A stretch of 53,190 nt of DNA, the filler included, from Ionaspis alba (Eukaryota): assembly GCA_964255285.1 (NCBI GenBank). It is 2 parts of 2 records of this genome, joined end to end, with 100 filler letters (N's around TTAATTAATTAA, not from the genome) between each part and the next. Parts side by side here need not be neighbours in the genome. Positions count along the whole stretch, not along the records: positions 1 to 26,640 come from CAXUUL010000144.1; 1 more part is not named here. One strand, 5' to 3'. The notes under the pieces were generated by a model. That model searched no databases, had not been told where the DNA came from, and worked only from the letters and a program-made list of their open reading frames with translations. The translations under genes were made by a program, and so were the position numbers. Numbering within the stretch: position 1 is the stretch's first letter; each line of letters begins with the position of its first letter. Below, one piece after another: positions 1-53,190 of the stretch.

Positions 1-1614
1 CAAGCTAGAAATTGTATCATCGCGCGATATCGCTAGTGGTAGGATTGGATCTGTAAGTGAGATGGTCCTTGCAAGTTCGTGCAACTCCTCGATTTCTTCT
101 GCGTACATTTGAGCAGCCGTTTTACTAAGCGTATCTTCCGTGAAGTATGGTTTAGGCAAGAAAGGCGAGTTTGGTCCAATCTCGTCGAGTGACCCGCGAG
201 GATGTACTTCGGAGAGGCGGACAGGGCGAGATCGGCAGGGACCAGGATCAGAAGCTATCTCTGAAGGAGGTGCTGGTGATGCTGTTGCGGACCGAAGGTA
301 TGACGAAGGAGTCCCCGACGGCGGACGTGATGGAGAAACCATGCTATGCTCGGAGCAGCTGGACAAGAACCTTCGATGTTGTGGTATGGGAGAAGGCAGA
401 GTAAATTCTCTAAAACGTTGGGCTCCAGAGAGCCGCAAAGGGGCGGGGCGATCTAGCAGTTGTTCTCGAAACAATGGATGTATATTCACCGCTGATGGGT
501 CAACATTGTCAGGTACGAAGGCGAAATGGCTCGTGTCAAGCCTTAGCTGCAAAAGCTTCTCCCTTGGTGGAGGATCCTGCGACTTGCTGCATCCGTCTAG
601 CCTGTCAGTATGTCTAGAACCGGAACGGAATGCCGTCGAATCTTGTTCTGGTGGTAGTGATCTTGGAGTAACGTCTCCTCGGAGTCTCATGGAGTGATTC
701 GACTCTGCTGATACTGGAAGAGCTGGCAATGGTTTGTCCGGAGGTGGATACGGAGGTGGCGGAAATGTTTGAGCATGATGTATTGAACCAGCAATTGACT
801 TAATGGCCGCTGCCGAGGAGAAGGAAATGTCCCAAGAATTCTGCTTCGGTACAGAGAGTATTGGTCGGGATAGGTATCGTGGCATTGGTTCATAATACTC
901 GAGGCCGATCGTGTCAATACCATCTAGGATATTGGGTAGAGTCCGTGCTTCTTGCTCTTCCTCTGGGATATCTTCCTTCTCCACCACCTCGAGCCCTGGT
1001 TGTTCTTCTGAAACAGACGACAGAGAAGTTCGCAATCTTGCCGGAAGATACCTCTGATCTGGACTTCCAGTGCTGTACTCACCCCGCCGTATTGCATTGT
1101 CAGCCACCTTAACCTCCAATGGTCGTCCATCAGGCCCCAAGAGTCTTGCAGCTGTAGGAGTAAGTGGAGCTTCAAGCATTTGATCGATAATATCAACGAT
1201 GTCAGATATCGGGCTCTGAACCATTGAGTCTACCCATACTGGAAGCTGGTCAGCCTCACCCGTGTAAATTGAGGAGGTGAGAGAACTGTGTGGTGATGGG
1301 CTTCCTGGCAGCACTGTCTGAGCATGCCCAATCAAGGTTGTGCCCTGGTTTTCACCTATTGAAGGCTGAAGTAGAGTTTCCTCCTTCTTCCTTGGAAGAG
1401 AAACCTCAGCTTTGAGTGCTACTTGTGCTGAACGTTGCGTTGTCCATTCTCCTTCCGCAGGAATGCTGTTTTCAACATGGTGCCGCGGAGAAAACGACCT
1501 TGACACAGCCATTCGAGCGTCTTCGAGATCAGGGTATGTCATATTTCTTTGGAGTAAGTATTGTTTGGAGTCGGACCTGACAGGAAACTGATCATGACGA
1601 TAGTGTGGATACAT
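1..1614 (-). CDS. Hypothetical Ser/Pro/Glu-rich protein, runs off the left edge (3' partial)
   Basis: Minus-strand frame from ATG 1614 (or 1542: MTYPDLEDARMAVSRSF...). No stop in the parts I translated (about 1614-880 and 60-1). Absent from the ORF track, consistent with no in-window stop. No recognisable domain. Confidence 0.6.
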   Translation of the reverse strand, partial: MYPHYRHDQFPVRSDSKQYLLQRNMTYPDLEDARMAVSRSFSPRHHVENSIPAEGEWTTQRSAQVALKAEVSLPRKKEETLLQPSIGENQGTTLIGHAQTVLPGSPSPHSSLTSSIYTGEADQLPVWVDSMVQSPISDIVDIIDQMLEAPLTPTAARLLGPDGRPLEVKVADNAIRRGEYSTGSPDQRYLPARLRTSLSSVSEEQPGLEVVEKEDIPEEEQEARTLPNILDGIDTIGLEYYEPMPRYLSRPILSVPKQNSWDISFSSAAAIKSIAGSIHHAQTFPPPPYPPPDKPLPALPVSAESNHSMRLRGDVTPRSLPPEQDSTAFRSGSRHTDRLDGCSKSQDPPPREKLLQLRLDTSHFAFVPDNVDPSAVNIHPLFREQLLDRPAPLRLSGAQRFREFTLPSPIPQHRRFLSSCSEHSMVSPSRPPSGTPSSYLRSATASPAPPSEIASDPGPCRSRPVRLSEVHPRGSLDEIGPNSPFLPKPYFTEDTLSKTAAQMYAEEIEELHELARTISLTDPILPLAISRDDTISSL

Positions 1615-2057
1615 TTGTGAGTGAGAAGAATTTCTGCAGGCATGCACTTCGTATGTGAAAAGTAATGTTATTGTATCTGTCAATGAGAGGAATGGTAATC
1701 AATAACGATCGTCCTATTGTCCAAGGTGTTCAGATGCTGTATATAAGAGATCAATAAGAAACTGAACCTAGAATGACATTGTGTTAATGAAGCAAGGTGA
1801 TCATGCGCATGTACTGGAAGGTCTGATGGCGCCATTGAAATTATACAACTCCGAGGAGCAGTTGGAAAGTGAATACCGGGAGGCTCATATGACTGTATCG
1901 GTCGGACCATTCACGGCGCGGGAGGCGCTCCCATGTTGAGATCCACATTTGAGATCCGATGAACATGGTTGCGACTTATCATACCAATGTCTATCGCAGT
2001 TGTGACTTAACGAAGTGATGGAAGTGGAATGATAATAGAGTGTTTTGGCATAGTTCA

Positions 2058-4383
2058 TCACAAGAAATCGAAAGTGTCTCCACCCTTTTCTCTCAGCATG
2101 GAAACAAACCTCTTCGTGCCGACAATTCGTTCGAATTTCAGGGCATCCCATTTCGAGAACAGACTTCGAACACTAGCATGTGGTACTTCCATCCGGGCCT
2201 CCGACATACTACTCCCAAGGTATTCTCCGACGATTTCCCTGTAGAAAATTGGGTTGTCAGGAAGAGCATACATAATAACTCGCTTTACTCCCTTTATGAG
2301 ATACCGGCGGAAATGGTGAGCTCTCCCTGTGTACAACAAGACTGAATGTCGTCCAGAAAAGAAATGACTGCGCGCCCGAGTAACATCTCGTACAGAGGTG
2401 TACTCTGATATCGACCCGAAAGATATGTGCTGAGTTTCAGACGAGTTGGCCATAAAGTTCCGGATTCTCACAAAGTCCATGTATGAAGGAATGAAAATCA
2501 AGACACCTTGACCGCGTCCAGAAGATGACCTTGAAGACTTTGTCAACGTTGGAATTATAGTGATTGTGAAGAACTTGAATCTTGAGTCAGGATCATCAGC
2601 AGGCTGAAAGGCGTCATATCTGGAAAAAGTTTGCTTGAGCTGAATTCCCATGTCAAGCATCGCGCCTTCGTAGCTGTCTCTGCCAATCTTGATTTTCCCT
2701 GCCGTATTCAATAGAAAGTGCCCATATAGTCGGTTGATTTCAGGAGTGTTGAACGCAGAGAGAATTACCGTTTGCCGAAGATACTTGGCATTCCCGTCGA
2801 GGTACCAATTTCGTACTCGGCTAAAGTCGCACCCGTGTGTCTCCTTGGGCTGAAGATTTAGGTGCTCAAAGATGTATTCCAAGTGCTCCCAGTTTTGCAT
2901 GAGCAGGGCATCTGTTTGGTCGACGATAACAATCTCAATGGAGCTAAGAAAATCGTGGTCCTGTTTCTTCGGGTCCTCGGAGCCCATAGCCATCTTCAGC
3001 CCCAATGGGCTGGCGAAAATAATATCGGAATTATAGAATTGAGAGAAATACTTCACAGTCTTCCTTGTAAATTTCATGCCAATCCGAAACATATCGTCAT
3101 CGTTGCCAGCGAAGAGTTCTCGAAAGTCTGTAGGCTTGTCATTGGAAAAGTGCTCTTCCGCCCGCGCGTACGAATCTTGGAAGCGTTTTCTGTTCTCCTG
3201 TTGTTCCGGCTGGCAGAGAGATATGATGGCGTCGACGGCTTTGACACAGGATTGTCTCGTGGGCAGCAGCATGAGGACTTTAGGACGTGTGAACCCTTGG
3301 TCCCGACACTCGATTTCCTCCGGTGCATCTGATTTGGTGAGTCGAGCATTGTTCTTGATGACATTGTCCCGAGTCTTGAAGATATGATTGATGGCGTGTA
3401 AGCATGTTAACGACCTCAACTCCGAAGCATTTGGTGGGGTTCGATCACAGAAGAGGAGATCTTGATAATTGAAAATCCTAGACGCAATGCTTCCGACGAG
3501 TCCGCGCATTTCCGGTAGGTATCTCTCAGCGTGTGGCCGGAGCTTTTGCTTCAACTGGACGAGTATTAGTATGTGACAGCGTATGGTCTTTGATCGTCCA
3601 AACCTGGAGATCTTGAAGCCGATAAGTAGAGATACTACTCGTCGGTGCAGTATCTCGTTCGGTCAGTGCCTCAATAGCTTTCCATCCAGTCACAGGAGTA
3701 GATTTTGAAATCGTCCAGCTCGATGATCGGACCTGCTTGATGTGCGAGAGCAATGCCTGCTCATCTACATTTGTGAAATGGTAATCAAAAGGATCATGAG
3801 CTTGACATGTTAGCCTCTACAACGGCATAACGGAGTCTCACTTACAATCTTTGTCGTCATTGTCATCTCCGAAGACTGATTCATTACCGGATGAAAGTTG
3901 CCCAGCGTCTTCTGGTTCCTCTACAAGGTCCACATCTTGAAGGTCTTCCCGATCCTGTATATTAGCATGGGAGCTGATATCGGCATGAGGAGCTTCTGTT
4001 GCTTCACTGGAAGTGAGCTTCCTTTTTTTGCGAGAGGGTTGCCCGCGTTGAACGTTTGCATTCAGGGATTGGAGAAGCGCATTATACGGTTTGACTGTGC
4101 TAACATCGATATTGTCCTCTTCACTAGAGGCGCCACTTAGATCATTCCGAACAACATCGTCCAGGTCTTCGGAGGATATTTGTGATTCCTCGTCTCCATC
4201 GAGATTAGGCTCTTCGACTCGGGTAGAATGAAAGGTCGACTTATGGCCACGATTGAAAGCAAAGGCACCCCGACTTCTGCCTCTTCGTCGCCCTTCCGTT
4301 CCACTACCTCTGGTACCAGTAGTGTGAGACCCTCGAGGTCTTCCGTTGCCAACTGCGCTCGTCCCACGTCTAAATGGTGCCAT
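2058..4383 (-). CDS. UTP25: U3 snoRNA-associated protein 25 (SSU processome, DUF1253)
   Basis: Three exons, introns 3801-3845 and 3555-3603. Motifs [51 protein letters not shown]. Confidence 0.95.
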
Positions 4384-4592
4384 GTGTGGTTTGACATACC
4401 TCCTCAAAATTTCTCGGACTTTCTCGAATTGACGAAGATCTTATCTAATCTTCTTAGTGTCAACCTTAACTTGAGCACACAAAATGTGGCGCCAAGCCTT
4501 TCTAGGGTTTTGGCACAATGCGACGCTTTCTAGCACCAAATTCCAAGATAATCGCGTTTGCATCCTAAGGATCGAAGTGGTATCTCCAGACC

Positions 4593-5774
4593 ATGGCAGA
4601 TACAGACTCTTTCCTTCATCTCGCGCGGCCCTTGGGGCCTGCGACTATCGGCTCACAACCAACTACAGCCCCATTAAACGTCATCGTCCAACCTCAGGTA
4701 TATGCTCATCTATACCGGCGAAGCTCTTCCTCATGTTCTAGCTTCTTACTGACACGAACAGGCTATCTTCTCTATCCTAGACCATTCCCTCCGCCGTAAC
4801 GTCGACCAAGAACGAGTAATTGGAACCCTCCTTGGTGTGCGAAGTGAAGATGGCCAGGAAGTTGAGATACGGAATTGTTTCGCAGTACCTCATACAGAGA
4901 CGCAGGAACAAGTCGAAGTCGACATGGATTACCAAAAGCATATGCTTTCATTACACCTGAAAGCCAATCCAAAGGAGGTCCTGGTTGGCTGGTATGCCAC
5001 CTCCGCAGAGTTGAACACGTTCTCAGCGCTCATTCAAAATTTCTACGGTGGACAAGGCGATGGGACGTGGCCACACCCGGCAATACACCTTACAATAAGT
5101 ACAGATGCGGGGAAAGATATTGAGGCAAAAACATACATTTCTGCACCTGTCGGGGTCACTGCAGAACGAGCGGCGGACAGCGCGGCGTTTATACCTGTGA
5201 CACATGAGATTAGATATGGTGATGCTGAGAAGAGTGGGCTGGAGTTGATATCAGGCGCTAAGAATAGCTCGGACCGGACTGCAGGCATCTTGACTGATAT
5301 CGAGTCACTGGAACGGGCCATCGAGGAAGTACTGGGCATGCTGGAACGAGTCTCAAAATATGTGGAGGCAGTACTCGAAGAAGAGGCACCACCATCGACT
5401 GCTCTTGGTCAATTTCTCTTGAACGCTCTGGCTCTGGCTCCAAAGGTCAATCCTGAGGACATCGAAAGAGACTTGTAAGTGCAATGTTTGTAAGGAGTTC
5501 CTTATCCTGAACTTGTGGCAGCAACAACCATATTCAAGACGTCCTCGTCGTATCTTACCTCTCAAACACCATTCGAACACAGATCGACCTTTCTAACAGG
5601 CTAGCAACTGCAGCATTGACCTTGGGAGCAGGCGATGGCCTTGGCGGCGGACAAGCCAATGGTCCAGGATCGGAAGCTGGTCAACGGGGCGGAGGACAGC
5701 GAGGCGGCAGAGGCGGTGGGAGAGGCGGTCGTGGTGATCGAGGCGGTGATCGAGGTGGCGAGCGGGAAAGCTAG
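4593..5774 (+). CDS. eIF3f: Translation initiation factor 3 subunit F (MPN domain), RGG-rich C-terminal tail
   Basis: Introns 4698-4761 and 5475-5521. [12 protein letters not shown]...[51 protein letters not shown]; stop TAG 5772-5774. Confidence 0.93.
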
Positions 5775-6100
5775 AGTCGCCAAGCGCTCGCTTTCGATCC
5801 ATCCATTGAGCTCAAATTGCTCGCTGCATTGTACGGGCTAGAAAAGCAAGGCGTTTGGCCTAGGAGCATGGAGGCCGAATTCTGTGCACCTAAGGACTTT
5901 CACTTGCTTCAAGATGCCGCTTGGGTAACCAAAGAGACTAGACGTGCCGCTGGGTGCTGGCACTCTCCAGAGTTCAGCCACACCAACAGGACTTCAGGGT
6001 ATCATGCAGAAAAAGTTCCCCGATGAGTCGCTCCATAAGGCCATCGCTATGCAGATGCAGACTGAGAAGCCTTGTACCGAAACCTCAGCGTGTCAGTACT

Positions 6101-6585
6101 TCATCCCTCATCCTCACTGCCCTTAGCACTCTTTCCCTTATCCTTTGCCTTCCTTACCCTCTTCCCCCTCCCCACTCCAACCCTCCCCTTCTCCAACCCC
6201 GCCTTGCCCTCCGCCATATCGAATTGCTTTCTCGCCTCCTTTAGCTCCTTATCCATACCAAGCAACTCCTGCACCCGCCCCAGCATCGCCTCATTGCCGC
6301 GTATCGCGAACTTGAAGTCGTCCACCTTGATCTTTTGCCGGTTTGAGTAGCTAGCTGAACGGGCAGCTTGATGGCAGGTTTCGATGATGAAGTCGGTCAC
6401 TATCTCGTCTAGCACGCGCACAGTTTCGGGGAGTGGGTCTTGGTCGTCGCCAAAGGCATAGAGGAGGGCGCGCACTTTGGGAATTTTTTAGCTTTCGGGA
6501 AGAGGAGAGAATTGGAGAACACACTTTCGGCTTCGAAATTCAGTTGGCCTTTGTGACGGGCGGCACGGGCGCGGACTTCGGTCAT
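6101..6585 (-). CDS. TAF13: TFIID subunit 13 (histone-fold)
   Basis: ATG 6585, intron 6475-6524. LLYAFGDDQDPLPETVRVLDEIVTDFI...KIKVDDFKFAIR...LGRVQELL. Confidence 0.92.
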
Positions 6586-6954
6586 CTTGGCTGGTGGTGA
6601 AGGGTGAGAGTCGTCAGGTTTTTGGTTGTGGTTAGGGATGTCGTTCAATGTCAATCCATGCTCAGGAATCACATCTGTGATGGGAAACAGTTCCAAGTGG
6701 CGTAGATAGTGTCCAGAAGATTTTCTTCTCTGTTTTGCCTTTCAAAATGATTGAAAGGTCAAGCTTCTGATATTTGGCTGGAAAGGGAAGTGACAGAGTG
6801 AGAGGTGGAGTGGATTTAGCGGTCTTAACGTTCAAGCTTGGCGTCAAAACGGGAATGCGCTACAAGGCTCCTAATGCAAGGTCAAGCCACTTTACATCTG
6901 TTGTTAAACATCGCTATCTGATGGATCGATAAAGCGAGTAAGCCTTTCGAAACA

Positions 6955-7338
6955 ATGGTACGCTACTTCCTCATCAAAGCAATGTCGTTCTCAAGCTGAC
7001 AGTCCTTGCAGTCTGCCCTCTTCAACTTCCAATCTCTCCTCCTCGTCATCCTCCTCCTTATTTGCACAAGCTCCTATATCCATAACGTAGCGCCTGGAAT
7101 AATGGATCGGAACAAGAACGGGTACAGCCACATTGCTTGCGATTGCCTTTTGTATGAAAGTTGCTAAGGCTAGAACTCTAGTGTGCTAGGGATATTCTGG
7201 AAGTTCGCGAGAGTGGGGGAACGGTTGAGTCCGTACGTCAGTATATGTTGTGTCTTAATGGCGGTATGTTCGTAACCGCTCAATCAGGGTCAGGAGCTAA
7301 TTGCTGTCCTGGAGGCTTCCCTGTTCATGGGCTCATAA
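6955..7338 (+). CDS. KSH1: Protein Kish (TMEM167/DUF1242), small Golgi/secretory membrane protein; not in ORF track
   Basis: Four coding exons: ATG only (6955-6957), 7012-7121, 7182-7263, 7315-7338. Gives [72 protein letters not shown]. Confidence 0.92.
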
Positions 7339-7928
7339 CGCTAGGTTGGTGGGTTGGGATCCTGTATCATGATGCAAAGCGAAGGGCGTTTGGCTGGCAG
7401 GCTCAGAGCGCCAGCAATAGTGTATGAGACTGATCGCTCAGCTATCTATACCGTCGGTTACAGTATTGTGCGCATTTAGCTTGTTTGCGAGCATTCTCAC
7501 GTTCGTCACAACTCCGCCCAGCGACGAGGCGTTGGCGGTCCCGCACACTACGGCTGTAGCACTCGGAGGATCCAGACATTAACGATGAGTTCCACAGCTG
7601 GATGAGTAAAGTCATTTCCATCACCTTTCCCAGGGGATTCTCCATTCTCGGCAGTATTAACTACCAGTAGAGCCGATACATGTGATCTGAGAGCTGGCGC
7701 TGCAATTTCCTAGCAAAGAATGCTATCACATCATATAACATAGTGTAGAGGCATAGCAGAGGAGTCGGCTGTGAGACTAGGTATCATATACAGGGCAGGG
7801 GTATCATTTGTTCCCTACATCTCTCTGAGTGGCGGTCCAGACCAGATATACCTGACCCAACATTTGTATGCCTACTAACAATCAATGTACACCTGTCGGG
7901 TATCTTAAAATCTTGCATAAGCCACTGC

Positions 7929-10340
7929 TCACCTCTCACTCGTGCCAATCGCCTCCGTTCTGCTAGTAGCTTTTTCGAATGCCTCGATCAATCTCTTGCG
8001 ATCCACGACTTGACCCAAGGCTTTAATCGTACGGTCATTTGTGTCGAATCCGTCCATCTCCATCCGCTCCACGGTTCCGACAACGCCTTTAACGTCCTGC
8101 ACCCTCGAGTAATGATTGAGCAAAGAGTTCCAGGTTACTTGGTTTGGACTGTGGCCTCGGTGTTTCATCATTGTTAGCACTTTCTCCGCGGCGTTGAGCT
8201 GACCGTTACGGACGAAGGCGAAAAGAAGGATACTCCAAGTTTGGACATCGGGAGGAGCGACTGCAAAAGTAGCTGTATTACTCTCCAATGCCAGCTCACT
8301 GGGTATCTGGCCGTTGTTCGAGGCAGAATTTTCCGGTAAAGCTGCAGACACAGATCCGGAGGGCTTCAGCATGTTTTGTACAACAGTAGTACAAAAATGA
8401 AGAGTCTGGCGACTTCGACCGAGTGCGATGATGAAACTGTTATTCGTGTGTGTCGTTGTTGCTAATTCCGAGATCTCAGCATGTCTACTACGAACACCGT
8501 TCATATATCGCTCATAGACTTGGGGCACAACATCAATATCGTGGCACTGCTGCAGCCAAGCATGCAGCATAAGACCGAGTGCAGGCATAGGTGGTGTGGT
8601 CAGAGGAGGATCATCTCGACCGGCATCACCATCACCGATTGGAAGGCCAAGAGCCCGGAGCGATGATGTATCGAAAAGCTCTCGATACACGGGAAGAAGA
8701 GTAGCGTAAGTATTTGAGTCGTGCAAAGTGCTCTCTGCAAGGTATATTGCGTGAAGTAGCTCAAAGCCTAGGCGAGGGCTTTGTGCGAGCAATCCCTCTC
8801 TTTTAGCGCTCTCATAGATAGATCTTATGTTGTCCTTGATGCTTCCATAACGTACTCCTTTCAGAAGAACAGTGTAGGTATACTGGTCTGGTGCTAGTCC
8901 GTTGTCTCTGGCAATCTCATGGGCCTTCCATGCTGTGCTCAGATCGCCAGCTTCAATTGCATTCAACATGATGACATTAGACATCTGTCGGTTTGGCCGA
9001 ATCCCGAGCTCCAGAATATGTGCTAGAATGCTAGACCGCACACTATAAAGGTCTTCAATGCCTATATGGGCACGCAGTAGCCCCACACAAAAGCTTTGAA
9101 TTTTGTCCAGTGAAAGTTCTAGCTTCGGAATAGTCTGCAGAAGGTCTAAAGCTTTCTCGATTTTGCCGAATGAAACGTAACTCTTCATCATTTGAAGTTT
9201 TGTGTTGGTATGAAGTCCCGCGCGAGTGGCCTTGAGACAGGTGTGCAGACGTTCAAGCTGGTCTTTGTTGGCATGTACTGCCAGGAGGAAGATAGTTCGT
9301 TGGCTCAGTGAGACAATATCGTGAAATGGGCCATAGATGTTTAAGAAGTTGCAGGCGGTATTGAGAAGCGGCTGGACTCGATTTAAACTCTCCTCTCCTT
9401 TCCTCTGACTGAGAAACAATGCACACGCAATGTGGTCTAGACAGTCGTTAACCATGAGACTTGGTATGCGTGGACCAATTCCTGTTAGACTGTGGTCTAG
9501 AAGGGATAGAGCGAGAAACGGTCTCGTATGGAGGGCCCAGAGCAGTGTAGGCTGCCACCAATCTTGAGTACGACTGGGGCTCGACCAGTCCTGCAAAATT
9601 CTTCCTTCAATGACTCGTTGATCTTGAAATTTCGTATCGATGAGGGAAATTTCTTCGCTGCTCGAGTACCAAGGAAGAAAGTCAGGCGCAATATCGTGCG
9701 GAAGGCGTGATTTAAAGCTGTAAGCAGAATTGATCTTTGCAAAGTTCGTAGTCCATTTTCGAGATAACGACTCCAAGCCTGCTGACTTTCCCTTCAATTC
9801 CCTTTCAATGACGTCTGCCCCATGATAGCCGGGTATGAGAGAAATCGTTTTCGTATGTCGTTTCTGCTCTGACCTGGTATCCTTGCTACTCCCCACAAGT
9901 GATGCAGATTGTGGGGATGTGACATCCTCGCCTTTGTTGCTATGAAGGAGGCCATCTTCGGCACTGGACATTGGTTGAGGAAGTTGGGCCTGCTCCTTGA
10001 GGTCGGCTAGACTGCCGAATTCTGGGGATAGCTTCTTGTGAAGACTGTGCTCATCTTCAACTGGAGGATGGCTTTCGCTCGCATCTTGAGCACGCAAAAG
10101 CTTTATGTCTTCATGCTTTCCGTGCTTCCTCTTTTCAGTATCGAGAAGCTTGTCCCAAGCAAAGGCCCATCTCTGTACTTCCCTCTCATGGTCTGCTGAT
10201 GCAGAGACCAGACGGTTTAAGTTTCGAACTTGCTGGAGGATAGGGCGAGCTTCGAAGATGACTGGGGAATTCTGATGGGATAAAGTAGATACCACTAGAT
10301 TGGTAATGCATCGTGAATGCCTCAGCGAGCGATTGAGCAT
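7929..10340 (-). CDS. Pentatricopeptide-repeat protein, probably mitochondrial
   Basis: 803-aa ORF with PPR-like motifs (PDQYTYTVLLKG, PDVQTWSILLFAFVRNGQLNAAEKVLTMM, PNQVTWNSLLNHYS); Arg/Ser-rich N-terminus resembling a presequence. Confidence 0.88.
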   Translation of the reverse strand: MLNRSLRHSRCITNLVVSTLSHQNSPVIFEARPILQQVRNLNRLVSASADHEREVQRWAFAWDKLLDTEKRKHGKHEDIKLLRAQDASESHPPVEDEHSLHKKLSPEFGSLADLKEQAQLPQPMSSAEDGLLHSNKGEDVTSPQSASLVGSSKDTRSEQKRHTKTISLIPGYHGADVIERELKGKSAGLESLSRKWTTNFAKINSAYSFKSRLPHDIAPDFLPWYSSSEEISLIDTKFQDQRVIEGRILQDWSSPSRTQDWWQPTLLWALHTRPFLALSLLDHSLTGIGPRIPSLMVNDCLDHIACALFLSQRKGEESLNRVQPLLNTACNFLNIYGPFHDIVSLSQRTIFLLAVHANKDQLERLHTCLKATRAGLHTNTKLQMMKSYVSFGKIEKALDLLQTIPKLELSLDKIQSFCVGLLRAHIGIEDLYSVRSSILAHILELGIRPNRQMSNVIMLNAIEAGDLSTAWKAHEIARDNGLAPDQYTYTVLLKGVRYGSIKDNIRSIYESAKREGLLAQSPRLGFELLHAIYLAESTLHDSNTYATLLPVYRELFDTSSLRALGLPIGDGDAGRDDPPLTTPPMPALGLMLHAWLQQCHDIDVVPQVYERYMNGVRSRHAEISELATTTHTNNSFIIALGRSRQTLHFCTTVVQNMLKPSGSVSAALPENSASNNGQIPSELALESNTATFAVAPPDVQTWSILLFAFVRNGQLNAAEKVLTMMKHRGHSPNQVTWNSLLNHYSRVQDVKGVVGTVERMEMDGFDTNDRTIKALGQVVDRKRLIEAFEKATSRTEAIGTSER

Positions 10341-10710
10341 GGAATTAGATGCTTCATTGATCCATCATAGCTATGAACAAGAGCTAATCTTAGCAAGACA
10401 GCTTGGTTTTGAGAACATGAGACCACTAGGGCAAAGAAGCCGGACCACTGTGAATAGCAAAACACATGGCTCGCGAGTAAACTTGAAAGGGCTTCTCAAT
10501 TGACGACAGGGTTCGAAGAACACATTCCGAGCAGCGGCATCCTTCCCGGGCAATTTCGAAAGCCACAACTTTTGACCTCCGCACTCCGCTAAACACTCTA
10601 ACCTTCTGTTCAGTTGTATTTTAATATTGGTCCGCAAGTTTTACAAGAACTCAGCTTTGTTATTACATTATCAAGCTCGTGAGAACCACAGAGCTTGTTA
10701 GTCGAGCCAT

Positions 10711-11343
10711 ATGATGGCCTCTGCTCATGCCTCACTCGATGCTGCAGCAACAGAGCGCAAAGCACGGCTCGCGAAGCTCAAAAATCTGAAGCGCAAACAG
10801 CCCGAGCCAGACTCCACCGCAGAAAGCTCCCTCTCTGTTCCCCCAGAAGATGCACAAGAAGCCACACCCTCGGTAACGACCACTTATCTCTCCGGCCGCA
10901 ACTACGATCCCTCTACCCGAGGTCCCAAACTCGGCTTCGAGAATGCCCCATCAGAAAACCAAGAAACTCTAGAGATTCGTGCGCAGGAAATAGCCGCCGA
11001 AACCACTAAGCTAGCAGAGGAGGAAGAGAAGTCGGAAAAGCCCATCGATCTGTTCAAGTTACAGCCAAAGAAGCCAAATTGGGATCTGAAGCGGGATGTT
11101 GCGCGGAAGATGGAAAGGTTGAACGTGCAGACGGACAATGCGATTGCTAGGCTTGTAAGAGAGAGGATCGAGGCACAGAAAAAGAAGCAGGTAGTAGGTG
11201 CGAATGGTAATGCGAATGAGGGTGCGGATGGGGCAGAGGCAGTAGGATTGAAGGGGGAGGAGTTGGTGGAAGGTGTACATGTGCGGGAAAGGGAGGACGC
11301 GGAGGACGAGAGAAGGGAGAGGGAAGACGAGGATCTGGCATGA
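10711..11343 (+). CDS. CWF18: Pre-mRNA splicing factor Cwf18 (CCDC12 family)
   Basis: ERKARLAKLK, GRNYDP, IDLFKLQPKKPNWDLKRD...TDNAIARLVRERI. Confidence 0.9.
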   Translation: MMASAHASLDAAATERKARLAKLKNLKRKQPEPDSTAESSLSVPPEDAQEATPSVTTTYLSGRNYDPSTRGPKLGFENAPSENQETLEIRAQEIAAETTKLAEEEEKSEKPIDLFKLQPKKPNWDLKRDVARKMERLNVQTDNAIARLVRERIEAQKKKQVVGANGNANEGADGAEAVGLKGEELVEGVHVREREDAEDERREREDEDLA

Positions 11344-11562
11344 GAGGGCCCAACTCTGATCGAATAGTCTGTGGCTCGTGTTCTGGAGACGATAGCCTTC
11401 ATTCGTTCGAGCGATTGCTTTGTCGGCAGCGGTTCAGCGCGGAGTTCGGGATAGGATTGAACACGTAAATGGCATTTGCAAATTTTCTGTAATAACACCC
11501 TTTTCTGTGACATGCTTGACACCATCCATGCGGAGGGGATATGTACAAATATAATAAAGTAT

Positions 11563-12216
11563 TTATTTCTTCTCCCGAGGATAGACTCTTCTCTTCAATA
11601 ACCCCATCTGCCTCCTCTCATCATCCCGCTCCTTCGACTCCAGAGCTATGACCGCCTTCTCCAACTCCTCCTCTCCATTCTCTCTATATCTCGTGACTTT
11701 AGCAATATTCTTCGCTGTCCTTTCTCTGATACCGCCCTCAGCAGCCCGCTCCTTCACTAGGGTCTTCGCTGTCATTGCAAATCGCATGTCTCGAGGCCCA
11801 TCCACCAGTTCTAATATGGCCGAAGGTGCTTGGTCTTCCTTTAAAGGCTCTATTCGGAGGACGCGAGTATACCCGCCAGGTCGAGAAAGATACCGGGTCC
11901 GCAGTTCGTTGAAGAGTTTGGGCATAAGTTCGAAGGGTTTCTTCTCATAATGAGTATACATAATAGACCTCCGATTGAATAGTACCCCGACAAGACTTAC
12001 GTAGAATATGCCTTGCACTCTATTCCGCGCCGCCTGTGTGTTCCGCTTGCCTAACGTGATGACCTTCTCCGCCAATCGCTGGGCCTCCTTCGCTTTGGGC
12101 CATGTTGTGGATATTGACTCGTGCTCGAAAAGGGATGTGACGAGATTGCGCAGGAGAGCTTGTCGATGTGACGATTTGCGGCTAAGATGGCGGTATTTGA
12201 TGGCACCGCCTGCCAT
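11563..12216 (-). CDS. MRPL8: Mitochondrial large ribosomal subunit protein bL17m
   Basis: LSRKSSHRQALLRNLVTSLFEHESISTTWPKAKE, RPGGYTRV. Probable 60-nt in-frame intron 11941-12000. Confidence 0.93.
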   Translation of the reverse strand: MAGGAIKYRHLSRKSSHRQALLRNLVTSLFEHESISTTWPKAKEAQRLAEKVITLGKRNTQAARNRVQGIFYVSLVGVLFNRRSIMYTHYEKKPFELMPKLFNELRTRYLSRPGGYTRVLRIEPLKEDQAPSAILELVDGPRDMRFAMTAKTLVKERAAEGGIRERTAKNIAKVTRYRENGEEELEKAVIALESKERDDERRQMGLLKRRVYPREKK

Positions 12217-12550
12217 TGCGGAGATACGAAAGGCTGGTCAATCGTAGAGGCGGACAGGTCTATGAGCCAGAGTCGAGCAGTCTAGCATCTGCCAATAATG
12301 TAAGCAGCCGATCCTTATTTTTGTGTTCTTCGAGTTGTAGTTAATCCACGAGGTCATTCGGGGACAAAGTTGGTGGTCGACCAATCAAATCAAGTTTGCA
12401 ATTGACAGTCTCGTGATTCCGCAAAGGAATTAAAAAGAAATACTTTTTGATGAAATTTCGAGTCAGTCCCACACGCCAGTACAGAATTTACACCATCAAT
12501 GAATCTCATGAGCGCGACTGAGCTGATATTAGGTTTAATTGAGCACCAGC

Positions 12551-12555
12551 AAAAA
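12551..12555 (-). terminator. Pol III terminator (T5) of tRNA-Thr
   Basis: TTTTT on the minus strand, starting 9 nt after the discriminator base. Confidence 0.75.
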
Positions 12556-12563
12556 GATCAATG

Positions 12564-12643
12564 TGCTTCCATTCGGAGTCGAACCGAAGACCTCGGCATT
12601 ACTTTTTACTAGTGCCGCGCTCTACCAACTGAGCTATAGAAGC
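12564..12643 (-). tRNA. tRNA-Thr(AGT) with a 7-nt intron
   Basis: GCTTCTA-TA-GCTC-AGTTGGTA-GAGC-G-CGGCA-CTAGTA[AAAAGTA]A-TGCCG-AGGTC-TTCGG-TTCGACT-CCGAA-TGGAAGC-A. All stems pair; A and B boxes intact. Confidence 0.95.
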
Positions 12644-12884
12644 TCGATGCTGGACGAGTCGTCGCTATATTCATTTATCAATATATTATCTGTAAAACGG
12701 GCTACCTGCTGGCTCATGATTGTCGACCCCGTACATTCATGAACGAGGAGCCTTAATTCACTAACCTTCGGAGATATCGTATTGACATTTAAGACCCGAA
12801 CAAACCATATACCTTTGCCCTACCCTAGTTGATCCACTCGACCTCAATTGCCCAACCACAACAGCCTGACTATAGTCGCAGGTC

Positions 12885-13273
12885 ATGGGATTCACCACAG
12901 GATTCGTACGTCTACCTCACCAGCCTCATCAAACCCACAGCAGTTGACCTAAGCCCTCCAGTTCTCCGGCTTCACCCTCACCTCCTCCCTGCTCTACCTC
13001 TCTCTCCTAAGTCACCAACGGAATCGAGCGCGCCAAGCACATTTGCTACATCAACAGTCACTACTACTTCATTCGATTGTGGATCCTAGTATCGTACCCA
13101 TAGAGGAAGCACCGCGATTCGTGGCCAGGAGAGTTAGCTGGGCGGAGACGTGGAAGGATAGGTGGAATGGTGAGGTTGAAGGCGCGGTTAGGTGGGCCCA
13201 AGGTGTGAGGTGGCACGATGTCAGAGAGGGGCTCGAGGGGAGGTGGAAGGGGTGGAAGGAGAGAAAGGAGTGA
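12885..13273 (+). CDS. MIC12: MICOS complex subunit Mic12 (Aim5-like)
   Basis: ATG 12885, intron 12906-12961. MGFTTGFFSGFTLTSSLLYLSLLSHQRNR...HQQSLLL...ETWKDRWNGEVEGAVRW, which I recognise as typical of filamentous-fungal Mic12. Confidence 0.8.
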
Positions 13274-13671
13274 TGAACCGTCCGCGCTAGGTCAAGTTCA
13301 CCGAGCTGTGGCATGCCGGCTATGTAGACACCGGCACAGGCTGAATGTCATGCTGTGCCACAGCTGTCTGATGAATGTTGAGAATGGTAGACCACGCGCA
13401 ATCATAAGTTAACGTCAAATCACTTTGCTCACAAGTTATGCACGTAAATATGATCTGCACACCCTCCCTTCTATGGCAATGAGACTAGAAAGTCCAGTTT
13501 TCCTCTGCAACCAGTGTCGAAATGCATGCATGCGCCTAGAATGCTTTCCCCCATATCCTTATCGCCTTGAAATACTCCTTGGATATCATTCGCCGTTAGA
13601 CCCACAATCCTTTTTTCCTGTCTAGAACCAATCCAATATCCACGAGGTGGTCTTTTGAACAACAAATTCCA

Positions 13672-16298
13672 TTACTCCAGACCATTACTTGGCTTCGAAT
13701 ACGTACCATTTTGGAAAGTAGGCATATCCTGTGCTGTACGATACGTCCCACTGCTTTGCCTGCTAGAGGCCTCTGATGGTGGAGGCTTTGGTGGCAGGTT
13801 AGCAGGTGTGCCCCACTTTGCAAGCGAGCTCTGTCCCTGTGGTTGGGCAGTCGTGGATTGACTTGAGACCTTACGACCGACGTGAGGGGCGGTGATGCGA
13901 GGCTGCGCAAATTGACCTGATTGTGGGATGAGAGGCACTTGTTGGCTATTTATCGGCGATTGACCGTAGGCTGAGTTTCCAATCCCGCTTTGGTGACTGG
14001 GAGGGGAGAGATATCCTGGGCGTCCGGTATGTTCTCCTGGTTTGTTCGCGTGAGCGTTAGATTGAGGGGAAGGAAAATGATTTGCCGGAATGAAAGCTCG
14101 TGTCTCGGGATTGAAGGCCTGCCGGTTGAAGCTGCCGGGTAGGGGGTGTGGAGAGCGACCTCCCGGCACATTTGAATGGTATGGTAGCTGTCCATATGGA
14201 TAAGGTGTGGCAGGGACATTCGTTGGTGTTGTGGGTGCTGGAAATTGCGGTTGGCCTAGAGCTTGGTATGTTGGCTGCTGTCCCTGGAAGTTCGGGTAGG
14301 GATGCTGAAAGTTCGCCTGCATTTGCGGCCACTGTTGATCGGACATCTGAGAATGAGGTCGAGATGATTGGCCATTGAAACTGAGGGCTGGTGAAGACAT
14401 TGCCGATGGTTGAGACTGCATCTGGTTCTGTTGTACTACGGGCTGGTAGTAGTGTTGAGGTACTTGCGGACCATATGGCATGAACGTCTGTTGACCGGAA
14501 TTTGGTGAATACCCACCCGGAACCATAGTCATAGGCATTGAGTGCATTGGCATAGGATACCCTTGTCCAGTTTGAATGGGTGAGTAGCCTTGATTGTAAC
14601 TCGAAGGCACTCCCTGGTATGGAACCTGCCCGTTCTGTTGTTGCATAAAAGGGCTTGGATAGGCCATCTGATTCATCATTTGATTGAAAGGTGCCCCGGA
14701 ATATTGCATGGCAGGATAATAAGCATTGTAAGATGACCGTGCCTCGAATCCGTCGTCGTTGTTCTTCTTCCTAGTCTTCTTCTTACCGTTGGTGGAGCTT
14801 GTCCTAGAAGTTTCATTTGGTGTATCTCCACTGGAGGGAGCTTCGATGTTCTCGGAGTCCTCGAAATCCTTGAAAATGCGATCTCTGGCTTCCTTGTATA
14901 CTGCCTCCCTTTCCTCGCGAGTCATACTAGCCTTATCCTTGGTGGATATGGAATCTGTAGGCGAAGCTACACCGGAAAGTCTCTGACTGTCATCGCCATT
15001 CTCGGACCCCGCTTTAGAAGGACCCAGGGAGCTTGCAGTTGTGTTCACGCCAGACCCTGTGTGCTGTCCATCTGCACCAACTCCATTACGACGCATTATT
15101 TTCATGGAAGGCTGAGTTGAGGCAGTGGCATCCACATCCACCGTCTGTTTCGTAAAGGCTGCTAAGGACGTCGGTCTGCAGATATTGATCAGAAGCTGCT
15201 GATAGCATTTTGAGATCTGGGCAACCTACAAGCGACAGTAGGGGGTTCGGTAAAGTCTTACAGCACTGATGTTATTATCGACGTAGTGTGTCAAAGCATA
15301 GTAATCACCAAGCCGATGTGCGAGAAGTCGGCAAAAGGAATTGCAAGGGGGTAAATCAAGAATAGGCTCTCTGGATATGGAGGTCAGCTTGCATTAAAAA
15401 CATTTTGCGGAGTCTACCAACTGTGAATCTTGTATGAAAGAAATCACACGTTGCTCAAGCTGAAGCAAGAATAATCGGTCCTTTGGGGATTGCATGGCCT
15501 CGATGAGCTTCTCGTCAGGCTCCTGGCACTTGTAGACAAAGGGAATTCCGTTCACTGGAAGCGTTTCTGCTCTAGGCATGTTTGACGGCACAGGCATTGG
15601 TGGTTGAAGCGACGGGACCGAGCCGTGTGCTCCCTGTTCAGCCAATCCTGGTACCATTTTCCGGCCGAGAGGAAGAGGACGTTGTGCAGCTGGACCCATA
15701 CGCTCGGATATTTCGTTGAATTGGTCTCGGAACGCTTTCCCACCTGCTTCCGACCCGATTCGAGAACTTGGCGCACCCGAAGCAGGGCCAGAATTGGATT
15801 CGTCTTCCTCAGCAGCTTTCAAACTGGCGCTGTCGTCTGGACGGAGGGACTCCTTTTCGTCCATTGCGAACGTGGTGCCCGATGTAACACTTCTGCCGTC
15901 GAGACTGGCAGCTTTGGTAGATGAAAAGGACAGATGAGATTTCTCTTCATCCAATCTTGGTCCTGTCTGGAGGCCCACGTTAGGGTCTGTGGATGGGACT
16001 TCTTGAGGCGTTGGTGAGTCGTCTTTCATGTCCAAATGTGCCATAGATCCTGAAAGATGGAAGACTGGCTGGTTGGAGGAAGTGCTGGATGCTCTTGGCG
16101 GATGATTTTCCTTCTTTCCTGATGGCCCACCGTTTACACCATCTCCAGAAAAAACTTGATTAGGAGTTGTACGGGGAGCCATTGCTGCAACCTAGAACCT
16201 GTCAATATGAAATGATTCCTAGGTGGGAATACTAGAATACATACACTCGCGAAGGATTTCTTCTGACCAGCAATGTTCAAAGCTGGCGAAGCCATCAT
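13672..16298 (-). CDS. R3H- and SUZ-domain RNA-binding protein (Rbs1-like)
   Basis: Four exons (first intron 16192-16244). KDRLFLLQLEQ, PPCNSFCRLLAHRLGDYY (R-x3-H), SUZ segment MTREEREAVYKEARDRIF, Q/P-rich tail. Confidence 0.88.
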
Positions 16299-17025
16299 GA
16301 CTGAAAGCACAGCAAAGAGTGACAGTAACCCAGGTCGATGAGGAATGGTAAACTCGTCAATGAATGATGTTCGGTGAAGCTGCACTGGACCTGGGCAGCT
16401 TGACGAAAGGAATGTAAAAGTTGGAGTATCAAGAAGTAAAAAATTAAGGAGAACACATTTCAAACTGATCCAAATGGGAGGCGAATGTATCTCTTGACAT
16501 TGTGGAGGCTCGCCATATGAACCTGTCGACAAGTGTCGCTTATGAAGAGGTTAGAGGTGGTGATATTGGGATACTTTTAACCCAGGTGACTGGAAAATGA
16601 CACAACGACCACTTTCAACGATTCTATCTCATCCCTACTCCTCTTGTCTTTGTGTAGACCTGAGGATGATGTAAGCCTGTTCCTGCTGATCTCTGGCTTT
16701 TTATGAGAAGAAAGAGGGATTTATCACGGAAGGTGCAAAGCGTCAAAAAGGCGGCGTCTGGGGTGGAGCTAGTCAACTAGTCTGCTGTGCGCGCCCCTGG
16801 TAGCGTGCCAAGCCCTGTGAGGCTGTAAGGCTCTTTGACGACGATCTCTAATTTCATGACTAGCTGCCTAAGGATTCATTATTCGGGCTTGCCTTCGCTC
16901 TTGAATACCTTTGTTCTGTAGTGAATAATCAACATTTTCGGCCCCTACATGACCAGCTGCTCACTTGCTATATCATCCTTCAAGAGAGCCAATCCATCTA
17001 CAAGACTCCGCATCCATACAATCCA

Positions 17026-18085
17026 ATGATTCGCAGCCGTGGAGGTTTCGTTGGAGGGCCTTCGAGAGCAAGTCCACAGACATTGTGTCAGAAGTGCTTG
17101 AAACGAGATAAGTGATTCATCAAACGTTCGAGGTGGCTTACTGACCTTATACCACGACACTACAGCTACGAATGCAAGTCAACCGCTCAGGAAAGACCTT
17201 ATACCTCTCGGCCCTCGCGGACACAACAGTTAGCAAATCCCAAGCTTGTTCCGAAGCTTACTAGCGATGTCCCAAACGACCTGCTACGAAAGTGTGCACC
17301 ACTCTTTCTCAACGGGCTGCTGTTATGCTAACAGGACTAGAAATGGGATCGCCGATGAGCAATTAGCAATAAAGGAAGCGGAAAGAGGTCGTAAACGTGC
17401 TGCGGAGGAGGACGGCTTTCGTTCAAGGCCACGCAAGCGTTCTAGATCTGCGTCGTCTTACTCTTCCACTTCCGTTTCTACCATTTCAACCAACAACTCT
17501 CGTCCAGCCTCTCCCAAACGTTCCAAGCTCGATGGCTCGAGAGCATACACATTATCGCAGCCTCAGAGTCTAGCTAGGTCTTCACACACTAAAAGCCTAC
17601 GAAAAAGAAGGAGAGATTCCTCATCGTCTGATCGTTCTTATTCGACGACTGACTCATCCTACGATCGAAGAAGACCGAAGGAGAAAGAAAATGACCGAAA
17701 TACTCGGCGACGAAGATCGTCAGTGAGCCCGGAGTATAGAGGAAGGGAACGTGATCAAGACGACAGGAGAAGCTATCGCTCAGTTAGGAGCCGTAGCAAC
17801 AGTATGGATAGAAGCAAGGTAGCACGCCATCGTACCTCCATGACCCCAGATACCCGGAACAACCACGACCGGAGCAATGGCCGACCTCAGGAAAGACCGC
17901 CTCTGCGCACCAGCGGAAGAAGGTACACCAACGACGATGACAGGTATGGTAGCAGTTACAGGGACGAGGGTCATGATAACGGGAATGAGACGCCAGCGAA
18001 GCATCCTCCGCCGCGGAAGGAGAGAAGTTTGAGCCCATTCAGCAAGCGTCTGGCGCTCACTCAGGCAATGAATATGGGTAGATGA
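17026..18085 (+). CDS. CCHC zinc-knuckle protein with RS-rich tail (ZCCHC10-like)
   Basis: ATG 17026; exons 17026-17107, 17156-17291, 17341-18085. LCQKCLKRGHYSYECKSTAQERPYTSRPSRTQQL; C-terminus RSLSPFSKRLALTQAMN. Confidence 0.85.
17108..17155 (+). other. Non-canonical AT-AC intron with U2-type signals
   Basis: Donor ATAAGT, branch TACTGAC 17139-17145, acceptor CAC. Removal restores CX2CX4HX4C; retention gives an in-frame TGA. Confidence 0.8.
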
Positions 18086-18646
18086 GGATTTGGAATGTCA
18101 GATGTTCGGAGCACGGGAGCCGGGAAAGATATGAATAAAATGATCGGAATACCCACTCTCCTCGCAGCAGGAGTTATGTCATATGCTCTTAAGCTTCTCA
18201 ATGATTAGTCTCCATTTCAAAATGATCGAAAATAAAGTCAAATGCCATCCAGATTGAAACTCAACCGCTCAAACCACCGCTAACTATAACAAAATAGCGT
18301 CAGGCCTACCACATATCCTGCCCTCTAGGCTGTGTACGCGCCACTACTTCGAGTGTCGTCATGGGCGTTGAGAGACCTCAATGTAGTGGAGAATCGTTAT
18401 AACCGTCACGGGCAACGGGGTTGTAGCGCGGTAGCAGCTTGAGACTCCTTGTCGACGTTCAACACAAAGGCGATTCGCGATTAGTTAACTAGCTAACCAA
18501 GAGTAGCAAGTCGGAATCGTCGAGCGGAAGGTACTGGGTTTTTCAGACGAGCAAAAGCATTACAATGTTGCCTGTGCTACAGCAATAAAGACGCTGCAGG
18601 CCTGCATCATCTCCACTCTCCACCTCCCATCACATCCTCGCTGTCT

Positions 18647-19201
18647 CTATGATCTAGGCTTCTCCTTCTTCTCCTTCCACAGCGCTGACAGACCGACACC
18701 TGAGACCTTCACAACTTTAAATCGCACACCAGGAATATCACCCTTGGCCTTGCCTTTTCGCCCGAAACCAGATAGTAGAACCTCGTCGTTCTCGTCCACA
18801 AAATTGAGACAACCGTCGTTTGGAACTGTAGACCATATCCGTTAGCAAAGCCTTGATAACATCGCAACGTCCACCTTGTGGTCTGCCAATCCTTCCTTCG
18901 CCTCCTCAACTCCCTTTGCTGACTCGGAGAGCACGAACATACCGAAAGCAGTAACCTTTTTCCCGTTCTTGATCAACTGCACTCTGACACACTTTCGGAT
19001 AGCACTGTTAGGCTGCTTGGCCTCAACTCCGACCTTTTCCAGCACTATGCCCTTGGCGTGTGATGAGCCACCGAATGGTGATGATTTATAGGCTGTTCCG
19101 AGAAGACGCTTCTTGTAGGAGAGATCAGCCCAGCGGCCTTCGCGACGATGGTTCCGGAGTTTGCGGGCGGCGTTGAGACCGCGGGGCTTGCCTTTACCCA
19201 T
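18647..19201 (-). CDS. RPS23: 40S ribosomal protein S23 (uS12)
   Basis: [15 protein letters not shown]...[12 protein letters not shown]...[16 protein letters not shown]...KEKKEKPRS. Coding intron 18826-18942; probable 5'UTR intron 19207-19294. Confidence 0.98.
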
Positions 19202-19572
19202 GATTGCTGGGGGATATTATCAGCCGGGGCCTTAAGAGGTAATACAGCTCGATAGTGGTTTTCACGATGTGATCTATCCGCTGGAGAAACCTACCGATTG
19301 ATTTGTGGTCGCGTTGTTGGGATTATTGGTGCTTTCGTCGTCGATGAAATTCGAGCTTCAAAGTTGTGGGTAAGGCTGCCCTTAGCACGGTCCGTCTCGG
19401 CGGTGGGTTTTTCCGATGTACTTCAATAATGTGTTTCTTGTGCTAGCAATTTCTGAGCGTAAATGAATCGTTGGCAGGAATGATAATGTCCCGTTATGGT
19501 CAGGAAATAACCAAGATGGTTGCAAGAGTCGCGAACGAGCCCAATCTACCGTAATTCTTCCAATCGCTCAAA

Positions 19573-20364
19573 ATGAGCACCAACGACTCTCCTGCTCCCA
19601 AGACCTCCATGCTCTCTCCAACATCCGCAACCTCGTCTCCCCGAAATCCTCAGCGTCCTCCTCCACCATCACTCTTCTTGGGTCCTCCATCACGTAATGC
19701 CTCTAATGTCTCTCTATCCTCTCTTCATCCAGCAATCTCGAACACTTCCACCATCTCCCAGACGCGTGCTCCGCTCAAAAATCGCTCTGCGCGTGGTCCC
19801 GAGTCCATACAAGCTATAGCGTCGCCCCTTGGACGTTCATCGCAACAACAGCGCCAGCAGAAAGAGCGTCAGAGTGAGGGTGATCGCACCGATGCCTTAT
19901 GGGCAGAAATGCAAGCCACGCTTGCGGAGGTGGAGTTGAGTGCCACTCGAGGTACCCATTTCTTTGGGCCCCAGCACTCCGCAGCATTGGAAGAGCTTCG
20001 AATCTCACAGATTGCTCTAGCGCAAGCATGGGCGCGGAGTGAAGCTGATGAGATTGTCGATCATCCTGGGGAGCACGAGCCTGGGAAGCACGATGCTGGC
20101 AATGCCAGCCGACCGGGCACCTCGGGAAGTGCAAGTGATGCTGGAGTGGGCAAGTCATTGGAAGAGGAGACGGAGGGAGATTTGCTGCTGGCGAGGAAGA
20201 GGAGAGAAGCGAATGATAGGTACTTCTCTCGAGTACACGATGGAGTGCTAGACGTTGTGGGAAAGCTGGAGGAAGTTGCTGCTGCAATGGGGAAGGTCGA
20301 GAAAGAGAGCAGAGATATCTGGAGTGAAACCGAGAGCATGGAAAGTGCTTCTGTGGTTTCTTAA
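19573..20364 (+). CDS. Fungal hypothetical protein (disordered N-terminus, helical core)
   Basis: 263-aa single-exon ORF with protein-like helical segments DALWAEMQATLAEVEL...LEELRISQIALAQAW and RREANDRYF...VVGKLEEVA. Confidence 0.8.
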   Translation: MSTNDSPAPKTSMLSPTSATSSPRNPQRPPPPSLFLGPPSRNASNVSLSSLHPAISNTSTISQTRAPLKNRSARGPESIQAIASPLGRSSQQQRQQKERQSEGDRTDALWAEMQATLAEVELSATRGTHFFGPQHSAALEELRISQIALAQAWARSEADEIVDHPGEHEPGKHDAGNASRPGTSGSASDAGVGKSLEEETEGDLLLARKRREANDRYFSRVHDGVLDVVGKLEEVAAAMGKVEKESRDIWSETESMESASVVS

Positions 20365-20912
20365 TACCAAAACTTACTTTTCACCGGAGAACGAAGTGTC
20401 CTTGTTCACGTATTGCTGCAGCTGTAACCCTCAGGGTTCAATCCTAGAAATCACTCACCGAGTCTCTTTCGTCTTGCGGAAGCTTCTTATTGCACTAACA
20501 GTCCTTAAGTTGGATATCTACAGTTGAAGCGCCTCCTTTATTGTGATTGAGCACCAGAGCTTCATCTCAAATCTGGAAGGTGCTCTGGTCATTTCCGCCA
20601 AGTTGACTCACTTCCGCACTCGCTCCAACAGCACCCAATAGCGAGAGGTTTAAAGCATCACGAACCACCATTTCTTCCACCGTAATTTGGGGTAAATTCT
20701 TGTCAACCCTTCTTGCGACATCTTTTTGGTCCATGGTCGTGGAGCTGCCCAAGTGGTCACCGTTTTTGCATGCATATCGAGGATTGACGATTAGGTTTTG
20801 AAGTCGTTATTGATTCTTCTATGAGATAGTTCCCAGCTGACATAGCCTAAGGCGTCAAAGTTCACCGCGTATATTTACGCTACCGTTCTGTCATTGGCAG
20901 TGACCTCACAGC

Positions 20913-21712
20913 ATGGACCCTCCAATTGGAGATGTTGCAGATCTCACCATATCGAGCCCTGAATCTGACGCGAAAGAAACTTCAGTCGACCGAACGAGCC
21001 CCAAGTCCAGGAATCAGCGTGTGAGGTGAGTCTATATCTGTCGATAGATAATAAGGCGTCAAAGCTGACGCCCCATACTCTTAGGTTATTTGATGACATT
21101 GCTTGTTTGGTTGTGGGCCCTGAAGAGCGTGTGATCAAGATCCACAAGGGTTTGCTGTGCTCAGAATCAGCCTACTTCAAAGCAGCACTAGGCGGGCGAT
21201 TTAAGGAAGCGCAAGAGCAGAGGATTCAGCTCCTGGAGGAAGACCCCGATGTCATGGACCGATTTCAACGATGGATCTACACTCGAAACCCTTACGAGAA
21301 AGGGGAAGTAGTGAAGGATGCCTCTTGGGATCTGCTTGTCGAACTCTGCGTTTTTGCGGACAACCGTCTCGTAACCAAACTTCACAATCTTATGATCGAT
21401 CATATCATTGAGAAGGAAGACCTGACCCATGAGATACCAGCCTATAAACTTACTTTCGTCTATCAGAAAACACTGCCCTCGTCGCCGATTCGCAGATTGC
21501 TGGTAGATCTGTCAGCTCGATTGGGACTCATCGACACCTGGGGTATAGTGAGCGAAGACGAATCTAGACGCAGGGAATACCCGGAACTATTCTTGAGAGA
21601 GCTCGTTGTGGCACTCTATAAAGACAAGAAGTCTAAGGAACCAAGGAACTTTGAGGTGTTCAGCTGCGACTATCATGTTCACTCTGAAGGAGAAGCTCGA
21701 TGCTCCTCGTAA
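20913..21712 (+). CDS. BTB/POZ domain protein (copy 1)
   Basis: ATG 20913, intron 21026-21084. LVVGPEERVIKIHKGLLCSESAYFKAALGGRFKEA...DRFQRWIY. Confidence 0.88.
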
Positions 21713-22214
21713 GAGTCGTTGTGGGTTAGGAGTTTACTGTACAATTGCAGACTTGGATAGCAAGACCGTTGATGGACGGAGTCGCTGAATACATGCCTTC
21801 TGAAATGGTATAGAGCGTATGAATGATGTGCTCCGCTCATCAAATCTCCATCACAGAATTTAGCGGCTTATAGCAGCTAGCTAACTAGTGCTGAACCTGT
21901 GATGAGATGCTACTTATCTCGAAACCCGCGAGCGGTCATGCATGGCATCTTGTACATCTGAAGCTGGTGCGGAGGTCAAGGAAGGGAATATAAAGCATAA
22001 AAATATTCGCTATGCAAAGCATGTATTCGTGCTACGTTCTACAGATTAATCAGCCGACACTATCGCGCGCGCTTCTACATCACCAGCCAATATACAAATC
22101 AACATTACAACAATTCCCCGAGCATCGTCCGTGTCGCAGACTTTCTCTCTTAGATGCTCAACCTGACTGACCAGTCCCTTGCTCTGCTGCTGAAAATAAT
22201 GCTCTGCTGCCGCG

Positions 22215-23041
22215 ATGACACCAGCTTCACTGACGGCTGAGCATTCGAAGCAGCAGCTTTCAGTGTGAGATAAAGCTTGCGATTCTTCGGTTGATCGTAC
22301 GCTAACAACCGCCTAGCTCTGAATTTGATCATCTCTTTACGGTCGAGATTGGACCATCAAAGAAACCGTTCTCTCTTCACAAAGCACTACTCATTAAGTA
22401 TTCCAGCTATTTTCGAGGGGCACTGGATGGAAGATTTAGAGAAGCTGGCGACGGAACAGTCCTTCTCGAGGACGAAAGCTGGAAGATCTTCAAAGTCGTC
22501 AAGCAATGGCTCTACACCCAGCATTTAGCCAGCACCCACAAACAAGAAGAGGACTTAGGTTATCGGAAGCTACTTGAGGTCTACGTTTTCGCAGACAAAC
22601 GTGGAATGCCGAAACTTCAAAACCACATCGTCGACGTCTTTTTACGTAAGTGTGAGAACGAGAACACTGTTCATTTCCACGACGCGGCATTTATCTACGA
22701 CAACATTGCAGAGAATTCGCCTTTGCGTCAGCTCGTGGTAGACTTAATTGCGTATTTCATCCAATTCAAGGCCAAGGACACTGGTAGAGTGCTGAAGTCT
22801 TCGATGGGAGTAACAAAGGAAATAATGGTCGACGTTCTGGTTTCGATGCAGACCAAGAATCCTTACAAGACCTGGGCAGATTTCAAACCCTCTGACTATT
22901 ATGTCGACGATATCAAAAGCACTGAGAATCGTGCTATGTCCACCCTCCCAGGTATGTGGTACGATCTTGTATCACTAGATCACGAGGATGTCTAACCCTT
23001 CTCTAGGGCTTATGAACAATCTGACAGCCTCTTTGGAATGA
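22215..23041 (+). CDS. BTB/POZ domain protein (copy 2)
   Basis: ATG 22215, introns 22265-22316 and about 22952-23006. VEIGPSKKPFSLHKALLIKYSSYFRGALDGRFREA...KQWLY...YVFADKRGMPKLQN. Confidence 0.85.
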
Positions 23042-23472
23042 TTCTAGAAGCATACAAAACAGAATTCGGCAATATCAGGCAGATTGTGGGGAACAAGTAT
23101 GTCTATTTCTAGAGCCTGCGTTCGATATCAAGACAAGTAGCATTGCTGCAGCCCTAATTTTCTATGTAAAACAATGAAAAGATGGTACTGCACTGCATTG
23201 TATCAAAGTGTTCGTATTAGCGCGACATGGAACCCTAACTTAAGCGAAAATTCTTCATTTGCGTTCTCATCGGACACAAAACCCTACTTGACCCCACTAG
23301 ACCGCACGTATACATCGATGACTTGCAATTTGCTCTTATGAAGATCGCTTTCTACTTTCCGTCAACAAGAAACCACTACCGTCCTGTATAAATATTAGCA
23401 AGCAGCAATCAAGTATGTCGTTCACCCTTTTCGCGGTCACCAGAGGAGTACTCACCCGGGAACAGGTTCACG

Positions 23473-24382
23473 ATGTCCCTCCTCATTCCGAGCCCCTTTC
23501 CGCCGAGAAGTACAGCCAACTCTGGAGGTAATTAACCGCATGGATAAACCGCGCGGCGACTAATGTCGAGATACAGCTTTCCGCATCGACTTGAGTACTC
23601 CACTTCACTCACATCCACCCCAAACATTTGCACAGCCACCCGCCCTCAACTATACCACAAACAACAGCCAAGTCAACGGACGAGCCAGGCCATCGAGCTA
23701 TCATCGTATCAGCTCGAAGGTCAAGAACTTCATGAAGTCACCTTTCACCCGCGGGTAAGCCATCCCATACTGCTCATGTTAGACCTGACCGACTGATCCA
23801 TCTAGCGCACTCATGTCTAAAATCATCACCCTCAAAGTCGGGCCGGAGAGCGTCGAATTCGCTGTGCACCAAGACGTGCTCTGCAATGCATCGGAATACT
23901 TCTCTGCAGTTTTCAAGAACAAGTTCAAGGAAGCTGTGGAGAACGAATTCATTTTCCCAGACGACAGCCCAGAGACCGTCGCTCGCTTCGTCCAATTCGT
24001 CTACACCCAGAACATCCACTTCACCGAAGAAGAAAGATCCGGCCTTCACCTCCCCTGGAAGGAGCTCATCGACCTGTTCTTCTACGGAGACTTGCGCGGC
24101 TCTCCCGGATTCATGGACTGCATTTTGAAAGCTTTCAGAGACAAAGCTCGCACCGTCGGCAAAGTCCCCATCGAGATCGTTGCTCTCATCTACGAATGCT
24201 CACCCGAGAATTCTCCCCTTCGAACTGCAGTGGTGAAGAACTACGCTTTCTTGTCAGCTACGGAGACTCTAAGCGAGAAGCGTCGTGTTGAGGCTGGCGG
24301 AGATCTTGGCCCGGCGGAATTCTACTGGGACTTGGCACAATTTCTGAAGAAGACGATGGAGAAGTATGGGTTCATGGAGTAG
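23473..24382 (+). CDS. BTB/POZ domain protein (copy 3)
   Basis: ATG 23473, introns about 23528-23576 and 23755-23805; possible 5'UTR intron 23413-23465. LKVGPESVEFAVHQDVLCNASEYFSAVFKNKFKEA...RFVQFVY. Confidence 0.87.
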
Positions 24383-24512
24383 GCTGGCTAAGACTTGGAG
24401 AAAGTCTCTTCTACCATTGGTAGTGGGCATAATGAACGTGAGATGGATATTGTGGATGTAGGGTTGTGTATCTTGGACCTTCTAGGTCAATGGTGATCAT
24501 TCAGAACTTAGG

Positions 24513-24619
24513 TAGTGATGGAACAGTGTCTAGCGAGGAAAAGTGTCTAGTGAGGGAAAGCGTCTAGTGATGGAACAGTGTCTAGTGATGGAACAGAGTC
24601 TAGTGACGAAACAGATGTC
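24513..24619. repeat. Minisatellite: 6 copies of a 17-19 bp unit, consensus TAGTGATGGAACAGTGTC
   Basis: Units start at 24513, 24531, 24548, 24565, 24583 and 24601; directly visible in the sequence. Confidence 0.9.
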
Positions 24620-24653
24620 TTCATTCTAAGTGAGCGTGGCGAGAGAGTCCAAA

Positions 24654-26640
24654 TCATATATATGCCTTCTGAATCGTCATACTCCTACTCCCTGGTCCTC
24701 CCCACGTCACGTCCATCTCGTTCTCCACACTCACCGGTCTCTTTCCTGTCCCGCCCAATACTATTCTCCCTCCTTCGTCCTGACTCCCCTCTCCACTCAC
24801 GCTGCCCCGGTCTCCTCTTACCCATGCTATTCGCTGTAATTTAGTTCCCTCGGTTCCGTGCATCCCAAGCGGATTGGGCATAGCACGCGCCCACTTCCTT
24901 TCGCCGTCAGACTCTCCTTCTTGTTCTTCAAGCAGATCTCCAGTTTCGATCACGCTCGCGATTTCGCTTTCGTTGGCGCTCTGAAAACGGCTACTTGCTA
25001 GACTTGATTTGCTGGATTGGTAGCGGGAGATGCCAACGGCTTTGTTCTTTCGTGTGCTCGATTTTGTGGGCGACAAGGAGGTTGGTTTTGATTTACGATG
25101 CGTGAGAGGTTGAGAGACAGATGGGGCATGAATGGATGAGGAGGCGGAATAGTTCCGCTGCATCATCCTACCTTTTCGTTGAGCGGAGGATTCTCTGCTA
25201 GGTTCTCGAAGGAGGGGTTTGAGAACGATGTTGATACTGTTTTCCTTATTACTTCCTTCGTCCATGTTGTCTTCAGTGGGACACTCAAGGCTCGGACTGA
25301 CAACTGCTTTCGCCCGATCCGATTGCGATACAATGCGGGATGAGGGTTTAGCTGAGAACAGAACGCTTTCGCCATGCCTTCGACGAGATTTATAGTATTC
25401 TCGTCTCCTGGGCGACACATCATTGTGAAATTTCGTAGGCGAGACAGGTCGTGAGGGAGAGGTTACTGGTCGTATTGTTGGCCGACCATAACTCTCCGAA
25501 GCGTTCTTCACATCATGAGAAATACATTCCGGCGTGATGGAGTCGAGTGTAGGAATGCGGGAGAGGTGTGAGCCCTTTTTCGAACCAAGCATGGAACTGC
25601 CAAAAGATTGTTTACTACCAATCGTCTCGGTCATTGTTGTCCGACTGTTCTCGCTAATGGTCGGCCACGACGTCTGTGTGATGCGAAAACCAGGAGTGTC
25701 GGATACTTCACGAGTGAAGGCCGCTTTGCCATGACCAATACCATATTTTGAAACTCTGCCCGATCGACGATTTCTATGTCTTGAATGTCTCTGCCATGGT
25801 GACGCGTCAATGTATCCACGCCCATGTCCAAGGCCGCTCATCCTATTGCTGAGTCGGTGGTTTGATAAGCTTGACGAGCCTGACGTCCAGCTCGAGTCAA
25901 GCGTTGGCTGTAGAGAATATCTTTCCGAGGGCAAAGCCATGATACGGGACGGTCTTTTGCACAGATAAGGCCGTTCACGCGACGCATAGCTTGCATCTCG
26001 TCCACGCAAAGGGGCATTCTCCTCAGTCATATTGACAAAGTCCGGTACTGCCATTGACTGTCTTTTGGCTGGATTTGGAACGATGCCTTGATTTGTTAGG
26101 CGCTGTACGTAGCTCTGCCACGACTCATGCTTTGACAATCGAGCATTGTGGTGCACAGCTTGCTGCTGTGGGGAGCCTACTCGAGACCGCCGTCGCTTTG
26201 CCCGAGATACACGAAGTGAGTCTGGTATCTCAATCTCTGGAGCTTTCGATGGCAACCGCCGATGACCAATTAGAGGTGGCCGCTCTAACATCTGTAGTTG
26301 TGACCGTGAATACTGCGATTCTTCCGATGATGGGCGTCCCTGACGTCTCACGCTACCCAGATACCCCTCACGAGATAATCTCTTCTTCGACCTACGCCGG
26401 CAACAGTAGACTATGAGTAACAATCCAAGTACTGCGATTATGGGTAGTACAATCTTCGCGGCAAGCGCTTGTCTGCTTGCTTCAGCGTTGCCGTTGATGC
26501 TAGGTCCGGGCTGCAAGCTGGGCTCGGGATTCGAAGTAAGAGATGAACCAGGTGGAGTTTCAGACACTGTAGAGCTGCTCCCCGAGCCGGTTCCTGCTGA
26601 TTCCACTGATAAGGTGATGGCCTGCGATTCGGATTTGGAG
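24654..26640 (-). CDS. Type I membrane protein, probably AXL2-like polarity landmark (5' partial)
   Basis: Frame is open up to the N-linker. S/T/P stalk, one TM (IVLPIIAVLGLLLIVYCC) followed by RRRSKKR, long S/R-rich cytoplasmic tail with GKRPVSV, ending KAYI. Ectodomain is lost at the contig end. Confidence 0.6.
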
Positions 26641-26740
26641 NNNNNNNNNNNNNNNNNNNNNNNNNNNNNNNNNNNNNNNNNNNNTTAATTAATTAANNNN
26701 NNNNNNNNNNNNNNNNNNNNNNNNNNNNNNNNNNNNNNNN
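26641..26740. other. Artificial contig linker N44-TTAATTAATTAA-N44 (stops in all six frames)
   Basis: Exactly 100 bp with palindromic TTAATTAATTAA at 26685-26696. The gene to its left is cut off at the linker. Confidence 0.95.
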
Positions 26741-26783
26741 AATACCCAGCTAGTCCCTCCATAGTTCACTAAGCTTTACCCCT

Positions 26784-28253
26784 CTATTTTCCACAAGATA
26801 AAGTTTCAGATTGAGAAACTATCTTTTCTGAAAGAAGGACTATAGGCGTATCCCTATGCATGCAATTGGAAGACCTAGATAGCGTTGTTGTGTAGTCTGT
26901 TGGGGGATCGTTAACGACACCAGGATGACCGCGGCTGACTTTCTTCAATAATGGAAGAGGATCAATCAAAAGAATAACTACCAACGATTTATGTTAATAT
27001 ATATAGTATCACAAGAATGAACTAAGTGAAACAAACGAACCATATCGAACGCCGTCACAATAGATTGCACAAGCCGTAGCTCGCTCTTCCCATCCAGCTG
27101 AAGCAATTGGTGGGATCACCCCATCAGGATCTGTAGACATCGCCCACTCTGGGCGGAATATATTCGTCCGAGTTCTAATGGAGTATTCCACTGTGCTCAT
27201 GGTCCCTAGCTTATTCTTGGAGGTGTGTTCAACCTCCTTTGAACCTGTTAGAATGCCATCGGTCTGGTAACGACTGCCGAGAAGAGTCTTTCTCTGTTCA
27301 GGTGAATTCGGTTCCTGATTCCAACGCGTGACAGGCCGATACCATTTCAAGGATATATAGTTCTTTTCCATACTGCTAGTACTCCACATTTGAGGTGGCA
27401 AATCATTTTCTTTCCCACCAGTGTAGCCTGACCTATGCAGGTGTTCCACGAAGAATTCCGGGCTTATGTGAAATGTTGATCCAAGTAGATCGATCATGCT
27501 AGGACCAATGTCTTCGACCACAATGAGTCTCGTATCGATATTGGGAAGTAGGTCGCTGTAGATAGAGCTCCGCACGTCGTTGTATCTTTGGGAGTGCTCC
27601 CCCTCCGAATTAAGTTCCGTGAAAAAGTATTTTGAAGAGTTCAAGCTACTGCCGGAGTAATCAAAAAGGTTGATGCTAGCATAGTCGTGTCGGACAGAAG
27701 CAAATAGGGGGGCTAGGTGAGGAAAGTGTTCCGATATTTCATGGAGATAGTTTCGATAGAATAGGCGTGGCGATTCAGGCACTGCCATTGCCAATTCTTC
27801 ATTGTAGGGTACATCATAGGCCAAGAGCTGATTCAAGGATGGCTCGATTGAGGGCCTTCCTGAGGGCGGTAGAGGAAACTCTTCCGCGTGATCATTGGGA
27901 AGCAATGGTTGCTCGATTGAGCGCCCTCCAGCTTCAGATGAGCCACTCGCATATTGGATATGTAATCGATCCTCCAGGATTTCTAGTGAAGATTTGGGGT
28001 TCACGAGCAGTGTGCTTGCGGACGACGGAGGGAGAGGCTGTAATCGAGGGTCAAAAGGGTCAGAATAGGGAACTTGTCGCTTCGTAATTAATCCAGCACT
28101 TGTGTGTCGCGTGTTGAATGGAAGAGAATGTGGGCTGCGCGTCGAAGCATTGTTGCGGTCTGCAGTCGGCGTCGCATCGCCAAAATGCATCAGCTCGTAT
28201 CCCAGTTCTGCGCCCATGGTTGACGATTTGGGTTCGTCAACATGTCTGGCCAT
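26784..28253 (-). CDS. Fungal CorA-like family protein, apparently C-terminally truncated
   Basis: RLIVVEDIGPSMIDLLGSTFHISPEFFVEHL motif. One intron near 26980-27040, then VILLIDPLP; stops at 26784 with no TM helices. Confidence 0.55.
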
Positions 28254-28979
28254 CTCCTCCTCTTCCGAAGACGTTTGGTAATAAAGCCCACCTCTTGATA
28301 TTTCACAGCTTCCATGTCAGCCCTATCGCCGTTAGTCCCTGCACAAAGACCCTGCCAAGATAGGATCAAAACGTGGGGCTCAGAAGCCGAAAAACAGATA
28401 TGATTTTGTATATAACTATCCCGCTAGCATTCATAGCACTTCCCGGTCTAATGCAAAAGCATGGAAATTTCTAAATTACGTACTCGGATTTTGCGGCTGG
28501 AATATGGCTTCATCGAAGCCTTTCCTGATTGGTTGATGCTTTGTACATAGATTATTGACGACACTTTGACCACAGCTGCTGAATAGCAAAACGCCCCGGA
28601 GTAAACATTTGTCGATTGGTCTCTGTCCTCATTCTTTCCCGAGGTTGGGCTTTATCTGGTTGCTTCGCGAGCAATTGTCTTGGGACTTGATAGTTATTGT
28701 CCGATTACTTTCTCTCCTCTCCTCGGAGTATTTATTATCTTATATTTATAACGGTCGAGTTTTATAGCTATACCACAAGCGAACTTCATCCCACCCCTCG
28801 ACAATAGTTGTCTGGATCATCCCATATACTTCAACAGTTATTATATTAAAATTCTATGTTAAACATTACTCGGAGGCCGGTGAAACTCGGAGGCCGGTTA
28901 ATCCTTCTAGCGTGGAAGGGAACAACGTCAATCCAGGGTTTCGTTGTTACGAAATCAGCTCGACAACCTCAGTGGCGCG

Positions 28980-30140
28980 ATGCATTTCTCGAGTCTCGGG
29001 ACGCTTGCCCTCGGCGTAGCTGCTGTCAGTGCATTCAAGGATACCTCTCCTTTCATCCTGTTCTCCACTTCCGAGTACGAGCATTCAATAACAGTCTCTC
29101 CGTCGCTCTACTGAGCCCGCTACTAACCACGTTCCTAGAATCCTCCTCTCCTCCCCACAGATTGCGCCTGCTGCTTCAGTCAGTAGCAACGTCTCGAAAG
29201 AGCTAGAAAAATGCCCTTCAGATGTGTATGTCATCGTGTCTCAAGCGGGTGTCACCACGGCAGACTACTCTGAGCGACGCTCCACGCCACATCTACGCAA
29301 ATGGATATCGGGTGAAGATAAGCATATCAGGTCTAGCTTCACCGTGTCGGATGTGTTAGGAGAAATTAGTACCACAGCTCTTACCAGGACATTAGAGAAG
29401 AAATGTGGTGCTGGGACATTGACAGTGGATGCCTCGAGTGAGTCTCAATGAACACATGCTGCACAATGTCTACTTCTCTTGATTGAAAAGCACGTCAGGA
29501 GGTCTAATACGTGCTAATAACGACTTCTTCTTATAGCTGGTTTGTTCGATATCGTAGATGATATGAAGCCTCGAGTTATTCGGGTCGATTTTCCAGCACT
29601 TCCTTCCGGTGATGCAAGATCTACGGCCGCCAGGACCAATGGTACGCAGCCAGCTCCCATCCGAGTCCTGAATTTGGACTGACAGTATATAGATCTTTTT
29701 CTCTCAAACCTCATTAACATCCTTCCCTCCCCAAATTTCACTGTTATCTATACCACAACCCCTTCTTCCATTCCCTCATCCTTCGCGATCGCCGATTCCA
29801 GCGAATACGAGATGGACAGAACGAATTCTCCACTAAGTCACATCGAACTGAAGCGAGATGTTTCCATAGAAGGACGCACTTTGAGTGGCAACAATACCTT
29901 ACCGAAGGGGCCTCTCTTCGAACGATATCAGTTCTTCACGCCCGGTACGCATTCCAGAAGAGCCCCACGACACTAATGTGGCAACTAACGATGGCAGGCC
30001 TGTTCATGGCACTCTTGGTGGGATCAATACTGATTTCTATCCTGTTTGTGGGTATCACTGGGATTGCTGGACTGCAGGTTTCGTATGCCGCGTTTGATCG
30101 GGAGAATGGGCCAGCGGCGCAGAAGAAGCAACAACAGTAG
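28980..30140 (+). CDS. BIG1: ER membrane protein BIG1 / V-ATPase S1-VOA1-type TM family; mostly missed by the ORF track
   Basis: Five exons. Signal peptide MHFSSLGTLALGVAAVSA, then FKDTSPFILFSTS, CPSDVYVIVSQAGV; C-terminal LFERYQFFTPGLFM-TM-LQVSYAAFD...KKQQQ. Confidence 0.78.
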
Positions 30141-31484
30141 CAACGAGGAAAGCGTATTTGATATGACGGAGTGTGTACTTCTATGTTTGCACGGAAAGTA
30201 AGGTTGGCGCAGGAATTGGGGTGGGAGATGGTGAAATAGAACCATCAATTGCGAAGAGTACATATGGGCACGTCGCACTGCAGTGACCTGGCAGTCTATT
30301 CGGGGTGATTTTGTAGATTACTACATCGCGTAAGAGTGTTGTAGGAGATGGATTTATCTATCAAGGTCAATCTGATCCAGGATACTTGACCTGGTGTGAA
30401 CCGACGATGCAGGAGTAAGTTATAGTTCTGGAAGTCATCGCTAGCGTGTATTGATATAATACCAGCATAGAAGCTTGAGTTGACTGTGAGACGACTTTAC
30501 GACTTGATTTGTGGTATGAGAGGTATTGGGTCATGAGCTGCATAACATTTGGGTTGCAGGTTCTGGATTATAGCTACTCTCTGAATCTTCAACAGCGCCC
30601 ACTTCAGTCCGTGCACCCCCGCACCACACATGAGTGACTGCTATGGTCAATCGTTCTTCAGAGGACCAAAGCTACCGCAGAGAATGGCTTGCCTGGATTA
30701 ATACTACAGTTTTGGCTCTGGTCGGAAATTCTCTTGTGCCGATCTTGTATTGATCAAGTTATTTTGCTTTCCGGTGACGACCTGCCAAAGTCTATCATTG
30801 CGTCTCAACGCCGAGATCGAGACTTGGAAAATGTGGGTAATTGTAGGAGAATTGAGTGGCTAAGACTCTGACAGACGTTCGATCCATAATTGGTGGTCCG
30901 ACACACGTTAGATTGCCCGCTCACAACACGTAGATAAACGCCCAGCAGCAAGATGAACTCGTAGCAATTCGTGGATCGCATGTGCTTCGATCCAAGCATG
31001 ATACGGATGTTTAGCGGGCACTAGGACAAGGAATCATAGAAGTAAGATGGACGTCGACTCAAGTAGAGCATCTGATCCAGACCATCCAGGCAGCGAAAAT
31101 CGAGCTGAGTAGGGACATTGGATGGCAAAATGTTTCTGTAATGGAATTGTTCCGATGTTCAAGGCTGAGAAAAGGATGTACTCCGAATACAATTCCCTCC
31201 AAGAAGAACCGTCTCGAGGGTACAAATCGGAGGTCCATCGCTCCTCAACCTCAGTGGTAGATGTTGGCCGTCTCGTATCACAGCAACTGTGAGAGCTAGA
31301 TTACGGTGGTGGAGCTGATTGTTGCTGTTCCAGTTGAAAGAGCGCCACACTGCACGGCGAGAATGTGCGTGCATGCAACTCCAACACAGCTATATGAGGA
31401 CCACCTTGGCAGGCTACAGATCTGTGTCAGGGATCTAACAGAAGCGGAAGTATGACCGGCAGGAGCGAGTGGGCTTCTTGACAT

Positions 31485-32293
31485 TCATTTCTCTGGAGCA
31501 TCCGGCAGCCTCTCAATGACATATTTTCCACGAGCAACACTCATAATTGGAACTCCAGGTATCTTTCGGATTCTCCTTTTCAAGTCTCGATCGTTCGTTG
31601 CCACAATGTAGACCTTGTGCTTCATGACTCGGTCCACTAAGCAGTCGTCTGCGTAAACGCCCTTGTGGTCACACCGCAGCCGTTCCCATCTCTCATCTCT
31701 TGCGATCCGGAGTGCTATGCGGTACTTTTGGCCAAGCTTCTCGAGTTCAGCGAGCTAAAATTGTCAGTAGGTTTACTACAGGGGGTTCCGGGAGGAAGGA
31801 CGTACTACACAATCAGTGACGATGGGATTGCATTTGGCGTAGAGGCAGTCCATCATGGTGGGAAGAAGTTCGAGGCGGTTTTGGACGGTGTGCGAGAGGA
31901 AATTGGTATCCACGAGGATGGAATATGGTGGAACAAGAGCAGTGTTGTATTGAAAGAAAAGCGAAGAGGAAACCTGTGGTCTTGTAATCCTGTCAGCGAA
32001 CCACGAGTGTTTTATGTGTCAAGGGAAGGTGTACATTTCTCGTATAACTCCTTCACCCTTAGTTTTTTTGTTGCCCTCATCTTCGCCCTTGGATTGGTTC
32101 TTTTTTCTGTATAGGTATATTCAGCGAGCCGAAGTGATTTGGAAGGGTAAGTTAGATTTGGTGCCCATACAACCGAGCATCTCTCTGACCAATAACTCTC
32201 TTTACCTTGTGGGAAATCAGCAGACACCCACTATCGATAAGACCTTAGGTATCTTGCCTGTGCGAACTTCCTCGTTCGTTTCTGAATTCCCAT
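31485..32293 (-). CDS. FCF1: rRNA-processing PIN endonuclease Fcf1/Utp24; not in ORF track
   Basis: Five exons, first intron GC-AG (32206-32257). FFQYNTALVPPYSILVDTNF, CVLAELEKLGQKYRIAL, HKGVYADDCL, VATNDRDLKRRIRKIPGVP. Confidence 0.95.
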
Positions 32294-32886
32294 GATGGCC
32301 TGTGCAGAGAATAGCCTAGAGAGCTCTCTGTAGCAAAATGAAGACCATCAGATCCAGAAAAAACTTGACTTGGTTAAGGGCGCAACCTTCCCGATGATTC
32401 GAAGTTTATAGATCTGCTCGGCCAACTTAATTATTTTTGGATGCGGACCTCGGGGGTATCTTCCGTGTTCTACGAGCTAGACGAGATTCCGTTAGTGTTG
32501 TACGCCATCCTAAACACGAAACTCCTTTGCAGAGACCTCAGCCCAAGTAGCATTAATCGTCGATCTGGTATTACCCATATAGTCTCTTCCTTTCATTTTC
32601 AATTCTCTCGTCGCACCGAATGCTCATATGCCAACCGTTCAGCACAGTTATTACCTGTATCACCACTATTGATCCTCTGTAGCGACCTGCGGGTCAAGCA
32701 GGAACAAGGGATTGGCAAGGTTCCCTCCAATCTCACCACCCTGTCTACCACGTTGAAGACTGCATAAGCGCCGACTTGTGTATCAATTTTCATCGGCACG
32801 ATACACTGCCAGGAGTCCACAACATATCTCATACATCAGCTGGGCTCACCGGCTGAACCCTGAGAGGTTCGAAGGAGCTCCGAGCA

Positions 32887-33987
32887 ATGCGACTGACCAG
32901 TCCGTCACGGCGTCCGGCGCTGCTAATCGCCTTCATCCTCTCCTTACACTCCGTTGCAGCTCAGAGTGATATACCAAAGAACTTACCCAATTTATCCGAC
33001 TCCACAACGAAACTTTCCTCATCGACAGCAGCGACGATCACCGTGACTCCAACAGCCGCCACCAAGACAACCCAAGCCTCGTCGACAGACGCAAAGACTG
33101 ATTCAACATCGAGCCCCTCCACCATCACATCCGCTCCAACAAACACAATCCCGAGCGACCTCCCAAACCTGACATCAAAGTCTGGCTCCAGTTATGACGG
33201 CATCACTGGAGCTCCCAAGCTTTCTGGGGTCTACTCTTACCCAGCGCCCACTGTTCCTCCTACAAGACTTGCTCCGTTCATGCAACACTCGTCATTACCG
33301 GAAGGGACCGTTTTCATAGCCGTCGGCTCAGCTCTCGCCTTCATAGCCTTGACATTCGTCCTTTGGAGAGCGTTGGTTGCCTGGCTGCTCCACCGGTCAG
33401 CCCGTCGAGCCCAGCACGGGTACCCTTCACACAAATACGGACTTGGGCACGGTGGAGATGCGAAGAGCATGCTCCGCAATGCCGCACCTTTCTATAGCCA
33501 CGGGCAGGGCTCGCACCTCAGTATGGAGCAGCTGGGCCCGTCCAAAGGCGCACCCAAGACTGTGGCACCGAAAGGCAGTCTTTTCTTCTCTCCGACAGCC
33601 GGTGCGGGAATGCACACACCTGGGAACAGGGGTTCGGGATATCACCCGGCAGGATACTACAATGCTAGTGCCTCAACGGTAGGCGGTGCTGGCGTGGGAC
33701 CTACAAATGGTGCGACGCCGTCGAGGAGCCGACCTCGGTCTATGGCGGATATGGCTCCCCAGAGTCATGGATATCAGAGAGCCAGGAGTCAAGGTCCCAG
33801 TCCGCCGGTCTCGCCAGTACTGCCACCGATGCCTACTGGGAGACATAGCTACGTGGGTCCGGGAAGTAGTAGTACGGTGAACTTGACTGCGCCGCCGCAG
33901 GGAAGAGCGCCGAGTGCCTACTTGGAGGATCTTTTTGAAAATTTCCCGCCGGGACAAATTCCTGGAGGTGATAGGGGCAGAAGTTAG
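32887..33987 (+). CDS. Single-pass membrane protein, CSI2/PRM5-like
   Basis: Signal peptide, S/T-rich ectodomain, VPPT..APFMQHSSLPEGTVFIAVG plus TM, C-terminal RAPSAYLEDLF. Confidence 0.8.
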   Translation: MRLTSPSRRPALLIAFILSLHSVAAQSDIPKNLPNLSDSTTKLSSSTAATITVTPTAATKTTQASSTDAKTDSTSSPSTITSAPTNTIPSDLPNLTSKSGSSYDGITGAPKLSGVYSYPAPTVPPTRLAPFMQHSSLPEGTVFIAVGSALAFIALTFVLWRALVAWLLHRSARRAQHGYPSHKYGLGHGGDAKSMLRNAAPFYSHGQGSHLSMEQLGPSKGAPKTVAPKGSLFFSPTAGAGMHTPGNRGSGYHPAGYYNASASTVGGAGVGPTNGATPSRSRPRSMADMAPQSHGYQRARSQGPSPPVSPVLPPMPTGRHSYVGPGSSSTVNLTAPPQGRAPSAYLEDLFENFPPGQIPGGDRGRS

Positions 33988-34242
33988 TCTGAATAACTTG
34001 GTGACTATATTTGTGAGAGGGGGGACCAAGGGAAGAGAGGGATTTTTGCATTGCTAAGGTGTTCGACGGCGTCTGTTTCATAGAGCGGATGGAAAGTATG
34101 AAGGATTGGTGTTGTTTTCCCCCTCATGCTTATAGCATTGAAAGCGGCTGTATTCTTGTTCATAATTTACACACGATACGTGGATCTCTATGTTCATCAT
34201 TATGCTCCGAAGAACTTGTGTTGGGATAGTAATTTTGTATGA

Positions 34243-35852
34243 TCAATACTGCGGCCATTGGGGATCGACATCTTGAGCCCAAGCCTGCAGTCCACCTTGA
34301 ACATCTCCAATCCATCTTCTGCCTCCATTGTCGTACCCAAGTTCTTTGAGTTTGCGCACTGCGATCTGAGAGTCATTGCCGAACCGACAGATTGTATATA
34401 TTGGGGAGTCTGCAGGTTGTTGTTCCACGATCTCTAGCTTCTTAAATTGTTTAAGGTTCTCATCATTAACAGCTTCACCTGAAACTCTTGATTTCGCCTC
34501 AATCACAGATATTGGGATGTTGATACTTTCGGAGAGACTGCATATCCCGAACTGTGTTTCATCCCTAACATCTAGGAGAAAATATGCTTTGTCACGGTCC
34601 AAACGAATCTGTCGGAAGTCCTTCGCCTGTATTCTCTCCTCTTGGTCCAGAGCGGTTGTCCTACTTCTGAGTCCACAGAAGGTTGAGTAGTCAATCGATC
34701 CTGTTGTGAGAGATTCTTTAGTAATAATGGCTTCGGTAGAGCATGCGACACAGCGAGGCCGCTTGCCACGCAAACGGACGTGCCTGAATTGTGGAGTGCC
34801 ATAAGAGGAAAATAATAGCAAAGATGGTGGCACGCTTTCGGTTTCAGCGCTATCGCTCCTGGGACGCCTTCCTGTGCTCCAGAGATTTGAGGTTAAGATC
34901 TTGATAGCTTCGAAAGCCATCAAGACTCCCATAACACCTACGACCGGTCCAAGAACTCCACCTTCGCCGCATCCTACAACGCTATCTGCTGGTGGCGGTG
35001 TCGGGAACACACACCGATAGCAAGGTCCACCATGCTTGGTATTCGGTGATGATGGCGGGTTATTTAGAACGAGTAATTGGCCTTCAGTGCGAAGTGCCGA
35101 TGCTGAGACCAAGGGTTTGCCTGAGAGCACCGCGGCATCGGATACTAGATATCGGGACATAGGTTGATCGGTGCAGTCAAGTACCAGGTCGTACGCGCTT
35201 ATGATACTGAGTGCTGTTGTGGCTGTCAAGTGGTGTGGATACGTGACATAGTGGATATGTGGATTCAGTCTCAATCAGTCAGATGGTTGTGTCAACTTCG
35301 AGGGGTAGTTTGCCCTGGCGTACTGACGAAGACCTTGGGCCGCACTCTCAACCTTGAGCTGACCAACTCGTTCTGAAGTATGCAGAACCTGGCGGTGTAG
35401 ATTTGACAATTCGACCGTATCGCCATCCACAAGGCCAATAGTACCAATGCCAGCACCAGCAAGATACAATGCAGCAGGGCATCCTAACCCTCCCAGTCCA
35501 ACAACGAGGATAGAAGCATCACGAAGACCAAGCTGGCCTTTATTGCAAATACATGAGCAACATGATGTTTGAGTCACTGGCGGTAGCGTAGCACACCTTG
35601 TAAACCAATCTCTGGCATGATCATCTGCCTGCCATATCTCATGTACTCATCTGCATGCATTGGCCATGGCTTCCTGGCACTTGCGTTGGCTACTAGGGAG
35701 GACCCGGCAGACCAATCGCCAGCAAGCTCACTGTGGGTGGTAGACAACACCTCTTTCCTAGATTCTGCCTTTTCCAGCTCCTTTCTCAGATTAGAAAGCT
35801 GGGACTCGACTTCTATAATTCGAAACTTCAATTCTTCAATACTCCTGTCCAT
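34243..35852 (-). CDS. UBA4: Adenylyltransferase/sulfurtransferase (E1-like plus rhodanese; MOCS3)
   Basis: Three exons. [47 protein letters not shown], rhodanese loop CRFGNDS. Confidence 0.95.
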
Positions 35853-36173
35853 TTTATGCTTGAGCTGTGATAAATACAAAGGATTTATGGCTGATGTTGA
35901 CGTCACAAGCGAGGCCTCGAGGGAATCTGACGTTCGACCCTTGCTTCAGCTCGTGGATCTTAGGGCTAACTATGTCTCGAGGCGAGCGGATCCACAATAG
36001 GCTCCGAAGCTAAATCTCTATTGCAACTACATCGAGCTTGAGCTTACGCTACACACCTTACTCCAGAGTAATCCAGTGTCAGACGAGGGCAGGTTGACTG
36101 CGTGGGATCTGCGATGGTTTGTTCCCACTCATTCCCGTGATATTGGACGTTTTGTTCACATCTCCAGGCACCA

Positions 36174-36686
36174 ATGATCAGGAATCGTAGCAAGACATCC
36201 ACACGTCCTCACACCAGCTACCCGAATACCGATGCTCCTTTCAAGTCCACGAAGGAAGATAAACGTCGCATGAAACATTCAGCCCTCATGTCCCGCATAG
36301 AAAAATCAAGTCCTAAAGTTCAAAAACGCCGGCGACCATCCAGAAAACTGGTAACCAACCTCGAGGATCTCGCAGATGCCTTACCGGATACGTTGTTTAC
36401 GAAGCAGACCAAGACATCAATCGACAATATCAGAGTGAGGCATAAGAGCCTTAAGAGTAGACCTGGGGCGATGAAGAAGAAGGGCCAACTAGAGAGAATG
36501 GAACGTGAGCGATTTCAAATGAACATGGCGCAAATGGCAACGGTCAATTCAGATAGCATAGATTTCGTGACGAATGATGGCGACAAACCTGGCAGTGCAG
36601 CGAATCTCAGCTCGGAACGATGGGCTGCTTTGCGGGGCTACATATCCTCAACTATGGATCGGGATGTTATGGACAAAGCTAGCTGA
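36174..36686 (+). CDS. SLX9: Ribosome biogenesis factor Slx9-like (FAM207A family)
   Basis: KEDKRRMKHSALMSRI, KRRRPSRKLVTNLEDLADALP, SLKSRPGAMKKK...ERERF, RWAALRGYIS. Confidence 0.75.
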   Translation: MIRNRSKTSTRPHTSYPNTDAPFKSTKEDKRRMKHSALMSRIEKSSPKVQKRRRPSRKLVTNLEDLADALPDTLFTKQTKTSIDNIRVRHKSLKSRPGAMKKKGQLERMERERFQMNMAQMATVNSDSIDFVTNDGDKPGSAANLSSERWAALRGYISSTMDRDVMDKAS

Positions 36687-39104
36687 AATTTGTTCCGGTT
36701 GGACGGGCTGTGTCTGGAGGCACTCTCTCCATCTAGACTGGGGCCCCATTTTCTGACCAATGCATTTCACGCCCGCATCGTTGAATGTCACGAGCTTCTG
36801 AATCGTCAGCCTTGCTACCTTCAGCCTTCCCCTCAAAATCGCTACCAGTGCTGTCATTCGATTTCGACTCGCAATGCAAAGTGCATGGCGTGGATTGTCT
36901 CACGATTTCGCGCGACTGGGACATTTTGTGTTAAATGTCTCGCATGTTGCTCGTGGTATGGCGTACATAGAGCGATTTCAAGAATTGGATCTTCGGCAAA
37001 CAGCTTCTCGGAAGCTTTACGCCCTAAACAACGCCTCGCAGAAGCAATTTGCCTCTACCTATAAGCCTTGTGGCGCTGCTTCTTGGCTCCTATGACTTAC
37101 CGGCAAGTATAGGTTATGCGACATCCGATTTGCCTCGTTCAAAAACCGACATGGTTTGTTCGTGCCCATATGGATCTACTCTGTCATGTGAAAGACAGTC
37201 TTCTCTGGTACCTCATCAGAGTGCTCGACCTTCAAGCCCACTGGCGCTTCTTCCTATCCAATACCAACCCCTCCAGAGAAATCTTCAACTCCATACCCCT
37301 TTTTGACCAATGACTGGGGACTACAAATCACGAGATCAATTTGTTATGCGGAGGCTGCAGGTCACTCTTTGAACATATGCAACGTCAATGTTTCTACAGA
37401 TTAGCGGAGTCTTGAGTCTATTGGTAGATCGAAGCATAGTTGGGAACCTCATGCATCTTGAAGGGAGCCTATATCGGTTCCTATCACTACATTGGGAGGA
37501 AATACCCTGAGAGACGCCTCTTCTGTGGATGTTTCCAAGCAAATGCCACCGAATGGACGGCAGTCCGTTTTCGGACCTATGAATCGTGATACCCGTTGGA
37601 TGCCGTCTGGTAGTACAACGCTTCACCCTATCCAAGGATTCACATACGGACTTGAGAAATGGAAATCTTGGCTTACGTTTTACATTGGGCAGCAATACCT
37701 CATGGAAGGATTTTGGAGCAACGGAGACACCTAGTACGAACAATCGAGAGACTTCACTCCGTTTCGCCTCCCTTTGACCTCGGTTCACAGTGGTTGTGAT
37801 TTTCCTTCTGCAGGGTTGTGTCCGCAGGTGACTGCTGCGTGGCATGAAGGAAGAGGCATATTGACGCGTGAGAACGTTGATTGCTGTGACTGTAATACTG
37901 TGGTATAGAAACTAGCGTCTCTGGCTACGAACATCGTCGGACATTCCAGAGAATGCTGTGAACCTTGCTCCTAGCCACGAATTACCTCGAGTACGCCCTT
38001 GCAATGACTGGGTGAAAGCTCTTGGAACGCGTTACATGATCCACGTCATGGATGGAATTGCTCGAATACAGATTGCGATCTCCTGTAAATATCCTGTAGC
38101 GATTCAGTGCTAAACAACCACCGCCTTGGTCTTGACAACCGATATTCGCAGCCGCAGCTTTCCGAATCACATATTGATTGGCGTTCAACTTACCAGATTA
38201 CGTGGAGGAAGCAGAATCATCTTCCGTCAAAGTAGAACACGAAGCGTGTACGCCATTCGGAGGATTTATTTCAGATCTATTGATGATCGATAACTCTTTT
38301 CTTGAAGGTCGGCTGAAAAAGCAAAACTCCAGCTGTGCCGCAATCCGCAGTCGAGCCTGCATATGAGCAGTTAATCTTCCGTGCTCGAGCTTTGTCGAAT
38401 TAGGTCTCCTTGTCAATGAATCAAGGGAACGAGAGACCGGATAATCCATCACTTCGTCGGATATGCTGCGAGTTCGCAGATGTGGCTCATTCAATGGAAA
38501 GGAGAAGCGACCACTCAGAAGCTGCTTATCCCAAGCCTTTCGGTTCGGGACTGAAGCATGATGCTTTCCGCGGTTAGACGCTCTCCAAGTCACGAGGAGA
38601 CCGATCAATCGTACTATAACGAGAAAGCCTGGCTGCTAGATGCGTCTCAGGCAACCGCACATCATTGCCGATATCCTGCACCGCCCTTTCCATACGCGGA
38701 GAATCGAACTAGGGCACGGTGGTTGTGCTTCTCTCGCCTCATTTATGACAAGTCTGCCTTGCGATGTCATTCGCAATAGCGAGCCGGTTGCACCCGATCA
38801 GGGTATTCATGGTCACCAGGATGATAAATAATCCACAGTATTTGCTCTGTCTTCAGCCCTTCGATCCTGGGCAGTGCTTTCTCGACCAGGCAGAACTTGA
38901 TAAGCTTCGTCGCAGTGGGATCATATCATACCATCCAAGCAGGCCAGCTCTAATCCAAGAAATTCAACCAACATCACAATCGCGGGAGCTCTATGTACCT
39001 CACGTCGGCCGTCAATTCTCGGTACGATCACACCTTACCCGCAGTTCGTCACCGTCATACTGGTAGACAAGCCAAAGCGCGGAACCGCTAGCCATATATA
39101 GGGT

Positions 39105-40126
39105 ATGGTCAGCTTCCCAGGTCGTCGCCAGCATGGCAATACAGACCAGCCAGGACAGTCACAATCCTCAAACTTGTCCCGGCCGACAAGTAGACCACCC
39201 GCAAGCGGCCATGGGCTCCTCGGGGTGTCAGACAATACAGCTGGACGACATGCTGTGAACGACAGTCTGCTAAGTTTGGGACCATTTAGCATGTCTCCTC
39301 GGCCATCAACGGGAAGTCAAAATGGCTCGGGAGCCGGCACTTGTAGGAATTGGACGTTCATTCTTCTATGGCTACGCTGATGAATGCAGATTCCATGATG
39401 AACGGAGATCGTTCTATGCAAGACGTATCTGAGGAAGACAACGTGACTCGAACCGAGACTACAATTCGTAAGTCTGATTTCCAGTACATGAGCCCGCATA
39501 GTGATGGGGGTTCCTTCCACCTCGCCTGCAGCATCTAGGCATATACCGAACCCCTAGCATTCTCAATCCAAGACACAGAACTAGAGAGCCTTTCTCCACC
39601 AAGCATACATAATACTGACATGTTGGCTACTGGTGTTCCAGCCGCTGATATTTCGGAGACGATCAACATACCTCCTGGTACCTATAATCAAGTCCGAGGC
39701 ACACAGGAGCCCTCAGTGCCTGGCAATGATGCCAACCAACCTCATGGTAACGGCGACGAGCCGTCAGCAGCAAGCCGAACCTCTCGTTCACATGAAAGGC
39801 AAACCACCCCGACACTGCGGTCTAGGATTCGCACTGAGGCTCGCCGTCAGCGTGATCGAATGAATCGCTGGCTTCACTGGGAGGCTCCGTGGCCGTTCGG
39901 TAACAGGTCCAGCTCCAGGAGCAGGCAACGAGCCTTGAGAGACGTGACGGCACATTTCCCTTCTGTGACGGGGTCAACGGCAAGTATTGATGGACTGGCA
40001 CCTGTGCGGCAGGGAGAGACCAGGAGGCGTGTGAATGGAGGAGAACCTCGAGTGATCGTCGAGTTGGAAGCAACGGGAAATGAACACAATATAGTGGAGC
40101 AAGGTGAGAGGATGGATCACTCTTGA
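39105..40126 (+). CDS. Possible lineage-specific hypothetical protein; exon structure unresolved
   Basis: Three consecutive low-complexity ORFs (39105-39380, 39350-39538, 39620-40126) and a GTAAGT donor near 39468. I could not find a phase-consistent model. Confidence 0.35.
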
Positions 40127-40344
40127 TCCTCTGGATCATCGGCTTCTGTCCATGTCGAGAAGCGGAAGGACGGAGTTTACACTCTTTTTGAATATGTCTT
40201 GCTTGCACGCTTCTTCTCCTTCGTTATGTTTTTTTTCTAAACAAATACAGCACGGTGAAACGGAACAGGAAGCTTCTGCGATCCAGTATTTCAGGAGTTG
40301 GGCTTCAACAGATCGACCCGGGCAATGGATGGATGCTTCAAATA

Positions 40345-41341
40345 TTAGCTACTTCGTTCTTGTGTATATCGCATTGGTAAATTTCTCGCGTGCTCGCTGC
40401 GATATGGAAGATAGTGGCGCGCGAGCGGTGCCAGTTGTGTTTCAGGCCATTCGTTCCTCTCAACTGGCAGGCTAGGCAGCTCTTTGTTACGTTTGGCCAG
40501 TTTTTCATCGACTTCAAGCTTCGTATAGGTAGCGTCAGACTGCTCATATCTTTTGCGCTTTCTCCTGATGAGCCATATTCCTAACAGTGTCAACGATACA
40601 ATGACAACGGCAACTGCGATGACAATGCCTGCTAAGGCGCCCGCGCTCAAACGATTGCTTAGCATAGAGGTCAAGAGTGCCGCAGTTGAGCCTGACGGGT
40701 TGAGCGCAGATATCGTACCAGTATTGGTGGGTGCCGCAGAAGGATTTGAAGTCGCAGAGAAAGGTATTGAGGGGGCTGGGGTCGTAGCTGTAGAGATAAC
40801 TGGCATGCTGGATGGTGTTGAGGCACGAGGGTCAGCCAAGCTCGATATAGACCACGTTACAGAAACCTTTGATGTGTCATGGTCAATTGCGAAGTCCGAG
40901 CTAGAATAACTCTCAGAGGTGCCTCCTGTAGCATTGTATTCCATGGTAAAACGAGCTTGAGCGATTGCAACACTGTCGTAGTCCAGAGGAACAAGTACAG
41001 ATCCATTTGATGGGACAGTATAGGCGTAAACTGAAGGACAGAACGGATGAGCTTTACCCCATACAGTATGAAGCCTGCGGAGATGGGGAACAATGAAGCA
41101 AAGTTTGGACTTACCATTCTGCCATATATCCTTATGAAACCAGAGGTAAAGATTAGCAGAAGAGCTGCCAGCTTGAATGGTCATCCAGGAAACATTGACA
41201 GTGTCTAGATAATTGAATACCAGTAATGGGGAAGCTGGCGGATAAAGAAAACGATTCAGATTGTGATCGCCCATAGTGAGGGACAACTCCAGCAGCAAAG
41301 AAAAAAAGGTACATGAGAGAGAAGCTTTTGGCAAGCTTCAT
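40345..41341 (-). CDS. Single-TM cell-surface protein (S/T/P stalk); signal peptide in a shifted frame
   Basis: Small ectodomain, S/T/P stalk, TM LSAGALAGIVIAVAVVIVSLTLLGIWLI followed by RRKRKR. Probable 84-nt in-frame intron 41031-41114. ATG 41341 joins the frame only if the T7 run is T6. Confidence 0.65.
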
Positions 41342-42128
41342 GCAGGTAGTCGATAGCTCCACATGTTGTTATACGACAGAAAAATCCCCGAAACATTAAG
41401 CGCCAGGATTAGCCTTGTGCAAGGAGTAAATAGCAGCTGACCCGCCACGGGCGAGCAGCATGACTGTGTAATGTGTGTGTTTCAGCGAGATGTAACTGAC
41501 TTGCATATCCATTGGTGGAGATCGAGTCCCAATTTTACAGACTTCTGCAATTAGACGTTTGGAAAGGCTTCGCCACGAATGGAAATGATTATCTCAATTA
41601 TCTGCCAGGGACCGTGAGGTATTAAAGAGGTGTAGTCTGATGATGGATGGAAATAGCTACCTACAGTAGCTAGCCTCTGATTGCATTCCTGGTTTCCACG
41701 ACCCCCCGGTCATGGAGGTATGTGGTGGAGCAATGAGTATGTAGATGTTTCCCAAGATTCATCTTACAGCGCCAAGGAGTTTCGGCGCGTACCGAAGGCT
41801 GAGCTAGTGCAACGCTAATGCCAAGCATCGTGGAAGGAGCCGCATGACGTGGTTACCTTGACTGTGTTTGCGGGGGATCTTCGGTGGTCAAGGATGTCCG
41901 ACATCAGCTTCGAAGCTAGCTTCCATTATCTCAGGAATATCAGATTAGGAAGGAGATCAAGCAGCTTTGATTTGTAGCCAACAGGCGCGAGGTACTAAAT
42001 GATCTAGACTAATGCACAGTGACTGATAACAAGAATGATGAATTGCTGCACGCTCTATGATATAATGTCTGCTTCTCCAGCTGCGAATATATTCACTTGC
42101 CCTCATTATTGGGACCAATTCATGCAGC

Positions 42129-43850
42129 ATGCTGTTTTCTCTTGTCCTCATACATTTCCATTTATGTCTGGCGAGTGCTCGTATTCTTACCCAGCCTCAT
42201 CTTCCTCGGAATGGTGGATTGACAAAGCGTGAAGCCTCCATCAACACGTCTGACTACCCAGCTCTAAAGATCAGCATCCCAATCGACCACTACAATGCCT
42301 CCGACAAGCGTACGTACTCGAATCGATACTGGATCAACAGCACTTATTACCGCGTGGGCGGTCCGATCTTCTTCTTCGACAGTGGCGAGCAGAATGCTCA
42401 TCCTCTCGTCCCTTACTTCCTCGCTGAAGCGGCTGGCCCCTCTGCAGTGATGACTCTGGCTCGGCGTTTCCATGGTCTGGCTCTGATCTTCGAGCACCGC
42501 TTCTACGGTGATCTGGAAGAAGGCAGCTATCCGTTCCCCCTGAACAGCACGACAGGTAAGGCCTTCGCAGGCTACGCCGCCTACAAATACTTGAATACGG
42601 AACAAGCCCTCCAGGATCCTGTATACTTTACCGAACACTTCCAGCCTCCTGGTATGGAAAAGTACTGGTCGCTGATGTCTCCCAAGTACACGCCCTGGAT
42701 CTGGCTTGGTGGGAGCTATCCTGGGATTCGAGGTGCTCACATGCGGGTGCGCAATCCGGAGACATTCTTTGCGACCTGGGCGTCCAGTGCACCTACTCAG
42801 GCCGCCGTAGATATGTGGGTGTATTATGCTCAGGCGGAGCGAAGCATGACAAGGAACTGCTCAGCGGACTATTCAGCGGTGACTCGATTTGTGGACTCTG
42901 TGCTTACCGATGGAAGCGCTGCAGATATCATGACTCTGAAGACGGAGCTCTGGACAGCAGTCAACTCTAGTCCTGGCGGACAAGCTCCTACTACCACTAA
43001 CATTACAGAAATTCAAGCATTGACAAATCCGAACATCGCGTCTCTCCTACTCACTCCATTGAATTTCTACCAGTACTATGGATTTGCTCGCTCAATCCTG
43101 CCCTTCTGCGACATCCTCGAGACACGCAACAACACGCATATACGCACGACCGATAATGGTGGCACCATTCCAGCTCTTGCCACCGAGTCCGGGCTAGCAG
43201 CTACCTACAACATCAGTACAGCTTGGCATGCCTTTTTGACAGGACTGGCTGAAATTGACTATGACACCATTCCCTATAAGGATGATCCCATTCAAGATAG
43301 TAGCTGGATGTGGCAGTATTGTTCCGAATATGGGTACTACCAGCGGGGGAATCCTGCCAATCCTCATACCATCCAGAGCAAGTTCTACAGTCTAGATTAC
43401 TTTCAGCAAAGCTGCAACGAGATGTTCCCTGAAAGTCTGCCCAAGTCACCGAGAGTGAGTGTGCCGAACAAGTACGGTGGCTGGTACATTAATCCCTCAA
43501 ACACAATGTTCTCCAGCGGAGAGTTCGATCCCTGGCGTACGCTCTCCCCGGCTTCGACTGAAGCTGAACTTGGTGCGCCGATGCGCAAGACGACTCAGAA
43601 CGTTCCAGCTTGCAATGTAGCACCGCCTAAAGACGAGGTATTCGGGATTGTGTACAAGGATATGGTGCATGTGTCCGACATGCGTGCGCTGCTGAACACG
43701 AGCGATGTGAATCATCAAAACTTTAGCACTGTGGGTTTCAGCAGTCCGATTAGTACAGAGCCTTTCTATGCGGGTGTGGGGCTTTTTGGAACGGCGTTGG
43801 AGGCATGGTTGAGGTGCTTTAGGGAGAGCGGAATGGTCGTTGAAAATTGA
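42129..43850 (+). CDS. Secreted serine peptidase, family S28
   Basis: Signal peptide; PIDHY, YWIN, EHRFYG, nucleophile elbow GGSYPG, WMWQYCSEYG, GEFDPWR (Asp), HVSD (His). Confidence 0.92.
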   Translation: MLFSLVLIHFHLCLASARILTQPHLPRNGGLTKREASINTSDYPALKISIPIDHYNASDKRTYSNRYWINSTYYRVGGPIFFFDSGEQNAHPLVPYFLAEAAGPSAVMTLARRFHGLALIFEHRFYGDLEEGSYPFPLNSTTGKAFAGYAAYKYLNTEQALQDPVYFTEHFQPPGMEKYWSLMSPKYTPWIWLGGSYPGIRGAHMRVRNPETFFATWASSAPTQAAVDMWVYYAQAERSMTRNCSADYSAVTRFVDSVLTDGSAADIMTLKTELWTAVNSSPGGQAPTTTNITEIQALTNPNIASLLLTPLNFYQYYGFARSILPFCDILETRNNTHIRTTDNGGTIPALATESGLAATYNISTAWHAFLTGLAEIDYDTIPYKDDPIQDSSWMWQYCSEYGYYQRGNPANPHTIQSKFYSLDYFQQSCNEMFPESLPKSPRVSVPNKYGGWYINPSNTMFSSGEFDPWRTLSPASTEAELGAPMRKTTQNVPACNVAPPKDEVFGIVYKDMVHVSDMRALLNTSDVNHQNFSTVGFSSPISTEPFYAGVGLFGTALEAWLRCFRESGMVVEN

Positions 43851-44455
43851 AGGAAGAGGGCTGGTACTCGTTGCAGAAGGAGATAGAGGAGCGGCGATAA
43901 GTTACCAGACTGGAGCGAGTTGAAATGTGGCTGTCACTGAATGTATTATAGCATTAGTCGAAATGCAAGGATGAATCTTTGTTTTTCTTTCCGTAATGGT
44001 AAGGTGTTGCTTCCCACGTCTCTAGGGATGGAATCGATGGCTTCAGCGAAAGCACGCGTGAGGGAAGGCGTGATACAGACGGACACAGATGACCTCACGG
44101 AAATAGAGCTACGAAGAGTGAAAATCATTAGTCTATGCGGTCGCTTGAAGAAGTGTAGACCTAGATGAAGAACCATGCGCCTCAGTAGTGGAGGATAAGG
44201 TCCTGGAGAATGGCGGAGAGAAAATGGACGCGTAGATATCAATGTATCCAAGATCAACGTGATGGCGGGTAGAATGGCCATCAGACTGGCGATTTCAACA
44301 TCGAGGTTACAGGAAAAACCCAAAATGGTCTTCCAACTCTAGCTCTCCGAGCAACAATATTGCAGGCCGTCACTTGCTCCAGCTACTCCATTGGTTTGGC
44401 ATGAAGCTGGCTCAGAATGCTCGCTTCTTGAAAATAAATCCGGGTAAAAAAGGAC

Positions 44456-44559
44456 AAAAAACTGGACTGTGGCCGGGGTCGAACCCCGGGACAGCCTCAG
44501 GAAAACTGGATCTCTTTAGGTGCTTTATCTGGATCGTTTTATACCGAAACTACGAACAC
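44456..44559 (-). ncRNA. tRNA-like Pol III element (tRNA pseudogene or unknown small RNA)
   Basis: A-box/D-arm-like TAGTTTCGGTATAAAAC, B-box GGTTCGACCCC (44475-44485) inside a hairpin, then T6 runs at 44456-44461 and 44446-44451. No valid anticodon arm. Confidence 0.45.
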
Positions 44560-45771
44560 ACTAAGTCATTTCCAGCGAAGGATCGGTAGTGTGTACCGAG
44601 ATGGTGGAAGGAGTGCACCTGCCAACTCGACCATCTGGATTTATCGGAAGAACATCACCTTATTGTAAATAAAACCACATCTTTGCATAACTTCGACTCG
44701 CTATCACGGCCACACAGACGACTGTGAAGAGCTATAAAATCTCAGGTAACATCTTTAGATGCTATGTGAGGAAAGTACCAGTTCAGATAATTCAATTGGT
44801 CTTGCTGTGGCGGTTGCCCGATCTTCAATGCTTTTGGTCGCTGTTGCTATGCCAAGAAATTGGTAGATCTAGCGAAAATTGGTAGGCAAGAGCAAAAAGC
44901 TGCATAACATAAACAGCAGCCACAGAGCAGAAGGCAACATCAACGTGCAAGGAAACATTCGCAGAACCTACCTTGCGACTCAAGCAAGAGCCCAAATTCC
45001 TAAACGAGTGACTGAAGAGCCTGCAAACACGCTGCCATTGCACATCTATCAGTCTTCGTCAATGTCCAGCCCTCCTACACGGACTCATCACTTGCAGCAT
45101 CAAGTCACGGCCCCGACTGTGCATCGCTCTTCCCAGACCAAGATTCTACACAGCTGAACTTCCAGCTGGTCACATTGTGGTCTTCCCAACCAGCACCATC
45201 GCCTAGTCTAGATGCACGTTGATCCCTCTCATTCTCCTTCCACGACATTGAGAGACAGCATTGAAGCGAGGCGGCAATTCTGCCTATGGAGCAGGTCTGC
45301 AGTATGGAGCTTGGATCAGATACCTTACAACACATACACACAGAGTTACAAGATCCTTTGCCTGTCCCCGGGTCATACGTCCAACTGTCATATGGCGGGG
45401 CCAGAAAAGTTCCTGCGAAACGATTCCTTCGAGCCCGTATTAGTACAGATCGCGCATGACGCTTTCAATGAGGCGATTGAGCAGGCCAGCAAGACTTATG
45501 AGACGGCGTGAATATATCAGGGTTTTCGAGTTAGTCGCAGAGAATGGTGGTGGAAAGGAAAGAGGTAGGAGAGGATGGGCTGTGGTCTAGACAAGCGGCT
45601 GAAGAAGCCAAGCGAACTCTTGGAGCTGCATCCGATTGGCCTTCGCGACGTCACCGCTTAATTTTCTCTGTGACTCAAAATTCGATGTCGAGTTAGATCG
45701 ACTTTTAGGATAATCTCCGTCAACAGCGAGAGAATTGAGCAGGCTGCCAATCTTTCTTGTTGGAACAGGCT

Positions 45772-47168
<1,397 letters not shown>

Positions 47169-47568
47169 CCAAAAGATTATACGCATCTTCACTTTCTGTG
47201 TCTGGTACTATCCTTGATTCATGGCAGGCATATTTCTGAACACGATAGACAGCGAACTTGAATTTTGCGACTTACCTCCATTCTCCATTCCACAAGGCTA
47301 ACCACAGTCATTGAATTCATTAGCGAAACCTGGGGCGAAGCAAGATACGAACGACTCAACAATTCACAAAGTACGGCAGCGTTTCCAAGCGATGCTCCTC
47401 CCGACCAGAAAAACATAACGCGCGTTTTCTGAGGTTGTGATGGCCTCAGGCTTTTCTCTTTCCCTTTTTGCAGTTCTGTTGGTTGGGAAGTGCCCAACTC
47501 ATGTTTCAGGTAGGGCTCTAGATAGACATGTTTCTTATAACCATCAATCCCACGACCTCAAGATCGGC

Positions 47569-49273
47569 TCAAGAATCTGGTTCCAAAATTCGGAGGGCAC
47601 CACCGACCAAGAACAAACTCCCCGTGATCAGAGTTTGAGTGCCTGACCCTTGGTCAAGTGATTTCGCAAATTCCAAAGCCCCTTCGACAGTTGGTTCAAA
47701 AGCGGTTTGGGTGTGGGGAAAGATGCTGTTCCAGGTGGCTATATACTGTCCTTGCTCATGCTCTGTGAACGGCTGGCTCGGGTGCTTAAAACAACGATCT
47801 ACACCGGGGTGAGAAAGAGTAATCTAATACGGAGCCGGTTGGGAAGGCTCACCAGTCTTATCATCACCGTCCAATCGTTCATCGTATGTGCTTATGATAA
47901 GGCACTGGATCAAGGTATGGCGCTCCTGGAGAGCAGTAGCGATGCTGCGAAGAATAGCTGCTCCATCTCGCTCCGATATATGGCTAAAGATAACTATATG
48001 CGGAATTGGACCAGACGTGCTAGAAAAGTCAGCCAGAAAACTCCTTGGTTAGGCGGAAACTGCCGCTGACCCTTGCTCACGCTCGACCATCTGCGAAAAC
48101 CAATGCGCAGCGTTTTGAACACTTAGTTCATTGTGTGCGCCATCCAGAAACCACTGGTGACGTCCTTGATTGATTTGCTGGAATCGTCCCAGCCAGAAGA
48201 ACCGTTCGACGCCCATTTGAACATCTTGCGCCGTCAGCTCACGAGAGCCTTCTGGAGCTTTCTCATTGAGGAAAGTACGAGTGAGAGCAAGGGCGAGCGA
48301 AGCATTCACTCTTTGCACGTGGGGTCCCAGAACCGCAGCATTGACTGGAAGTGAATGGTCCACATCGACGAAGCTCAATCGAACATTTTTCTCCTTCGCC
48401 CTGCGCTCTAGTACCGCGGCTGTTTGGGACGTTTGAAGAGTGGAAAAGGCTGGCCTCTCGAATTTGAAGATCCCGGCTTTGTGCCACGCAATGTTTTCTA
48501 TGGATGGGCCCAGCTGTTCGATATGATCCATCCCAATGGTTGATATACCTGTAACGATAGGCCTTGGAAAGACGTTGGTTGCATCATATTCACCCCCGTG
48601 GTGAGTTTCGCAGATTGCGACGTCAACGGCCTCCTTAATGAACGTGTGGACTGCCACGAGCAACAACAGTTGGAGGTAGCGAGGCTTGGGCAGAGCCTGA
48701 GACACAACTCTTTCCCAAACTTCGAAGAGATATTTCATGAATAGGTCTTCTGACACTGGCTTGTTGTTGATCTGGATCCTTTCTTGCACACGCTTCAAGT
48801 GTGGCGACGTATAGAGACCAACCTTTTGAGGGTATCCGGTCCTACTTCCATGCACATTCAAGAAGGAGCTTGCAAAAGCACATGTGCTACCTTTCCCTTT
48901 TGTGCCTGCAACATGTATGATATTGAGATTATCAATATCACTATCCTGGAATTTGTGGTCAATCGTAGTAAGACAAGTGCACGAGGCCAAAATATACTGA
49001 ATGGCCAAGAGAAGTTAACCAAGCCTTCATGCCCGACAAACTAGGTTTGCCCCTAAAGCGCCGCTGTTCTGGCATTGCTTCCAGACCTTCAGCAACCTCC
49101 GGTTTCGATTGAGGCCGACGAGTACGGCGCCTGCTTTTAAGAAGGTTGATAGCATCCTGCAATTCATTAATTCGTCTCAGTAACCTTTGCACGTCTGACC
49201 TTGCCTCATAATGTCTCACACCTCTACAGGAGGCTTGCGAGCTTGATGGGCTGTGAATCCTGAGAGCTTTCAT
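47569..49273 (-). CDS. Folylpolyglutamate synthase family (FolC/Met7-like)
   Basis: About five exons. IIHVAGTKGKGSTC, GLYTSPHL..VQERI, GGEYDATN, IAWHKAGIFK, FLDGAH, C-terminal LITGSLFLVGG. Confidence 0.88.
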
Positions 49274-49412
49274 CCGAAGAGCAAGCGGGTACAAAGTCCA
49301 GATGAAACTAAGCACAAAAGAATTTCGAACTTCGCAGTTTTCAATGGGTTAGAAAATAAGATACATAGCACGATAGGAAGAGCGAGCGTACAGGATATAA
49401 TTATATGTATTC

Positions 49413-49436
49413 TACATACATATATATATATATACA
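49413..49436. repeat. (TA)7 microsatellite flanked by TACA units
   Basis: TACATACATATATATATATATACA seen directly. Confidence 0.8.
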
Positions 49437-50553
49437 TTGATTGTGATAGTTGGTGACAATCAGTTTGGGATGGTTGGTGACAACGTAGCCGACGAGCGGA
49501 CTCCATCGCGTTACAGATTTCCACGTCTAACCTAGCTAGGTATTTTACGCACACGGTTAGCCGCATCCTTCAGACACAAATACACCAACTTTGCTGAGCC
49601 AACGATCTATATGCATAGAAGAGAGGATTAACTCTTCCTATCAATTCTTCGGGCCCATTCAGTCCATGTCCCGATCACCACCGGGTATTGTGAGTAATTG
49701 TGCATGCTATCTCCACGTTTGGCTTCTTCCTAGTCCCACTTCATTCGACTGTGCTAAACTTATGACTTGTGGCGTAATCATATCCTACACATCTGCTGCC
49801 CTGCCACCACAACTCTACATGATCGACCGGGACCTCCACCCCCAGGCCAGCGCCTACCGATCATAGAGCTTCGACCTCTACCCCTGGCGTTGTTCTCTTC
49901 ATTTCAACTAAGAAACGGGTAAATAATCCGATCAAAGGTTTGTGGCGGGTGTTCCTCCGACACCGGTTCGTACATTTGCTAGCAAAGCGCCTACAATAAG
50001 GCCGCTGCCGTGTAGGTGTATTCTGTTCATGCAAGATGTGTTTGTCGCAAAATGTTCTGAATTTTGCGAAGGGGCCTCTGGACCTGGCCTTCTCTCCAAT
50101 CTGCCTCATCACATCTCATTTCTTGCTTTGACAATGAGCGAGGTTGGCTTGATGGGGAAGGCGGATGCGGGGCTGCGGCGGCCCTTTGTCTGTGCCGTTT
50201 TCTATCCAGCGTGAATCCTGGATTTATCACTGCGCCTTGCGCTGGTACGATCTCTCCTGCATATTTTGTACGCCGATTGGCCACTGCGAGCCGCTTTTGC
50301 TGTGTAAATTGGTCAAATAGGTATACTGGAGCACTCTTTGTATAAGCCCCACATCCCGTCGTACCGCCCCACGCAGCAAAGGTGTGAAGACTAGACATTT
50401 ACCAGTGGTGGGAGAGTATATTTCGACTTCCCACAGGATTTCAGAGCATAAATATCTTCTGAACGACTCGCCTTTTTGATCGATTAGAGTACTTACTCGA
50501 CCGTGGCTCCAGGCCGCGAAACGCTACCACTACAAGAAAGTCCCTCTGTAAAT

Positions 50554-52098
50554 ATGGCCGGTTCTGATATAGGCACTCCTAGCAAAAACACAGAGGACCA
50601 GTCGCGCTCGTCTACTCCGGCAAAGCGATCAACCAGAAGACCCGCAAAGGCAGCAGGCCACGCGCTGTTGACTCCTGATACATCCATAGACGAGGATGAT
50701 TCCACAACAAAGAGCGATAGCTCAACTGGTCGCAGGCTTTCTTCCAAAGAATTGTCTTCGAGTCCATCAGTCGATGCTGCGAGACGATCAAGCATTAGAC
50801 AGCTCCAAAAGCGTCTTAGCAACGCCAGTGTCAGAAGCGAAGATATCTCTCCGTCTTCCAAACCTACAGAGGAAGATCCTTTTGAGCTTCCTCCGGCTAC
50901 GGCAGAGATTCATGCAACCCCGTCGATAGCAAGCGAACTTGGCCCCTCTCAAAGAAAACGACCGCCAAAATCGCCCCTCTCCAGAAAGCGCAACAAAACC
51001 ACGCAGAGCTCTTCGGGACATGAAAGTCTTGCACTTGAGGGATTAGGAGGGCAGCGCTCTGTTTCCGCACCTGCGATCAGTATAACACGACCACGTCGTA
51101 AATCTGCGCAGACACTCCGCCCCGACAGCGAGCCAGCAACAACAAATTCGGACCAGACAACGGCTGTCCAAGAACAATCTGATGTCGATGCAGACGTTGG
51201 CGAGAATAGGACCGAGTCGAATACGACCACAGACTGCTCAGAGCCCGAGTCAGATTCTCCCGAATTCTTTCCGTGGTCCACAAAGCCACCTCGAGGGCAG
51301 GAAAATATCACTCTGAACCTCTTGGATATTATCAATGGTGGCCCATACAAACCGACCAAGAAGGAGAAAATCATCGAGGGCTACGTCTATGTCTACACCC
51401 TTCCCTCAGCTCCTGGTTACGTCAAAGTGGGCAAGACACAGCAAAATCCCAAGTCTCGTATCGATCAGCAGAAATCAAAATGCAAGCTCGATTATCAGCA
51501 ATTCAGCGACAAGCACGAAAGAGTGTTTCCCCATTACGGTGTTGTCGAGCGCCTGGTACAGGCAGAGCTCTGGAAATGCCGAATGAAGTTCTCGTGCAAG
51601 CGATGCAAGAGACGGAAGGAGCGTAAGGAGTGCACGAAATGCAGCGAGGAAGACACATGCGAGGACTGCAAAAACGTCCACGAGGATTTGCCAACCGAGC
51701 ACTCCGAATGGTACAAGACGACTCCCGAGAAAGCATTGGAGGTCATCAACCGCTGGCGAGGATGGATAATACAATACGACCCTTACACCCCGGAGCGCGA
51801 GCTAGTCGCTTACTGGACCCAGGCTCATTACCATGCTAGGAGACGGTCGAACCCTCTGGTATGGTCGCAGTGGCTGGATCCTGAGCGCCATGACTGGTAC
51901 CGCTACTATTTGTTCAAACCATACGGAGGCGCTTTGGGTACCTTTTTTATGGCCCCTAGACCTAGCAGATCGCAGTCTTTGCGGGATAGAGGGGTGATAT
52001 ATTGTATATTGGTCGGATTTATTACTATATGTCAATTGTATGAGTGGAAGGGATGGTTTGCTCTTGCGTCCTTGATGTTGTTCATAACTTATGTCTAG
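50554..52098 (+). CDS. T5orf172 (GIY-YIG-like, MUG113-type) domain protein with hydrophobic C-terminus
   Basis: GYVYVY...GYVKVGKT...RI.QQ..C...VERLVQAEL...C..C...HSEWY motif series. Disordered S/T/P N-terminal half. First ATG at 50554. Confidence 0.82.
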   Translation: MAGSDIGTPSKNTEDQSRSSTPAKRSTRRPAKAAGHALLTPDTSIDEDDSTTKSDSSTGRRLSSKELSSSPSVDAARRSSIRQLQKRLSNASVRSEDISPSSKPTEEDPFELPPATAEIHATPSIASELGPSQRKRPPKSPLSRKRNKTTQSSSGHESLALEGLGGQRSVSAPAISITRPRRKSAQTLRPDSEPATTNSDQTTAVQEQSDVDADVGENRTESNTTTDCSEPESDSPEFFPWSTKPPRGQENITLNLLDIINGGPYKPTKKEKIIEGYVYVYTLPSAPGYVKVGKTQQNPKSRIDQQKSKCKLDYQQFSDKHERVFPHYGVVERLVQAELWKCRMKFSCKRCKRRKERKECTKCSEEDTCEDCKNVHEDLPTEHSEWYKTTPEKALEVINRWRGWIIQYDPYTPERELVAYWTQAHYHARRRSNPLVWSQWLDPERHDWYRYYLFKPYGGALGTFFMAPRPSRSQSLRDRGVIYCILVGFITICQLYEWKGWFALASLMLFITYV

Positions 52099-52492
52099 TT
52101 TTAAACAGTTTTGCCAGATCTTGGATCTGATGAATTCTGAAACATGCTATCTACAAATCATTGTTATATGATTTCACTTGGCGGTTGTTTTGCACGCTAC
52201 TGAGGACAGGTAGTGGTAAAATTGTTTATCCAAAGGATGTCATAGAGTTCGTACTCTTTCTCATATACAAAGTACGTGGGTCAGGACTTACTGCACATCA
52301 TGCAGCACATACCGCTTCATAGATAACCGAGCCCACAATCACGCAGTTTGTGTGGCTGGCACGCCATCAGCATCCCACACGCTCGAGTTTCTTGTCCGGT
52401 GTTTGCATAGGTATCTTACGTGGAAAGTCGTGCGTCTATGTCCGCTTCGGCTTTCCGTGCCTTACCTGTACTTTCCAAACACTTGCACCAAG

Positions 52493-53190
52493 CTACCGGG
52501 TGTCCTTTCTCTTCCTCTTGCTTCGTCTCCTTTGACTTCTTCTCTTCTCATCAAATGACTCAAGCACTGGAGCATCTTGCTTGTTAGCTCGCTGAACGGC
52601 CTCCGTGGTCTCTGAATCAGATACTCGTGCGTCGGACAGCGTTGTGATGCTGGGTAGAAAATTCGGTGTCTGGATTTGGGTAGTGGAGATGATGGATTCG
52701 GGAGGGGACTGGCGTCTCCCTGCGCCAGTGAAGAGGAACTTTGGAGTGCGTTGATTGGTGACTGAGATGATACAAGGCGTGGGCTTAGAGCGTGGCTTCA
52801 ATGGGAGGAATTCATTATCGTAAGTCTGCCTAGGTGACGAAGCTCGTGATGGAAGTGCTGAGGATCTAGCGTAGCTAAGAGGCGAGGAAGCAATTGAGGG
52901 CGATGTTGGACGCGTGGCGACATGTTTGTTCCGAGTATGTGCTACTTCCTGCTCGACAGCGGCGTCTGGGACGAGTACTTGTGATCCGCCGGTCGCATCT
53001 TTTGCCATTCCTGCCTGACAGTCTTCCTCGAACCCCACTCGAGCAAGGATATTCTCCTTCACACCACTCGCCGCAACAATCCTCCCACCTTCAGCACCCT
53101 CAACCACCACACCACCACCCTCCATTCTCTGCCTCTCCTCTCGCCCCATCCTCCTTTTCTCTCCAGTCAACGGGTCCCAAACCCACCCAC
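52493..53190 (-). CDS. Hypothetical low-complexity protein, probably 5' partial at the right edge
   Basis: ORF of at least 225 aa with a basic C-terminus; no domain recognised. Confidence 0.5.
   Translation of the reverse strand, partial: GWVWDPLTGEKRRMGREERQRMEGGGVVVEGAEGGRIVAASGVKENILARVGFEEDCQAGMAKDATGGSQVLVPDAAVEQEVAHTRNKHVATRPTSPSIASSPLSYARSSALPSRASSPRQTYDNEFLPLKPRSKPTPCIISVTNQRTPKFLFTGAGRRQSPPESIISTTQIQTPNFLPSITTLSDARVSDSETTEAVQRANKQDAPVLESFDEKRRSQRRRSKRKRKDTR

Follow-up and report, generated by a model that had tools for sequence, protein, structure and literature searches.

A conserved AT-AC intron, probably of the major-spliceosome type, in a ZCCHC10-like zinc-knuckle gene of Ionaspis alba

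The window analyzed here, a stretch of 53,190 nucleotides (filler included) from Ionaspis alba, contains a three-exon gene on its plus strand. The second of its two introns is an ordinary GT-AG intron, while the first is a putative intron that starts with AT and ends with AC. The features of the locus are the following:

17026..17107, plus strand: exon 1, with the ATG at 17026, 27 codons (MIRSRGGFVGGPSRASPQTLCQKCLKR) and the base G of a Gly codon (...TGC TTG AAA CGA G)
17106..17113, plus strand: 5' splice site AG|ATAAGT, which matches the U2-type consensus except for A instead of G at +1
17108..17155, plus strand: putative AT-AC intron (intron 1), delimited from the window sequence, the script that joins the exons and the equivalent intron in relatives
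17138..17145, plus strand: branch-region sequence TTACTGAC, with the predicted branch A at 17144
17141..17145, plus strand: branch-site motif CTGAC, with 11 nt from its predicted branch A (17144) to the last intron base
17153..17155, plus strand: 3' splice site CAC, YAC instead of YAG, with CCAC ending at 17155
17112..17165, plus strand: rival cryptic GT-AG path (GTGATT...CAG), in frame, yielding CQKCLKRDNYEC with the His missing
17156..17291, plus strand: exon 2, in which the remaining two bases of the Gly codon are followed by HYSYECKSTAQERPYTSRPSRTQQLANPKLVPKLTSDVPNDLLR and by the beginning (two bases) of a Lys codon
17292..17340, plus strand: intron 2, an ordinary GT-AG intron of 49 nt (GTGTGC...GCTAAC...TAG)
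17341..18085, plus strand: exon 3, an Arg/Ser-rich tail ending ...ERSLSPFSKRLALTQAMNMGR, with the stop codon TGA at 18083-18085

Intron 1 is 48 nt long and sits in phase 1 within the Gly codon preceding the zinc-binding His; exon 2 opens at 17156 with GA CAC TAC AGC TAC GAA TGC. When the exons are joined by their coordinates, the coding sequence spans 963 nt in frame and encodes 320 aa, including a complete CX2CX4HX4C knuckle (C-QK-C-LKRG-H-YSYE-C) that is complete with no other junction tried. Excision of the GT-AG path at 17112-17165 also keeps the frame (318 aa) and removes the His, excision from the AT at 17108 to the AG at 17165 shifts the frame, with a stop after 49 aa, and retention of intron 1 leads to a stop after 29 aa at the TGA at 17113-17115. 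These four outcomes had been stated in the initial annotation and are all reproduced here. Removal of intron 2 gives ...LLRK|NGIADEQLA, in agreement with ...LLRKKG[VI]ADEQLA in the orthologues, and exon 3 is 100% identical to the window ORF call P0121. The strict motif AG|ATRNGT...CTRAY-N6-9-YAC has a single occurrence on both strands of the 53-kb window, which is intron 1, against a mean of 0.125 over 200 block shuffles of the window. A search for public runs covering 16980-18130 gave no RNA run and a single run of DNA-like character. Its contig, at a word depth of 133.8, matches the window identically over this interval and shows no joints; the run is possibly the window's own source and hence non-independent.

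By its sequence, the gene product combines a ZCCHC10-like zinc knuckle with an Arg/Ser-rich tail, as initially proposed, and its kinship to human ZCCHC10, which we take to be a member of PF13917, is that of a shared Pfam family. Exon 2 alone matches Pfam zf-CCHC_3 (PF13917) over profile positions 15-41 with 45.9 bits (cutoff 27, E 5.1e-12). Exon 1 covers profile positions 2-13 with 14.4 bits, which is under the cutoff by itself. The gap left in the profile at the junction is exactly one residue, namely the Gly whose codon G|GA is split. Scored against a profile of eight orthologues, the AT-AC isoform reaches 136.7 bits, compared with 115.3 for the GT-AG path, 28.0 for retention, and 26.8 for AT-AG. 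A search with exon 2 returned 628 relatives. The N-termini of the orthologues read MIR[QP]RGPFS..., and several Aspergillus orthologues are labelled ‘zinc finger CCHC-type containing 10’ by their sources. With a homologue as query, the hits in the protein-cluster atlas were confined to the family's own clusters from Ascomycota plus a single cluster from Basidiomycota. A search for solved structures yielded none for the family, the matches being generic retroviral knuckles only (E 0.005 or worse).

In a metagenome scan, 417 of 473 candidate stretches encode a relative, and the best 80 of these 417 loci were analyzed. An intron of 46-61 nt occupies the same Gly codon and phase in 62 of the 80, the site has no intron in 17, and exon 1 is out of reach in one; the loci are mutually related, and these counts do not represent independent events. 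All 62 introns start with AT, while 59 end with AC and three with AA (loci L044, L057, and L069); none is a GT-AG intron. The 17 intronless loci, several of which sit on long genomic contigs, directly encode ...K[KR]GHYSYEC. In all relatives, amino-acid conservation reaches G|AT and resumes at AC|G. According to their source names, the intron-bearing genomes belong to the Lecanoromycetes, Eurotiomycetes, Leotiomycetes, Sordariomycetes, Dothideomycetes, Candelariomycetes, and Xylobotryomycetes. The ATRNGT...YAC intron that the initial annotation had proposed to seek across Pezizomycotina is thus found there, and, judged by this distribution, intron 1 is old, older than the split of at least seven Pezizomycotina classes. 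Outgroups were sought via protein and representative searches, which gave Pezizomycotina-like relatives only, among the matches listed. The divergent group represented by P0290 is Venturia. Intron 1 alone has been lost in some lineages and both introns in others, and intron 1 is a clean marker of intron loss.

We further compared the 308 proteins in hand that contain the exon-2 motif. The zinc-binding His, whose absence from orthologues had been named at the outset as a point that would speak against the intron, is present in the 151 contiguous G-H models and in the GHYSYEC of the intronless loci. The 55 in-frame read-through models all begin the extra stretch with Asp (corresponding to G|AT or G|AC) and end it with Arg (53 models), Ser (one), or Gly (one). 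In the shortened or frame-shifted models, the residue before the His is Arg in 74 cases (corresponding to C|GN or A|GR), Ser in four, and Gly in one. This last model, P0315, is partial and effectively contiguous. Two models of Histoplasma capsulatum differ at the junction: P0009 reads ...CLKRG|HYSYEC, while P0013 begins inside the intron (MTSVDRTTR|HYSYEC). As both carry the same species name, at least one annotation must have excised exactly the intron 1 stretch. The closest pairs of contiguous and intron-bearing proteins are P0090/P0056 (91.7%) and the two Histoplasma models (87.2%); such pairs are suggestive of real removal, with the proviso that contiguous database models may derive from homology-based exon chaining and do not amount to proof of a transcript. 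Among the best 80 loci of 417, no same-species cDNA/genomic pair was found (exon 2 of an intronless locus is at most 0.80 identical to that of a locus with the intron), nor was poly(A) found at the ends of L022, L050, and L060.

The splice signals were derived from 40 distinct introns drawn from the related loci. Their donors are ATATGT (16), ATAAGT (11), ATGAGT (5), ATAGGT (4), ATAGGA (2), ATACGT (1), and ATAAGA (1). Positions +1, +2, and +5 are invariably A, T, and G, respectively, while +3 is A in 35 introns and G in five, and +6 is T in 37; the donor conforms to ATRNGT in 37 of the 40. Neither the U12 donor ATATCC nor the TCCTTRA branch occurs in any of them. A CTRAY branch motif is present in 38 of the 40 introns, in 37 of these at 11-13 nt from the first exon base, a distance shared by 20 of 36 branch motifs in the neighbouring GT-AG intron. 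At the 3' end, position -3 is a pyrimidine in 39 introns, -2 is A in all 40, and the last base (-1) is C in 38, the other two having A. The information content is confined to the splice signals, the intron interior being unconstrained. On the exon side, the intronless contexts serve as a natural control: at position -2, a synonymous third base in the last Lys/Arg codon, A stands in 34 of 35 contexts with the intron versus seven of 12 without it. Neighbouring Lys codons show AAA:AAG ratios of 20:14 and 21:14.

These introns have the properties of the U2-type AT-AC (AT-AC II) class, namely AT and AC ends, a U2-type donor except for +1, and no U12 motifs. The donor in the window is ATAAGTGA and not ATATCCTT or GTATCCTT, and the TCCTTRAC branch is absent from all 40 introns. 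The view that the donor is of the major type with a G-to-A change at its first base is therefore upheld. The statement that the host group lacks the minor spliceosome agrees, at the level of the phylum, with surveys that report neither minor snRNAs nor convincing minor introns in Ascomycota (PMC10639083, PMC11347168). A search of the 53-kb window with Rfam gave no snRNA genes, its sole match being a tRNA.

Based on what we observed in the sequence, its frame and Pfam fit, the conservation, the type of splice signals, and the constraint on the synonymous site, we consider it very likely that 17108-17155 is a genuine spliceosomal AT-AC intron of the major (U2-type) spliceosome in a ZCCHC10-like gene. 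The natural U2-type AT-AC intron of the initial annotation thus gains strong support from the comparison of relatives and from the surveys. Its removal is most likely constitutive. We infer its actual splicing, the use of U1, U2, and U6, and the branch point as follows. U1 and then U6 would recognize AG|AUAAGU, a normal 5' site at all positions but +1, and U2 would pair with the CUGAC branch site predicted from the motif. The first catalytic step would go ahead despite the A at +1, and the second step would take the YAC about 11 nt past the branch A, with the pair of first A and last C standing in for the usual G-G non-Watson-Crick pair. Splicing would restore the Gly-His of the CX2CX4HX4C knuckle. 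The odd ends have probably been kept because a change at just one of them would block splicing. We also considered A-to-I editing of the first A and rejected it, since it could not make the terminal C into a G.

Work on rescue between the first and last intron bases was reportedly done by Parker & Siliciano in 1993, Chanfreau in 1994, and Scadden & Smith in 1995. The rescue of a G1-to-A change by a last-base G-to-C change, cited initially for yeast, is described for both yeast and human (PMC1557818) and explains in mechanistic terms why neither end can change without the other. Like these introns, intron 1 combines an initial A and a terminal C with otherwise U2-type signals. The mutants are, however, engineered and less efficiently spliced, whereas the fungal intron is natural and appears to have been kept for very long. 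U2-type AT-AC introns are known, with ends conserved between orthologues: one survey counts 15 in human, six in mouse, and three in Drosophila (e.g., human SCN4A/SCN5A and TAF2), about 0.003-0.008% of the introns covered (PMC1557818). With these animal introns, intron 1 shares the AT-AC ends, an otherwise ordinary U2-type 5' site, the conservation of the ends between orthologues, and the rarity. It differs in its length (46-61 nt across the relatives), a CTRAY branch placed some 11 nt ahead of the 3' end, the AT-AA variants, and the span of seven classes, in a lineage reported to be without any minor spliceosome; its splicing is deduced by comparison. AT-AC II introns have also been hypothesized in xylanase genes (PMC1557818), likewise of filamentous fungi and presumably U2-type AT-AC, but in a different gene family.

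The intron could in addition have a function as a regulatory device, in which an inefficient second step ties the functional output to the state of the spliceosome, with the knuckle-dead GT-AG form and the premature-stop retained form as further outputs and possibly feedback of the protein on itself. We regard this extension as rather unlikely. For human ZCCHC10, the catalytic C complex is the sole spliceosomal complex reported to have yielded spectra (PMC3923134), and the name of the Aspergillus orthologues points to the same relative. The preservation of the odd ends in all 62 intron-bearing loci (among the best 80 of 417), despite loss elsewhere, and the tight branch-to-3' spacing compared with the neighbouring intron would also fit such a device, but the need for two simultaneous changes explains the retention of AT-AC equally well. 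An in-frame GT-AG path exists in 32 of the 40 distinct loci and is missing in the other eight. It needs no selection: its GT at +5 belongs to the ATNNGT donor consensus and its AG to the Tyr-Ser codons TAY AGY, so both signals come free and do not in themselves argue for a regulated isoform. The intron is moreover dispensable in some lineages, since 17 of the best 80 loci of 417 have lost it, several of them on long genomic contigs.

A further reading, which we judge decidedly unlikely, is that a former U12-type intron was taken over by the major spliceosome upon loss of the minor one in the ancestors of these fungi, its ends becoming frozen because they must change together, and has since been kept as a feedback sensor. 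If true, the message for a relative of a C-complex protein would be completed only via a difficult second step, at a non-AG 3' site at a fixed 11 nt from the branch. A literature search for ZCCHC10 as a human minor-intron gene gave no relevant link, and, as weak evidence, ZCCHC10 does not appear in one supplement, restricted to responsive introns, in which ZCCHC8 and MAPK1 are listed (PMC11347168).

That the real splice is instead the GT-AG path at 17112-17165, giving the His-less protein CQKCLKRDNYEC, seems highly improbable. Its ends are canonical, it keeps the frame, its CAG lies 21 nt from the branch A, and it is used in public models of Icmadophila, Sticta, Squamulea, Arachnomyces, Emmonsia, Penicilliopsis, and Diplocarpon. 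Being available in the window and in 32 of 40 distinct loci, it may be used in part. However, it strips the conserved Gly-His-Tyr-Ser from the knuckle at a cost of 21 bits, and the conservation up to G|AT and from AC|G in all relatives, including the 17 intronless loci, follows the AT-AC boundaries. Its donor GTGATT has no G at +5, a base that is invariant in the AT register, and eight of the 40 distinct loci do not have the path at all. The public models that use it are the expected output of a GT-AG-only predictor.

Equally remote is a U12-type intron removed by a minor spliceosome that is cryptic or divergent. The branch-to-3' distance, short and fixed at 11-13 nt, resembles that of U12-type introns, as do the terminal dinucleotides and the non-zero phase (phase 1). 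By contrast, the ATATCCTT donor (ATATCC) and the TCCTTRAC branch are found in 0 of 40 introns, the preference for A at exon -2 and G at -1 is typical of U1 sites, and RNGT at +3 to +6 likewise fits U1/U6. The two Ascomycota surveys that report no minor snRNAs (PMC10639083, PMC11347168) and the lack of snRNA genes in the window, which covers 53 kb only, point in the same direction. An assembly or sequencing error (true G at 17108 and 17155) or a dead gene, for which nothing speaks except that AT-AC introns are rare in fungal annotations (PMC7072748), can be dismissed as extremely improbable in view of the equivalent A, and C (or A), in all 62 intron-bearing loci among the best 80 of 417, the identical contig (possibly the source itself), and three exons that are all open and conserved.

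The U2-type AT-AC class is very rare, numbering a few handfuls of introns in each animal genome, and it is hardly documented in fungi. In a literature search, which covered sources outside subscription journals, we found no earlier description of intron 1, which on the comparative evidence is a new and unusually deeply conserved member of this known class. It would offer a natural conserved substrate, in organisms with one spliceosome, for studying the matching of first and last bases in the second catalytic step as well as the choice of a non-AG 3' site by its distance from the branch, with the AT-AA variants as a natural allelic series. It also ties an unusual intron to a gene with a human relative among the C-complex spliceosome proteins, a connection that can be tested. 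The prediction that gene predictors would mis-annotate the gene is borne out: 157 of the 308 models (about half) are wrong at the junction, being shortened, read through, or following the GT-AG path that deletes the His (e.g., P0225 with CLKRDNYEC and P0123 with CLKRDIYEC), and can be corrected there.

The interval 17108-17155 is very probably a real AT-AC intron that splits the glycine codon of the zinc knuckle. The gene is organized as follows:

17026-17107, plus strand: exon 1, from the ATG to a final G, opening with MIRSRGGFVGGPSRASPQTLCQKCLKR
From 17108, plus strand: 5' end of the AT-AC intron, reading ATAAGTGA...
17138-17145, plus strand: branch motif TTACTGAC, with branch A 17144 predicted from the motif
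Up to 17155, plus strand: 3' end of the AT-AC intron (...CCAC, last base 17155)
Directly after 17155, plus strand: start of exon 2, GA CAC TAC AGC TAC GAA TGC
17292-17340, plus strand: intron 2, an ordinary intron (GTGTGC...GCTAAC...TAG)
18083-18085, plus strand: stop codon TGA, end of the knuckle-gene frame

The sequence of the intron and its flanks matches the base-level reading of the initial annotation, and the splice products, computed by script from the exon coordinates, agree with the outcome it gave for each choice. Excision of 17108-17155 yields 963 nt in frame and a protein of 320 aa. The rival GT-AG pair (17112-17165) also keeps the frame and yields 318 aa, with CQKCLKRDNYEC at the junction and the zinc-binding His lost. 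AT..AG excision (17108-17165) shifts the frame, with a stop after 49 aa, and intron retention leads to a stop after 29 aa. Removal of intron 2 joins ...DLLRK to NGIADEQLA.... A profile built from eight orthologues gives the AT-AC product the best score, 136.7 bits, followed by 115.3 for the GT-AG product, 28.0 for intron retention and 26.8 for AT..AG excision. In the Pfam domain zf-CCHC_3 (PF13917), exon 1 covers profile positions 2-13 and exon 2, beginning exactly at the His, covers positions 15-41 (45.9 bits versus a cutoff of 27), so that the junction has to supply a single profile position, the split-codon Gly. The pattern AG/ATRNGT...CTRAY-N6-9-YAC occurs once in the window on both strands, at the 17108 intron (mean of 200 block shuffles, 0.125). 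A search of sequencing runs for the stretch turned up no RNA run; a contig from the single run found equals the window sequence exactly and may be the window's own source.

Metagenome contigs were scanned, which yielded 473 candidate stretches; 417 of these encode a relative, and the best 80 loci were kept. In 62 of the best 80, an intron of 46-61 nt interrupts the same Gly codon in identical phase; a comparison of orthologous loci had been proposed in the initial annotation. We should note that the loci are mutually related, so these 62 are not independent events. All 62 introns start with AT; 59 end with AC and three with AA, while none is GT-AG. The intron is absent at the junction in 17 of the best 80 loci, and a single locus (L045) has no exon 1 within reach. 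Together with the window, the 63 introns comprise 40 distinct sequences, on which the signal statistics are based. At the 5' site, A at +1, T at +2 and G at +5 are invariant (40 each), with A (35) or G (5) at +3 and T in 37 at +6. At the 3' site, we found a pyrimidine at -3 in 39, A at -2 in all 40, and C (38) or A (2) at -1. Information content is confined to the splice-site positions and the branch motif, the intron interior being unconstrained. Judged by protein source names, the intron is present in seven classes (Lecanoromycetes, Eurotiomycetes, Leotiomycetes, Sordariomycetes, Dothideomycetes, Candelariomycetes and Xylobotryomycetes), a breadth which shows that the intron ends were already in place when these classes diverged and have persisted since. 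Among the matches listed, the relatives from protein searches are Pezizomycotina-like throughout.

The AT-AA form occurs in at least two lineages (loci L044, L057 and L069, with the intron just upstream of the match start). In these lineages the Gly codon is GGC, and Ser replaces Arg before the His in the read-through or truncated proteins P0031, P0083, P0301, P0378 and P0382.

The donors follow the fungal U2-type consensus GTRNGT except for A at +1 (n = 40: ATATGT 16, ATAAGT 11, ATGAGT 5, ATAGGT 4, ATAGGA 2, ATACGT 1, ATAAGA 1). Among the 40 distinct introns, the U12-type donor ATATCC and branch TCCTTRA are both found in none and a CTRAY branch motif in 38, which upholds the earlier reading of a U2-type donor with a G-to-A change at its first base. 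Position -2 of the 5' site is the synonymous third base of the last Lys/Arg codon. A occupies it in 34 of 35 distinct contexts with the intron, versus only 7 of 12 without; AAA:AAG ratios at the two adjacent Lys codons, taken as comparison, are 20:14 and 21:14. As a natural control at the sequence level, this preference for A when the intron is present supports recognition by U1. The available text of two pan-eukaryotic surveys reports no convincing minor introns or minor snRNAs in Ascomycota (PMC10639083; PMC11347168), in line with what the initial annotation had stated for Pezizomycotina. U2-type AT-AC introns are already known as a kind: PMC1557818, in the part available, gives the ‘AT-AC II’ introns of Sheth et al. 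as 15 in human, 6 in mouse and 3 in fly, conserved between orthologues, and cites a hypothesis of such introns in xylanase genes of filamentous fungi. It also cites rescue of a first-base G-to-A change by a last-base G-to-C change, not only in yeast, as previously stated, but also in human. The U2-type donors, the lack of U12 motifs, the -2 control and this literature together point to ordinary recognition by U1, U2 and U6; in the second step, the A-C pair of the first and last bases would stand in for the G-G pair. Recognition by the major spliceosome with an A-C terminal pair is the most likely mechanism. An Rfam search over the 53-kb window matched a tRNA gene only.

Counted from the branch A to the start of the exon (its first base), the spacing in the 38 distinct introns with CTRAY is 12 nt in 27, 11 nt in seven, 13 nt in three and 8 nt in one. 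For intron 2 of the same loci, which is 48-146 nt long, this spacing varies between 10 and 17 nt, and 20 of 36 fall at 11-13 nt; this count covers 38 distinct introns with a heuristic choice of donor, ten loci having been dropped as their exon-3 start motif was not found. A 3' site without AG may need to be chosen by its distance from the branch. U12-type introns have a similar branch-distance optimum. One intron 2 (locus L080) is GC-AG (GCAAGT...TAG) and the other 37 distinct sequences are GT-AG.

The protein relatives carry the same junction. The exon-2 query retrieved 628 relatives, and the best 120 of these were classified: 57 are contiguous (...CLK[KR]G/HYSYEC), 33 read through an insertion, 29 are truncated or frame-shifted and one lacks the His. 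All 33 insertions begin with Asp (G/AT or G/AC in frame); their last residue is Arg in 31, Ser in one and Gly in one, and the residue before the His in the 29 truncated or shifted models is Arg (28) or Ser (1). Since the Gly codon is split as G/GN, Arg before the His implies C as the final base of the intron (or A if the Gly codon ends in a purine). A GT-AG intron here would give Gly...Gly in read-through, which no model displays. Further sets (105 additional cluster representatives, exon-3 relatives and relatives of protein P0290) all agree with the first 120. In the pooled 308 proteins bearing the exon-2 motif, 151 are contiguous. Read-through occurs in 55, each with Asp at the start of the insertion and with Arg (53), Ser (1) or Gly (1) at its end. 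Another 79 models are truncated or frame-shifted, the residue before the His being Arg in 74, Ser in four and Gly in one, a partial model that is contiguous; 12 follow the rival GT-AG path, and 11 lack the His by other routes. In the read-through protein P0086, close kin of the AT-AA group, Gly precedes the His (...NANYSLG/HYSYEC), which would imply an AT-AG intron or an error.

Mis-annotation by gene predictors, anticipated from the start, affects 157 of the 308 models, which are not contiguous at the junction. In the window itself, the predicted open reading frame (P0121, 272 aa) lacks the knuckle, and many models from lichen fungi begin downstream of it. Histoplasma capsulatum is named as the source of two models, of which P0009 is contiguous and P0013 starts within the intron. 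Public models using the GT-AG path come from Icmadophila (CLKRDIYEC), Sticta (CLKRDNFEC), Squamulea, Arachnomyces, Penicilliopsis and Diplocarpon, and that of Emmonsia crescens (CLKRDNYEC) equals the rival product of the window. The path is present in 32 of 40 distinct loci and requires no selection, because its GT is donor +5/+6 and its AG lies in the Tyr-Ser codons TAY AGY.

The intron has been lost independently, either alone with intron 2 kept (loci L016, L019, L021) or with both introns missing, on contigs of 20-227 kb (L046, L054, L070, L071, L075, L078, L079) and in L060, L065, L067, L068, L072, L022 and L050, several of them on shorter contigs. In all of these intronless loci ...K[KR]GHYSYEC is encoded without interruption, in confirmation of the expected spliced product.

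The protein contains one CCHC knuckle and a long tail rich in Arg and Ser; a stretch ...ERPYxSRPSRTQQLxNPKL... and the C-terminus are conserved. Aspergillus orthologues carry the source name ‘zinc finger CCHC-type containing 10’. In the available text of PMC3923134, spectra of human ZCCHC10 come only from the catalytic C complex of the spliceosome, and PMC10048706 treats the protein as spliceosome-associated in the part available. This makes a putative feedback or regulatory role of the AT-AC intron attractive since, by analogy with human ZCCHC10, the gene of a step-2-stage spliceosome protein would hinge on a step-2-limited intron. However, the intron is missing in several lineages, and we consider such a device unlikely.

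Open-access papers and preprints yielded no earlier description of an AT-AC intron in the knuckle gene and nothing relevant on ZCCHC10 as a U12-intron gene; its absence from one text supplement of PMC11347168 is a weak negative, as that file holds responsive introns only. The structure database copy searched contained no solved structure of the knuckle-protein family. New here are the depth of conservation within a single-spliceosome phylum, the fixed branch-to-3' distance, the natural occurrence of AT-AA variants and the extent of annotation error in the knuckle gene.

The closest named relatives of the tail, among the matches listed, are lichen-forming Lecanoromycetes (Icmadophila, 56% identity). 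A fungus of this kind is the probable source of the window. The strongly conserved C-terminal motif ...ERSLSPFSKRLALTQAMN..., at 17980-18082 in the window and at the C-terminus of every orthologue, ends the otherwise fast-evolving Arg/Ser-rich tail and has no Pfam family. Two further features lie in the window:

12564-12643, minus strand: tRNA gene (Rfam RF00005, 58.7 bits)
18842-19216, minus strand: open reading frame, tail to tail with the knuckle gene and about 750 nt away

The latter frame resembles what we take to be an exon of ribosomal protein S23/uS12, as a candidate label.
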